Shown in pieces: positions 1-43,474 of a DNA stretch of 43,474 nucleotides (positions within the stretch are counted from its first letter, which is position 1; each line of letters opens with the position of its first letter). The notes under the pieces are model-generated. The model ran no database searches, was not told where the DNA came from, and saw nothing but the letters and a program-made list of their open reading frames with translations. The DNA lies in assembly GCA_010093995.1 (NCBI GenBank), contig ML992517.1, positions 386,677 to 430,150 of the forward strand. Reading direction: 5' to 3'. Both the position numbers and the translations under genes were made by a program. Source of the DNA: Elsinoe ampelina. Its lineage: Eukaryota.

Positions 1-179
1 TGGCGCGACAGCGAGATGCCGATGGGTGAGGAGGCGCAGGTGAGGAACCACACTCGGGGCGCGTTGTGGGCGGGGAATTTGGGGACGCGGGGGGGTTTGA
101 GGTCGGGTTCGGTGGCGGGAGGGGCCGAGGGAGGGGGAGAGGGAGGGGGGTGGGAGAGGGGGGAGGTGGGGGTTGCCAT
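1..179 (-). CDS. 5' end of a probable short-chain dehydrogenase/reductase (SDR)-like gene, runs off the window
   Basis: ATG at 179 opens MATPTSPLSHPPPSPPPSAPPATEPDLKPPRVPKFPAHNAPRVWFLTCASSPIGISLSR. The 'PRVWFLT.ASS.IG..L.R' segment resembles the Rossmann beta1/glycine-loop start of fungal SDRs. Not in the ORF track because it is truncated. Confidence 0.65.
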   Translation of the reverse strand, partial: MATPTSPLSHPPPSPPPSAPPATEPDLKPPRVPKFPAHNAPRVWFLTCASSPIGISLSR

Positions 180-747
180 TGGGAGGGTAGGGCGGAGGTG
201 TTGCGGGGATGGTGTTTAGTCGGTCAGGAAGTGGTGGTGAGCTTGTTACGTACGCATCGTGAGAGCGATTGATGTTATGCAAGTCGTCTGTTAGGTTGTA
301 TCCGAATTGAGACCAGAACTTTGGGACGAGATTACCGATCTATGTTGTCCGGGACAAATTCCAGAGTCGCGGCAGGTAGTGGGATTGATACTGCAACATT
401 TCAGCACTTGAAACATCCGATCATCGTCACTTGAGTGTTGCGGCTTGAGATAAACGTGAATGGTCAATCAAGTGCCGAAGTCAAAGGTCGTCGAACAAAA
501 TGGCGGGGCAAAGACCAGAAATTTGTGGGGTGAACCAGCATCAATTGCCGGACCTTGCACGTGACCAGCGGCAAATGTCAACCGAGGTATAACAGATGTC
601 ATCTCCATTCGCAGACTTGGGTATCTAATCATTTCTGCTGGCTTGTCGTGCTGTATCATGCTCCCTACCAGCTGCTATGCCTCCCGCAGCTTCCGACCAG
701 GTGCAGTCGATCTGCCCTGGCCAACTGTTGCTCGAAACAAAAGTGTC

Positions 748-1878
748 TCATGACGCCTCAGGCGAAGCCATCGCACTCGGCGTCCCCACCACCGAAGTCG
801 ATGTCGGGCTGGTCGCAGCTTTACTCTTTCTCCTCTTCTTCCCATCAGCCTTGCTCCCTTTCCTCTTCGCCGCCCCTGGGGCTGGCGCTGGTGTATCGTC
901 CTTCATCTTCGTGCTAAATGCCGCAGGCACCGCAGCCTTTGCCTTTTCCGCTGCTTCCTTCTCCTTTGCTTTTGCGGCCGCCGCTTCCGCCTGCGCTTGT
1001 CGGACTCGCAAGTGGTCTTTGGTGTGCGTGAAGACAAAGTTCCCAGGTTCGCCGCGTAGGGGGTTCTCGTCCATGTATTCGTCTCCGTGAGCGAGGGCCA
1101 GACGGAGTGAGTGTTCGAGAAGGAGAGCATCGCGGGGGTCGAAGTCGGCTTGGGTGCTCATCGCACCGGCGGCGGAGGAGGAGCGGGCGCTGGGCTCGGC
1201 GGAGGTGGCGCGTTGGGAAGCTGACTGATCTGGTCCGACGCTGCCTTCGCGGCTGAATGTGGTGGACGGAGCTTTGCTAGACTTGCTGGCTGTGGGAGGG
1301 AACCAAGTATAGCCTGTAGCCGGGTTGAAGATGGGCAGGGGTGCGGCCTGGTCCATGAATTTGCTGAGCGATGTCATGGCCGAGAGTAGATGATTTCCCA
1401 CCACGTCGTAGACTGACGGCGATTGGTAAATGTTTTGTCCTGCAACATAGTACGTCCCGAGCGTGGTCAATTGGTCCTCCCGTGGTGGCCGCTTGACTCG
1501 ATCCTGCTTCCGTATCACATACACTCCCGTATCTGGTCCTTGTGACTGATCTTGCACTGGCTGTGGATCTCCAACGATCATGTACTCTGTGCCCGGTCTC
1601 TGTCGCAGCGTTGCTTCCAATCGTTGCCGGTCCGAGTAGAGCATCAGTGTGTTAGGATCGTTCATCGCCTGACCCCAGAGAACGCCATTCTTCGTCGTGT
1701 GATCGAAGAAAGGGGACTCGCTGAAGTAGCCATGTACTGAGAATGATCAGCTTAAAGTTCTGTCACTGGTACCGCTTGACTGACCACTGTTCGGGTGGAC
1801 TCCTTGCCAGTACTGCAGCACGGCGGGGTTGGAGAACTGGATCTCGTCGAGCGCGGCATTGTCCTGAGCTGAGCCCAT
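748..1878 (-). CDS. MED6: Mediator of RNA polymerase II transcription subunit 6
   Basis: Exon 1 1878-1785 (MGSAQDNAALDEIQFSNP..HPNS); intron 1784-1737 (GTCAGT..CTGAT..CAG); exon 2 VHGYFSESPFFDHTTKNG..GTEY..VYVIRKQ..YYVAGQNIYQSPSVYDV, all Med6 motifs. Confidence 0.93.
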
Positions 1879-2282
1879 GGTGAATTTGATGCGCGCTTCC
1901 CAGCGCCAGAGATATGTTATCGCATTGAGTGAGGTGGGTGTGAATGACAAGAAGCAGAGTCGTATACAGCTGGAGCAGCTTTCGAGGTGATGGCTGCTGT
2001 GGCTGGTGGTGGCTGATGGAAAATGTGGCTTGAGAATATGTCTTCGGCTTCGGGAAATGGGGTCCAGTCGGGTCTTTCACTCGGAAATATCAGATGGCAA
2101 GTCAAATCATTCCTCTTCATCGAAGGTCATTCCTGGACACAGCACAGCAAGGCAACAGCTTGTGACAAGAGGGAACCATTCGATCATTCAGTCGTTATAT
2201 CGTACACTTCCTCAGTCGTGAATCACCCTCTGTGGCAATCGAAGCTTTATACAGAAGAAAAATTGCTCGGTCCCTGGTCGAC

Positions 2283-4769
2283 ATGCCGGATCGACGCCCT
2301 GCATCAACAACGGCCGGACAGCGACCTCGATTCCTTTTCCTGGATGCTTATGACTCCTTCACCAACAATATCATTGCTCTGCTTCGCTCATCGTTGCAAG
2401 CTCGCGTCACTGTGATCAAGATAGACGACTCCCGCTTCCTCCATGCTGCTGACAATGTCTTTCACTCCTTCCTGCGGCGTTTTGATGGTGTCGTAGTTGG
2501 TCCCGGGCCTGGCGATCCTCACAACCCAGATGATATCGGTCTCATTGAGAAGCTATGGCATCTCCCGGATAGTATTTGCTTGCCGATCCTGGGCATCTGT
2601 CTCGGATTTCAATCGCTGATTCTAGCATTTGGCGGCACTGTGCTAAGGCTGAAGGAGCCGCGACATGGCGTCATCCGATCCGTCGAGCATCGAGGGACGT
2701 CGCTGTTCGAAACCGTTGGCGAGGTTAGGGCTACGCAGTATCATTCGCTGCATGGTCGGCTTGGGCACGACCTGAAGGACCTGGAATCGTTGTGGGTGCC
2801 GTCCTCCAAGTCATCTGAGCTGGAGCCGTTGGCATGGGATCTTTCGGATGCTGATAATGGGCCGGTGTTGATGGCTGTGCGTCACTCAAGCAAGCCTTTG
2901 TGGGGCGTTCAGTATCACCCAGAGTCGATCTGCACCAGTGCGGGGGGCGCGCAAGTGGTTGAGAATTGGTGGCGGGAGTCTGAGCAATGGAGACGGCGCA
3001 AAATGAAGGCCGGTGTTGAACGGAGAAGCTCTGCTGGTCTTGACAGTGGCTATGTCACCGATACCGACTCCACGCCTTCGACGCCGGGAGTAGCTGAGGA
3101 ATTTGGATCCTTCCCTGGGTTTTCCACTTCAAGAGATCAAGCAAGAGGTCAAGCATTCCAAGCACAGCCATCCTCTGACGTGGGGCGTTCAGGGACGACT
3201 GTACGATGGAAGCACTTGAACTGGAGTTTCGATCTTGACCTTCTGCCATCGTTGTGCGAACTGATCCGTGAAGCCACTGGTAAGCATCCGCTACTGTTGG
3301 AGTCAGGCACCAAGGGAGGACAGCCTGTACGTGCCGAGACAGGTCGCTACAGCGTGCTGGGATTGGTGGAGGAAGATGCAGAGACCTTAAAATATTGGTC
3401 GTCGGCGAGGAGGTTCGAGCGGCGGATAGAAGAAAAGATGGAACTCGACGATTGTAATGTTGCTGAAGCTTTCGATAAGCTGAGGGCATGTGTCTCTGAG
3501 CGGCGAGCTGTTGGAGGTCCGGCAGAGGTGCCATTCTGGGGCGGTCTTGTGGGATATATCTCTTACGAAGCTGGACTGGAGACCATCGATGTGGCACCGT
3601 CATCGGAAGAGGTCGACCTTGCGGATATTTGCTTCGTCTTTGTGCGAAGGACTCTGGTCATTGACCATGTGAAGAAAAGGATCTATGTCCTAGATATCTC
3701 AGAGGATGCTCGCTGGCTTGATGATATGTTTGGTCGGATCGATACTTTGGTTACCCATATGGGGGAGCGGCACGCCTCATTCGGATCGACGCTGGAGAGA
3801 GCTTGGAAGAGTGCCATTTGCCGGCCGGAGGAGAAAGAGTATTGTGAAAAGGTGGCTGTCTGCCAGTCGCATATTCGCGCAGGAGATTCGTATGAGCTTT
3901 GTCTGACAGATCAGTCGACATTGAGCTTTGAAAAAGATGAAAGGCATGCTGTGCCTGATTGCTGGAAGTTGTATTCGCATCTGCGGCTGTCGAATCCTGC
4001 GCCCTTTGGCGCTTTTCTGGATTTCGAAGATGCTTCTATTTTGAGCAGTAGCCCAGAGAGATTTCTGTCATGGTCTCGTGATGGTCTCTGTGAGTTTCGG
4101 CCGATAAAAGGCACTGTTCAGAAGGGTTCTGGTATGACGAGAGAGAAGGCGGAGGAGATCTTGAGGAGTGAGAAGGAGCAGGCGGAGAATTTGATGATTG
4201 TCGATCTGATTCGACATGATTTGAATGGCGTCGTTGGTCTGTGTGATGGGTCGGCTGAAGTGCCAAAGTTGATGCAGGTGGAAGAGTATGCGACCGTCTT
4301 TCAGCTTGTTTCAGTGATTCGAGGTCAGCTTGGATCGCTTGGCGTGACAGATGCTGCTGGAAGAACTGCTGAAAAGGATGTTGCTGGTATGCATGACCTC
4401 CCATCGCCTTCTCTTGGAGTCGATGGTCGTGATGGATTATATGGCGAGGCGAAAGGGGTGCAGGAGGGGCTTTTGACTGGAGTCGATGTTTTACACGCGT
4501 CTTTGCCTCCTGGTAGTATGACAGGCGCTCCGAAGAAGCGATCTTGCGAATTGTTGAAAGAAATCGAAGGCAGGAGGAGGCGGATTTATTCTGGTGTGCT
4601 GGGATATCTTGATGTTGGCGGCGGTGGTGATTTCTCGGTGGTGATACGAAGCGCGATCAGGTACAGGGATGGTTGGCGGATTGGTGCTGGAGGGGCCGTG
4701 ACGGGGCTGAGTGATCCGTTAGCAGAATTCCAAGAGATGATGGGCAAGAGTATGGCCGTACAGTTCTAG
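2283..4769 (+). CDS. ABZ1: Bifunctional para-aminobenzoate (aminodeoxychorismate) synthase, GATase + chorismate-binding domains
   Basis: DAYDSFT, GPGPG, LGICLGFQ, YHSL, GVQYHPES (class I GATase); PFWGGLVGYISYE, GDSYELCLT, SSSPERF, RPIKGT, KEQAENLMIVDLIRHDL, PPGSMTGAPK (PabB/TrpE-like). First ATG at 2283; no intron needed. Confidence 0.96.
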   Translation: MPDRRPASTTAGQRPRFLFLDAYDSFTNNIIALLRSSLQARVTVIKIDDSRFLHAADNVFHSFLRRFDGVVVGPGPGDPHNPDDIGLIEKLWHLPDSICLPILGICLGFQSLILAFGGTVLRLKEPRHGVIRSVEHRGTSLFETVGEVRATQYHSLHGRLGHDLKDLESLWVPSSKSSELEPLAWDLSDADNGPVLMAVRHSSKPLWGVQYHPESICTSAGGAQVVENWWRESEQWRRRKMKAGVERRSSAGLDSGYVTDTDSTPSTPGVAEEFGSFPGFSTSRDQARGQAFQAQPSSDVGRSGTTVRWKHLNWSFDLDLLPSLCELIREATGKHPLLLESGTKGGQPVRAETGRYSVLGLVEEDAETLKYWSSARRFERRIEEKMELDDCNVAEAFDKLRACVSERRAVGGPAEVPFWGGLVGYISYEAGLETIDVAPSSEEVDLADICFVFVRRTLVIDHVKKRIYVLDISEDARWLDDMFGRIDTLVTHMGERHASFGSTLERAWKSAICRPEEKEYCEKVAVCQSHIRAGDSYELCLTDQSTLSFEKDERHAVPDCWKLYSHLRLSNPAPFGAFLDFEDASILSSSPERFLSWSRDGLCEFRPIKGTVQKGSGMTREKAEEILRSEKEQAENLMIVDLIRHDLNGVVGLCDGSAEVPKLMQVEEYATVFQLVSVIRGQLGSLGVTDAAGRTAEKDVAGMHDLPSPSLGVDGRDGLYGEAKGVQEGLLTGVDVLHASLPPGSMTGAPKKRSCELLKEIEGRRRRIYSGVLGYLDVGGGGDFSVVIRSAIRYRDGWRIGAGGAVTGLSDPLAEFQEMMGKSMAVQF

Positions 4770-5329
4770 GACCTTATGGTCGAGACGTGACGAAAGAGTG
4801 ACTCTTCCATCTCCTCATCGACTGAGGCCATGCACTCCCCGTCAATGTACCCCTTCCACATCGCCTGTGAACTGTCAGAACAACTTGTCAGATAATTGCC
4901 ATTGATTGTGCTTACCTGGTACGCTCGCACGTCGAAGTCCAATTTGGCCACCGCCAGCCCAATGGCGATGGCCTCCTTGGACCACGACGGGTGCTTCTTC
5001 ATCTCGTACGACTTCTTGAGCAGCACCATGCCCTCGAGGATGCGTTTGTATCTGGCATCCTTCTCGGCGAAGCTTTCGTCCAGCCGCTGGACCAGCGCCT
5101 CCGCCGCCGACCTCACCGCCGCTTGCCCCACCAAGCGGCGGCGGGTCTGCTGAGCGATACGACGTGTATCAGCAACGACTGGACTCACCTCCGCTACTAT
5201 CTTATCCAGCTCCTTCTCAAGACGTCGGTATGACATCTTGAGAAGGAGCATCTTCTTGAACGTCTTCGCGAGGGTCGCACCGTCCATGCTCTCCCTCACC
5301 TTCTCGATGGAGCTCATGGTGGAGCTCAT
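4766..5329 (-). CDS. Hypothetical helical/coiled-coil protein (~170 aa spliced)
   Basis: Open frame from ATG 5329 (MSSTMSSIEKVRES..) with coding-like codon usage; candidate in-frame 51-nt intron 4915-4865 (GTAAGC..CTGAC..CACAG); no recognisable domain. Confidence 0.55.
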   Translation of the reverse strand: MSSTMSSIEKVRESMDGATLAKTFKKMLLLKMSYRRLEKELDKIVAEVSPVVADTRRIAQQTRRRLVGQAAVRSAAEALVQRLDESFAEKDARYKRILEGMVLLKKSYEMKKHPSWSKEAIAIGLAVAKLDFDVRAYQVSTINGNYLTSCSDSSQAMWKGYIDGECMASVDEEMEESLFRHVSTIRS

Positions 5330-5791
5330 GGTGCTGCTGGTGGTGCTGTATGCTTGCTCTGGTGGCAAGCGCGGTGCTGTGTGAGGAGTTGATGTGTTGT
5401 GAGGGTGAGGTTCTGGGTGAAGCTGTGAAGTTTGTTTGTGGGCAGCCAGTTTCGGAATCTGATGCCAAGGAATTTGCAGAGCTGCCTTGGTCAAGCTTCG
5501 GCCTCTCCCTTGCCATTCACGTACCCTACCCTTCCATTTACTTCCCAACAGCCTTGCCACACTCTTCTGTGCCATGCAAAAGAGCTTCCCCGAGGCCATC
5601 GTGTCCTCCATGTGCACCTTTTGCCTATGATATGTGCATCTCTTGACACATTGTATATCGCGAAGTCGTGGGCCCAATGTTCCTTGACCACGCGTCTGGC
5701 GCTCATCGCCGCGGCTATCTGGCTGTGCCTATTTTAAAATGAGCGTCAGTGCCTGCCCAATCTCCCCTGCCAGCAGCTCCAATGCCTGGAG

Positions 5792-6070
5792 AAATGGCAA
5801 AAAAGTAATGCCTCGTAGAGGGAAGCTCGCTCGAAGCGATCTTGATATTTGGACTGGGAGATGATTAGCATGGTTGCTTTTGTGGTTGTACATGTCACGT
5901 GGTTAGTGAGATCAATAGTGCGCCACGTTATTGACCACTGCCCTCCCCAACTGAGCTATGTTGTCGGAACTCGGCGAGTCAGAGTCGGTCGGACTCAGCT
6001 GGGGATTAGGATGTGGGGCCGTTTAAAATAAATATATACCCATCATCAAGGTCGTGAACCTTGGGGAATT
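5792..6070 (-). repeat. Copy A of a diverged ~270 bp non-coding duplication; candidate structured RNA
   Basis: Shares collinear blocks with 6464-6720: AAATG(G)CAAAAAAG, ACTGGGAG(A)TGATTAGCAT, GTACATGTC, GATCAA.AGT.CGCCA.G.TATTGACC, CCCAACTGAGCTA (5946-5958), AAATAAATATATACCCAT (6026-6043). Confidence 0.85.
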
Positions 6071-6463
6071 TCAGACGCCGGTCGCAAAGGGTCCTTGCGG
6101 CATTCGCTTGTGGCATCCTGCTGCATTGTCCAAGTCATCGTACTGAACCACTCCCTTTTGGGTGATCTTGCTGCACATTTAGTAAATCCTAGGCCATGCT
6201 GCAACACTATCCATCCCTTGGACATGTTGCAGCACTGTTGTCGTCAAGGTCATGTTGTAGTACCACAAAGTCAAGGTTATAGTGCTGCATCATCCTGGCG
6301 GAGCGCAAAGTGCAAAACTTGCGTACCATCTCAGGTACCGGGTGACCATGCAAAAGAATGAGCCGCAAAGAGAAAGAGCGCCTATTGGGATCATCTCAGT
6401 ACCGATGAGTAGCTGCAGGGACACGACCGCCTGGTATACCAGCAATATGGGCGATGTCCGACC

Positions 6464-6720
6464 AAAATGCAAAAAAGAGATTCCTCTGGGGAGATTGTCT
6501 GAAGACGCTCTCGAAAGTCTGTACTGGGAGTGATTAGCATTGTTTTGCAGGTAAGTGTACATGTCTCGTTAGTGTGATCAACAGTTCGCCAAGCTATTGA
6601 CCTCTGTCCTTCCCAACTGAGCTACAACCGGTGCAGCTCCCGTCATTGGGAATTAGGACATGGGGCCGCTCGAAATAAATATATACCCATAAAAGAAAGC
6701 TCGTGGGTCTTGAGGAAAAA
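6464..6720 (-). repeat. Copy B of the diverged non-coding duplication; candidate structured RNA
   Basis: Same blocks in the same order: CCCAACTGAGCTA (6612-6624), AAATAAATATATACCCAT (6673-6690), hairpin 6576-6602. Confidence 0.85.
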
Positions 6721-8326
6721 TGCCTGTCGCGTGCCCAAGACACTGTGTTCTCCATCCCTACTGCTTCCTCATACACAATCATTTACTGTCTCTTCCTCGC
6801 CGTGATCTTGTTATAGTTTAACGAGAGACCCACGATACGTGCATGCATTGCATTGCCTTACCCTTTGCCCTGGGCTCCACCGAGAAGCAGGACATGGTGC
6901 ATTCATCCTCACGGCGCGAGACGACAGGCACGAGGGTTGGTAACAAACACACAAGCATCGCACACTCAGTACGCCTGGCGACCACGGATCCTAATATCTC
7001 TTCCAGCACAAACAGAGGCGACACGATCCAAATCCAGCCACAGAGGTTTGTTCCTTCTCAGATTTCCGGACAAATTGGCTCGACCAGTATTCCCCGATGG
7101 CCCCTAACGCGCCATCCTCGCCAGGAACACAAGAGCCAGGGGCGGATGAATAGGGGCACGTAGGGGACATCATTAAGAGCATGGACATCTATCATAACGG
7201 GCTGGGACAAGGGGTGGTTGTTGTTTGGCTGTCCGATGGTTTGCTGGTGGACACCGGGCGCAAAAAAGCAATCAGGCAGTCAAGATTCAGGCCGTGCTGC
7301 TACTACTCTGGCCGATGTTTGCTTGAAGAAGACTGCAAACATCGATGTCTCTTGCGCGAACATGCCGATGGTAGCAATGATCAGGTCAGGGATGAGTGTA
7401 GACGAAGTGGGCGCCCCCTTTGAAAGGTGTTTGGTCGCGGTCTTGATGTCATAGTAGTTGTAGCTGCTTTTTCTTTCACACCCGCCTGTTTGTTTGTTTC
7501 CGTAGAACCCGTGCAAATGCAGTAGCAAGCAGTTCCTGCAGTGTCTTTCGGTGCTTGTGTATGGACTTTGCCAGTCGTGAGGAAGATTTTGGCGTCGCGA
7601 TCACTTTGTCCATGGCAAGGGGCACACATTATACCGCCAAACTGCATTCATCCGCAATACGCTCGATTTTGATTGCATGAGAACGAGCTCGTTCCGACGC
7701 GCCTTTTGATGGTGAAATCACGCTGTAACACCGCCAGATGATGCTGTGGTGGCTGTTGATGCTAAAAGGCTGCGTTCCAAGCTCGAGACAAGGCTCGAAC
7801 CCCGAGGCTCCAAAGCTCCTTTGCCTCCTCCAGACGGTCTTAATTGGGCTGCATCAGACACGACCAGCAGCAACAGATAGGGAAGCCCCACATACGCTAT
7901 TCCATCTTGTGTCGGCGCCTATGGCGGCAATGCCCGCTGTAGTGTGGCTAGTGTGGCGTCTTTGTCTGTGTTGACACGGCATGAGCTGGACGAGACATCC
8001 TTCCCCGACCCGTCTCCGTCAAGCATTCCCATAGACACACTTGCAACTCCAACGATGTCGGACATACCAGCAACAGAGGCTACAGTCTTTCATAGACCAG
8101 AAGAAGGACGAAGAGGTACCAAGGTCGAGTATGACAGCCGGCAGTATCAAGAAGAGACAGCGCCCACGGCCGGAGACGATGTCCAGAACAGAAAAAGTCC
8201 ACCAGTGCTATAAAGGTCTGCAGGGAACCGGGGCGGCGACAAAGGGCTCCATCACCATGATGGCATCAGCATCCATTGGCCTGAACGACACGATGGAATA
8301 GTCAGAAGCCACTTCGACCGAGACAG

Positions 8327-8390
8327 CGACTTCGAACAGGGCGGCGGCTACTCCGAGAGGGGCGGCGACTTCGAGAGGGGCGGCGACAGC
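8327..8390 (+). repeat. Short imperfect 18-bp tandem repeat (GACTTCGAGAGGGGCGGC-like, ~3 units)
   Basis: gac ttc gaa cag ggc ggc / ggc tac tcc gag agg ggc ggc / gac ttc gag agg ggc ggc gac; translates as DFEQGG-GYSERGG-DFERGGD. Confidence 0.6.
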
Positions 8391-10314
8391 ATGGGTTCAT
8401 CACACGCCAGCGCCATGTATACTATACTGCGAAGCGACTCCACCAAGGTCGACCACTGTCATTGGCATGAACGAGACGGACTTCCCAAGGGATCTCCACA
8501 CTAAACAAAAATTCCCTACAACTCCACCAGACCCCTCGGGATGCGGATGGGCAAGCGACAACGTCAGGGCGAGTCTATCCTGGAGGAAGCAGACAGCTGC
8601 ATGCCCGCAACTAAGCCACCCGGCTCCATCGTATCATCAGTGCAAGAAGAGTCGCAACCAGCCCACAGCTCATGTCCCCTCAAAGGCAAGAGCATGCGAT
8701 GGCATCGACGTCAGAATCTCCAACACAATTCCGCCGGCCGGGGTTTCGAAGGTTGTGGACAGCTATTGGCGATCGGGTCTGCGTACCAAGGCTTGAGATC
8801 GATGTTGTGTAGCAATACACAGGACTCCGTTGCGGATGCTAGCGAGCAACCAGATGCAGTAAAGACTTTCTTGGAGCGGTCCCCCGAACGACATATGGCG
8901 ACTCTCCGAGATATAATCGGCATTGATGGCCGACCCGGGTACACGTTGCAGATGAAGAAGACCGAGTGCATTGCTGGCAAACAAATACAGCAGCCGTATT
9001 GCGTTCAAAGAAGGACGAGGTACAATACATGGTGCTCAGTTGCCTTGGACTGAATGCCCGACTACAAGGTCGGAAGTGTGGGGTGGCCGTGTCACTCCTC
9101 TAGACAGGTTTCGCGCCAAATCGCACACGGTTCAAGTGGACGAGTGTACCCAACAGGAAGCAAATAGCAACAACAGTCCTCTTCGATGTCGGGCCCGCGT
9201 GGATACACCTCCATCTCGTGGGATGGGGGACCGGGTTTGTGCTTGCCGGCTAGCTTGGGTGGACAACCAGCGTTTGGGTATGCGATGGTGTGGACCCATG
9301 AAGATACCAACACTATCACACATGAAGTAGCGAGGTGGGACGGCCGGGTTTTCGCATCCCCATTGTCCTCAATCAGACTCATCCCTCGCATCCGGCCATG
9401 CTCATCATTGACCGAAGGCTTCGGCCCAGGAGGTTGGCCACAGGATGTATCTCTGTCGCACCCGGCTCGGATGGCGCAATCAATCCCCACCAGAGGCTTG
9501 CCGAGGCGCCCCAGTCTATGTCTGTCCTCGACTCAAGTGATCAAGCCTAGATGGGCTCCGACAAAATACCACAGAAAGGGGCAGACACATGCCCACCAGG
9601 TATCTACTGTGACAAGCTCAAGTTGGAGAGCAAGCATGGGTCCGTCGTCGACCCAGATTGCTATGTGGAGAGGTCGCACAGGTACCTGGCCTCGACATGG
9701 GTGGCCAGATGCTGATGAGATCGGTCCCGAATGCGGTCCAGGCTAGAGAGCAGGCATGTGCCCATCCTAGACCCTCGAAAGTCGACCTCGAGGTTGGCCA
9801 GGACGAGGCTACAGATCGACACCACCATATACTCAAGTGTTTGCTCCTGATAAGACGCTGGTGTTGAGCACTAGACGATGCCCCCCATCATGGCGTGGTA
9901 CAGCCTGGGCATACCTTCTGATAGATGTCGTTGCCATGTGGTCTTCGAAGCCGGCGCCACATTCGTTGTCTTCTGCATCGTCGATATTACTGTCCTTTGT
10001 TCGTTGATATTACTCCAACCATCGGTAGGTGCCAAGATGCAGAGTTGTCCCACGACCGGGACCAAAGCAGTCGTCGCACCGAGGAAGATGGCTTCGCCGA
10101 CGTTGTTCCCGACAACACTCGATCAACCACTCGAGGCTGTTGACATTCATCGGACCAAGGCCTAGATCCAGTATGTCCATCCAAGCAAGTAGATCCGTCC
10201 AAGTGTTCCGGTAAGGCCAGTTCCTGGAAGACCGAGAAAGAAAAGACATGGACAAACAATGATAAGAAGCAAAGACGAGAAACACTGAAGAGGGAAAGGG
10301 GTATGTTTGGTCTG

Positions 10315-11120
10315 CTACCAGAAACGCCATATGAAAAAGAAGAGTATTATAAAACCCAAAGCAGCAAAAGGACCATACTGGATCGAGGTTAAGAGTCGCC
10401 ACCATGGAGTATGTATCGCCACGCACCTGTTGTATGAGCAGTTGCCAGTTGATCCTCACTGCTGCTCTCTTGTACTTTTTGCTCGCATCTCTTAACTCGC
10501 TGCTCATTGTTCCCATTCTTTCGAGGGAGTCGCCGCGGTATAAAAGATCTTCCAAGTTCTTCGACATGATCTGTGTTGTTTCCTTGAGTTGCGCCTGTAC
10601 CTTGTCGAGGTTGTTGGATGCTCTTGGATTCTCATACGACTTTTTCGTCCTTTGGATGAAAGTGTCAAAGTCGTTGAAGGCGTATGGCCTCAATGTTGCT
10701 GATCGGTACTCGGTGTCCTTATGGGTGTTGAGGAACTCGGCAGCAATGTCGTCGAGGTATATGGTCGCAAGCTCTTTCGGAAAGGAACGCTCAGTGATTG
10801 CGAAGAAGACCAAGTCTTCGTGTCGGTAGTAGCTGAGCTTGTCAGTATAGCGCAAGCTTGTCGAGACTGTAGGCCTACTGAAGCTTGTAGTTGCCTGTCT
10901 CAATCGCAGCTCGAGGTTCCGAGGTGTTGGTCATCTTTCTGATGATCGAGCGTTGTTGGCCTTTGACTTCGTTGATCTCTCGGTCCGTCTATCATTCCTC
11001 TTAGTATCACGAGCTGCGCTGTGCCCGTGATGGGTGTGATTTGCCTACCGATTGGTCCTCGACGGATGCTGCGAGCATGAGACCATCGAGGCGGACGATT
11101 TGTGTCGAGTAGATTGGCAT
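10315..11120 (-). CDS. SEC22: ER-Golgi R-SNARE Sec22 (longin + synaptobrevin + TM anchor)
   Basis: MPIYSTQIVRLDGLMLAASVED start; introns 11048-10989, 10878-10833 and ~10426-10378; RPYAF..FDTFIQ, IMSKNLEDLLYRGDSLE; C-terminal TM segment YGPFAALGFIILFFFIWRFW*. Confidence 0.96.
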
Positions 11121-12041
11121 CCTGGCTCTTTTGCAAGCAGCTGGATAGCTGCTACTCTATACACGCGCTTTCATGCAAGTGGGATCTCGCCGTCGCCTGA
11201 CAGCTCGAGGTAAGGGCGTGAGGTCCTCGTGGTCGCAAGAGAAATGCCGTCCGCGTTTGGTGAACAGACGCGTGATCACTTTCAGGCGGCTTCAAACAAG
11301 ATCTCGACACTTCAGAAGAAGTACGATAGCGATTTGGATAATGCTCACAACTTGTGAAGACTTTGATGGTGGTATACGAGCTATCTGAAGCAAAAACTAA
11401 GAGCTGACGTCTGGGTGTCAAGCTTGGCGGAGCCGGAGCGGCTTCCAAAAGCAACCCATCCACCCACACCTGCCTCATCAAATCTCAACCATCTGCCATC
11501 ACAGCATCCTCAATTCATCTGCAGCAGATAGTCAGACCTCCGTTCTGGCAGTGCATGTCCCTTTCGCTTCTGTAAACGCGTTGTGACGAAGTCATTTTCG
11601 CATTGCGCCAGCAAGAGCTCTCCGAGGCTCAGGTGGGTCATTTGCGGAGGTCTTTCAGCCACCAGCTGCGACAATATCAAGGTAGGAGCTTCAATACGGT
11701 CTGATTCAACGACAATCGAATGCCATTCAACAGCAATAACACTTGACTCACACGTTCAAATCAATTGACACGTCCAAAGAAGCAGCACCTATAAAAACGA
11801 CATTTGCTTGGATCTCCTTCTTTCCTTCTCCTCTTCCCTCACAAACCACAGCATACAGTCAATCTTCTTGCTCTCCACCTACCTACCGTTTCAGGCCCGC
11901 CGGCTTCAGCTTCCAGACTCATATCTCAAGGTATCACCGTCGCTCGCTATGCCTACAGAAACCTTTCTGACCACCACTCAGCTCTCATCGCACCTTTCAC
12001 CACCTCACTCAACCACTCTCCGACTTCATCTCAACATCAAG

Positions 12042-12542
12042 ATGGCCTCCCTTCTCATTAACGGGTCCACCGAGCGCAACGTGACCGACGTACAGGCTGT
12101 CGTAAGTTCTCCACACGTCATCCTCTGAGCTCGACACTGACCTCTCAAGCGTGCCCTCATGGAGCCTGGTGCATGGAACGCCCTCGACGACGAGACAAAG
12201 CGCTACATCTACACGATGTTACCTATCCTCAAGGATGCTCAAGGCCAGCCCATCGAGCTCGACCTTGGTCCTCATCCAGCCCGCAACCCCGTCATCGGCC
12301 CGGTCATTGTCGAGTTCTTGGATAGCATCAAGGCCAATCACGGAAGCGGCTTTGAGCGCCAGGCGTATCGGGATGAGGCTCGTGTCGCCCTCGCACAGCT
12401 CGCCAACGGACAGCTCACTGGTGCTGGTGCCAACGCTCACCCGGCCCAGCCCGCACCTGCTGCACCACCCAATCCTGCTCCCAATGGTGCGCAGCCCGGA
12501 GCAGTACCCACTGCCCATCTCGCTCATCCTCGCCTCTATTGA
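12042..12542 (+). CDS. Small (~150 aa) protein with ASXH/DEUBAD-like segment and Pro/Ala tail
   Basis: Exon 1 12042-12101, intron 12102-12149 (GTAAGT..CTGAC..AAG), exon 2 RALMEPGAWNALDDETKRYIYTMLP..FLDSIKANHGSG..YRDEARVALAQLANG. C-ending codon bias; TATAAAA near 11790 and a CT-rich leader. Confidence 0.7.
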
Positions 12543-12543
12543 T

Positions 12544-13027
12544 ACTACCAGTATGAAGAGCCACCCCAGAGAAGAAGGAACCAGTAGATAGATACCCAGG
12601 CAATCCGGAATGAAGAAGTTACTACCACACTCTGCTTTGCTGTCCTTCCATAGCCCTTTGTGGATATGATTGCTGGTAGTTTTCGACATATTGCAACTAC
12701 CAGACTTGCTCCTGTATCCTTCCCAGAGCCCTTTTGAATCTTCCTTCTGGTAGTCCTGCACCCGCAGTAACTACCGGAGCTTGCGCTCTCTCCTCTATGA
12801 GCTGTCGTGTAAGTCCTGATAATTAACAATCACGACAACTCAGATTTGTGAGTACATCTGCTGGTAGTTTCGTACCTACTCATGATACCCAATATATGTC
12901 GTTTTGTTTCCATCAGGAGGGCTGTATATGTCTTCTGGTAGTTCATCAAGCGCGTGAAATACCAGATCTCAAGTCGTCTTCTCTCATGCTGCACTGTGGT
13001 AATCTTCTCGGTCGTGTCCACTACCAC
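12544..13027. repeat. Cluster of CTGGTAGT/ACTACCAG motifs forming spaced inverted repeats inside a diverged ~188 bp tandem duplication
   Basis: Exact 8-mers at 12544, 12673, 12696, 12747, 12861, 12935; near-matches at 12621, 12770, 12958, 12996, 13020. Confidence 0.85.
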
Positions 13028-13288
13028 ATCCGGCCAACTTGGTCACCATGGGATACATAATCTCAATTTGCGCTAATTCTTGGTCATTCTAACTATCAAG
13101 TATGACTGAGCTTAATTTCAATGAGCTTCCTAGATGTAAAATCTAACAGTGGATCCTGCCAGAGCAGTGGTCACGGTGTTTTGCTACCTGGTGCAGCGTC
13201 TCAATGAACCACTTCCCACAAAATACTTTTTCCGTTTCTGTAGGTCTACATCTACGAAATTTGCTGGCGAGGACTCGACAGTATTTTG

Positions 13289-14414
13289 ATGATGTCTAGA
13301 TCGAGCCTTGAGCATCGTCAAACACATAATCTGCTTCTAATCTCGAAGTTACTGCATCAAAGAGAGGCGACTTCACCTTTCACACTCATCCTTGACACCC
13401 TTGAGCAGTCCGCCCGCCCTCTGATTTCCGACAGCATACAAAGAGCTCGCGTCAGTCTGCGGACACACAGTCGTAGACCTAGTACTGATACGCAAACCAG
13501 AGATCCCAAACGAAAATTATATTTGTCTCGATTGACACACTTCGTAAGCCGACGGGCGTCGATGTCTTCATACCAATCTGGCAGCATGGGTTGGAGCAGT
13601 TTCAAGCAAGACTATCGTCATCGATAGAGCAAATCAATACCAGTCAAAGTATCGTCAACCATCTGCTTCAACAACGCACAAGATACTGACCAACAAAGGG
13701 TGCTTGGTTGTCGTAGACTGCCTGAACGCTCTGTGCAGCGGACAAGCTACCTCCTCGAATCTGCCGGCACTGCTATCGTCTTTTATTCGACCGAACATCT
13801 CTATGATTGCTACATATCACACCGACGTGCCATCGCCATCTGCCAACATAGCTATTGTCTACCAACCACCGCCACTGACCCTGCTTCGCTTCCTGGCCAC
13901 CACGATCATCACTGTCCACTCTCTCCATCACATGCTCGCTCAAAAGAAAGCTAGAGAGAGATCAATAGCTGAGCCAGTCTTTGGACTCGAGCAGGGCCTC
14001 GACGGGGTGTTGACAGGAGAAGGAGCTCAAGGCCGGGACGGCTTCGTACTCGAGATGGAGTTCAGAAGGAAGTCTGGAAGGGGAGTGCGGGAGTTCTTCT
14101 TCATGTCGAGGTCATCTTCAAAGCTTCCGAAGCTTCCACCTGGGGTTCAGGCCGCTCAGAAAGCTGTGGGTCTTGACAACGTAATTCTATTGGAGAATCA
14201 TCCGTCATGGAAGACTGAAGGCGACGAGCAACGGCAGGAGGATGAGGATCATGATGTGAGCTTCAATATTGGACTGACTGATAGACAAAGGAGGGACAGG
14301 GAAGGGGTCGTACTGCCATATTTTGATGCTCAAAAGGGCGGCGGCGAGGGCGGAAGGATTTTGTATGACATGGGGGTCGAGGATGATTTTGATGATGAAG
14401 AGGATGAGATATGA
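13289..14414 (+). CDS. ELP5: Elongator complex subunit 5 (Iki1/Elp5)
   Basis: N-terminal HNLLLISKLL..SPFTLILDTLEQSARPL; introns 13451-13500 and 13649-13698; ..EFRRKSGR..SFNIGLTDRQRRDREGVVLPYFDAQ..GGRILYD..DDFDDEEDEI C-terminus typical of Iki1. Confidence 0.93.
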
Positions 14415-14755
14415 TCAAAGAATCGTATTATTGACTCAAGTGATCCTTCAATATCTGAAATAGCAGAAATGCTCACAAGCTACAAAGCGGGGCGGAGCGG
14501 GGCGGAATTCGGATAGGTGGCGGTGATGGCGGGGCTATGTACGGTTGTCTGAATCTCACATGCTCCCAGAAGTTTGACTTCTCTTGCGACAACCCTTAAT
14601 CATCTCTTCGAAACACCAGCACCTTCCAGCACCTTCATCAAAAAAGTCGCAAATCTCGCGGCGAGCGTGGATCTACGAAGAAATTCTGTCCCCACATGAT
14701 ACAATAGCTCTTGCGACCTTGCCGCGTATGGTCCGTCAAATCGCAATTTCCTAGT

Positions 14756-15418
14756 ATGGCTCCCGCCCACGAGGAAGGCTACCCTGCTGACCGCCATGAT
14801 GATCGGAGTCGCAACAAGGGCGGTAGATATGATGACGGAGGATACGGCGAGAGGAGGGGCAGCAGAGGGTCAAATGGGGTGATTGAAGACAGTGGCCCGT
14901 ATGAGCAAAAGCGGGGACAGAAGCGGAAGAGTTATGACCAGAGAGGCAGCGATGACCGGTCAAAACGCCAAAGGACGAGATCGATATCTCCGGACACCGC
15001 GGCGCAAAGACGGAACGGAGCGCCGCGACAACGAGACCCCCCAAAAGGACCTCGAGGGTACCAGAATGGACCTGGAGGTCATAGAGGCAACTACGGCGGA
15101 CAGTCTGGACCCCGGAGGAACGATCGCGGTGACATGGATATCGACCAGCGCCGCACCAAAGAGAAGCCCAAGGACGAGCATCCTATCCACCGTGTCACAG
15201 CGGCTTGGATACCGGACATTCAGATCGAGGAGGATGATGAGCTACTACAAGAAGTGAAGGCTACGATGGGCTTTGCGGGCTTCAAGTCGAGCAAGAACAG
15301 GCAGGTCCCTGGCAATAACAAGAATCATGGCGTCAAGAAGGAGAAGCAGACTCAGTACAGGCAGTACATGAATCGTGTGGGTGGATTCAACAGACCTTTG
15401 TCGCCGAGCAGGGAGTGA
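14756..15418 (+). CDS. SNRNP27: U4/U6.U5 tri-snRNP 27 kDa protein-like (DUF1777)
   Basis: Arg/Asp/Gly-rich low-complexity N-terminus followed by MGFAGFKSSKNRQVPGN..YRQYMNRVGGFNRPLS. Confidence 0.9.
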   Translation: MAPAHEEGYPADRHDDRSRNKGGRYDDGGYGERRGSRGSNGVIEDSGPYEQKRGQKRKSYDQRGSDDRSKRQRTRSISPDTAAQRRNGAPRQRDPPKGPRGYQNGPGGHRGNYGGQSGPRRNDRGDMDIDQRRTKEKPKDEHPIHRVTAAWIPDIQIEEDDELLQEVKATMGFAGFKSSKNRQVPGNNKNHGVKKEKQTQYRQYMNRVGGFNRPLSPSRE

Positions 15419-15980
15419 GCCATCAGAGCGAAGGGTGGAGCTTTGTTCTACAGTCGGACATACCACGCGGTTGTGCAGCGGCTCTAGTGACTGGATGATG
15501 GTTTTTGCGGCTTATGTCCCAGCGCTCGACATCGCCTCGGGTAGCAGATGGTCCCCCGTCTGGAGAGGCACCCTCGATGCTCGAAGGCATGTAGGCAACG
15601 GCCCAAGTAGAGAGATATGAGGGTGCAGGATGTCGACCGACGTACAGATGGACGAGAGTCACGTGCGACATGAAGAGGCCGCTCGAGGAAGACATACGGG
15701 CATACCGAGCAGTACCTGGGAGAGCATCCGGGCTCTCAAGTTAGTGATAGGTCAATGATATAATTTGAGCCGTACAGATCATCCTGGTGAATGTAACGAC
15801 TTCAAAATCTTCTGCACTTGCCCGGTGGTGATTGACCCCTGATATGTTTGCCCGGTGGCCATCCCCGGAGCTTTCTCCACATTTTCTAGAGCTTGAAAGG
15901 CGCAACGTGTTTCTCTTACGAATGTCCGTCCAGTCCTATTTGTCACTTGTACATATACATCCTCCACCACTACTGGCAGG

Positions 15981-18515
15981 ATGAGGGCGAGAGTAAGCAA
16001 TTGGCAAATTGCCAGGCTCTTCCTCCTACTCAATCTCTCTTTGTTCGCATACGCCGTCGAGGAGTCGGTCTTCACGAAAGCATCCAACGATTCGCTATTA
16101 TGGGGCGCATACAGACCGAACCTGTATTTTGGCATTCGGCCACGACTTCCGAAGAGCTTGATGACAGGTCTGCTATGGGCAAGAGTCGAGGACTTCCAGT
16201 CCGTTCAAAACAGTGAGCTTAGCTGAGGTAACAGAAGGACACGGACTGACAAGAGCAAGACTTCCGATATACCTGCGAGCAGCACGAAGGAATGGCTGGC
16301 TATGGATGGGACAGCTATGATCCGAGACTGGGAGGCACACAGACGATCAAGGATGCTGGTAATGGTATTGACATCACAAGCGACTTTGTCAAGTTCCCAG
16401 ACAGGGGAAGCAATGGTGGTTCATGGGGGGCAAAGATCAAGGGGACCTTGCGGCCAGACAGCCCGCCGGACACCAAGACGACTGTTGTATTCTCGCTGGG
16501 ACTTGAAGGATTCGGAAGTCTGGAGATCGAGAGCATCGAGGGCGAAGAGGAGGAGATTGGCTACACCGGCGATTTGAGCTTCAAAGGACAGACCACGGAC
16601 TTGGGCGAGTTTAGCATTCTTGTGACTGAGGGCAAGGGGGACCACCCCAATCATCCATTTCAAGGCAAGAGGCTGGATCCGCTCGACCATACCCGCGTGC
16701 ATAGTCTCCAAGTACCGGACGCGGCTATCTGGCAGGCAAAGAATGTCATGTTTACCAGCATGAAAACCACCGTTGATCAGTACATCGAATTGTTCGGGCA
16801 GGAGAATATGCCGCCTCCGTATCAGACATACCGGATCAGCAATCAACCAGGTCACGGCAACATGCACCTTGTGCAGAAGACTTTCGAGGGGTCGTTCGAA
16901 TTTGAGGTGGTCTATTCTCAGGGCTCCGCAAAGCTTAAGGCTAGTGAGCTTCCCAAGCAGATCGATGCAGTGAACAAGGAGATTTCGAGTCGATACGCAA
17001 ACACCCACAAACCCGCACCGCCCTTCACCAGGACCATGCAAGAGACATTCTCGAAGTCCTTGCTGTCCAATCTGATCGGAGGCATTGGGTACTTCAATGG
17101 CGACCAGATGATTGACAGATCTTACGCAGAGGAGTACGAGGAGGCGAACGAGGGCTTCTGGGAGGAGACGGCTGCGGCGAGAGCAAGAAACGCCCAACAG
17201 CTCGAAGGTCCCTATGAACTTTTCACTAGCATCCCATCACGCCCATTCTTCCCGCGCGGCTTCCTTTGGGACGAGGGTTTCCATCTGATCCCGATCGTTG
17301 ACTGGGATATTGAGTTGACCCTACAAATCGTGAAGTCGTGGTTCAACACGATTGACGATGACGGGTGGATTCCTCGAGAACAGATTCTGGGACCGGAGGC
17401 TCGCAGCAAAGTACCGCAGGAGTTCCAGGTACAATATCCACACTATGCCAATCCGCCTACACTGTTCTTCATCCTGGATATGCTTCTAGAGAAGTCGACA
17501 TTGTCTACAATTCCGAACTCACATCCATTTATCTCGTCTGGACAACAAATTCACTCGTATCTCTCCGAGCTCTATCCTCTGCTCAAGCGCCAGTACTACT
17601 GGTTCCGCAAGACCCAACGTGGAGACATCAAGACCTATGACCGGTCAGCATTCTCCCAGAAGGAGGCATACAGATGGCGGGGCAGTACAAAGACGCATCT
17701 GTTGACTTCCGGACTTGATGACTATCCTCGTGCACCAACACCGCATCCTGGGGAGCTTCATGTTGATCTGATCAGCTGGATGGGCATGATGACAAGGACG
17801 ATGCGCAAGATTGCCGCTACTCTCAAGCTCGCGGACGACGAGGCAGAATATGAGTCGCTATCGACTGCAATTGAACGCAACATTGCAGATTTGCACTGGA
17901 ACAAGGAGCAAAGGACGTACTGTGATGCCACGGTCGACGAGTACGAGGAGAGTGTACATGTCTGCCACAAAGGCTACATCAGTATCTTCCCATTCATGCT
18001 CGGGCTGATCCCTCACGATGATGAGAAGCTTAAGTTCACACTTGACTTGATCGCTGACGAGGATGAACTCTGGAGCAACTATGGTATCCGCAGTCTGAGC
18101 AAGAAGGATGAGTTTTATGGCACTGCGGAGAACTATTGGCGAAGTCCAGTATGGATGAACATGAACTACTTGATTGTAAAGGAGCTCTGCGTAAGTGAAG
18201 TCGCCTCCGGGACAATCAGATCAACTGACCTCGTATCAGAACGTCGCCACAAGCAAAGGACCATATGCAAACAAAGCGAAAACAATGTACATTGCGTTGA
18301 GAAAGAATGTGGTCAATACAGTATTCGATTCATGGAAAGAGACTGGTTTCGCATGGGAGCAGTACAACCCCGAGACTGGAAAGGGACAGCGAACACAGCA
18401 TTTTACTGGTTGGACGAGCTTGATCGTCAAGATAATGTCCATGCCAGATCTTGAAGGCGTAGCTGCAGGAGCAAAGGGACACCAAAAGCAAGAGCCAATC
18501 AAGGACGAATTATGA
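15981..18515 (+). CDS. CWH41: Mannosyl-oligosaccharide glucosidase I (GH63)
   Basis: Hydrophobic N-terminus, [18 protein letters not shown]; introns 16213-16259 and 18191-18239; [61 protein letters not shown]; ends KDEL. Confidence 0.97.
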
Positions 18516-18800
18516 TGAGGTTGTAGTACCATAGAAGCTGTAGAATATGTGCAATACCCAAAAGCATCATGATTGTTTGCCTTTTCATATCGTCTGCCCA
18601 TGGAAATTAATTACCCTCCGTATCCATGTGAATGATCGACAATGCCAAGGCTAACATGAGCTTCGATGCATCTTTAACCACTTTCCAGTGCTTCTCCGAG
18701 CACTGAGCACGAGTCCGATATCTTCTGGCGCGTTTGTTTATACTTGAACTTGGTGTACCGAGGCTTGCCATTGCCGCATGAAAATGTACCAAAAACCATA

Positions 18801-21800
18801 ATGGCATCAGAACAAGATGGAGATGCTCATGCACCCCCCGAGGACATTACCGCACCGCAACTTGAAGTCGAGAAGCTTCACGCCCTACCTTCTGAGCAAC
18901 AGGATCTCTACCTCCTGACCTTTACCTCGGATCTCGTGAGGCATGTAGACAAGCTCGATCCAGATGCCGCTACGCGCCAGCAAGCAGGTATCAAGAAGCA
19001 GCTCCTCGACATCATCAATCTCTCCTCCCCGATACCGACTCGCATCATCAGGAACAACGTGGGCACATGCTTCCGCGAGCTCTTCCGAAAGTGCAATCGC
19101 AAGCTTCTCTACGAGTCGATCAACGATCTAGCAGCCATCATCAACGCTGGAAAGGAGAAGGATGTCAAGAGCAAGCATGCGGCCTTGGTTGCCGTGGGAT
19201 ACCTTATGGAGGGAGCAGGGGACAGCGCTGTCAGCTTGTCTGCGAATGTCTTTGGTAGCGTGATCAAGCTTCTGAAGACAGCTTACAACCATGCCGGGTT
19301 GAGGGCAGCGATATACAAGACACTTGGTCGGACAATCGTTGGCGTTGAGGGATCTGTGGATGAGATGAGCGCGAAGGAGATCTGGAAGGCGGCCAGGACT
19401 GCAGTCAATGGCGACAAGGCATACCAAGTTCAAATCAACGCAAGCTGGTGCCTGGAACAACTCCTCAAGAACACGATCTACTTTGACAACTCGAACGATT
19501 TTGAGAAACTGCAGACGGCAGTGTGGAAGGCCACCGACAGCCCGAGCAAGGATGTCAGACATGCCGCAGTGTCATGCTTGGCTGCCGTGCTGGTCAAGAG
19601 CTTTGCAGAGAAGCCCAATAAGGAGGTGATCATGAAGAAACCGAAGAAGACTAAGAGCAAGGGCAAGGGAGAGGACCAGGAGGCAGACGAGGAAATTGAA
19701 AGAGCCGGCACACCTACAATATCGAAGCCCATCACAGCGCTCTCCTTCAATCTGCTGGAGATACTGAAGTTGCTCTCAACCCGATATTCCAAGTCCTCGA
19801 CCACGAATCGGTCCCGAGTAGCTACGATCATTTGTTATAAGAAGGTTCTGCAGGCGCTGGGAGAGAAGATTGTGGAGAGTCACTACAGCCAGATTGTCAC
19901 GCATTTCTTTGTCGACATTATCACACAGCCTGCGATCAGACACATCAGGTATCGCGTCCTGATGACTCGCAAGTTCATCCGCATTCTGTTGGAGGACGTC
20001 ATACACGGTATGATGGGTGAGAGTGCTCAAATCAATGCTGCGCGCTTCCTCATCAATGATGTTCTCAAGGACTATCCACAATCGCTGCCGGAACGACCAG
20101 TACCATCAAAGCATTCCTTGATCACCACACTCTCGGGCTTGGAGAACTTGGTTGCCCGACTTCGATCTGCTATTCAACCACTCGCGGAAGCATGTCGAGA
20201 AGCTCTACTCCAGGTACTGCAACATCCGAGCTACACTGTACAGATCTACGTGGCGAGGTGCTTGAAGGTCTTCGTCAGGGCTTGTCCCGGTCAACTGCTC
20301 TCGACGATCACACTTTGCATGAACAGTGTGGGACGAGAGGTCAGCTTCTTGGGATCCGGTCGTCAAAGTCCTCGGAAATGCGTCGGCTATGCCAATGGGC
20401 TGGCCGCTTTGCTGAGCGCGTCTGCGGAGAATCCTCTGTATGGCGCTATCGATGTGTATGCCAGAGTATTGGAGCAAGCGACGACACTGCTAAAGTCAAG
20501 CGGAGTGTCAAACGTTAAGACGTCCGGAACCCAGCTCCAGGTAGCTTGGATCATGATCGGAGGATTAATGTCACTTGGTCCTAGCTTTGTCAAGATACAT
20601 CTACCACAGCTGCTTCTGCTGTGGAGAAATGCGTTGCCTGCTCCACCTGCCAAGGATGAGGTCTTGAGACGCAACATGATAGAGCAAAGCTTCCTGGCGC
20701 ATGTGCGAGAATGTGCACTCGGATCTATCACAGCCTTTCTCCACTTCAACAGCAGACTTGTCACTGCCGATGTGGCCAAACGACTGGCATCAATGCTGCA
20801 AAGCACTATGCTTTTCCTGTCTTACCTACCTTACAAGAAGACTACGGACGACGTCAGCCAGCGACTTTCTTCAGCATTGAACCTGCTTGATTTCGACGTC
20901 ATGGTTCGAAGGAGGGTGTTTCAATGCTTCACTTTACTTGTAATGTCCAATTCCCATGCTGTCCCGGATATCGTACAGGAGTCGAACGTGGTTTCTTTGG
21001 CGGTCTCGAGCTTCGCGGATCCGGACAACTATCAGCCGTCTTCCCTCAGCGCATCCATCGCAAGCTCAGTAGGCTCATTCGAGTCGATCTGGGAGATGGG
21101 CGACAACTCTGGCTTTGGTGTCACTGGTCTGGTCCGACGAGGCGGTCTGGGACCGGTGACAATTGAAAAGACCTCTTTTGAGCAGATGAGCCTGCTTCAG
21201 GGAGACATAGACGTGGATATAGAGCAGACTGTGGGTATCACGAGACGACACAAGGACTTTGCTGACATTCAACATAGATTCTGTCACCGGTCGGAGAAGC
21301 GTGGGAGCACGATGGAGTGAAAAACTACCTTTCCGGAGATCGACAGCAGCCACAACCGCCAGCTACCGAGCTTGTCAATGCGGCCATCACAGCTTTTGCT
21401 CTGGCATTCCCGCTGCAGTCTCCACGGGTGCAAGGAAGTATCTTGGAGCAGATTGCTTCATTCATGTCCTCGGTTGCAGCTTCTCCCAAAGATCCAGCTC
21501 GGCGAGCCGCCATCAGTGTGAACATATCCGCTGCTCTGCTTTTGTCCACGAAAGTGCTTCAAGGACAGACGGTGGGAGCTGCAGGCAAGTTCCAGAGCGC
21601 CTCTGCCGAGAAGACGATGCAGGGTATTTTGCATGTAAGATGACACGGAGATGTAATTATTGGGTAAGGCTGATCTTGGTAGATTTTACTGATTGACAAC
21701 GATGAGTCTGTACGGTGCATGACTGCCGAGGCGCTTGGAAGACTAGCGAGCCTCTGCGGTACGGACTTTACCAACACCGAGGTCAATCAGCTTGTAGACA

Positions 21801-24800
21801 TGATCGTTTCACAACGGGAGCCTGCGAGCAGAGCTGGCTGTGCTTTGGCTCTTTCCTCCATCCATTCTCAACTCGGCGGCATGGCGGCAGGGTTCCACCT
21901 CAAAACGATCGTCGGTCTGCTTATGTCGCTGGCTTCCGATCAACATCCGACAGTTCACTATTGGGCTCTTGAGAGCTTGAGCCGAGTGGCCGATTCCGCT
22001 GGACTCACGTTTTCAGGCTTTGTCTCTGGGTGTATTGGTCTGCTTGGTCAGCTGTACATCGCCGACACACACAACATGGATTCCTCCTTGGAAGCCTCGT
22101 CCAATCTGGAGATGGAGCACAACACGGTCGTGAAGATTACAAAATGTGTCGACGCCATCATCAACGTTCTTGGTCCAGATCTGCAAGACATGGTCAAGTC
22201 GAGAGAGATGATCCTCACTCTGATCCGGCAGCTGGAAGAAGAGAAGGATGCCTCAGTACTCGCTGCGACCTCGAAGTGCTTGGAGAATCTTGCTGTGTAC
22301 GCTCCTGGTCATATGGAATTCCAACAATACGTCCAGCGGATACAAGCTGACTTGTCCTCGACGAGCGCAGAGCTTCGCAACACAGCGATAGTAGGTGTTG
22401 CCAATCTGATGCGCAGAGATGCTCAAGAGATCATTGATCTCGCTAAGCCTGGTCTGGAAGAGCGCCTCTGGGAGCTTCTGGACGAGGATACCCAGCGAAA
22501 AGAGATTAGAGGCATCTTCGAGAATTGGCTTCAGCAATCTGGCTTGACCGACTGTCATGACTGGGTGCGCAGGTGCAACAGCGTCCTCACAAAATCCAGA
22601 GCAAGGATCGAGGAGAAGACGCCTCAAATTCCTCAGCAGGCCGCGCAGGATATCCAAGATGACGAGGTCGCCGGCTTTGCTGCGGCTGCTGGCGTCAAAG
22701 AGGAAGAAGCTGGAGCACCATCATCTGCACTGGAACTGATGCGATGGCCAGTCCGACTATTCGCCATGGATCTCCTGGCCGACCTCATCACGATTGTCGC
22801 GAAGGACGCCGCCTTCAACGACGAGTCGCCTGCCCAGGCTTCGTTACAGCAGGAGGTGGCTGATGTGGTCAAGATCGCTTTCTCGGCTTCGACGGCCGGC
22901 GTGGTGGAGTTGAGGATCCGAGGTCTTGGTATCTTGGACAAGATCCTTAAGGTCAGTCTACTCAGACAAACTGCATGGGCAATACTGACAAACGTAGATG
23001 TTCGGCGGCACACCAGATCCTGACTTTGTGGACGCAATGCTGCTCGAGCAGTACCAAGCACAGATCAGCTCGGCACTCACACCTGCTTTTGCTGCCGATT
23101 CCTCCCCAGAGCTTGCGGCTGAAGCCGTGAATGTCTGCGCGACGTTTATCTCGATAGGCATTGTGACAGACGTTGAGCGGATGGGACGTATTCACAAGCT
23201 GCTCGTGTCTGCCTTGGACTCCTTCGCAGGTAAGTTTTGCAAGTCTCGGATCGACTTGAGACATGTACTGACAACGTTCAGTGGACTCTGAGGTGGCCTC
23301 AATCGGTGATCTGAAGGGTCTGACCTCAAACACCCAAGTCATGGTCAAGATGGCTGTCTTTTCTGCTTGGGCTGATTTGCAGATCGCTTCGTCCGAGCAG
23401 AAGTATCTGGAGGATGTAGTGAAGCCCCATGTCGCAAGGCTCACACCCTTGTGGCTGTCATCGCTTCGAGAGTATGCTCGATTACGTTTCGAGCCAGACG
23501 CTTCGAGTAGCTCAAGCGCTGCCATGATCAACCAAGGTCCTGAGGCTTTGTATGCAGCCCTGAACAGAGAGACGCTGCTAAAGGTGAGATCGTGTCGTCA
23601 GCAGAGCGACCAGAGCTAACGATGTTGCAGTTCTACCAGGAATCTTGGCTGCGTTTCGTGGACGCCATTGCCAGTCTCATTGACGAGGACAGCGAATTCG
23701 TCTTTGATGCTCTCGATGGCAAGACAGATCAACCTTCCACCAATGGCGTCAAGCATGACAAGCAGGAGATGATCAACTACCGAGAAGAGCCGACGGCATT
23801 CTTCTTCGTGCTTTTCGGGCTCGCGTTCGAGGCCCTGGCTGCCCGCTTCGATGATCGAGACTCGTTGGCCAGATCGAGGAGACTGGACATTTTACAGGCT
23901 TTGAAGAAGATTTTGCGTCCGTCGGTAGCTGGGACTGCTATCTACCAGGATGTCATCTTCACAGAGACTATGGATCTGCTCGATCGTATGGTCTTGACCG
24001 AAGGCATTGATGTGCAAACAACCATTGTCGAGATCGCTCGGAACATGTGTATTGCGCACCCCTCGTCACGCAAGCCGGACGACGTCGAAGACGAGAATCT
24101 GTCTGAGGATATCGATCAGCTGTTCGAGCTCACCAGGATCATCGTGCTTGTCCTTGCGGGACTCATTCCAGGTGTGGCAGAGAGCAACAGACCTACCAGA
24201 GCAGAGATCTCCGGTGAGGGAGTGGTCCTCATTCGACTCGCTCTAGACGCTCTGGTCGACGCTGCCGAAGTCTTTCCCTCGATCATCAAGAGTGATCTTC
24301 ACGCTTGTATTTTCCATCTCTTCATCACCATTCTCGGCACTGCTTCCTGCCAGGCAGCTGTTGTACCTACAGCGCTACCTATTTTCCGCCGCTTCCTGGA
24401 CAGCATCTCCCGCGATGCAAACTCCGAGACTCGCAAGCAGATCCGTAACACGCTTGCTCGCTTCCTCGCCATTCTCAAGAATGCGCAGAAGCGTGAGAGT
24501 GAGGCCTCGTTGCCTTGCGAGAAGAACACTATTTTGGCATCCACTATTCTCATCACCACCGCGCAAACGGTTTTTGCGCCTGGAGACAAGAGTATACTGC
24601 GCTTCGTTGGTGAGGTCGCTGAAGCGTTGAACTACCCGACCACGACCAAGATGGCAGCTGGATGTGCAAGGTCACTTCTGCTGATTTCCAGCAAGTCTTC
24701 TGTGCAAAGCACGATCGTTTCAATATTGCTACCTCGGTTGGTCACCTTCCTTACCACGCCATCGGAGATGGAAGAGTTGGAGGAGACATCCTCGACCCTC

Positions 24801-25139
24801 GCTTCCGCGCTCGTAAATTTTGCAACTACACCTCGAACTCAGATGGGCGACCAGACAAAAGCGAGGACCGCCGCCTACGCGCTCGTCATGCCGATTCTAC
24901 TGGCAAGGGCACACACGCAAGAAGAGACCGGCAAGACCAATACAAGTGATACAGCGACTAAACTGCTGGAGATGGCTGCGGCAGACCAGGCCGCTTTCAG
25001 GGTTGGGGTTATGAAGCTCGAGCAGGATCGGCGAACTTACATGGAGAAGATCCTGCGAGAAGGTGGGGCTGGGAGGAAGCAGGAGGCCGTGCAGGAAGAG
25101 AGGGAAGAGCCGAAGATTGCTCTGCGGATGAACTTTTGA
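18801..25139 (+). CDS. LAA1: Large HEAT-repeat AP-1 accessory protein (Laa1/Sip1/HEATR5 family)
   Basis: Six exons (introns 21231-21277, 21635-21682, 22952-22997, 23230-23281, 23584-23630) give ~2000 aa. Motifs LMSLGPSFVKIHLPQLLLLWRNA, AEALGRLA, RAGCALAL..IHSQLGGM, PDPDF..LLEQYQAQISSALTPAF, and C-terminal PKIALRMNF. Confidence 0.92.
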
Positions 25140-25261
25140 TACCCTAGACATGGACAAGTCATGTAGATAAGGAGGCTGCATAAGGAAACCCCATCTATCA
25201 GTACAGCTAAACTACAAACGTTCCATTCGTTAATCATCTCCACCCCTCCAACCATACTTTC

Positions 25262-26962
25262 TCACCTGACACTAACGCTACTCTTCCCCTTCTCCTCATC
25301 GCTCCCCTCCGCACTCGCTGCATCCCTACTCGACCGGTCCAAGCTTCCCGACCCCCTCTCCTCATCCCCCTCCCTCGGCCCAAACGTCCCAAAGTAATCC
25401 AAATCATCCACCTCACCCACGCCCTCCACCGGACTAACCCAATTCAACCCCACAAACCACGCCATACTCAACAAGGTCCCCAACGGCCACGCCATGTAAT
25501 ACATCTGACTCCAGCCCGCAAGTTCTGTCGTCGGGTCCTGCACCCTCTTGACGAAACCCGGCAGGGTCATCCACACGCCTCCCACCCACGCGACAAACGC
25601 CCTCCAATTCCACCCCTTGCGGAACCAGTAAACACTGCTCGCGTCCAACTTGAACAAATCCGTCAACTTCAACCTCCTGCGCCTGAGCAGGAAATAATCC
25701 CCAAACATGACGCCCGTCATGGGGCCGAGGAAAACGCCGTACCCGCCCAGGACGTTGAGGAACTTTGACGCGCCGTTGAGGAGTTGCCACGGCTGCACGA
25801 CGAAGGCGAGGGCCGACATGAGCAGCATGCCGCGGCGGATGGTGAAGGCGCGGGGGAACAGGGCGCTGAGGTCCATGCCGGCCGAGAGGCCGTTGTTGGC
25901 GACCACCATGCCGAATTGGGCGACGGCGAAGGCGAGGGAGGCGAAGGCGACGGCGGCGCGGGAGCGCGGGGAGTCGTCGTGGTGGCGCTGGAGGGCGGAG
26001 AGGAGGTTGTAGGGTTCCCAGAGGAGGGTGCCTGCGTTTTCCGGGTAGAGGGTCGCGGCGCAGGAGGTGCAGATTATGCCGACTAGGGCGACGATGATGG
26101 TGCCGAGGGGCACCATGATGAGTTGCGCGAGGATTTGGTCTTTGGGTTTGCGGGCGTAGCGGGTGTAGTCGCTCTGCACGTAGATGTGGACGCTGATGGA
26201 GGAGATGTTGGTGCAGATGCCGAGGATGAGCATCCAAGCGAGACGCGAGCCGGTGGCCGGGGTGGTGATGACGGAGACGTCGGAGACGAAGGAGCCGGCG
26301 GAACCGGTGCGGGCGAGGAAGTAGATGAGGAGGGCGAGGATGGTGGGGATGACGAGGGCGCAGGAGATGAGGAACGGGATGCGGTAGTGTTCTGGTCGGA
26401 TCCAGATGAGGGGGAGGTAGAGGAGAGTGAAGATGATGAAGGAGGTGAAGTCGGCGGTGGTCATGGTGCCGTTGGCGAGGGGGCGGTCGACGCGTGCGAA
26501 CGAGGGCCAGATGGCGGTGAGGAAGACACGGATGCATTGGCCTCCCCAGTAGACTTGGGTGGAGAACCAGATGCAGGCGAGGAAGACACGTTGGATTACG
26601 ACGAAGACGAAGCCGTGGACGCCCCAGGGGGATTTCTGGATGATGGGGAAGCCAATGTGCCATTTGGCGCCCGGAGCGCCGGAGAGGACGCAGAAGATGC
26701 CCACGAGGAGATTACCGATGATGACGGTCAGCATGCATTGCCAGACGTTGAGGCCAAGGGCAATGAGGGAGGAGCCGGTGGTCCATCCACCGATGTTGAA
26801 GCTGCCAGTGATGACCCATAGTGTTACAAACTCCCATGGGCCAAAGGTGCGTCGCTCTGGGGGTAGTGGTGCGGTGTCGAAGTTGGCATGTGTGGTCGAC
26901 GACCCGTCACCCTTCTCCCGCTTCACCTCCAGTTTAGATACCAACGCGGAGAAACGACCCAT
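25262..26962 (-). CDS. NCS1 family (Fur4/Dal4-like) nucleobase/allantoin permease
   Basis: 566 aa multi-TM protein with P.PPERRT, G.PGAKWHIGFPI, SDYTRYA, LWEP, AGMDLSALFPR..TIRRG, QPWQLL, FLGPMTGVMFGDY, GWNWRAF motifs; intronless. Confidence 0.95.
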   Translation of the reverse strand: MGRFSALVSKLEVKREKGDGSSTTHANFDTAPLPPERRTFGPWEFVTLWVITGSFNIGGWTTGSSLIALGLNVWQCMLTVIIGNLLVGIFCVLSGAPGAKWHIGFPIIQKSPWGVHGFVFVVIQRVFLACIWFSTQVYWGGQCIRVFLTAIWPSFARVDRPLANGTMTTADFTSFIIFTLLYLPLIWIRPEHYRIPFLISCALVIPTILALLIYFLARTGSAGSFVSDVSVITTPATGSRLAWMLILGICTNISSISVHIYVQSDYTRYARKPKDQILAQLIMVPLGTIIVALVGIICTSCAATLYPENAGTLLWEPYNLLSALQRHHDDSPRSRAAVAFASLAFAVAQFGMVVANNGLSAGMDLSALFPRAFTIRRGMLLMSALAFVVQPWQLLNGASKFLNVLGGYGVFLGPMTGVMFGDYFLLRRRRLKLTDLFKLDASSVYWFRKGWNWRAFVAWVGGVWMTLPGFVKRVQDPTTELAGWSQMYYMAWPLGTLLSMAWFVGLNWVSPVEGVGEVDDLDYFGTFGPREGDEERGSGSLDRSSRDAASAEGSDEEKGKSSVSVR

Positions 26963-27132
26963 GGTTGTTTGACAGGCAAGGGTGATGTCAGGAACCGTGA
27001 GAGGACCTGACAGGGACGAACAGGGACAGGGAGCCTGTGAAGTACTCTCATGTCGCGGCGCCGATCCTACGATAACAAAGGCACGAGAGAGCAGCTCCTC
27101 CTCGTCAGCGAGCTCTGTGTACCCCCGCGTCT

Positions 27133-27156
27133 GATCCTTTCAGGGATCCTTTCAGG
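27133..27156. promoter_or_regulatory. Perfect 12-bp direct repeat in the divergent permease/dioxygenase promoter
   Basis: GATCCTTTCAGG twice in tandem (27133-27144, 27145-27156); function inferred only from position. Confidence 0.4.
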
Positions 27157-27872
27157 CGAGCCCTGAGAAATGCCACAAGATAGACTAGCCGTCCCGTGTT
27201 GATCCCTGAATAACCAGGCCAGTGACGAGGGAGATATGCAATGAGGCTTGATGTGAGGGCTGCAAAATGTAATTAAGCGATGTCGGCATAACCAGTATAG
27301 GTAGGGCTGAGTATGATGTAGGCGGGCGTTGAGGTGAATGTCTATTGGCTGATTGAGTCTAAGACGATGCGCCACCGATTGTCAAGGTCCCTCGGGTGGG
27401 TAACAAGCTCTCCTCAACATCGTCCGGCACTTGTGGTTGTACCTGTGCGCCGGATGATAGTGGTGGTGTGGTCGTACGGCAAGTTGTTGCTGCATCCTCT
27501 CTGTACGACGGCAGAGGTATAGGATTGTAACAGAGTATACTGTAGAAAGTCATGACAGTGAATTCGTCCATCGCCGGGCAGATTCCTCCATGTCTCGCAT
27601 TATCCATCGAGTTTTTTTACCTCATGGAAATGGTTCAACTAGCCGCGTACCGGCTTGTTATGATGCCACTTCACCGAGGAAATCGTGGTTAATAACCTTT
27701 CTCCCGCTAGTACTGGCATCTCGCAGTTGATACTTGATCCCCATGAGTTGTGCCCACTGTTTGTAGGGCATCTCTCTGTTGCGTCCGAGTGTTGCTTCAC
27801 CTTTGTGATCTTCTTGAGAGCGATATTGAAGAGATTCCCGCCCATCGAGTCGATCAATCAATTTCCGCAACA

Positions 27873-29025
27873 ATGACGACAACTCTCACAAAACTGGCCA
27901 AGCCGAGGACGATACGCCTCACTAATGGCACGTATTATACGCCAAACTCGAATGATCTCTCAAAAACCGAAAGACTACCTCTCATCGATGTTGCTAGGAT
28001 CTATAGTGACAACCTCGAGGATCGTAAAGCAGTAGCAGAAGAGATTCGAGAGGCGTCAAGGACCATTGGCTTCTTCTACATTGTCAACCATGTCCGTCTC
28101 TCACCACTGACTTCTCCGAGACTGAATACTAACGCTGTCAGGGCATCGACATGAAGCAAGCCAACGCCGTGCTTGATCAAGCCAAGGAGTTCTTTGCCCA
28201 ACCCAACGAGAAGAAGATGGAGGTGTGCACCGACTTGATCCCTGAGGAGTTCTGTGGTTACCATCCGATGGAGCATTACAACATCAACGGCTCTGCTCGT
28301 CGAGGTGAGACTTGCATACCAGCCCTTCCATCCATCGTGCTGACAACCTCCCAGACCTCCACGAAGCGTACAACTGGAACTACTCACCCGCCAAAGACCC
28401 CGACTTCCCCGACTCCTCCCTCCCGGAAATCAACCTCTGGCCCGAGAACATGCCCGAATTCCAAACCACCCTCTGCCAGTACCAAACCAACATGATCCGC
28501 CTCGCCCGCCGCATGACCCGCACCTTCGCCCTCGCCCTCCACATGCCAGAAGACTACTTCGACCCACACATCATCCGCCCCGAAGCCGGGTTGCGCATCC
28601 TGCACTACCCCGAACAGACGGCCTCACGCGACGACCAAAACGGCATCGGCGCCCACACGGACGTCGAATGCTTCACCATCATCGCGTGCGAATCCGAAGG
28701 CCTCGAAGTCCTCAGCAAATCCGGCGACTGGATCAAAGCGGAGCCGGTGCCGGGTGCTTTCGTCGTCAACATCGCCGACTGCTTCATGCGGCAGACGAAC
28801 GATTTCTTCGTCAGCACGATCCACCGTGTGATCAACAAGACGGGACGGGAGAGGTATTCGGTGCCGTTCTTCTGGGGGTTGGATAGGAAGATGCTCATGA
28901 GGCCCATCCCGACGTGTGTGGGTGAGGCGAATCCGCAAAAGTATCCTGAGATGACGGCTGGGGAGTATTATGCTTGGCGGACGACGAGGCAGAAGAAGAT
29001 GTGGAAGGAGGGTGATACGTCGTGA
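27873..29025 (+). CDS. 2-oxoglutarate/Fe(II)-dependent dioxygenase (DIOX_N + 2OG-FeII_Oxy; IPNS/thymine-7-hydroxylase-like superfamily)
   Basis: LPLIDV..A..IREA..IGFFYIVNHG; introns 28092-28141 and 28305-28354; N.WP, LRILHYP, HTD (HxD), VVNIAD, STIHRV (distal His), RYS (2OG-binding RxS). Confidence 0.95.
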
Positions 29026-29153
29026 GAAAAGAGGGGGAGTTCCAGAATGACGAACATGATGATGAGGGGAGGTGGGGTCCCAATAGCATAGCGTGTCTTC
29101 TTTGTATATATGCTGCATTACTTCCCTGGGTCATGCATGTCGTGCCGTTGCTA

Positions 29154-30834
29154 TCATGCGTATATCCCACCGTCCATCCCGTCGGTCGGCCCGAACCATT
29201 CTCCTGGCCATGGGATCTGCAACAGTTCGGGGGGTATCATCATCATCGGGTCTAAATCTGTTTCACTGATGGACAGGGTCTGGTCTGCCATGGGTATCAT
29301 TGGAGGTTGGAGAGGGATTTGTTCTTGAACCCTGTGGTCTTCTCGGGATTGTAAGAAGTGGTCAATGTCTCGCACGTGGTGTTGTAGGTTCTTCGCAGAC
29401 TGTCCTGCTGCTGGCAGACAGCCGTCGAGATTTTGTAACAGGTCCGCCATGCATAGCATAACGGTCCGCAACTTGGTATACTCGGATTTTGAGAGATCTT
29501 TGCCGATGAAACTGCTCAGTATCTGACCGAATCCTGAAAGCTCTTGGAGCATGCCCAAGCTCATTGCCCGGAGGAATTGTGGATGTATTGTCGATATCTT
29601 GTCGATAAGATTGTGAGCCGTCTGACATGCTTGGAGGAGGGTGGCTTCATTCGAGGTGAAGGCAAGCATTTCAACCAGTTGCATGGTACATACAATGTTT
29701 GCAGTCTGGTAGCCACAACGATCGCCTCGGACATCACTAGAGAAGGCAGTCGTCGTCTTGAAGCGGTCTGGAAGACTGTCATAAGCAGCGTTCAGCTGAC
29801 TCATGATCTGGTGGCCGAGGTGATCTTGCGAGATAAAGTCGGTTCTGAGCATTCTTCTGTCGATACTCTGGGGACTCCTCCCAAGTCTGAACCTGGTGAT
29901 CAGGTGTTCCATCCCCCGATAGAGATCCGTGACAAAGTTCCAGCCCGTCAACCACTCCATCTCGAGACCTGACATGGTCAAGAGTTCATCGGGTATGCCA
30001 GGATAGGCCACATTCGACTGCAGATCCGGGCAGCGTACCACATGACCCATGACAAGTGAGGTATGCACTTCAAGCCGATACATGTACCAAAAGAGTCGTC
30101 TTCGTTCTTCTCGTTCTATTGTCGTCATATCCGGCTTCCATTGCTTCTCATCGCAGAAGCCCTGCTCGGCGAGTGCGGCATGAAAGAAGCCAAACATCTT
30201 GTGTAATAGAGGTGCCATTCGTCGTTCCAAAGCTGTGACACATACGAGTCCCAAAGCCTGCATCATTTCCGTGGACCGCATCTGTGTAGTCTCATTCGGG
30301 ATGGCTGCGAGAGCTTCCTCAAGGTAGACATCGGGATTGACATGTAGAGAATCTCGTCGACCTTTCTCATTCACCGTCTGGAGTCGAGGAGCGCTAAGGG
30401 CGCAAATAGCCATAAGAAGTGCGTATGATGCTTGACTTGATGGAATCTGATCGCTGTGCCATTTCTCCCGGAATGATCGCTCGAAAACGACATTGACCAC
30501 AGGGTAGGACTGGAGAAAGTACAGGTCGATGAGATGCTGGACGAGTTCCCGTGAGCCATGCTTCTCATCGTTCAGAGTCCACCGGGCAAGACCTTTGCCT
30601 GGCTGTGGTTTCGCCCCTCTCCGCTTAGCTACCCGATTCCAGGTACATGGAACTCCGAAATCATGACAGGTGACGCAATCCGGTGCCTCGTCGTTCTTGG
30701 GAGCGCATCTGTGGTCTGTCAATCGTCGTAATATATGAATCAATTGATTCTACGAACTTTCTTCCTCTAGCGTGGCAGAAATCGCATGCTTTTGTGGCTC
30801 GTTGGCGCTTGATCGGTCCCGAATTGGTGGCCAT
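29154..30834 (-). CDS. Zn(II)2Cys6 transcription factor with fungal-specific middle homology region
   Basis: Exon 1 MATNSGPIKRQRATKACDFCHARGRK; intron 30757-30709; exon 2 CAPKNDEAPDCVTCHDFGVPCTW..KRRG completes six Cys; IDLYF..YP and IEREERRRLFW motifs. Confidence 0.95.
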
Positions 30835-31749
30835 GGCTAGGCCTGTAGAGGAGCTCTGGCCTACTGCAGCTGAGGCAGCCGATGCTTGTCGTGTACGCGA
30901 GATGTCGCGTAATGGTTACAGCATCTGGTCAAGGAACGTTGTTGAAGGGCGTGGGTCGTCTCGCATGCTTGGGGCGAAGAGGCATCACCGCGTGCTCTGG
31001 AGTAGCCGCCAAATGGACGCCCGGTCCGCTCGATGGACGTCCGCTGTGTATGGCACGACTGTCAAATGATGAAGCCGCCAGGTACGTTTATCGTTTACGG
31101 AACTGACTGACAGAGATTAGCGCTCGGAACAATTGCATGCGTGGCGCTCGGAGCACAAACGGCGTTTGAAGTGCAACGTGAGGCATGAACATCATGCCGG
31201 GGCGCCAGGGCACACGTCAGGCTACAGGGACACGACACGATTTGACGGGCCGATGTCGGATCTTGCCGGTGACTCCATAGTCCAAACTGTATCGCCAGAG
31301 GGCCATACCTGCGTTCGAACTTCGCGGTGTAGAACAATATTTCACCATCACGTCTGTATGTTTGCAACAGGATTGTCTCCAATTTTTCCTCACGCGTAGA
31401 TCAAATGCATTCTTGGACTTCTTTCGGCGTAGGCCGTCGTGGTAAAGTACAGCGGCCGGTCACGTGATATGCGGCTTTGTCAGCGAGAAGCATTCCCCAT
31501 CACCACAGCTCTCTACAACTCAAAACGACAAGCTCACTTACACATTCTCATGAGCCAAGCCACCTTCTCATGTACCTCATCCTCGAGAACTGATAGGATC
31601 GTGTTGTCGTTCGTCGTTGGCAAGTTGCCGCGAGCGTCACACGCGCCTTTCAGCTCGGCTCCACACCGTACAACTTCACCAAAACGCCTAATAACTCTAT
31701 ACATTCCCAGATGATCCCCAGATGCACCCCGGGACTGCATGGCCACTCT

Positions 31750-32585
31750 GCAAGCACAAATGCAGACCACCTCATCGGCACCTACATATCCAACATTAGA
31801 CAGCCTCTGCGCTGGAGAAAAAGCTCAGTCAGACTATCCAAGCAGCTGTCGCCAGATACAAAGTGGCTATTGTGCTCGATGGTCTGGACGAATGTTCAGA
31901 TGATAGTAGGATTCAGCTACGGGAAACCCTTTCACAATTGATGAAATTACCAGGAGTGCGACTACTTGCGAACAGCCGGCCCCTTCGCGCATATGAAGTC
32001 TTGTTCAAGAACTGCACGACGTTGCGCCTGGAAGCTCTGACATGGCATGATGTTGAGAGGTATGTGATGGATAAGTTGCATTTCAAAATGCACGGAGACT
32101 TGTATGGAGGGAACACCCGTGCCAACATGATCAGTCTCATTTGCAACCGAGCCAGCGGCGTATTTCTATAGGTAGCGGATGTGGTTGATTCGATCGTTAA
32201 AGGCATTGAAGAGGAGGATACGTACGACGATCTCACGAAACGCGTCGGGATGCTGCTCACAGAACTTCATGACATGCTCGCGGCTATGCTATCTAAGATG
32301 GATCCAATCCACATCAGCCGCGCTGAAAGATATTTTCGCCTAGTCATGTCTGCGGCGCAGACGATCGAAGTCATCCAGCTTCTGGCGGATCACGGTGAAG
32401 ATCTTCAAGCTTCAACCTTAGCATTAGATGCAGCTGTGGCCGATTCCAACGGTGTATTACTTCCTCTCAATTGCAACTCCACTTTCTCTGCTTGTTTCCA
32501 AGCAAGCAGATTTCCTCGCCGGGCGCCACTTGCACGAAGGTGGCTTTCGCAGATGAGGAGGAATTCACCACCACAATTGGACTGA
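31750..32585 (+). pseudogene. Degenerate NACHT/NLR-like (STAND) gene fragment
   Basis: One frame reads H*TASALEKKL..VAIVLDGLDEC (Walker B)..RLLANSRP..LRLEALT.HDVERYV..RASGVFL*V..SIVKG..EL..ML. Stops at 31797 and 32169 fall where Trp is expected (WT; GVFLWV). No intact P-loop or start upstream. Confidence 0.85.
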
Positions 32586-32736
32586 TGCATGATATAGCCT
32601 TCAACATCCATGGCCGGCACGTCGTATCCCCAGCCGTCATGAAACATACCGACCTCACCGAAGACGCAATCACACTTCGTTTCGTTCCGCACAGCGCTGG
32701 TAAGCCACAGGGACTTTACATACTGCTCCTTGGTAT

Positions 32737-33599
32737 CTACAACTTATGCTTCTTCTCCCCACTCGCAATCTTCCTGAACTCCTCCTGCGGAATCCCCTTG
32801 ACAAACCTATCCAACCCGCCAATCACCTCCGCCACCCCTTGCGCATCCAATATATCCCTCTCCGGTCTCTGAATCAACGCCTTGATCTTCACCAAACTAT
32901 CCTGATTCAAATGCGTCCCCAACCTCTCATCAACCTCATGCAACACCTCCTTCATGAACGCCCCCGTATCCCCTGGCTTCGTGTCAAAGACCTTGTTCAC
33001 AAACCCCGTCTGCACCAGCTCCTCGATCGAGATGCGCTTCGACATGATCAACGCCTCGTTGGCCTTGCTGAGACCCAACCTCGTGACGAAGGCGCGAGAC
33101 GCACCGCCTTCCGCCACGAGACCGAGAGAGGAGAAGGGCGTGAGGAGGAACGTGTGCGGTGTTGCGTAGATGAAATCTGAGAAGGCGACGAGCGCGGCCG
33201 AGAGACCGATCGCGGGACCGTTGAGGGCAGTGATGAGGATCTTGGGGTGCGTGTAGAAGGCGTGGGTGATGTGGAGGTTGTTGGAGACGAAGGATTTGAG
33301 GAAGTGGCGCTTCTTGTCGCCGTCGTCGGGGGCTTCGCGGGAGATGGTCACGTCGGCGCCGCTGTGAGGGGGTTAGTCTGGCGGGGAGGGGGGAGAGGAG
33401 CGGGAACGTACGCCGAGAAGAAGCGGCCGTTGCCGGTGAGGATGGTGATGTAGATATCGTCTCGGGTGCCGATTTCGTGCATGAGTTGGGCGACGCGGTA
33501 GTAGAGATCCTGGGTCATGGCATTGAGTTTCTTGGGGATGTTGAGGGTGATGATGGCGATGCGGCCTTTGGTCTCGAAGGTGACTTCTTGGTCGGCCAT
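32737..33599 (-). CDS. ECI1: Peroxisomal delta3,delta2-enoyl-CoA isomerase (crotonase family)
   Basis: IITLNIPKKLNAM..LTGNGRFFSAGAD (intron 33411-33362), ALNGPAIGLSAALVA, PFSSLGLVAEGG; PTS1-like C-terminus KKHKL. Confidence 0.93.
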
Positions 33600-33998
33600 G
33601 ATTGCGGTGATGACGAATTTGTTGTATATGCTGGTATGGGAAGGCAGCAGATATGGTACAAGGTCAAAATCTACTGCGAAAGGGCGCCAATATAGTTGGG
33701 AAGAGTAGCCATGGTCAGCATGAGTTTGTCCTCGGCCGTTCTCGATTGCTAAAGAGTTTCCCCACACTTGTTTGGACCTCGGCACCGATGAGTGAACCAA
33801 CAGTGGAGTTTGGGTGGACCTCAAGCTTTCGGAAGACGGGCAGATCTCGAAGTTGGCCTGTGCTCAGATCTCAAAAGTTGAATGCGAAATGTGAAATGTG
33901 AGCAACAGGCAAAGAACCACATCACCAGCGAGCATAGTTTATGCCCTTTTGTCTGCGCGTAGTCAACTTATATCAGTAACGAACTGATATCTATCATC

Positions 33999-34426
33999 AT
34001 GGGAGGCCCAAATCTCGAGGTCTTCAAGGTAGGCAAGCATAGCACCACGCGGGAGAGTGATGGCTGATCAAGGTCAAGTTCGGCATGTACATCATGTTTC
34101 CTATTGGCATCATGTACTACTTCGGCACGAATCTCGACGAAAAGTTCAGCACACCCGACTTCTGGCCCAAGAAGGAAGAGACCCATCAGATACCTTACGA
34201 CAGGAAAGAGATTGAGGAAGAGCTGGAGAGGTTGAAAGCAAGACGGTTAGCGGCCAGAGCACGACGACTAGAGCTGGAGGGCAAGGATCCATCATCACCA
34301 TCCGAAGAAAGCGTTTCGAGACCATCCCCCATCCTGCAGTCGCTTTCTCACGGCGAACGGACGGAGACTTGGGGGAATGAGCAGGCACAAACATCGAAGG
34401 GAGGATGGTTTTCGTGGGGAAAGTGA
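33999..34426 (+). CDS. PET100: Cytochrome c oxidase assembly protein Pet100
   Basis: MGGPNLEVFK, intron 34029-34078, then FGMYIMFPIGIMYYFG..FWP..IP....EI.EELERL. Confidence 0.92.
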
Positions 34427-34509
34427 AGAAATCTCTAACGAGTCTATGATACACTGTACATTACATGATACCCCGCTCTTACCGAGCTACAAGAGTAGAA
34501 GGGCTTGTA

Positions 34510-35444
34510 CTATACATTGACCTTGCTCTGCAGGTCTTCCCATGCTTCGTCCTCGATCTTGCCGCGGGTAATGTTCATATACACGCCCTGGACAGTCGAG
34601 TCTTCGTTCTGGAGGTCTTCCACAAACTTGCAAAAGTTGCCCGCAATGTCCGCGTCGTCGACTTGCACTACCGTATCCTCATTTGGTGCCCAGACAACTT
34701 CAGATCGAGAGATCTCGAGTCCAAGAGCCTTGCTGATGGCCTCGCCGTCTGCTCTTGTCTCATTGGGCTCTGACAGCACTACCACACGTCCATCGGCATC
34801 CTCCTCGACATCCAGAACTCCCGCTTCCAGAGCTGTCTCCAGCACATGATCTGCATCCATGCCCTCTTTCTCCTCAAAGGTAGTCTTGCCAATCTTCTTG
34901 AACAAGTAGCTCGAAGGCGAAGCCGCGCCGCCATGTCGTTTGATCACGAGTCGTAGATTCTGTAATGTTCGTGCCCGGCTGTCCGTCTCGCAATCGATGA
35001 CCACTCCCACGTTTCCAGGCATGATGGCCTCGATCGTCAACGCTTCCAGCGCAGCTCCGGTCGCTGATTTACCCTGTCCTCGTGCGATCGCAGCTTCAAT
35101 GGACTGCTTTGCGAATCCATTCTTCTTTGCCTTGACTATAAGATCTGCCAATCGGGGGTTGGCGTTCGGGTCGGGGCCAAAGACTATCGGGGGTAAGAGT
35201 AGTGCATCTCGGGAGACTGAAGGTGCTTACACTTCGAAGCTGTGGCAATCTCGTGTGCGAACTGACTCCTCTGCTTGTTCTTGGATGCATCATTCTTGGC
35301 CTTGTCGTGCTTGATAGTGGACCATCTGCTATGTCCTGAGAATGTGATGGCGCTATGGTGGAAGCCTCGTGGCCGCAGTGCAACCGAATTGCACTGCACC
35401 CTTGACCTGCATGGTGCAAGTAAATGCAACACAGATCGGGTCAT
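34510..35444 (-). CDS. TACO1: Mitochondrial YebC/TACO1 (DUF28) family protein
   Basis: Arg/Ser-rich presequence-like N-terminus, SGHSRWSTIKHDKAKND, intron 35230-35184, GPDPNANPRL..AK......IEAAI.RG, CETDS.ART, YLFKK.G, VYMN. Confidence 0.92.
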
Positions 35445-35596
35445 GAAAGTATTCTTGGTAGTCTGAAGCAAGCGCTGGCAGGTGTGGAAGATCTCCAGCT
35501 TCAAAAAATCTGGCTTACATAATCCAACAGCAACAACGTTGTTGATAGCTGGATCCCACCAAGGCGACATTGCCTCTCCAGCTACAAAGGGCCGCA

Positions 35597-38014
35597 ATGG
35601 CCAATTCAGCGCCAGACCCAAAGGAATTCAGGAACTGGCAAGATGCCTTTGACTATCCGATCCCTGTTGTTCGAAAGCTCGAGCAGCAGCTTCGGACAAA
35701 TATCAGCGACAACAGAGAGAAGGTCAGGTCCTTGGTGGGATCCAGCTATCGCGATCTCCTGGGAACGGCGGACCGGATCATTGACATGAACACTGAGATG
35801 CAACAACTTGAGGACACCTTCTCCGAAATTGGTCAGAAATGCAACTCAAGATCGATTAATCGACTCGCCACGAATCATGCCAGACTCATGGGTAATCAGA
35901 GGGACGAGCAGACCACGAAGAGACGCCCAGCTGCAGAGGCCACCCTTTCATCAGCATGTCTATCAGCCTGTCAAAGAAACCTGAAGTCAGATGGCAATCC
36001 ACTACTGGCGGCAAGGCTTCTCCTTCTTGCTCGTCTGCTACAGAACAGCGCATCTAAAACGGCTCAAGGAGCTCGGATGATAGGTGACCAAAGATTAAAG
36101 ATCAACGGTCTCAGAACAAAGCTTCTGGTCCACATTGATCGTCAAGTCGGAAAGCTGGAAATCTCGAGAGCTCAAATGCTGGACCTCCTTCTGGCGTATG
36201 CTTTGATCACCAGCAGCTCCCTGTCTGATGTATTTCGCCACATTCTCCATATCCGACAGGAATGCCTGACAGAGCTCTGCGATCAGAAGAAGCGCAAATC
36301 CATGATCAGAGCAATTGATCTGCTCTTCGTAACACTCGAGCAAGTCAAAAGTGTCTTTCCAAAGCGCCTAGCAGAGACAATCGAGCGGACCACTGGACCA
36401 CAACTTCTTTCCGATTCTGATCTACGATCTGTGCTAGATCTAGACCTCGACATCTCCGAGCGATGGGTTTCCAAGGACATTCGGAACTACGTGCCCTGGC
36501 TCCGCAACAACGATCTGAAATCTGATGTGCTAAGTAATAGTCTAGATGAATGGTCGAAGACAGCCGCCAGCACAATCAACGCAGGCTTTGACAGCTTACT
36601 GCAAAATCTCACAAAACCTTCGCGTATCACAAAGCTTCGAGAAGCTGCCGTCCGGCATCTTCTGGAATCGGACACGAGAGCATCTGGTATGGACAAGGAA
36701 CCATTATTGATGGCGACCAGAACGCTCTTCGTCAATCGACTATCATCAATCATCACTTCTCGTTCATCTTCAATCACGCAGGTTGTGTCTGTCGTGGTCT
36801 CCGATGAGGGTGGCAAGCAGCACAAGGTCGACGCTCTTTGGGATTCCGGGCTAGCCTCACTGGACCTCCGTAACGGCGCGGCATCATTACGGCAACAAGT
36901 CATCTTGCGCAGTCAGGGACATGACTCCACCTTGAGCAAGTTCTCCGAGGACATCTCAACTTGGTTGGTAGGGCTTGACGAGTTGCGTAAAACAATCAAG
37001 GAGATGCAATCTCTGCGATGGGCCGATAGTCTAGACCTTGACACGGATTTGGACGATAATGGTGGGAGATATGACGATTTGTTTTCGAAAGCAGATCCCG
37101 ACGAGCTTAAGAAGCATCTCTCGTCCGAGATAGATGTCGCACTCCACAATTGCCTGGATATCGTGAAAGACGCAGCTCAACTCGTCAGCGCTGGTAGTCA
37201 GTCAGAAGCCAATGGCAAGGCAGGCTTCACCGCAAGATCGTTGTATCTGATACGACTTCTGAGAATCCTTTCACCGCACCTTTCGTCCGAAGAGCTTGTC
37301 CTTTTGGCCGACCAGATTGCAAGTACGCTTCACACCGCCATTGCAAAGGACGTCGTCCAGAACATTACAGATCACCAGTCCGCTAAGCACAATCTCGCCG
37401 ATCTGTTCGGCGGTGATACACCGATCATCTTGTGGAGCGGAACACCGCCCTTGCCGTCACAGCCTGGTAGCAGGAGCTTCAGGTTACTTCGAGATCTCAG
37501 CAAGGCAATGACCAATGTTGGAAGTGATGTCTGGGTTAAAAGTGCTGTCGTGGCCGTGAAAATACAGATGATGGAAGTTATTGCTGGAAAGATTGAGCAC
37601 TTGCTCTCGGAGTCGGCAAACGGCGAGACAGCTGAATCGAATCATGCCATCAAAGAAAGTGAAGAAGGATCTGGCGACAACAAGGCCGGAGACGCTGACG
37701 AAAAAGGCATCGTCAACGGCAATCTACGTGATAGTTTTACGCCACCCGGGGACAAGGATGTCAACGGGGAGGCTTCAGTGCAGTCACAGACTTCTCTAAA
37801 GCAGAAGCTTCAGCAGGCTCTCTTTGATGCCATATACCTCGGCGAGGTGCTTGATGTGCCGGAAGCGCACATGCAGGAGCGAGTGTCTCAGGCCATAGAC
37901 CGCTTGAAATCCAAAGCCGAAGTCGACGAGTCTGCGATGGACAGGTTGAGCAAGAGTGCCCAGACATACCACAAGCGGACTTATCTGCTCTTTGGCATTC
38001 TTGCGAACAACTAG
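35597..38014 (+). CDS. COG1: Conserved oligomeric Golgi complex subunit 1 (Vps51/Vps67-type N-terminus)
   Basis: N-terminal VRKLEQQLR..VRSLVGSSYRDLLGTADRI, LW.G.PPLPSQP, QALFDAIYL and C-terminal KRTYLLFGIL. Confidence 0.88.
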   Translation: MANSAPDPKEFRNWQDAFDYPIPVVRKLEQQLRTNISDNREKVRSLVGSSYRDLLGTADRIIDMNTEMQQLEDTFSEIGQKCNSRSINRLATNHARLMGNQRDEQTTKRRPAAEATLSSACLSACQRNLKSDGNPLLAARLLLLARLLQNSASKTAQGARMIGDQRLKINGLRTKLLVHIDRQVGKLEISRAQMLDLLLAYALITSSSLSDVFRHILHIRQECLTELCDQKKRKSMIRAIDLLFVTLEQVKSVFPKRLAETIERTTGPQLLSDSDLRSVLDLDLDISERWVSKDIRNYVPWLRNNDLKSDVLSNSLDEWSKTAASTINAGFDSLLQNLTKPSRITKLREAAVRHLLESDTRASGMDKEPLLMATRTLFVNRLSSIITSRSSSITQVVSVVVSDEGGKQHKVDALWDSGLASLDLRNGAASLRQQVILRSQGHDSTLSKFSEDISTWLVGLDELRKTIKEMQSLRWADSLDLDTDLDDNGGRYDDLFSKADPDELKKHLSSEIDVALHNCLDIVKDAAQLVSAGSQSEANGKAGFTARSLYLIRLLRILSPHLSSEELVLLADQIASTLHTAIAKDVVQNITDHQSAKHNLADLFGGDTPIILWSGTPPLPSQPGSRSFRLLRDLSKAMTNVGSDVWVKSAVVAVKIQMMEVIAGKIEHLLSESANGETAESNHAIKESEEGSGDNKAGDADEKGIVNGNLRDSFTPPGDKDVNGEASVQSQTSLKQKLQQALFDAIYLGEVLDVPEAHMQERVSQAIDRLKSKAEVDESAMDRLSKSAQTYHKRTYLLFGILANN

Positions 38015-38141
38015 ACGATAGCCTCACGGCGACAGACAGGACTGATCACGAATGGATCGGAACGACCGAGACCCCTCAATTGAACCGCTGTCTATGCTAA
38101 TGCCACACTACTATCCAGCCCAAACATTCCTTCTGGCCTCA

Positions 38142-39245
38142 CTACGACTTCCAGATACTTTGCACAACCTCCGGGCTACCCATGGGGCTCATGCCCTCGT
38201 CCAATTCTACAGCAGCAACATAAACCCCATTCCTCTTCCTCTCCCTGCCCACCGCATCCGACCAAGCCTTGATCTCCCCTTTCTTCGCCTCCCTCGCTCC
38301 CTTCACCTCCACCTCCCTCGCCCTACCATCTCTCCTGGCCTCTCTAGCCTGATCCCTTCCTCGTCTCGTTACAGGCCGACTCTCCAACACCTCCACTTTC
38401 CCATGCTCGGCCTGATCAAACACATCCCTCTCCCTCGGGGCAAACCACCCTTCCACCACCTTTTCGCAAACACTCAGACACCCCGCCACCAGCCCCAACC
38501 CAATCTCCACCGCAGCAACCAATCCCAGCATGACACCCCTCCCCATCCCATCCCCTCCTGCCACGGGCAAACCAACAACCACAACCCTGACCATACTCGC
38601 CCCCACGGCCACCGCCCCCAACCCCACTGGCACGACCGCAAACAACTTCACCCTCCCCTCCACCTCCACCTGCACCAAATCCGAAATCGCAACCAACAAC
38701 CCCGCCACGCCCACGACGGCATTCAGCCCAGACCACACCATGTCCGCATACCCGGACAATCTCCCGGCATCACACGTCGCGGTCAACGACACCGCCAGCG
38801 TCGCACCGCACGGGAAAAGCGTGAGTCCCAGGAAGACGACCGTGGCGACCGCGTGGAGCGCGAGGAGGGAATTGATCACGGGTTTGATCAAGGCGTGGGC
38901 CGCTTTGGGGAGAGGGGACAAGAGGGCGATTTTCCCTGTTGAGGAGGAGAGGGCGTAGGAGACGACGGACCAGCGGAGGAGGGAGGTGGTTTGGGTTGTT
39001 GTTAGGACGGGGGAGTTGATGGCTAGGTAGGAGCGGAGGGTGGAGGCGAGGAGGAGGAGGAGGGAGGTCGAGATGGTGAAGAGGGTGAGGGTTAGGAGGT
39101 GGGTGATTTCTCGCCGGAAAGGGCGGGTGGCGCGGAGGCGGAGGTAGAGGCGGTGGAGGGTGAGGAGGAGGACGAGGGTGAGGAGGGTGATGAGGAGGGG
39201 TGGGAGGAGGGGGAGGGTGAGGAGGAGAGATTGGAGGGATGACAT
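38142..39245 (-). CDS. Multi-pass integral membrane protein, possibly a divergent PTH11-like (CFEM-less) receptor-type protein
   Basis: ATG at 39245; about 7 hydrophobic segments; RLYLR after TM1, KIALL, S..RVV and VEIGLGLVAGCL resemble the PTH11-like/fungal rhodopsin-domain pattern; charged C-terminal tail. Confidence 0.7.
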   Translation of the reverse strand: MSSLQSLLLTLPLLPPLLITLLTLVLLLTLHRLYLRLRATRPFRREITHLLTLTLFTISTSLLLLLASTLRSYLAINSPVLTTTQTTSLLRWSVVSYALSSSTGKIALLSPLPKAAHALIKPVINSLLALHAVATVVFLGLTLFPCGATLAVSLTATCDAGRLSGYADMVWSGLNAVVGVAGLLVAISDLVQVEVEGRVKLFAVVPVGLGAVAVGASMVRVVVVGLPVAGGDGMGRGVMLGLVAAVEIGLGLVAGCLSVCEKVVEGWFAPRERDVFDQAEHGKVEVLESRPVTRRGRDQAREARRDGRAREVEVKGAREAKKGEIKAWSDAVGRERKRNGVYVAAVELDEGMSPMGSPEVVQSIWKS

Positions 39246-41987
39246 GGTGGATTGTTGTTGTGGGGAATGATGGGACGCTGATGATGGATGGTAGAGGGAG
39301 AGGGGAGGGGTACTTATGTTGATGCTGTCGTGGGCAGTGGTATAGAGCGAGCTCGAGATGCTGGGGACGGTTGTGGTCTGGTCCTGGTTTGTCTTACCTG
39401 TTCGGCTGTCGAGAAGTGGATGGCGCACGGTGGCGTAGTTCGTGGTCCAGTTACATGGTAATGTGATCTATATACGTTTTCGACGTTGGATGTCAAGGCT
39501 GCGCAAGGAGCTCTTTTAAGGCCCCGTTGGAGGAGTGGCTGTTGTGGATGGGTGTTCTCGAAGGTCCGGAACATGGAGGTGGGTTTCCACTGAGAAGGAA
39601 TATGCCGATTACTGGAGAAGCGTTTGGTGAACGACGAATTGACTGCCGCACGATGTGTGATGGAAAACGGTTGGTCCAGGCCTGCACGTGGTGGCCACCT
39701 TGACGAGAATGCATTTGGAGGCGTCGACTAGCATTGATCGTGCATGTCGACGGCGCATGCGAGATGATATCAAGACAACATCTCCTATGATATTTTGAGC
39801 ATGCCCTACACTTGGGGTTGATGGCTCTGGTCGAAGAATCATACCGACCAAGATGTGAGGTTGTGAGGGCAGAGATGGACGTTGACCAAAGTGGTCTAGA
39901 TTCCGTCTAGATTCCTGCTCTCCACACTTTCGGCCCGCCAGCGGGGACAGTAGATTTTGGTTTTGCATCGTCAAAAGCTTCCACGTCCTTTTTTCCCTGG
40001 CCAGCAAGCTCCGTCTTCAGCCGGTGATACATTATACTACTTGAGATTCGTGCTTGGACGCGTGACCACTGATCCAACGTTGCATCTCTTCACAGCCTCG
40101 ATTCCCGAGCATTTGCAAATGTCTCTGCCGTCTTTTGTCGCATACACGCATCCGAGCAAGGGTAGATTTATCCGAACAGCCAACAAAGCAGTCAAGACTG
40201 GGCAACAATTTGCCCTGGAAGATGTGCCCTGTCGAACTTGGCATGCAAATTACGGTGGACCTGTCCTACAGCATGGATAATTTACTGCACGTCTACGCGT
40301 AGATGTGGTAGGCTCAAGTAAAAGGCCGCGGCGCCGAAATGGCCCACGTGTGGAGTACGTAATTAGGGCAGCAGATTAGCCCTGCAGAAGAAATGCGTGA
40401 TGAGATGGAAGAGGCTGCACTTCTCCATGATCAAGCATGACAGCCGGTAGTGGTATTGCCAATCAGGAACAGCCGGATAGTCCTTGAGCCACAGTGTTTC
40501 AAGACTCCTCACCTTCTCTCGGGGACAACCTCCGTGATGAGAAGTGTGCCGCGTGCCGTGTGGTATTTGCACCACTGATTTTATCCATCTTGTCGCCCAG
40601 GTTGCACGGCCTCTTGGACGAGACTCTCATGAGGAGATCTATCGTTTGATCCAGTTCGCTTGCATCGTCCCGTTGAGGATGCGGCATGATCGACATGGCC
40701 CTGGCAGCCACGATGCAGGTATCCATTTATTGAGCCGCCTTGTCAAGCGGTGTTCCAGCATCGCAGACGACGGATGCAAGGTGCTTGACTCCTACACGCT
40801 GCAGAGTCTGTGTGACCGAGGCAACCTGGACATCGCTGCTCAAAGCTTGGAGTCTTCTGACGAATAACCCTTCAGGCATTGAATCGTGGCCGCCTCATCA
40901 AGCTCATGTCTGAAGCACGACAGACGGATGGTGACGGTCCGGGGTGGCTTGACCAGGGTAGTCTTGGTAGTGTCTGTGCCGGTGGATCGGTGCTGCCAAT
41001 ATGTTTGATGCTGTCAGAATTTGCATGCTGCAGCCAACCTGCAAGCCATCACGTCGACGGCGGCAGGGTGGGAGCAGAATCCTGGGACATCTGAAATTGC
41101 GAGCTAGTGAATCCGGGGATTAATCCAGTATGGTGATGTGGACCACATGATCAATCAAGTGCAAGTCACAAACCATACCGCATGGCTGATGGGTATCGCA
41201 GAGGTGGCAAGTCGAACATCAGTCATCACCTGTCTGGCCATCATGCATGCCCTTGCCCTCACCGGAATGACAGACATCCCCAACCAAGCCCATGCTGATC
41301 AGACACAAGCACCGGGCTGAAAAACCAAACACCAAAGATCGACAGGGAATGTGCCACCGTCGAGCATTCGACCAAGCCTAGTCGTTTCATCCTTCCAAGG
41401 TTAGCGTGCACGCCCTTCCCCAAACTTCACCTCTTCCATCTTCTCTCCGTTTCACAGTAAACGTGACACGAAAGGTGGGTCGTACTTCCACCGGCTATTC
41501 TCCATACCCCGTCGCATGGAGGCTCGACAAAGCAATCTGCGACACGTTCTGTAGGTCCATCTCCTTAGCAAGCTTACCAACCGCGGGCTACCCACATTTC
41601 CTTCCCTGTCATTGCTCCATCTTGGCAATCAAACACGCCGTCCTGCAGCACCATTGCAATCTCTGAGGCGGTCCAGAGTGGGTTGCAGGCCGTCGACACT
41701 CATCCCAAACACCCAGGCACCAGATCGCCCCGCCAGCCTGTTATGGCCATGACAAGACTCTGCGATCATGTCCGTGATCGAAATGGGCATACAAAAGAGA
41801 CGTCCTCCTTTCTGCCTGTTCTCCTTTTTCCATCCATCACATTCGATCCTGTCAGGAAACAGTCGTTCATTCACTCTTCAACCCGACATAAATTCCGTTG
41901 ATCGGACAGTCGTTCTTTATACATTCACTTCGACAAGCCCCTGGTTTCACAAAAGGACTCAATCCAGCTCCAACAAACTCACTCAAT

Positions 41988-42770
41988 ATGCACTCTTCCA
42001 TCACCGCTGCTGCCCTCGTGGCCCTCGTTCCCCTCGCCGCCGCTCACGGTTTCGTCAACAACGTCAACGCCGGTGGCAAGGACTATCCCCAGATTGGCCC
42101 CAACCACGCCTACAACGCCGCCAACAAGGAGGCAGGATGGCGCGCCGGTAACCAGGACAATGGATTCGTCGCTTCCGACGCCTCCACCCTCGCCGGTCCC
42201 CAGATCGCTTGCCACAAGGGATACAACCGCGCTGCTGCTCAGCCAGGTCTCGGTGAGGCCATCCCAGTCACCGCCGGTTCCTCCGTCACCTTGACCTGGA
42301 ACACCTGGCCCGTCTCCCACCACGGCCCGGTCATCAACTACCTCGCCAAGTGCCCCGGCAAGTGCAACGCTCTCACCGACGCCACCTCCCTCCGTTTCTT
42401 CAAGATCAACGCCGACGGTCTCATCACCCCAGGTAACGAGAACGGCTGGGCCTCGGACAAGCTCATGGCCAACGGCATGAAGGGTGTTGCCAACATCCCC
42501 AGCAACCTCGCTGCCGGCGAGTACGTCCTCCGCCACGAGATCCTCGCTCTCCACTCGGCTGGCACCGCTGGTGGTGCCCAGTTCTACCCTCAGTGCGTCT
42601 CTATCAACGTCTCCGGCGGTGGCTCCTCCGCCCCATCCGGAACCCTCGGCAGCGCTCTCTACAAGGCCACCGACCCAGGCGTCACCATCAACATCTACCA
42701 GAAGCTCACCAGCTACACCATCCCCGGCCCGTCCGCCGTGACCCGCCGTGTCAAGCAGTTCTTCGCATAG
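41988..42770 (+). CDS. AA9 (GH61) lytic polysaccharide monooxygenase, secreted, no CBM
   Basis: Signal peptide ending AAA|H (His1 of the brace), IACHK, WPVSHHGPVINYLAKC, FFKI, G.YVLRHEILALH, AQFYPQC, PGP; strong C-ending codon bias. Confidence 0.97.
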   Translation: MHSSITAAALVALVPLAAAHGFVNNVNAGGKDYPQIGPNHAYNAANKEAGWRAGNQDNGFVASDASTLAGPQIACHKGYNRAAAQPGLGEAIPVTAGSSVTLTWNTWPVSHHGPVINYLAKCPGKCNALTDATSLRFFKINADGLITPGNENGWASDKLMANGMKGVANIPSNLAAGEYVLRHEILALHSAGTAGGAQFYPQCVSINVSGGGSSAPSGTLGSALYKATDPGVTINIYQKLTSYTIPGPSAVTRRVKQFFA

Positions 42771-43109
42771 ATGGTCGACAAATGATGCATATGACGATGG
42801 GAAAATACAATGGAAGCATGTCAAGATACCTGAGCATCACACGGTGTGGATGGGATGGGAAATTGAGTTGGAGGACTGGTGCCTTTTCACGCTTGTGACT
42901 TCTTTTCTTCGACCGGATCGAGATGGAGCCTACTCACCTTCTTGTATCTATACTTGTCATAGTGTTGATCAATCAGAAGGTGGTTGACAAAATATTGTGC
43001 CTTGTCTGATGATTGTTCTGAGTGAAGTGATATGCCCTGATATCAGCCCTAGTTTTGAGGTATCCTGTGTTATAACTGGCAAATCGGATCGAGAGACGTG
43101 TGTTTCATT

Positions 43110-43474
43110 TAGAGAGTTACAATAACCGATTTATCTACTGTATGTGCGCTGACTTATTAGTACTAGTTCTTTAGTACTAGAGAAGCTATACTAGCCTTCT
43201 ATTATAACACTCCCTCTCTAGTATAGATTATTAAAGCTAGAGAACTATCCTATTATATGTAAGTAAAGTAATTAGCTTATTACTTTATCTCTTTATAATT
43301 GCTTATAATTGTTAGTATTAGCTAATTATTAGTAAGAATTTACTATTAGTTTAGCTTATAATTGCTAGTAATAATAGTAACTATTAATAATAGCTAGGCA
43401 GCTATTATTTATATAAATAGACTAGCTTATAAGTCTTAATTAAAGAGATATAAGTATCTAACTAGCCTCTTTAT
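43110..43474. mobile_element. AT-rich, TpA-enriched sequence; probable RIP-mutated repeat/transposon relic continuing beyond the window
   Basis: Abrupt drop in GC content, abundant TA/CTAG/TAG and scarce CA/TG, no ORFs; TTAGTACTAG direct repeat near 43157/43171. Element class not identifiable. Confidence 0.7.

Follow-up and report, generated by a model that had tools for sequence, protein, structure and literature searches.

In yeast, the genes for the U6 snRNA, the SRP RNA and the RNase P RNA are transcribed by Pol III and have an upstream TATA box. The locus described here, a duplicated element in the plant-pathogenic fungus Elsinoe ampelina, resembles such TATA-type fungal Pol III genes in that a TATA-like block precedes a 5' stem by ~25 nt, an A-box-like sequence is present and the conserved unit ends with a run of six T. 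It differs from them in that there is no Rfam match, the spacing to the A-box-like sequence is variable (49-68 nt), there is no B box and a public sequencing contig, of a run whose type is guessed, crosses both ends. A second group of relatives is formed by fungal Pol II structured leaders with upstream or small ORFs. Like these, the locus has a TATA block and a stable hairpin near the predicted 5' end; one copy has a short ORF at the first ATG, and a larger gene follows on the same strand. Unlike these, the whole front end is duplicated here with both copies kept, and the ORF is an orphan with a single homologue. Third, as far as the available part of the source describes them, the AfuSINE2 families of Aspergillus fumigatus, which are tRNA-derived SINEs, carry target-site duplications of 4-14 bp (PMC5063351). 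The likeness lies in a short, non-coding-looking unit with a tRNA-like A-box sequence; the AfuSINE2 copies are dispersed, whereas here there are no such duplications, two copies lie next to each other and the repeat reaches upstream of the presumed start.

The element was first pointed out in a reading of the sequence without database searches (the sequence-only reading), which proposed a structured RNA transcribed from the minus strand. We analysed it within the whole stretch of 43,474 bases (the window). The feature is real and probably functional, but its kind is most likely an ordinary one: we find it more likely to be the duplicated start of a small orphan gene than a new Pol III RNA or a SINE.

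The duplicated unit and its conservation

The two copies, A and B, are head-to-tail direct repeats of ~290-300 nt each, with ~370 nt between them (Table 1). In a blastn search of the window, positions 5792-6085 align with 6465-6730 at 68% identity over 298 columns (E 1.6e-31), and the repeat search gives blocks of 57 nt (86%), 44 nt (86%), 23 nt (78%) and two of 14 nt (93%) at offsets of 647-672, which bears out the description of two diverged copies about 670 bp apart. The unit is located in a gene-poor interval between the gene P0010 and a Sec22-like ORF. The start ATG of P0010 is 181 nt beyond the end of copy A, on the same strand; the protein has 99% identity with an Elsinoe ampelina hypothetical protein, and its Elsinoe batatas orthologue, P0011, is 86% identical.

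Table 1. Positions in the window of the repeat units, their motifs, hairpins and ORFs, the neighbouring genes and the contig over copy A
Feature	Position	Strand	Remarks
Copy A, whole repeat unit	5792-6092	minus	blastn; last ~7 nt of similarity added by eye
Copy B, whole repeat unit	6464-6738	minus	repeat search and blastn
TATA-like block, copy A	6026-6043	minus	18/18 identical to copy B; GGGTATATATTTATTT at 6026-6041
TATA-like block, copy B	6673-6690	minus	18/18 identical to copy A; GGGTATATATTTATTT at 6673-6688
Hairpin 1, copy A	5941-6011	minus	z -2.70 minus, -0.58 plus; 3' arm carries the D-arm-like 13-mer
Hairpin 1, copy B	6607-6658	minus	z -3.92 minus, -2.96 plus
A-box-like 13-mer TAGCTCAGTTGGG, copy A	5946-5958	minus	
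A-box-like 13-mer TAGCTCAGTTGGG, copy B	6612-6624	minus	
Hairpin 2, copy A	5910-5936	minus	alone z -0.77
Hairpin 2, copy B	6576-6602	minus	alone z -1.49
ORF P0002, copy A	5729-5893	minus	54 codons and stop, from the conserved ATG; holds the ATGCTAATCA/CTCCCAG block and T6
ORF P0001, copy B	6290-6562	minus	90 codons and stop, from the conserved ATG
T6 run, copy A	5799-5804	minus	marks end of conserved unit; codons 30-31 (TTT TTG) of the ORF region
T6 run, copy B	6471-6476	minus	
PABA-synthase-like ORF	2166-4769	plus	
Gene P0010, 241 aa	4766-5611	minus	next gene 3' of copy A; annotated ATG at 5611
Sec22-like ORF	10010-10930	minus	family name from reading of the sequence
X1 contig, 283 nt, depth 4.3	5751-6033	not given	colinear over copy A, no joint

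Conservation between the copies comes in blocks. Along the minus strand, identity is 18/20 over the TATA block and 16/20 over the next 20 nt, low across the loop of hairpin 1, 47/60 across the 3' arm of hairpin 1, hairpin 2 and CACTAAC, and 26/40 around a conserved ATG; it then amounts to 18/40 and to 25/40 up to and through the T-run, past which it is at background (8-9/20). The similarity ends ~8 nt past the T-run. Beyond this run the local alignment score (15.5) is below the shuffle mean of 19.6 and is equalled by 276 of 300 shuffles, and the flanks of the two copies give no alignment on either side. At its other end the repeat takes in the TATA block and ~50 nt upstream of it, weak similarity extending ~45 nt on the plus-strand side of the block. 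Since blocks of 86-100% identity last while the flanks no longer align, we infer from the sequence that both copies are under selection. Of the eight differences between the copies in the 57-nt block, four are transversions; RIP was considered as the source of the differences and dropped, as a set of which half are transversions is not RIP-like.

All motifs listed in the sequence-only reading were found in both copies on the minus strand. When up to 3 mismatches to GGGTATATATTTATTT are allowed, 0.09 matches are expected, and none of 100 shuffles gives 3 matches; the block reads as TATA in both directions. The A-box-like 13-mer TAGCTCAGTTGGG is, we assume, identical to a common tRNA D-arm sequence. 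Also common to both copies are GGTCAATA..TTGATC, CACTAAC, GACATGTACA, ATGCTAATCA, CTCCCAG and TTCGAG.

No third copy was found by blastn in the window, where a covariance model built from the hairpins scores only its two training copies, the next best match having 8.2 bits (E 1.3). A metagenome scan with a 27-nt degenerate pattern from hairpins 1 and 2 returned 0 matches. The C-terminal 422 residues of the PABA-synthase-like ORF served as a synteny query; in the best 80 of 234 confirmed fungal and bacterial metagenome loci, which are too distant to be informative (28-60% protein identity; 633 kb), blastn and nhmmer with the unit gave chance-level matches only (E >= 0.3). The partial texts covered by our literature search hold no report of such an element in Elsinoe.

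Secondary structure and strand preference

Hairpin 1 is found in the minimum-energy fold of both copies. In copy B its 3' arm is as in copy A and its 5' arm is rearranged and bulged, and the spacing of the arms differs by ~19 nt between the copies. Hairpins 1 and 2 together have z scores of -2.09 (A) and -3.78 (B) on the minus strand and of -0.60 (A) and -0.75 (B) on the plus strand. The RNAalifold consensus reaches -23.6 kcal/mol on the minus strand, with 25 shared pairs, versus -12.1 on the plus strand. By itself, hairpin 2 does not outdo shuffles on either strand, the whole elements of 200-226 nt do not differ significantly from shuffles (z -1.90 and -1.37), and the 3' halves of the two copies have no helix in common. 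Thus, the structured RNA of the sequence-only reading holds in folding energy for hairpins 1 and 2 on the minus strand, but not for the whole elements.

The helices named in that reading do form, and on the minus strand seven G-U pairs are their only departures from Watson-Crick pairing, a count that is partly circular because the helices were picked with G-U allowed. The comparison of the two strands provides an unbiased test, which the earlier strand argument passes for the 5' part only. In the consensus, 50 of 50 cells are paired; 7 of the 25 pairs vary, 0 are broken and 2 are changed on both sides. As had been claimed, pairing is kept between the copies (all seven varying pairs still pair) while the loops differ, that of hairpin 1 in particular; as covariation, this pattern from two sequences is powerless, 114 of 500 shuffles being its equal. 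We conclude that both copies have retained a minus-strand structure of RNA type, which lies downstream of the perfectly conserved TATA-like block.

tRNA genes, Rfam families and Pol III promoters

ARAGORN found 0 tRNA genes in the whole window and no cloverleaf. Of 4227 Rfam families none reaches its gathering score in the window. At E up to 10, positions 4500-8000 give no match to the tRNA family, the D-arm-like 13-mer being the only likeness, and three weak matches to other families; one of them is inside the element, to sR32 (an archaeal snoRNA model) on the plus strand, with 11.9 bits against a gathering score of 40. The statement that the element is not an intact tRNA is confirmed by the ARAGORN result and the lack of a tRNA-family Rfam match; the proposed relation to tRNA fails on the same ARAGORN result and on the lack of any Rfam match on the minus strand. 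H/ACA and C/D snoRNA layouts and the TPP riboswitch were dropped by reading, since their boxes are either missing or unconserved and Rfam gives no match.

The A-box-like 13-mer follows the TATA block at a distance of 68 nt in copy A and 49 nt in copy B. In Pol III genes the A box is expected at +8 to +20; with the spacing found here, the 13-mer cannot cooperate with the TATA block to fix a single start site as in known Pol III promoters. No proper B box was seen in either copy, where TTCGAG alone stands at the B-box place, ~115 nt (A) or ~100 nt (B) beyond the 13-mer, and the two TTCGAG words are unaligned between the copies. The base of hairpin 1 (6011 and 6658) is 15 nt past the end of the TATA block (6026 and 6673) and ~21-27 nt from the TATATA core. 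This geometry would match the Pol III type, in which the TATA box lies about 25-30 nt ahead of the RNA start, if the RNA began at the base of hairpin 1, and T6 is present in both copies. Of the Pol III architecture of the sequence-only reading, the TATA block, the A-box-like word and T6 are present, but a coherent promoter is not supported, with a variable spacing and no B box; its interpretation, a structured minus-strand RNA under a Pol III-like promoter, is partly supported.

Such an interpretation can be put in two forms. First, the copies may be a pair of paralogous, Elsinoe-specific structured ncRNA genes of ~185-215 nt on the minus strand, transcribed by Pol III (TATA-directed, U6-type) or by Pol II. 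Each RNA would extend from ~25 nt past the TATA block to T6, the ORFs would be accidental and the corresponding E. batatas "protein" would be mis-annotated. The strongest argument for this is a conserved unit that runs from ~50 nt before the TATA block to the T-run, where identity to E. batatas drops as well; the position of the hairpin 1 base relative to the TATATA core and the minus-strand fold preference with its seven kept pairs and two two-sided changes also argue for it. Against it stand the lack of an Rfam family, a 13-mer that is too far and too variably placed from the TATA block, a sole and unaligned stand-in for the B box, the whole-element z scores together with 3' halves that share no helix, and the powerless covariation. 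With the points from the ORFs and contigs given below, we consider this pair of RNA genes, a weakened form of the earlier proposal and the main rival of the gene start favoured in the Discussion, doubtful. Second, and unlikely in our estimate, the element would specify an undescribed Elsinoe-specific structured RNA of ~200 nt, a minus-strand product bounded by the TATA block and the T-run, with a 5' stem-loop whose 3' arm comes from a tRNA D arm and with conserved CACUAAC and GCUAAUC boxes that mimic branch sites. Its promoter would be Pol III-like and TATA-directed, CACUAAC and GCUAAUC would be single-stranded, and the E. batatas protein would be a mis-call.

The branch-like CACTAAC and GCTAAT..CAG are conserved in both copies, and the sequence-only reading had offered, as its alternative, a branch point and 3' splice site of a spliced gene. 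By reading, no GTNNGT-type donor conserved in both copies was found. With no conserved 5' splice site, and with a contig (run type guessed) that is colinear over copy A, this alternative finds no support.

The other proposal of that reading, a tRNA-related SINE, belongs to a wider explanation in which the copies are what is left of a mobile element: a SINE of tRNA origin, or a miniature LTR element whose two LTRs they would be. Direct copies of ~290 nt at a distance of ~370 nt would suit it, and so would a 13-mer that presumably equals a common tRNA D-arm sequence and an E. batatas homologue which, from its locus tag, is maybe at another locus. However, the longest repeats in the flanks are of 5 and 4 nt, which 253 and 457 of 500 shuffles match or beat, so that no target-site duplications are seen; the limits of the repeat have no A-rich tail, TG..CA ends, primer-binding site or polypurine tract; there is no cloverleaf; and the differences between the copies are not RIP-like. 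Neither the window (blastn and covariance model) nor the best 80 of the 234 distant loci nor the metagenome scan holds a further copy. In addition, the TATA block and the ~50 nt ahead of it belong to the repeat, and a retroposed Pol III transcript would not carry them. A mobile-element relic is very improbable.

Small ORFs and the Elsinoe batatas homologue

In both copies an ORF begins at the ATG that lies within the invariant 10-mer GACATGTACA; in copy A this is the first ATG past the TATA block. The ORF takes in the T6 run as well as the block that resembles a branch point and 3' splice site. Although the copies have several indels between the conserved ATG and T6, the net length difference over this part is 3 nt.

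The product of the copy B ORF, P0001, has a hydrophilic N-terminal part and a hydrophobic tail. P0001 is itself an entry of the protein collection searched, and its sole relative there is P0004 (KVT40_006001), a hypothetical protein of 66 residues from E. batatas (E 2.7e-12, 53% identity, 88% of the query; E 3.4e-37 against a three-sequence profile). The alignment opens with 29 identities in the first 35 residues, continues with an in-frame gap of 13 residues and ends with the hydrophobic tail, which has ~11 identities in 26 residues and many conservative exchanges. In copy B, TGCTAATCA..CTCCCAG reads N-A-N-H-S-Q and T6 reads F-L, and both are retained as amino acids in E. batatas. In E. batatas the ORF stays open over 66 codons and the gap of 13 codons is in frame, which tells against the pair of ncRNA genes. 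The split between the copies looks older than that from the E. batatas sequence, judging by the sequences, because copy B and E. batatas share 29/35 residues and copies A and B ~45%. In E. batatas, the tags of the homologue (006001) and of the P0010 orthologue (006156) are 155 apart on one contig of 1.92 Mb, so the two genes may not be adjacent there, which would mean either a rearrangement or a further family member elsewhere.

Several observations fit accidental ORFs. CTCCCAG is common to both copies but in different reading frames, tblastx of copy A against copy B puts no frame clearly above the other two, and both copies have a second open frame, of 69 and 76 codons. Long ORFs are common locally: of the 189 ATGs in 5729-10000, 20.6% open at least 54 codons and 6.3% at least 90. 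The conservation in blocks without a favoured frame and the local frequency of long ORFs are points in favour of the ncRNA genes. Identity to E. batatas drops at the T-run, from 29/35 to ~11/26 residues.

P0002, the ORF of copy A, has no match in the protein collection, and Pfam gave nothing above the cut-off for seven translations. The Atlas model of P0001 is poor (pLDDT 0.47), and its best feature score, 0.75, is below the lead level. An exhaustive profile search of 1.84 billion representatives gave seven proteins with E up to 0.001, among them P0001 and P0004 themselves; the other five, all repeat proteins, were judged spurious, matching on an LP.GI..L.FG-like motif.

Public sequencing contigs

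Seven runs from three studies match parts of 4000-8500, and four of them were compared, as contigs that carry neither strand nor true ends; the run types are guesses. Depths of 2.2-192 on single-copy DNA make run X1 look like RNA rather than DNA, which is likewise a guess. The X1 contig over copy A has one end inside the TATA block and the other 41 nt beyond the repeat end (5792), 48 nt beyond T6, and further contigs lie toward P0010 at 5189-5398 (X1) and 5436-5724 (X6). A 4544-nt X1 contig of depth 192 extends from 6668, 5 nt from the TATA block of copy B, to beyond 8000. Positions 6034-6667 have no coverage in the contigs of the four runs, which proves nothing. There are no joints and no loose ends in these contigs and no splicing at the CTAAT..CAG block, the run type being guessed. 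Taken at face value, and with the same guess as to run type, the contigs misfit a discrete RNA from the TATA block to the T-run and are compatible with a longer Pol II transcript; for the pair of ncRNA genes, it is a further difficulty that a contig, of guessed run type, extends past both predicted ends.

The deep contig that stops 5 nt from the copy B block also bears on another explanation, in which the unit is a regulatory element at the DNA level, or a mixed one, without an RNA of its own. The AT-rich block would be a poly(A) signal or a TATA box facing the plus direction, and the rest would be duplicated promoter DNA. As a 3'-end or poly(A) signal, the block would serve the transcription unit that lies upstream of it on the minus strand. 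Yeasts are known to use efficiency elements of the UAUAUA type in 3'-end formation; this, the reading of the block as TATA in either direction and the weak similarity over ~45 nt on its plus-strand side suit the explanation. However, the hairpins favour the minus strand as RNA, unlike a DNA site, and the ~19-nt difference in arm spacing of hairpin 1 is a poor match to a dimeric binding site. Moreover, the contig of copy A is on the downstream side of the block, not upstream, and the ends of contigs with no given strand are not the ends of transcripts. We regard such a DNA element as quite improbable.

Discussion

We tentatively favour a duplicated Pol II gene-start module, consisting of a promoter, a structured 5' leader and the start of a small ORF, and give it a little short of an even chance. 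Two such modules would follow each other head to tail on the minus strand, each comprising ~50 nt upstream, the invariant TATA block, a two-hairpin leader of ~130-150 nt and the first ~33 codons. Transcription would start ~25-40 nt past the TATA block, thus placing hairpin 1 at the 5' end of the mRNA. The hairpins may act in cis on translation or stability, and the ORF would be translated. Copy B would head the 90-codon ORF that is retained in E. batatas; copy A may have become the promoter and leader of P0010, its 54-codon ORF serving as an upstream ORF.

What suggests this module is the ATG of GACATGTACA, which opens ORFs in both copies, together with the P0004 homologue. We also counted in its favour that N-A-N-H-S-Q and F-L are kept in E. 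batatas, that the copies differ by a net 3 nt between the ATG and T6, that the hairpins favour the strand of the ORF, and that the element belongs to no known RNA family and is no tRNA. At the level of the locus, a gene on the same strand follows copy A, and contigs (run type guessed) tile most of the interval.

Several points were counted against the gene-start module. Between the copies, the leader is better kept (47/60 and 34/40) than the ORF part (18/40 and 25/40). The frames of CTCCCAG differ, tblastx favours none, a second frame is open and ORFs of these lengths are common. The similarity of the copies and the identity to E. batatas both fall at the T-run, as expected if the functional unit ended there. 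P0002 has no database match, Pfam gives nothing, the Atlas model is poor and the remaining profile hits are spurious. The contig of copy A starts in the TATA block (6033), upstream of any TATA-directed start, and the E. batatas homologue and the neighbour's orthologue may be non-adjacent.

If the gene-start module is the true reading, the finding would be an ordinary, tidy duplication of a promoter and leader, reused beside another gene in a plant-pathogenic fungus, and it would be of some use in annotating small orphan genes and their leaders. If instead the non-coding reading is true, the locus would hold a small, lineage-specific RNA whose promoter layout is unusual; to our knowledge, almost no such RNAs have been described in this group of fungi. 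On either reading, the locus shows that the start of a Pol II gene can come to contain a TATA box, an A-box-like word and a T-run.

Sequence elements within and between the repeat units

The motif TTCGAG is present twice in copy B, one of two head-to-tail repeat units on the minus strand, and the second occurrence lies immediately after the TATA block, where copy A reads TTTAAA. The spacer between copies A and B contains a perfect 10-nt inverted repeat, placed within what is presumed to be the 3' UTR of the 90-codon open reading frame (ORF) of copy B.

Coordinates of the sequence elements and the public contig in the window
Feature	Position	Strand	Details
Inverted repeat, TGCTGCAACA / TGTTGCAGCA	~6205-6245	minus	perfect, 10 nt; loop ~21 nt
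TTCGAG, first in copy B	6510-6515		
TTCGAG, second in copy B	6669-6674		
Public contig, run X1	6668-~11200		single contig, 4544 nt; mean depth 192; right end assumes full colinearity

The neighbouring gene and its Elsinoe batatas orthologue

P0010, the hypothetical protein encoded downstream of copy A, may truly start at a downstream methionine (~5335), judging from the sequence. Its N-terminal 92 residues as annotated (5336-5611, minus strand) resemble a CA-rich leader, and the second methionine cluster, which follows this leader-like stretch, has a good start context. Against E. batatas, a 26-residue run at this cluster is identical, compared with an identity of only ~72% over the first 40 residues. 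At the other end, the stop of the P0010 open frame overlaps that of the convergent, plus-strand PABA-synthase-like ORF at 4766-4769; the annotated P0010 has a different end and a spliced C-terminus.

In E. batatas, the homologue of the 90-codon ORF (P0004, KVT40_006001) and the orthologue of P0010 (P0011, KVT40_006156) are both on one contig of 1,924,158 bases; given these locus tags, the small-ORF homologue may not adjoin P0011, the counterpart of the gene that neighbours the ORF in E. ampelina.

A deep contig extending rightwards from copy B

The contig from run X1, a public sequencing run, is colinear with the window from its start to at least position 8000, and if colinearity holds over its full length, the contig extends as far as the Sec22-like gene (10010-10930, minus strand). 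Within 6668-10000, stop-to-stop frames reach at most 192 codons, and no match to Pfam was obtained. This suggests either a long UTR or a long non-coding transcript missing from the annotation.
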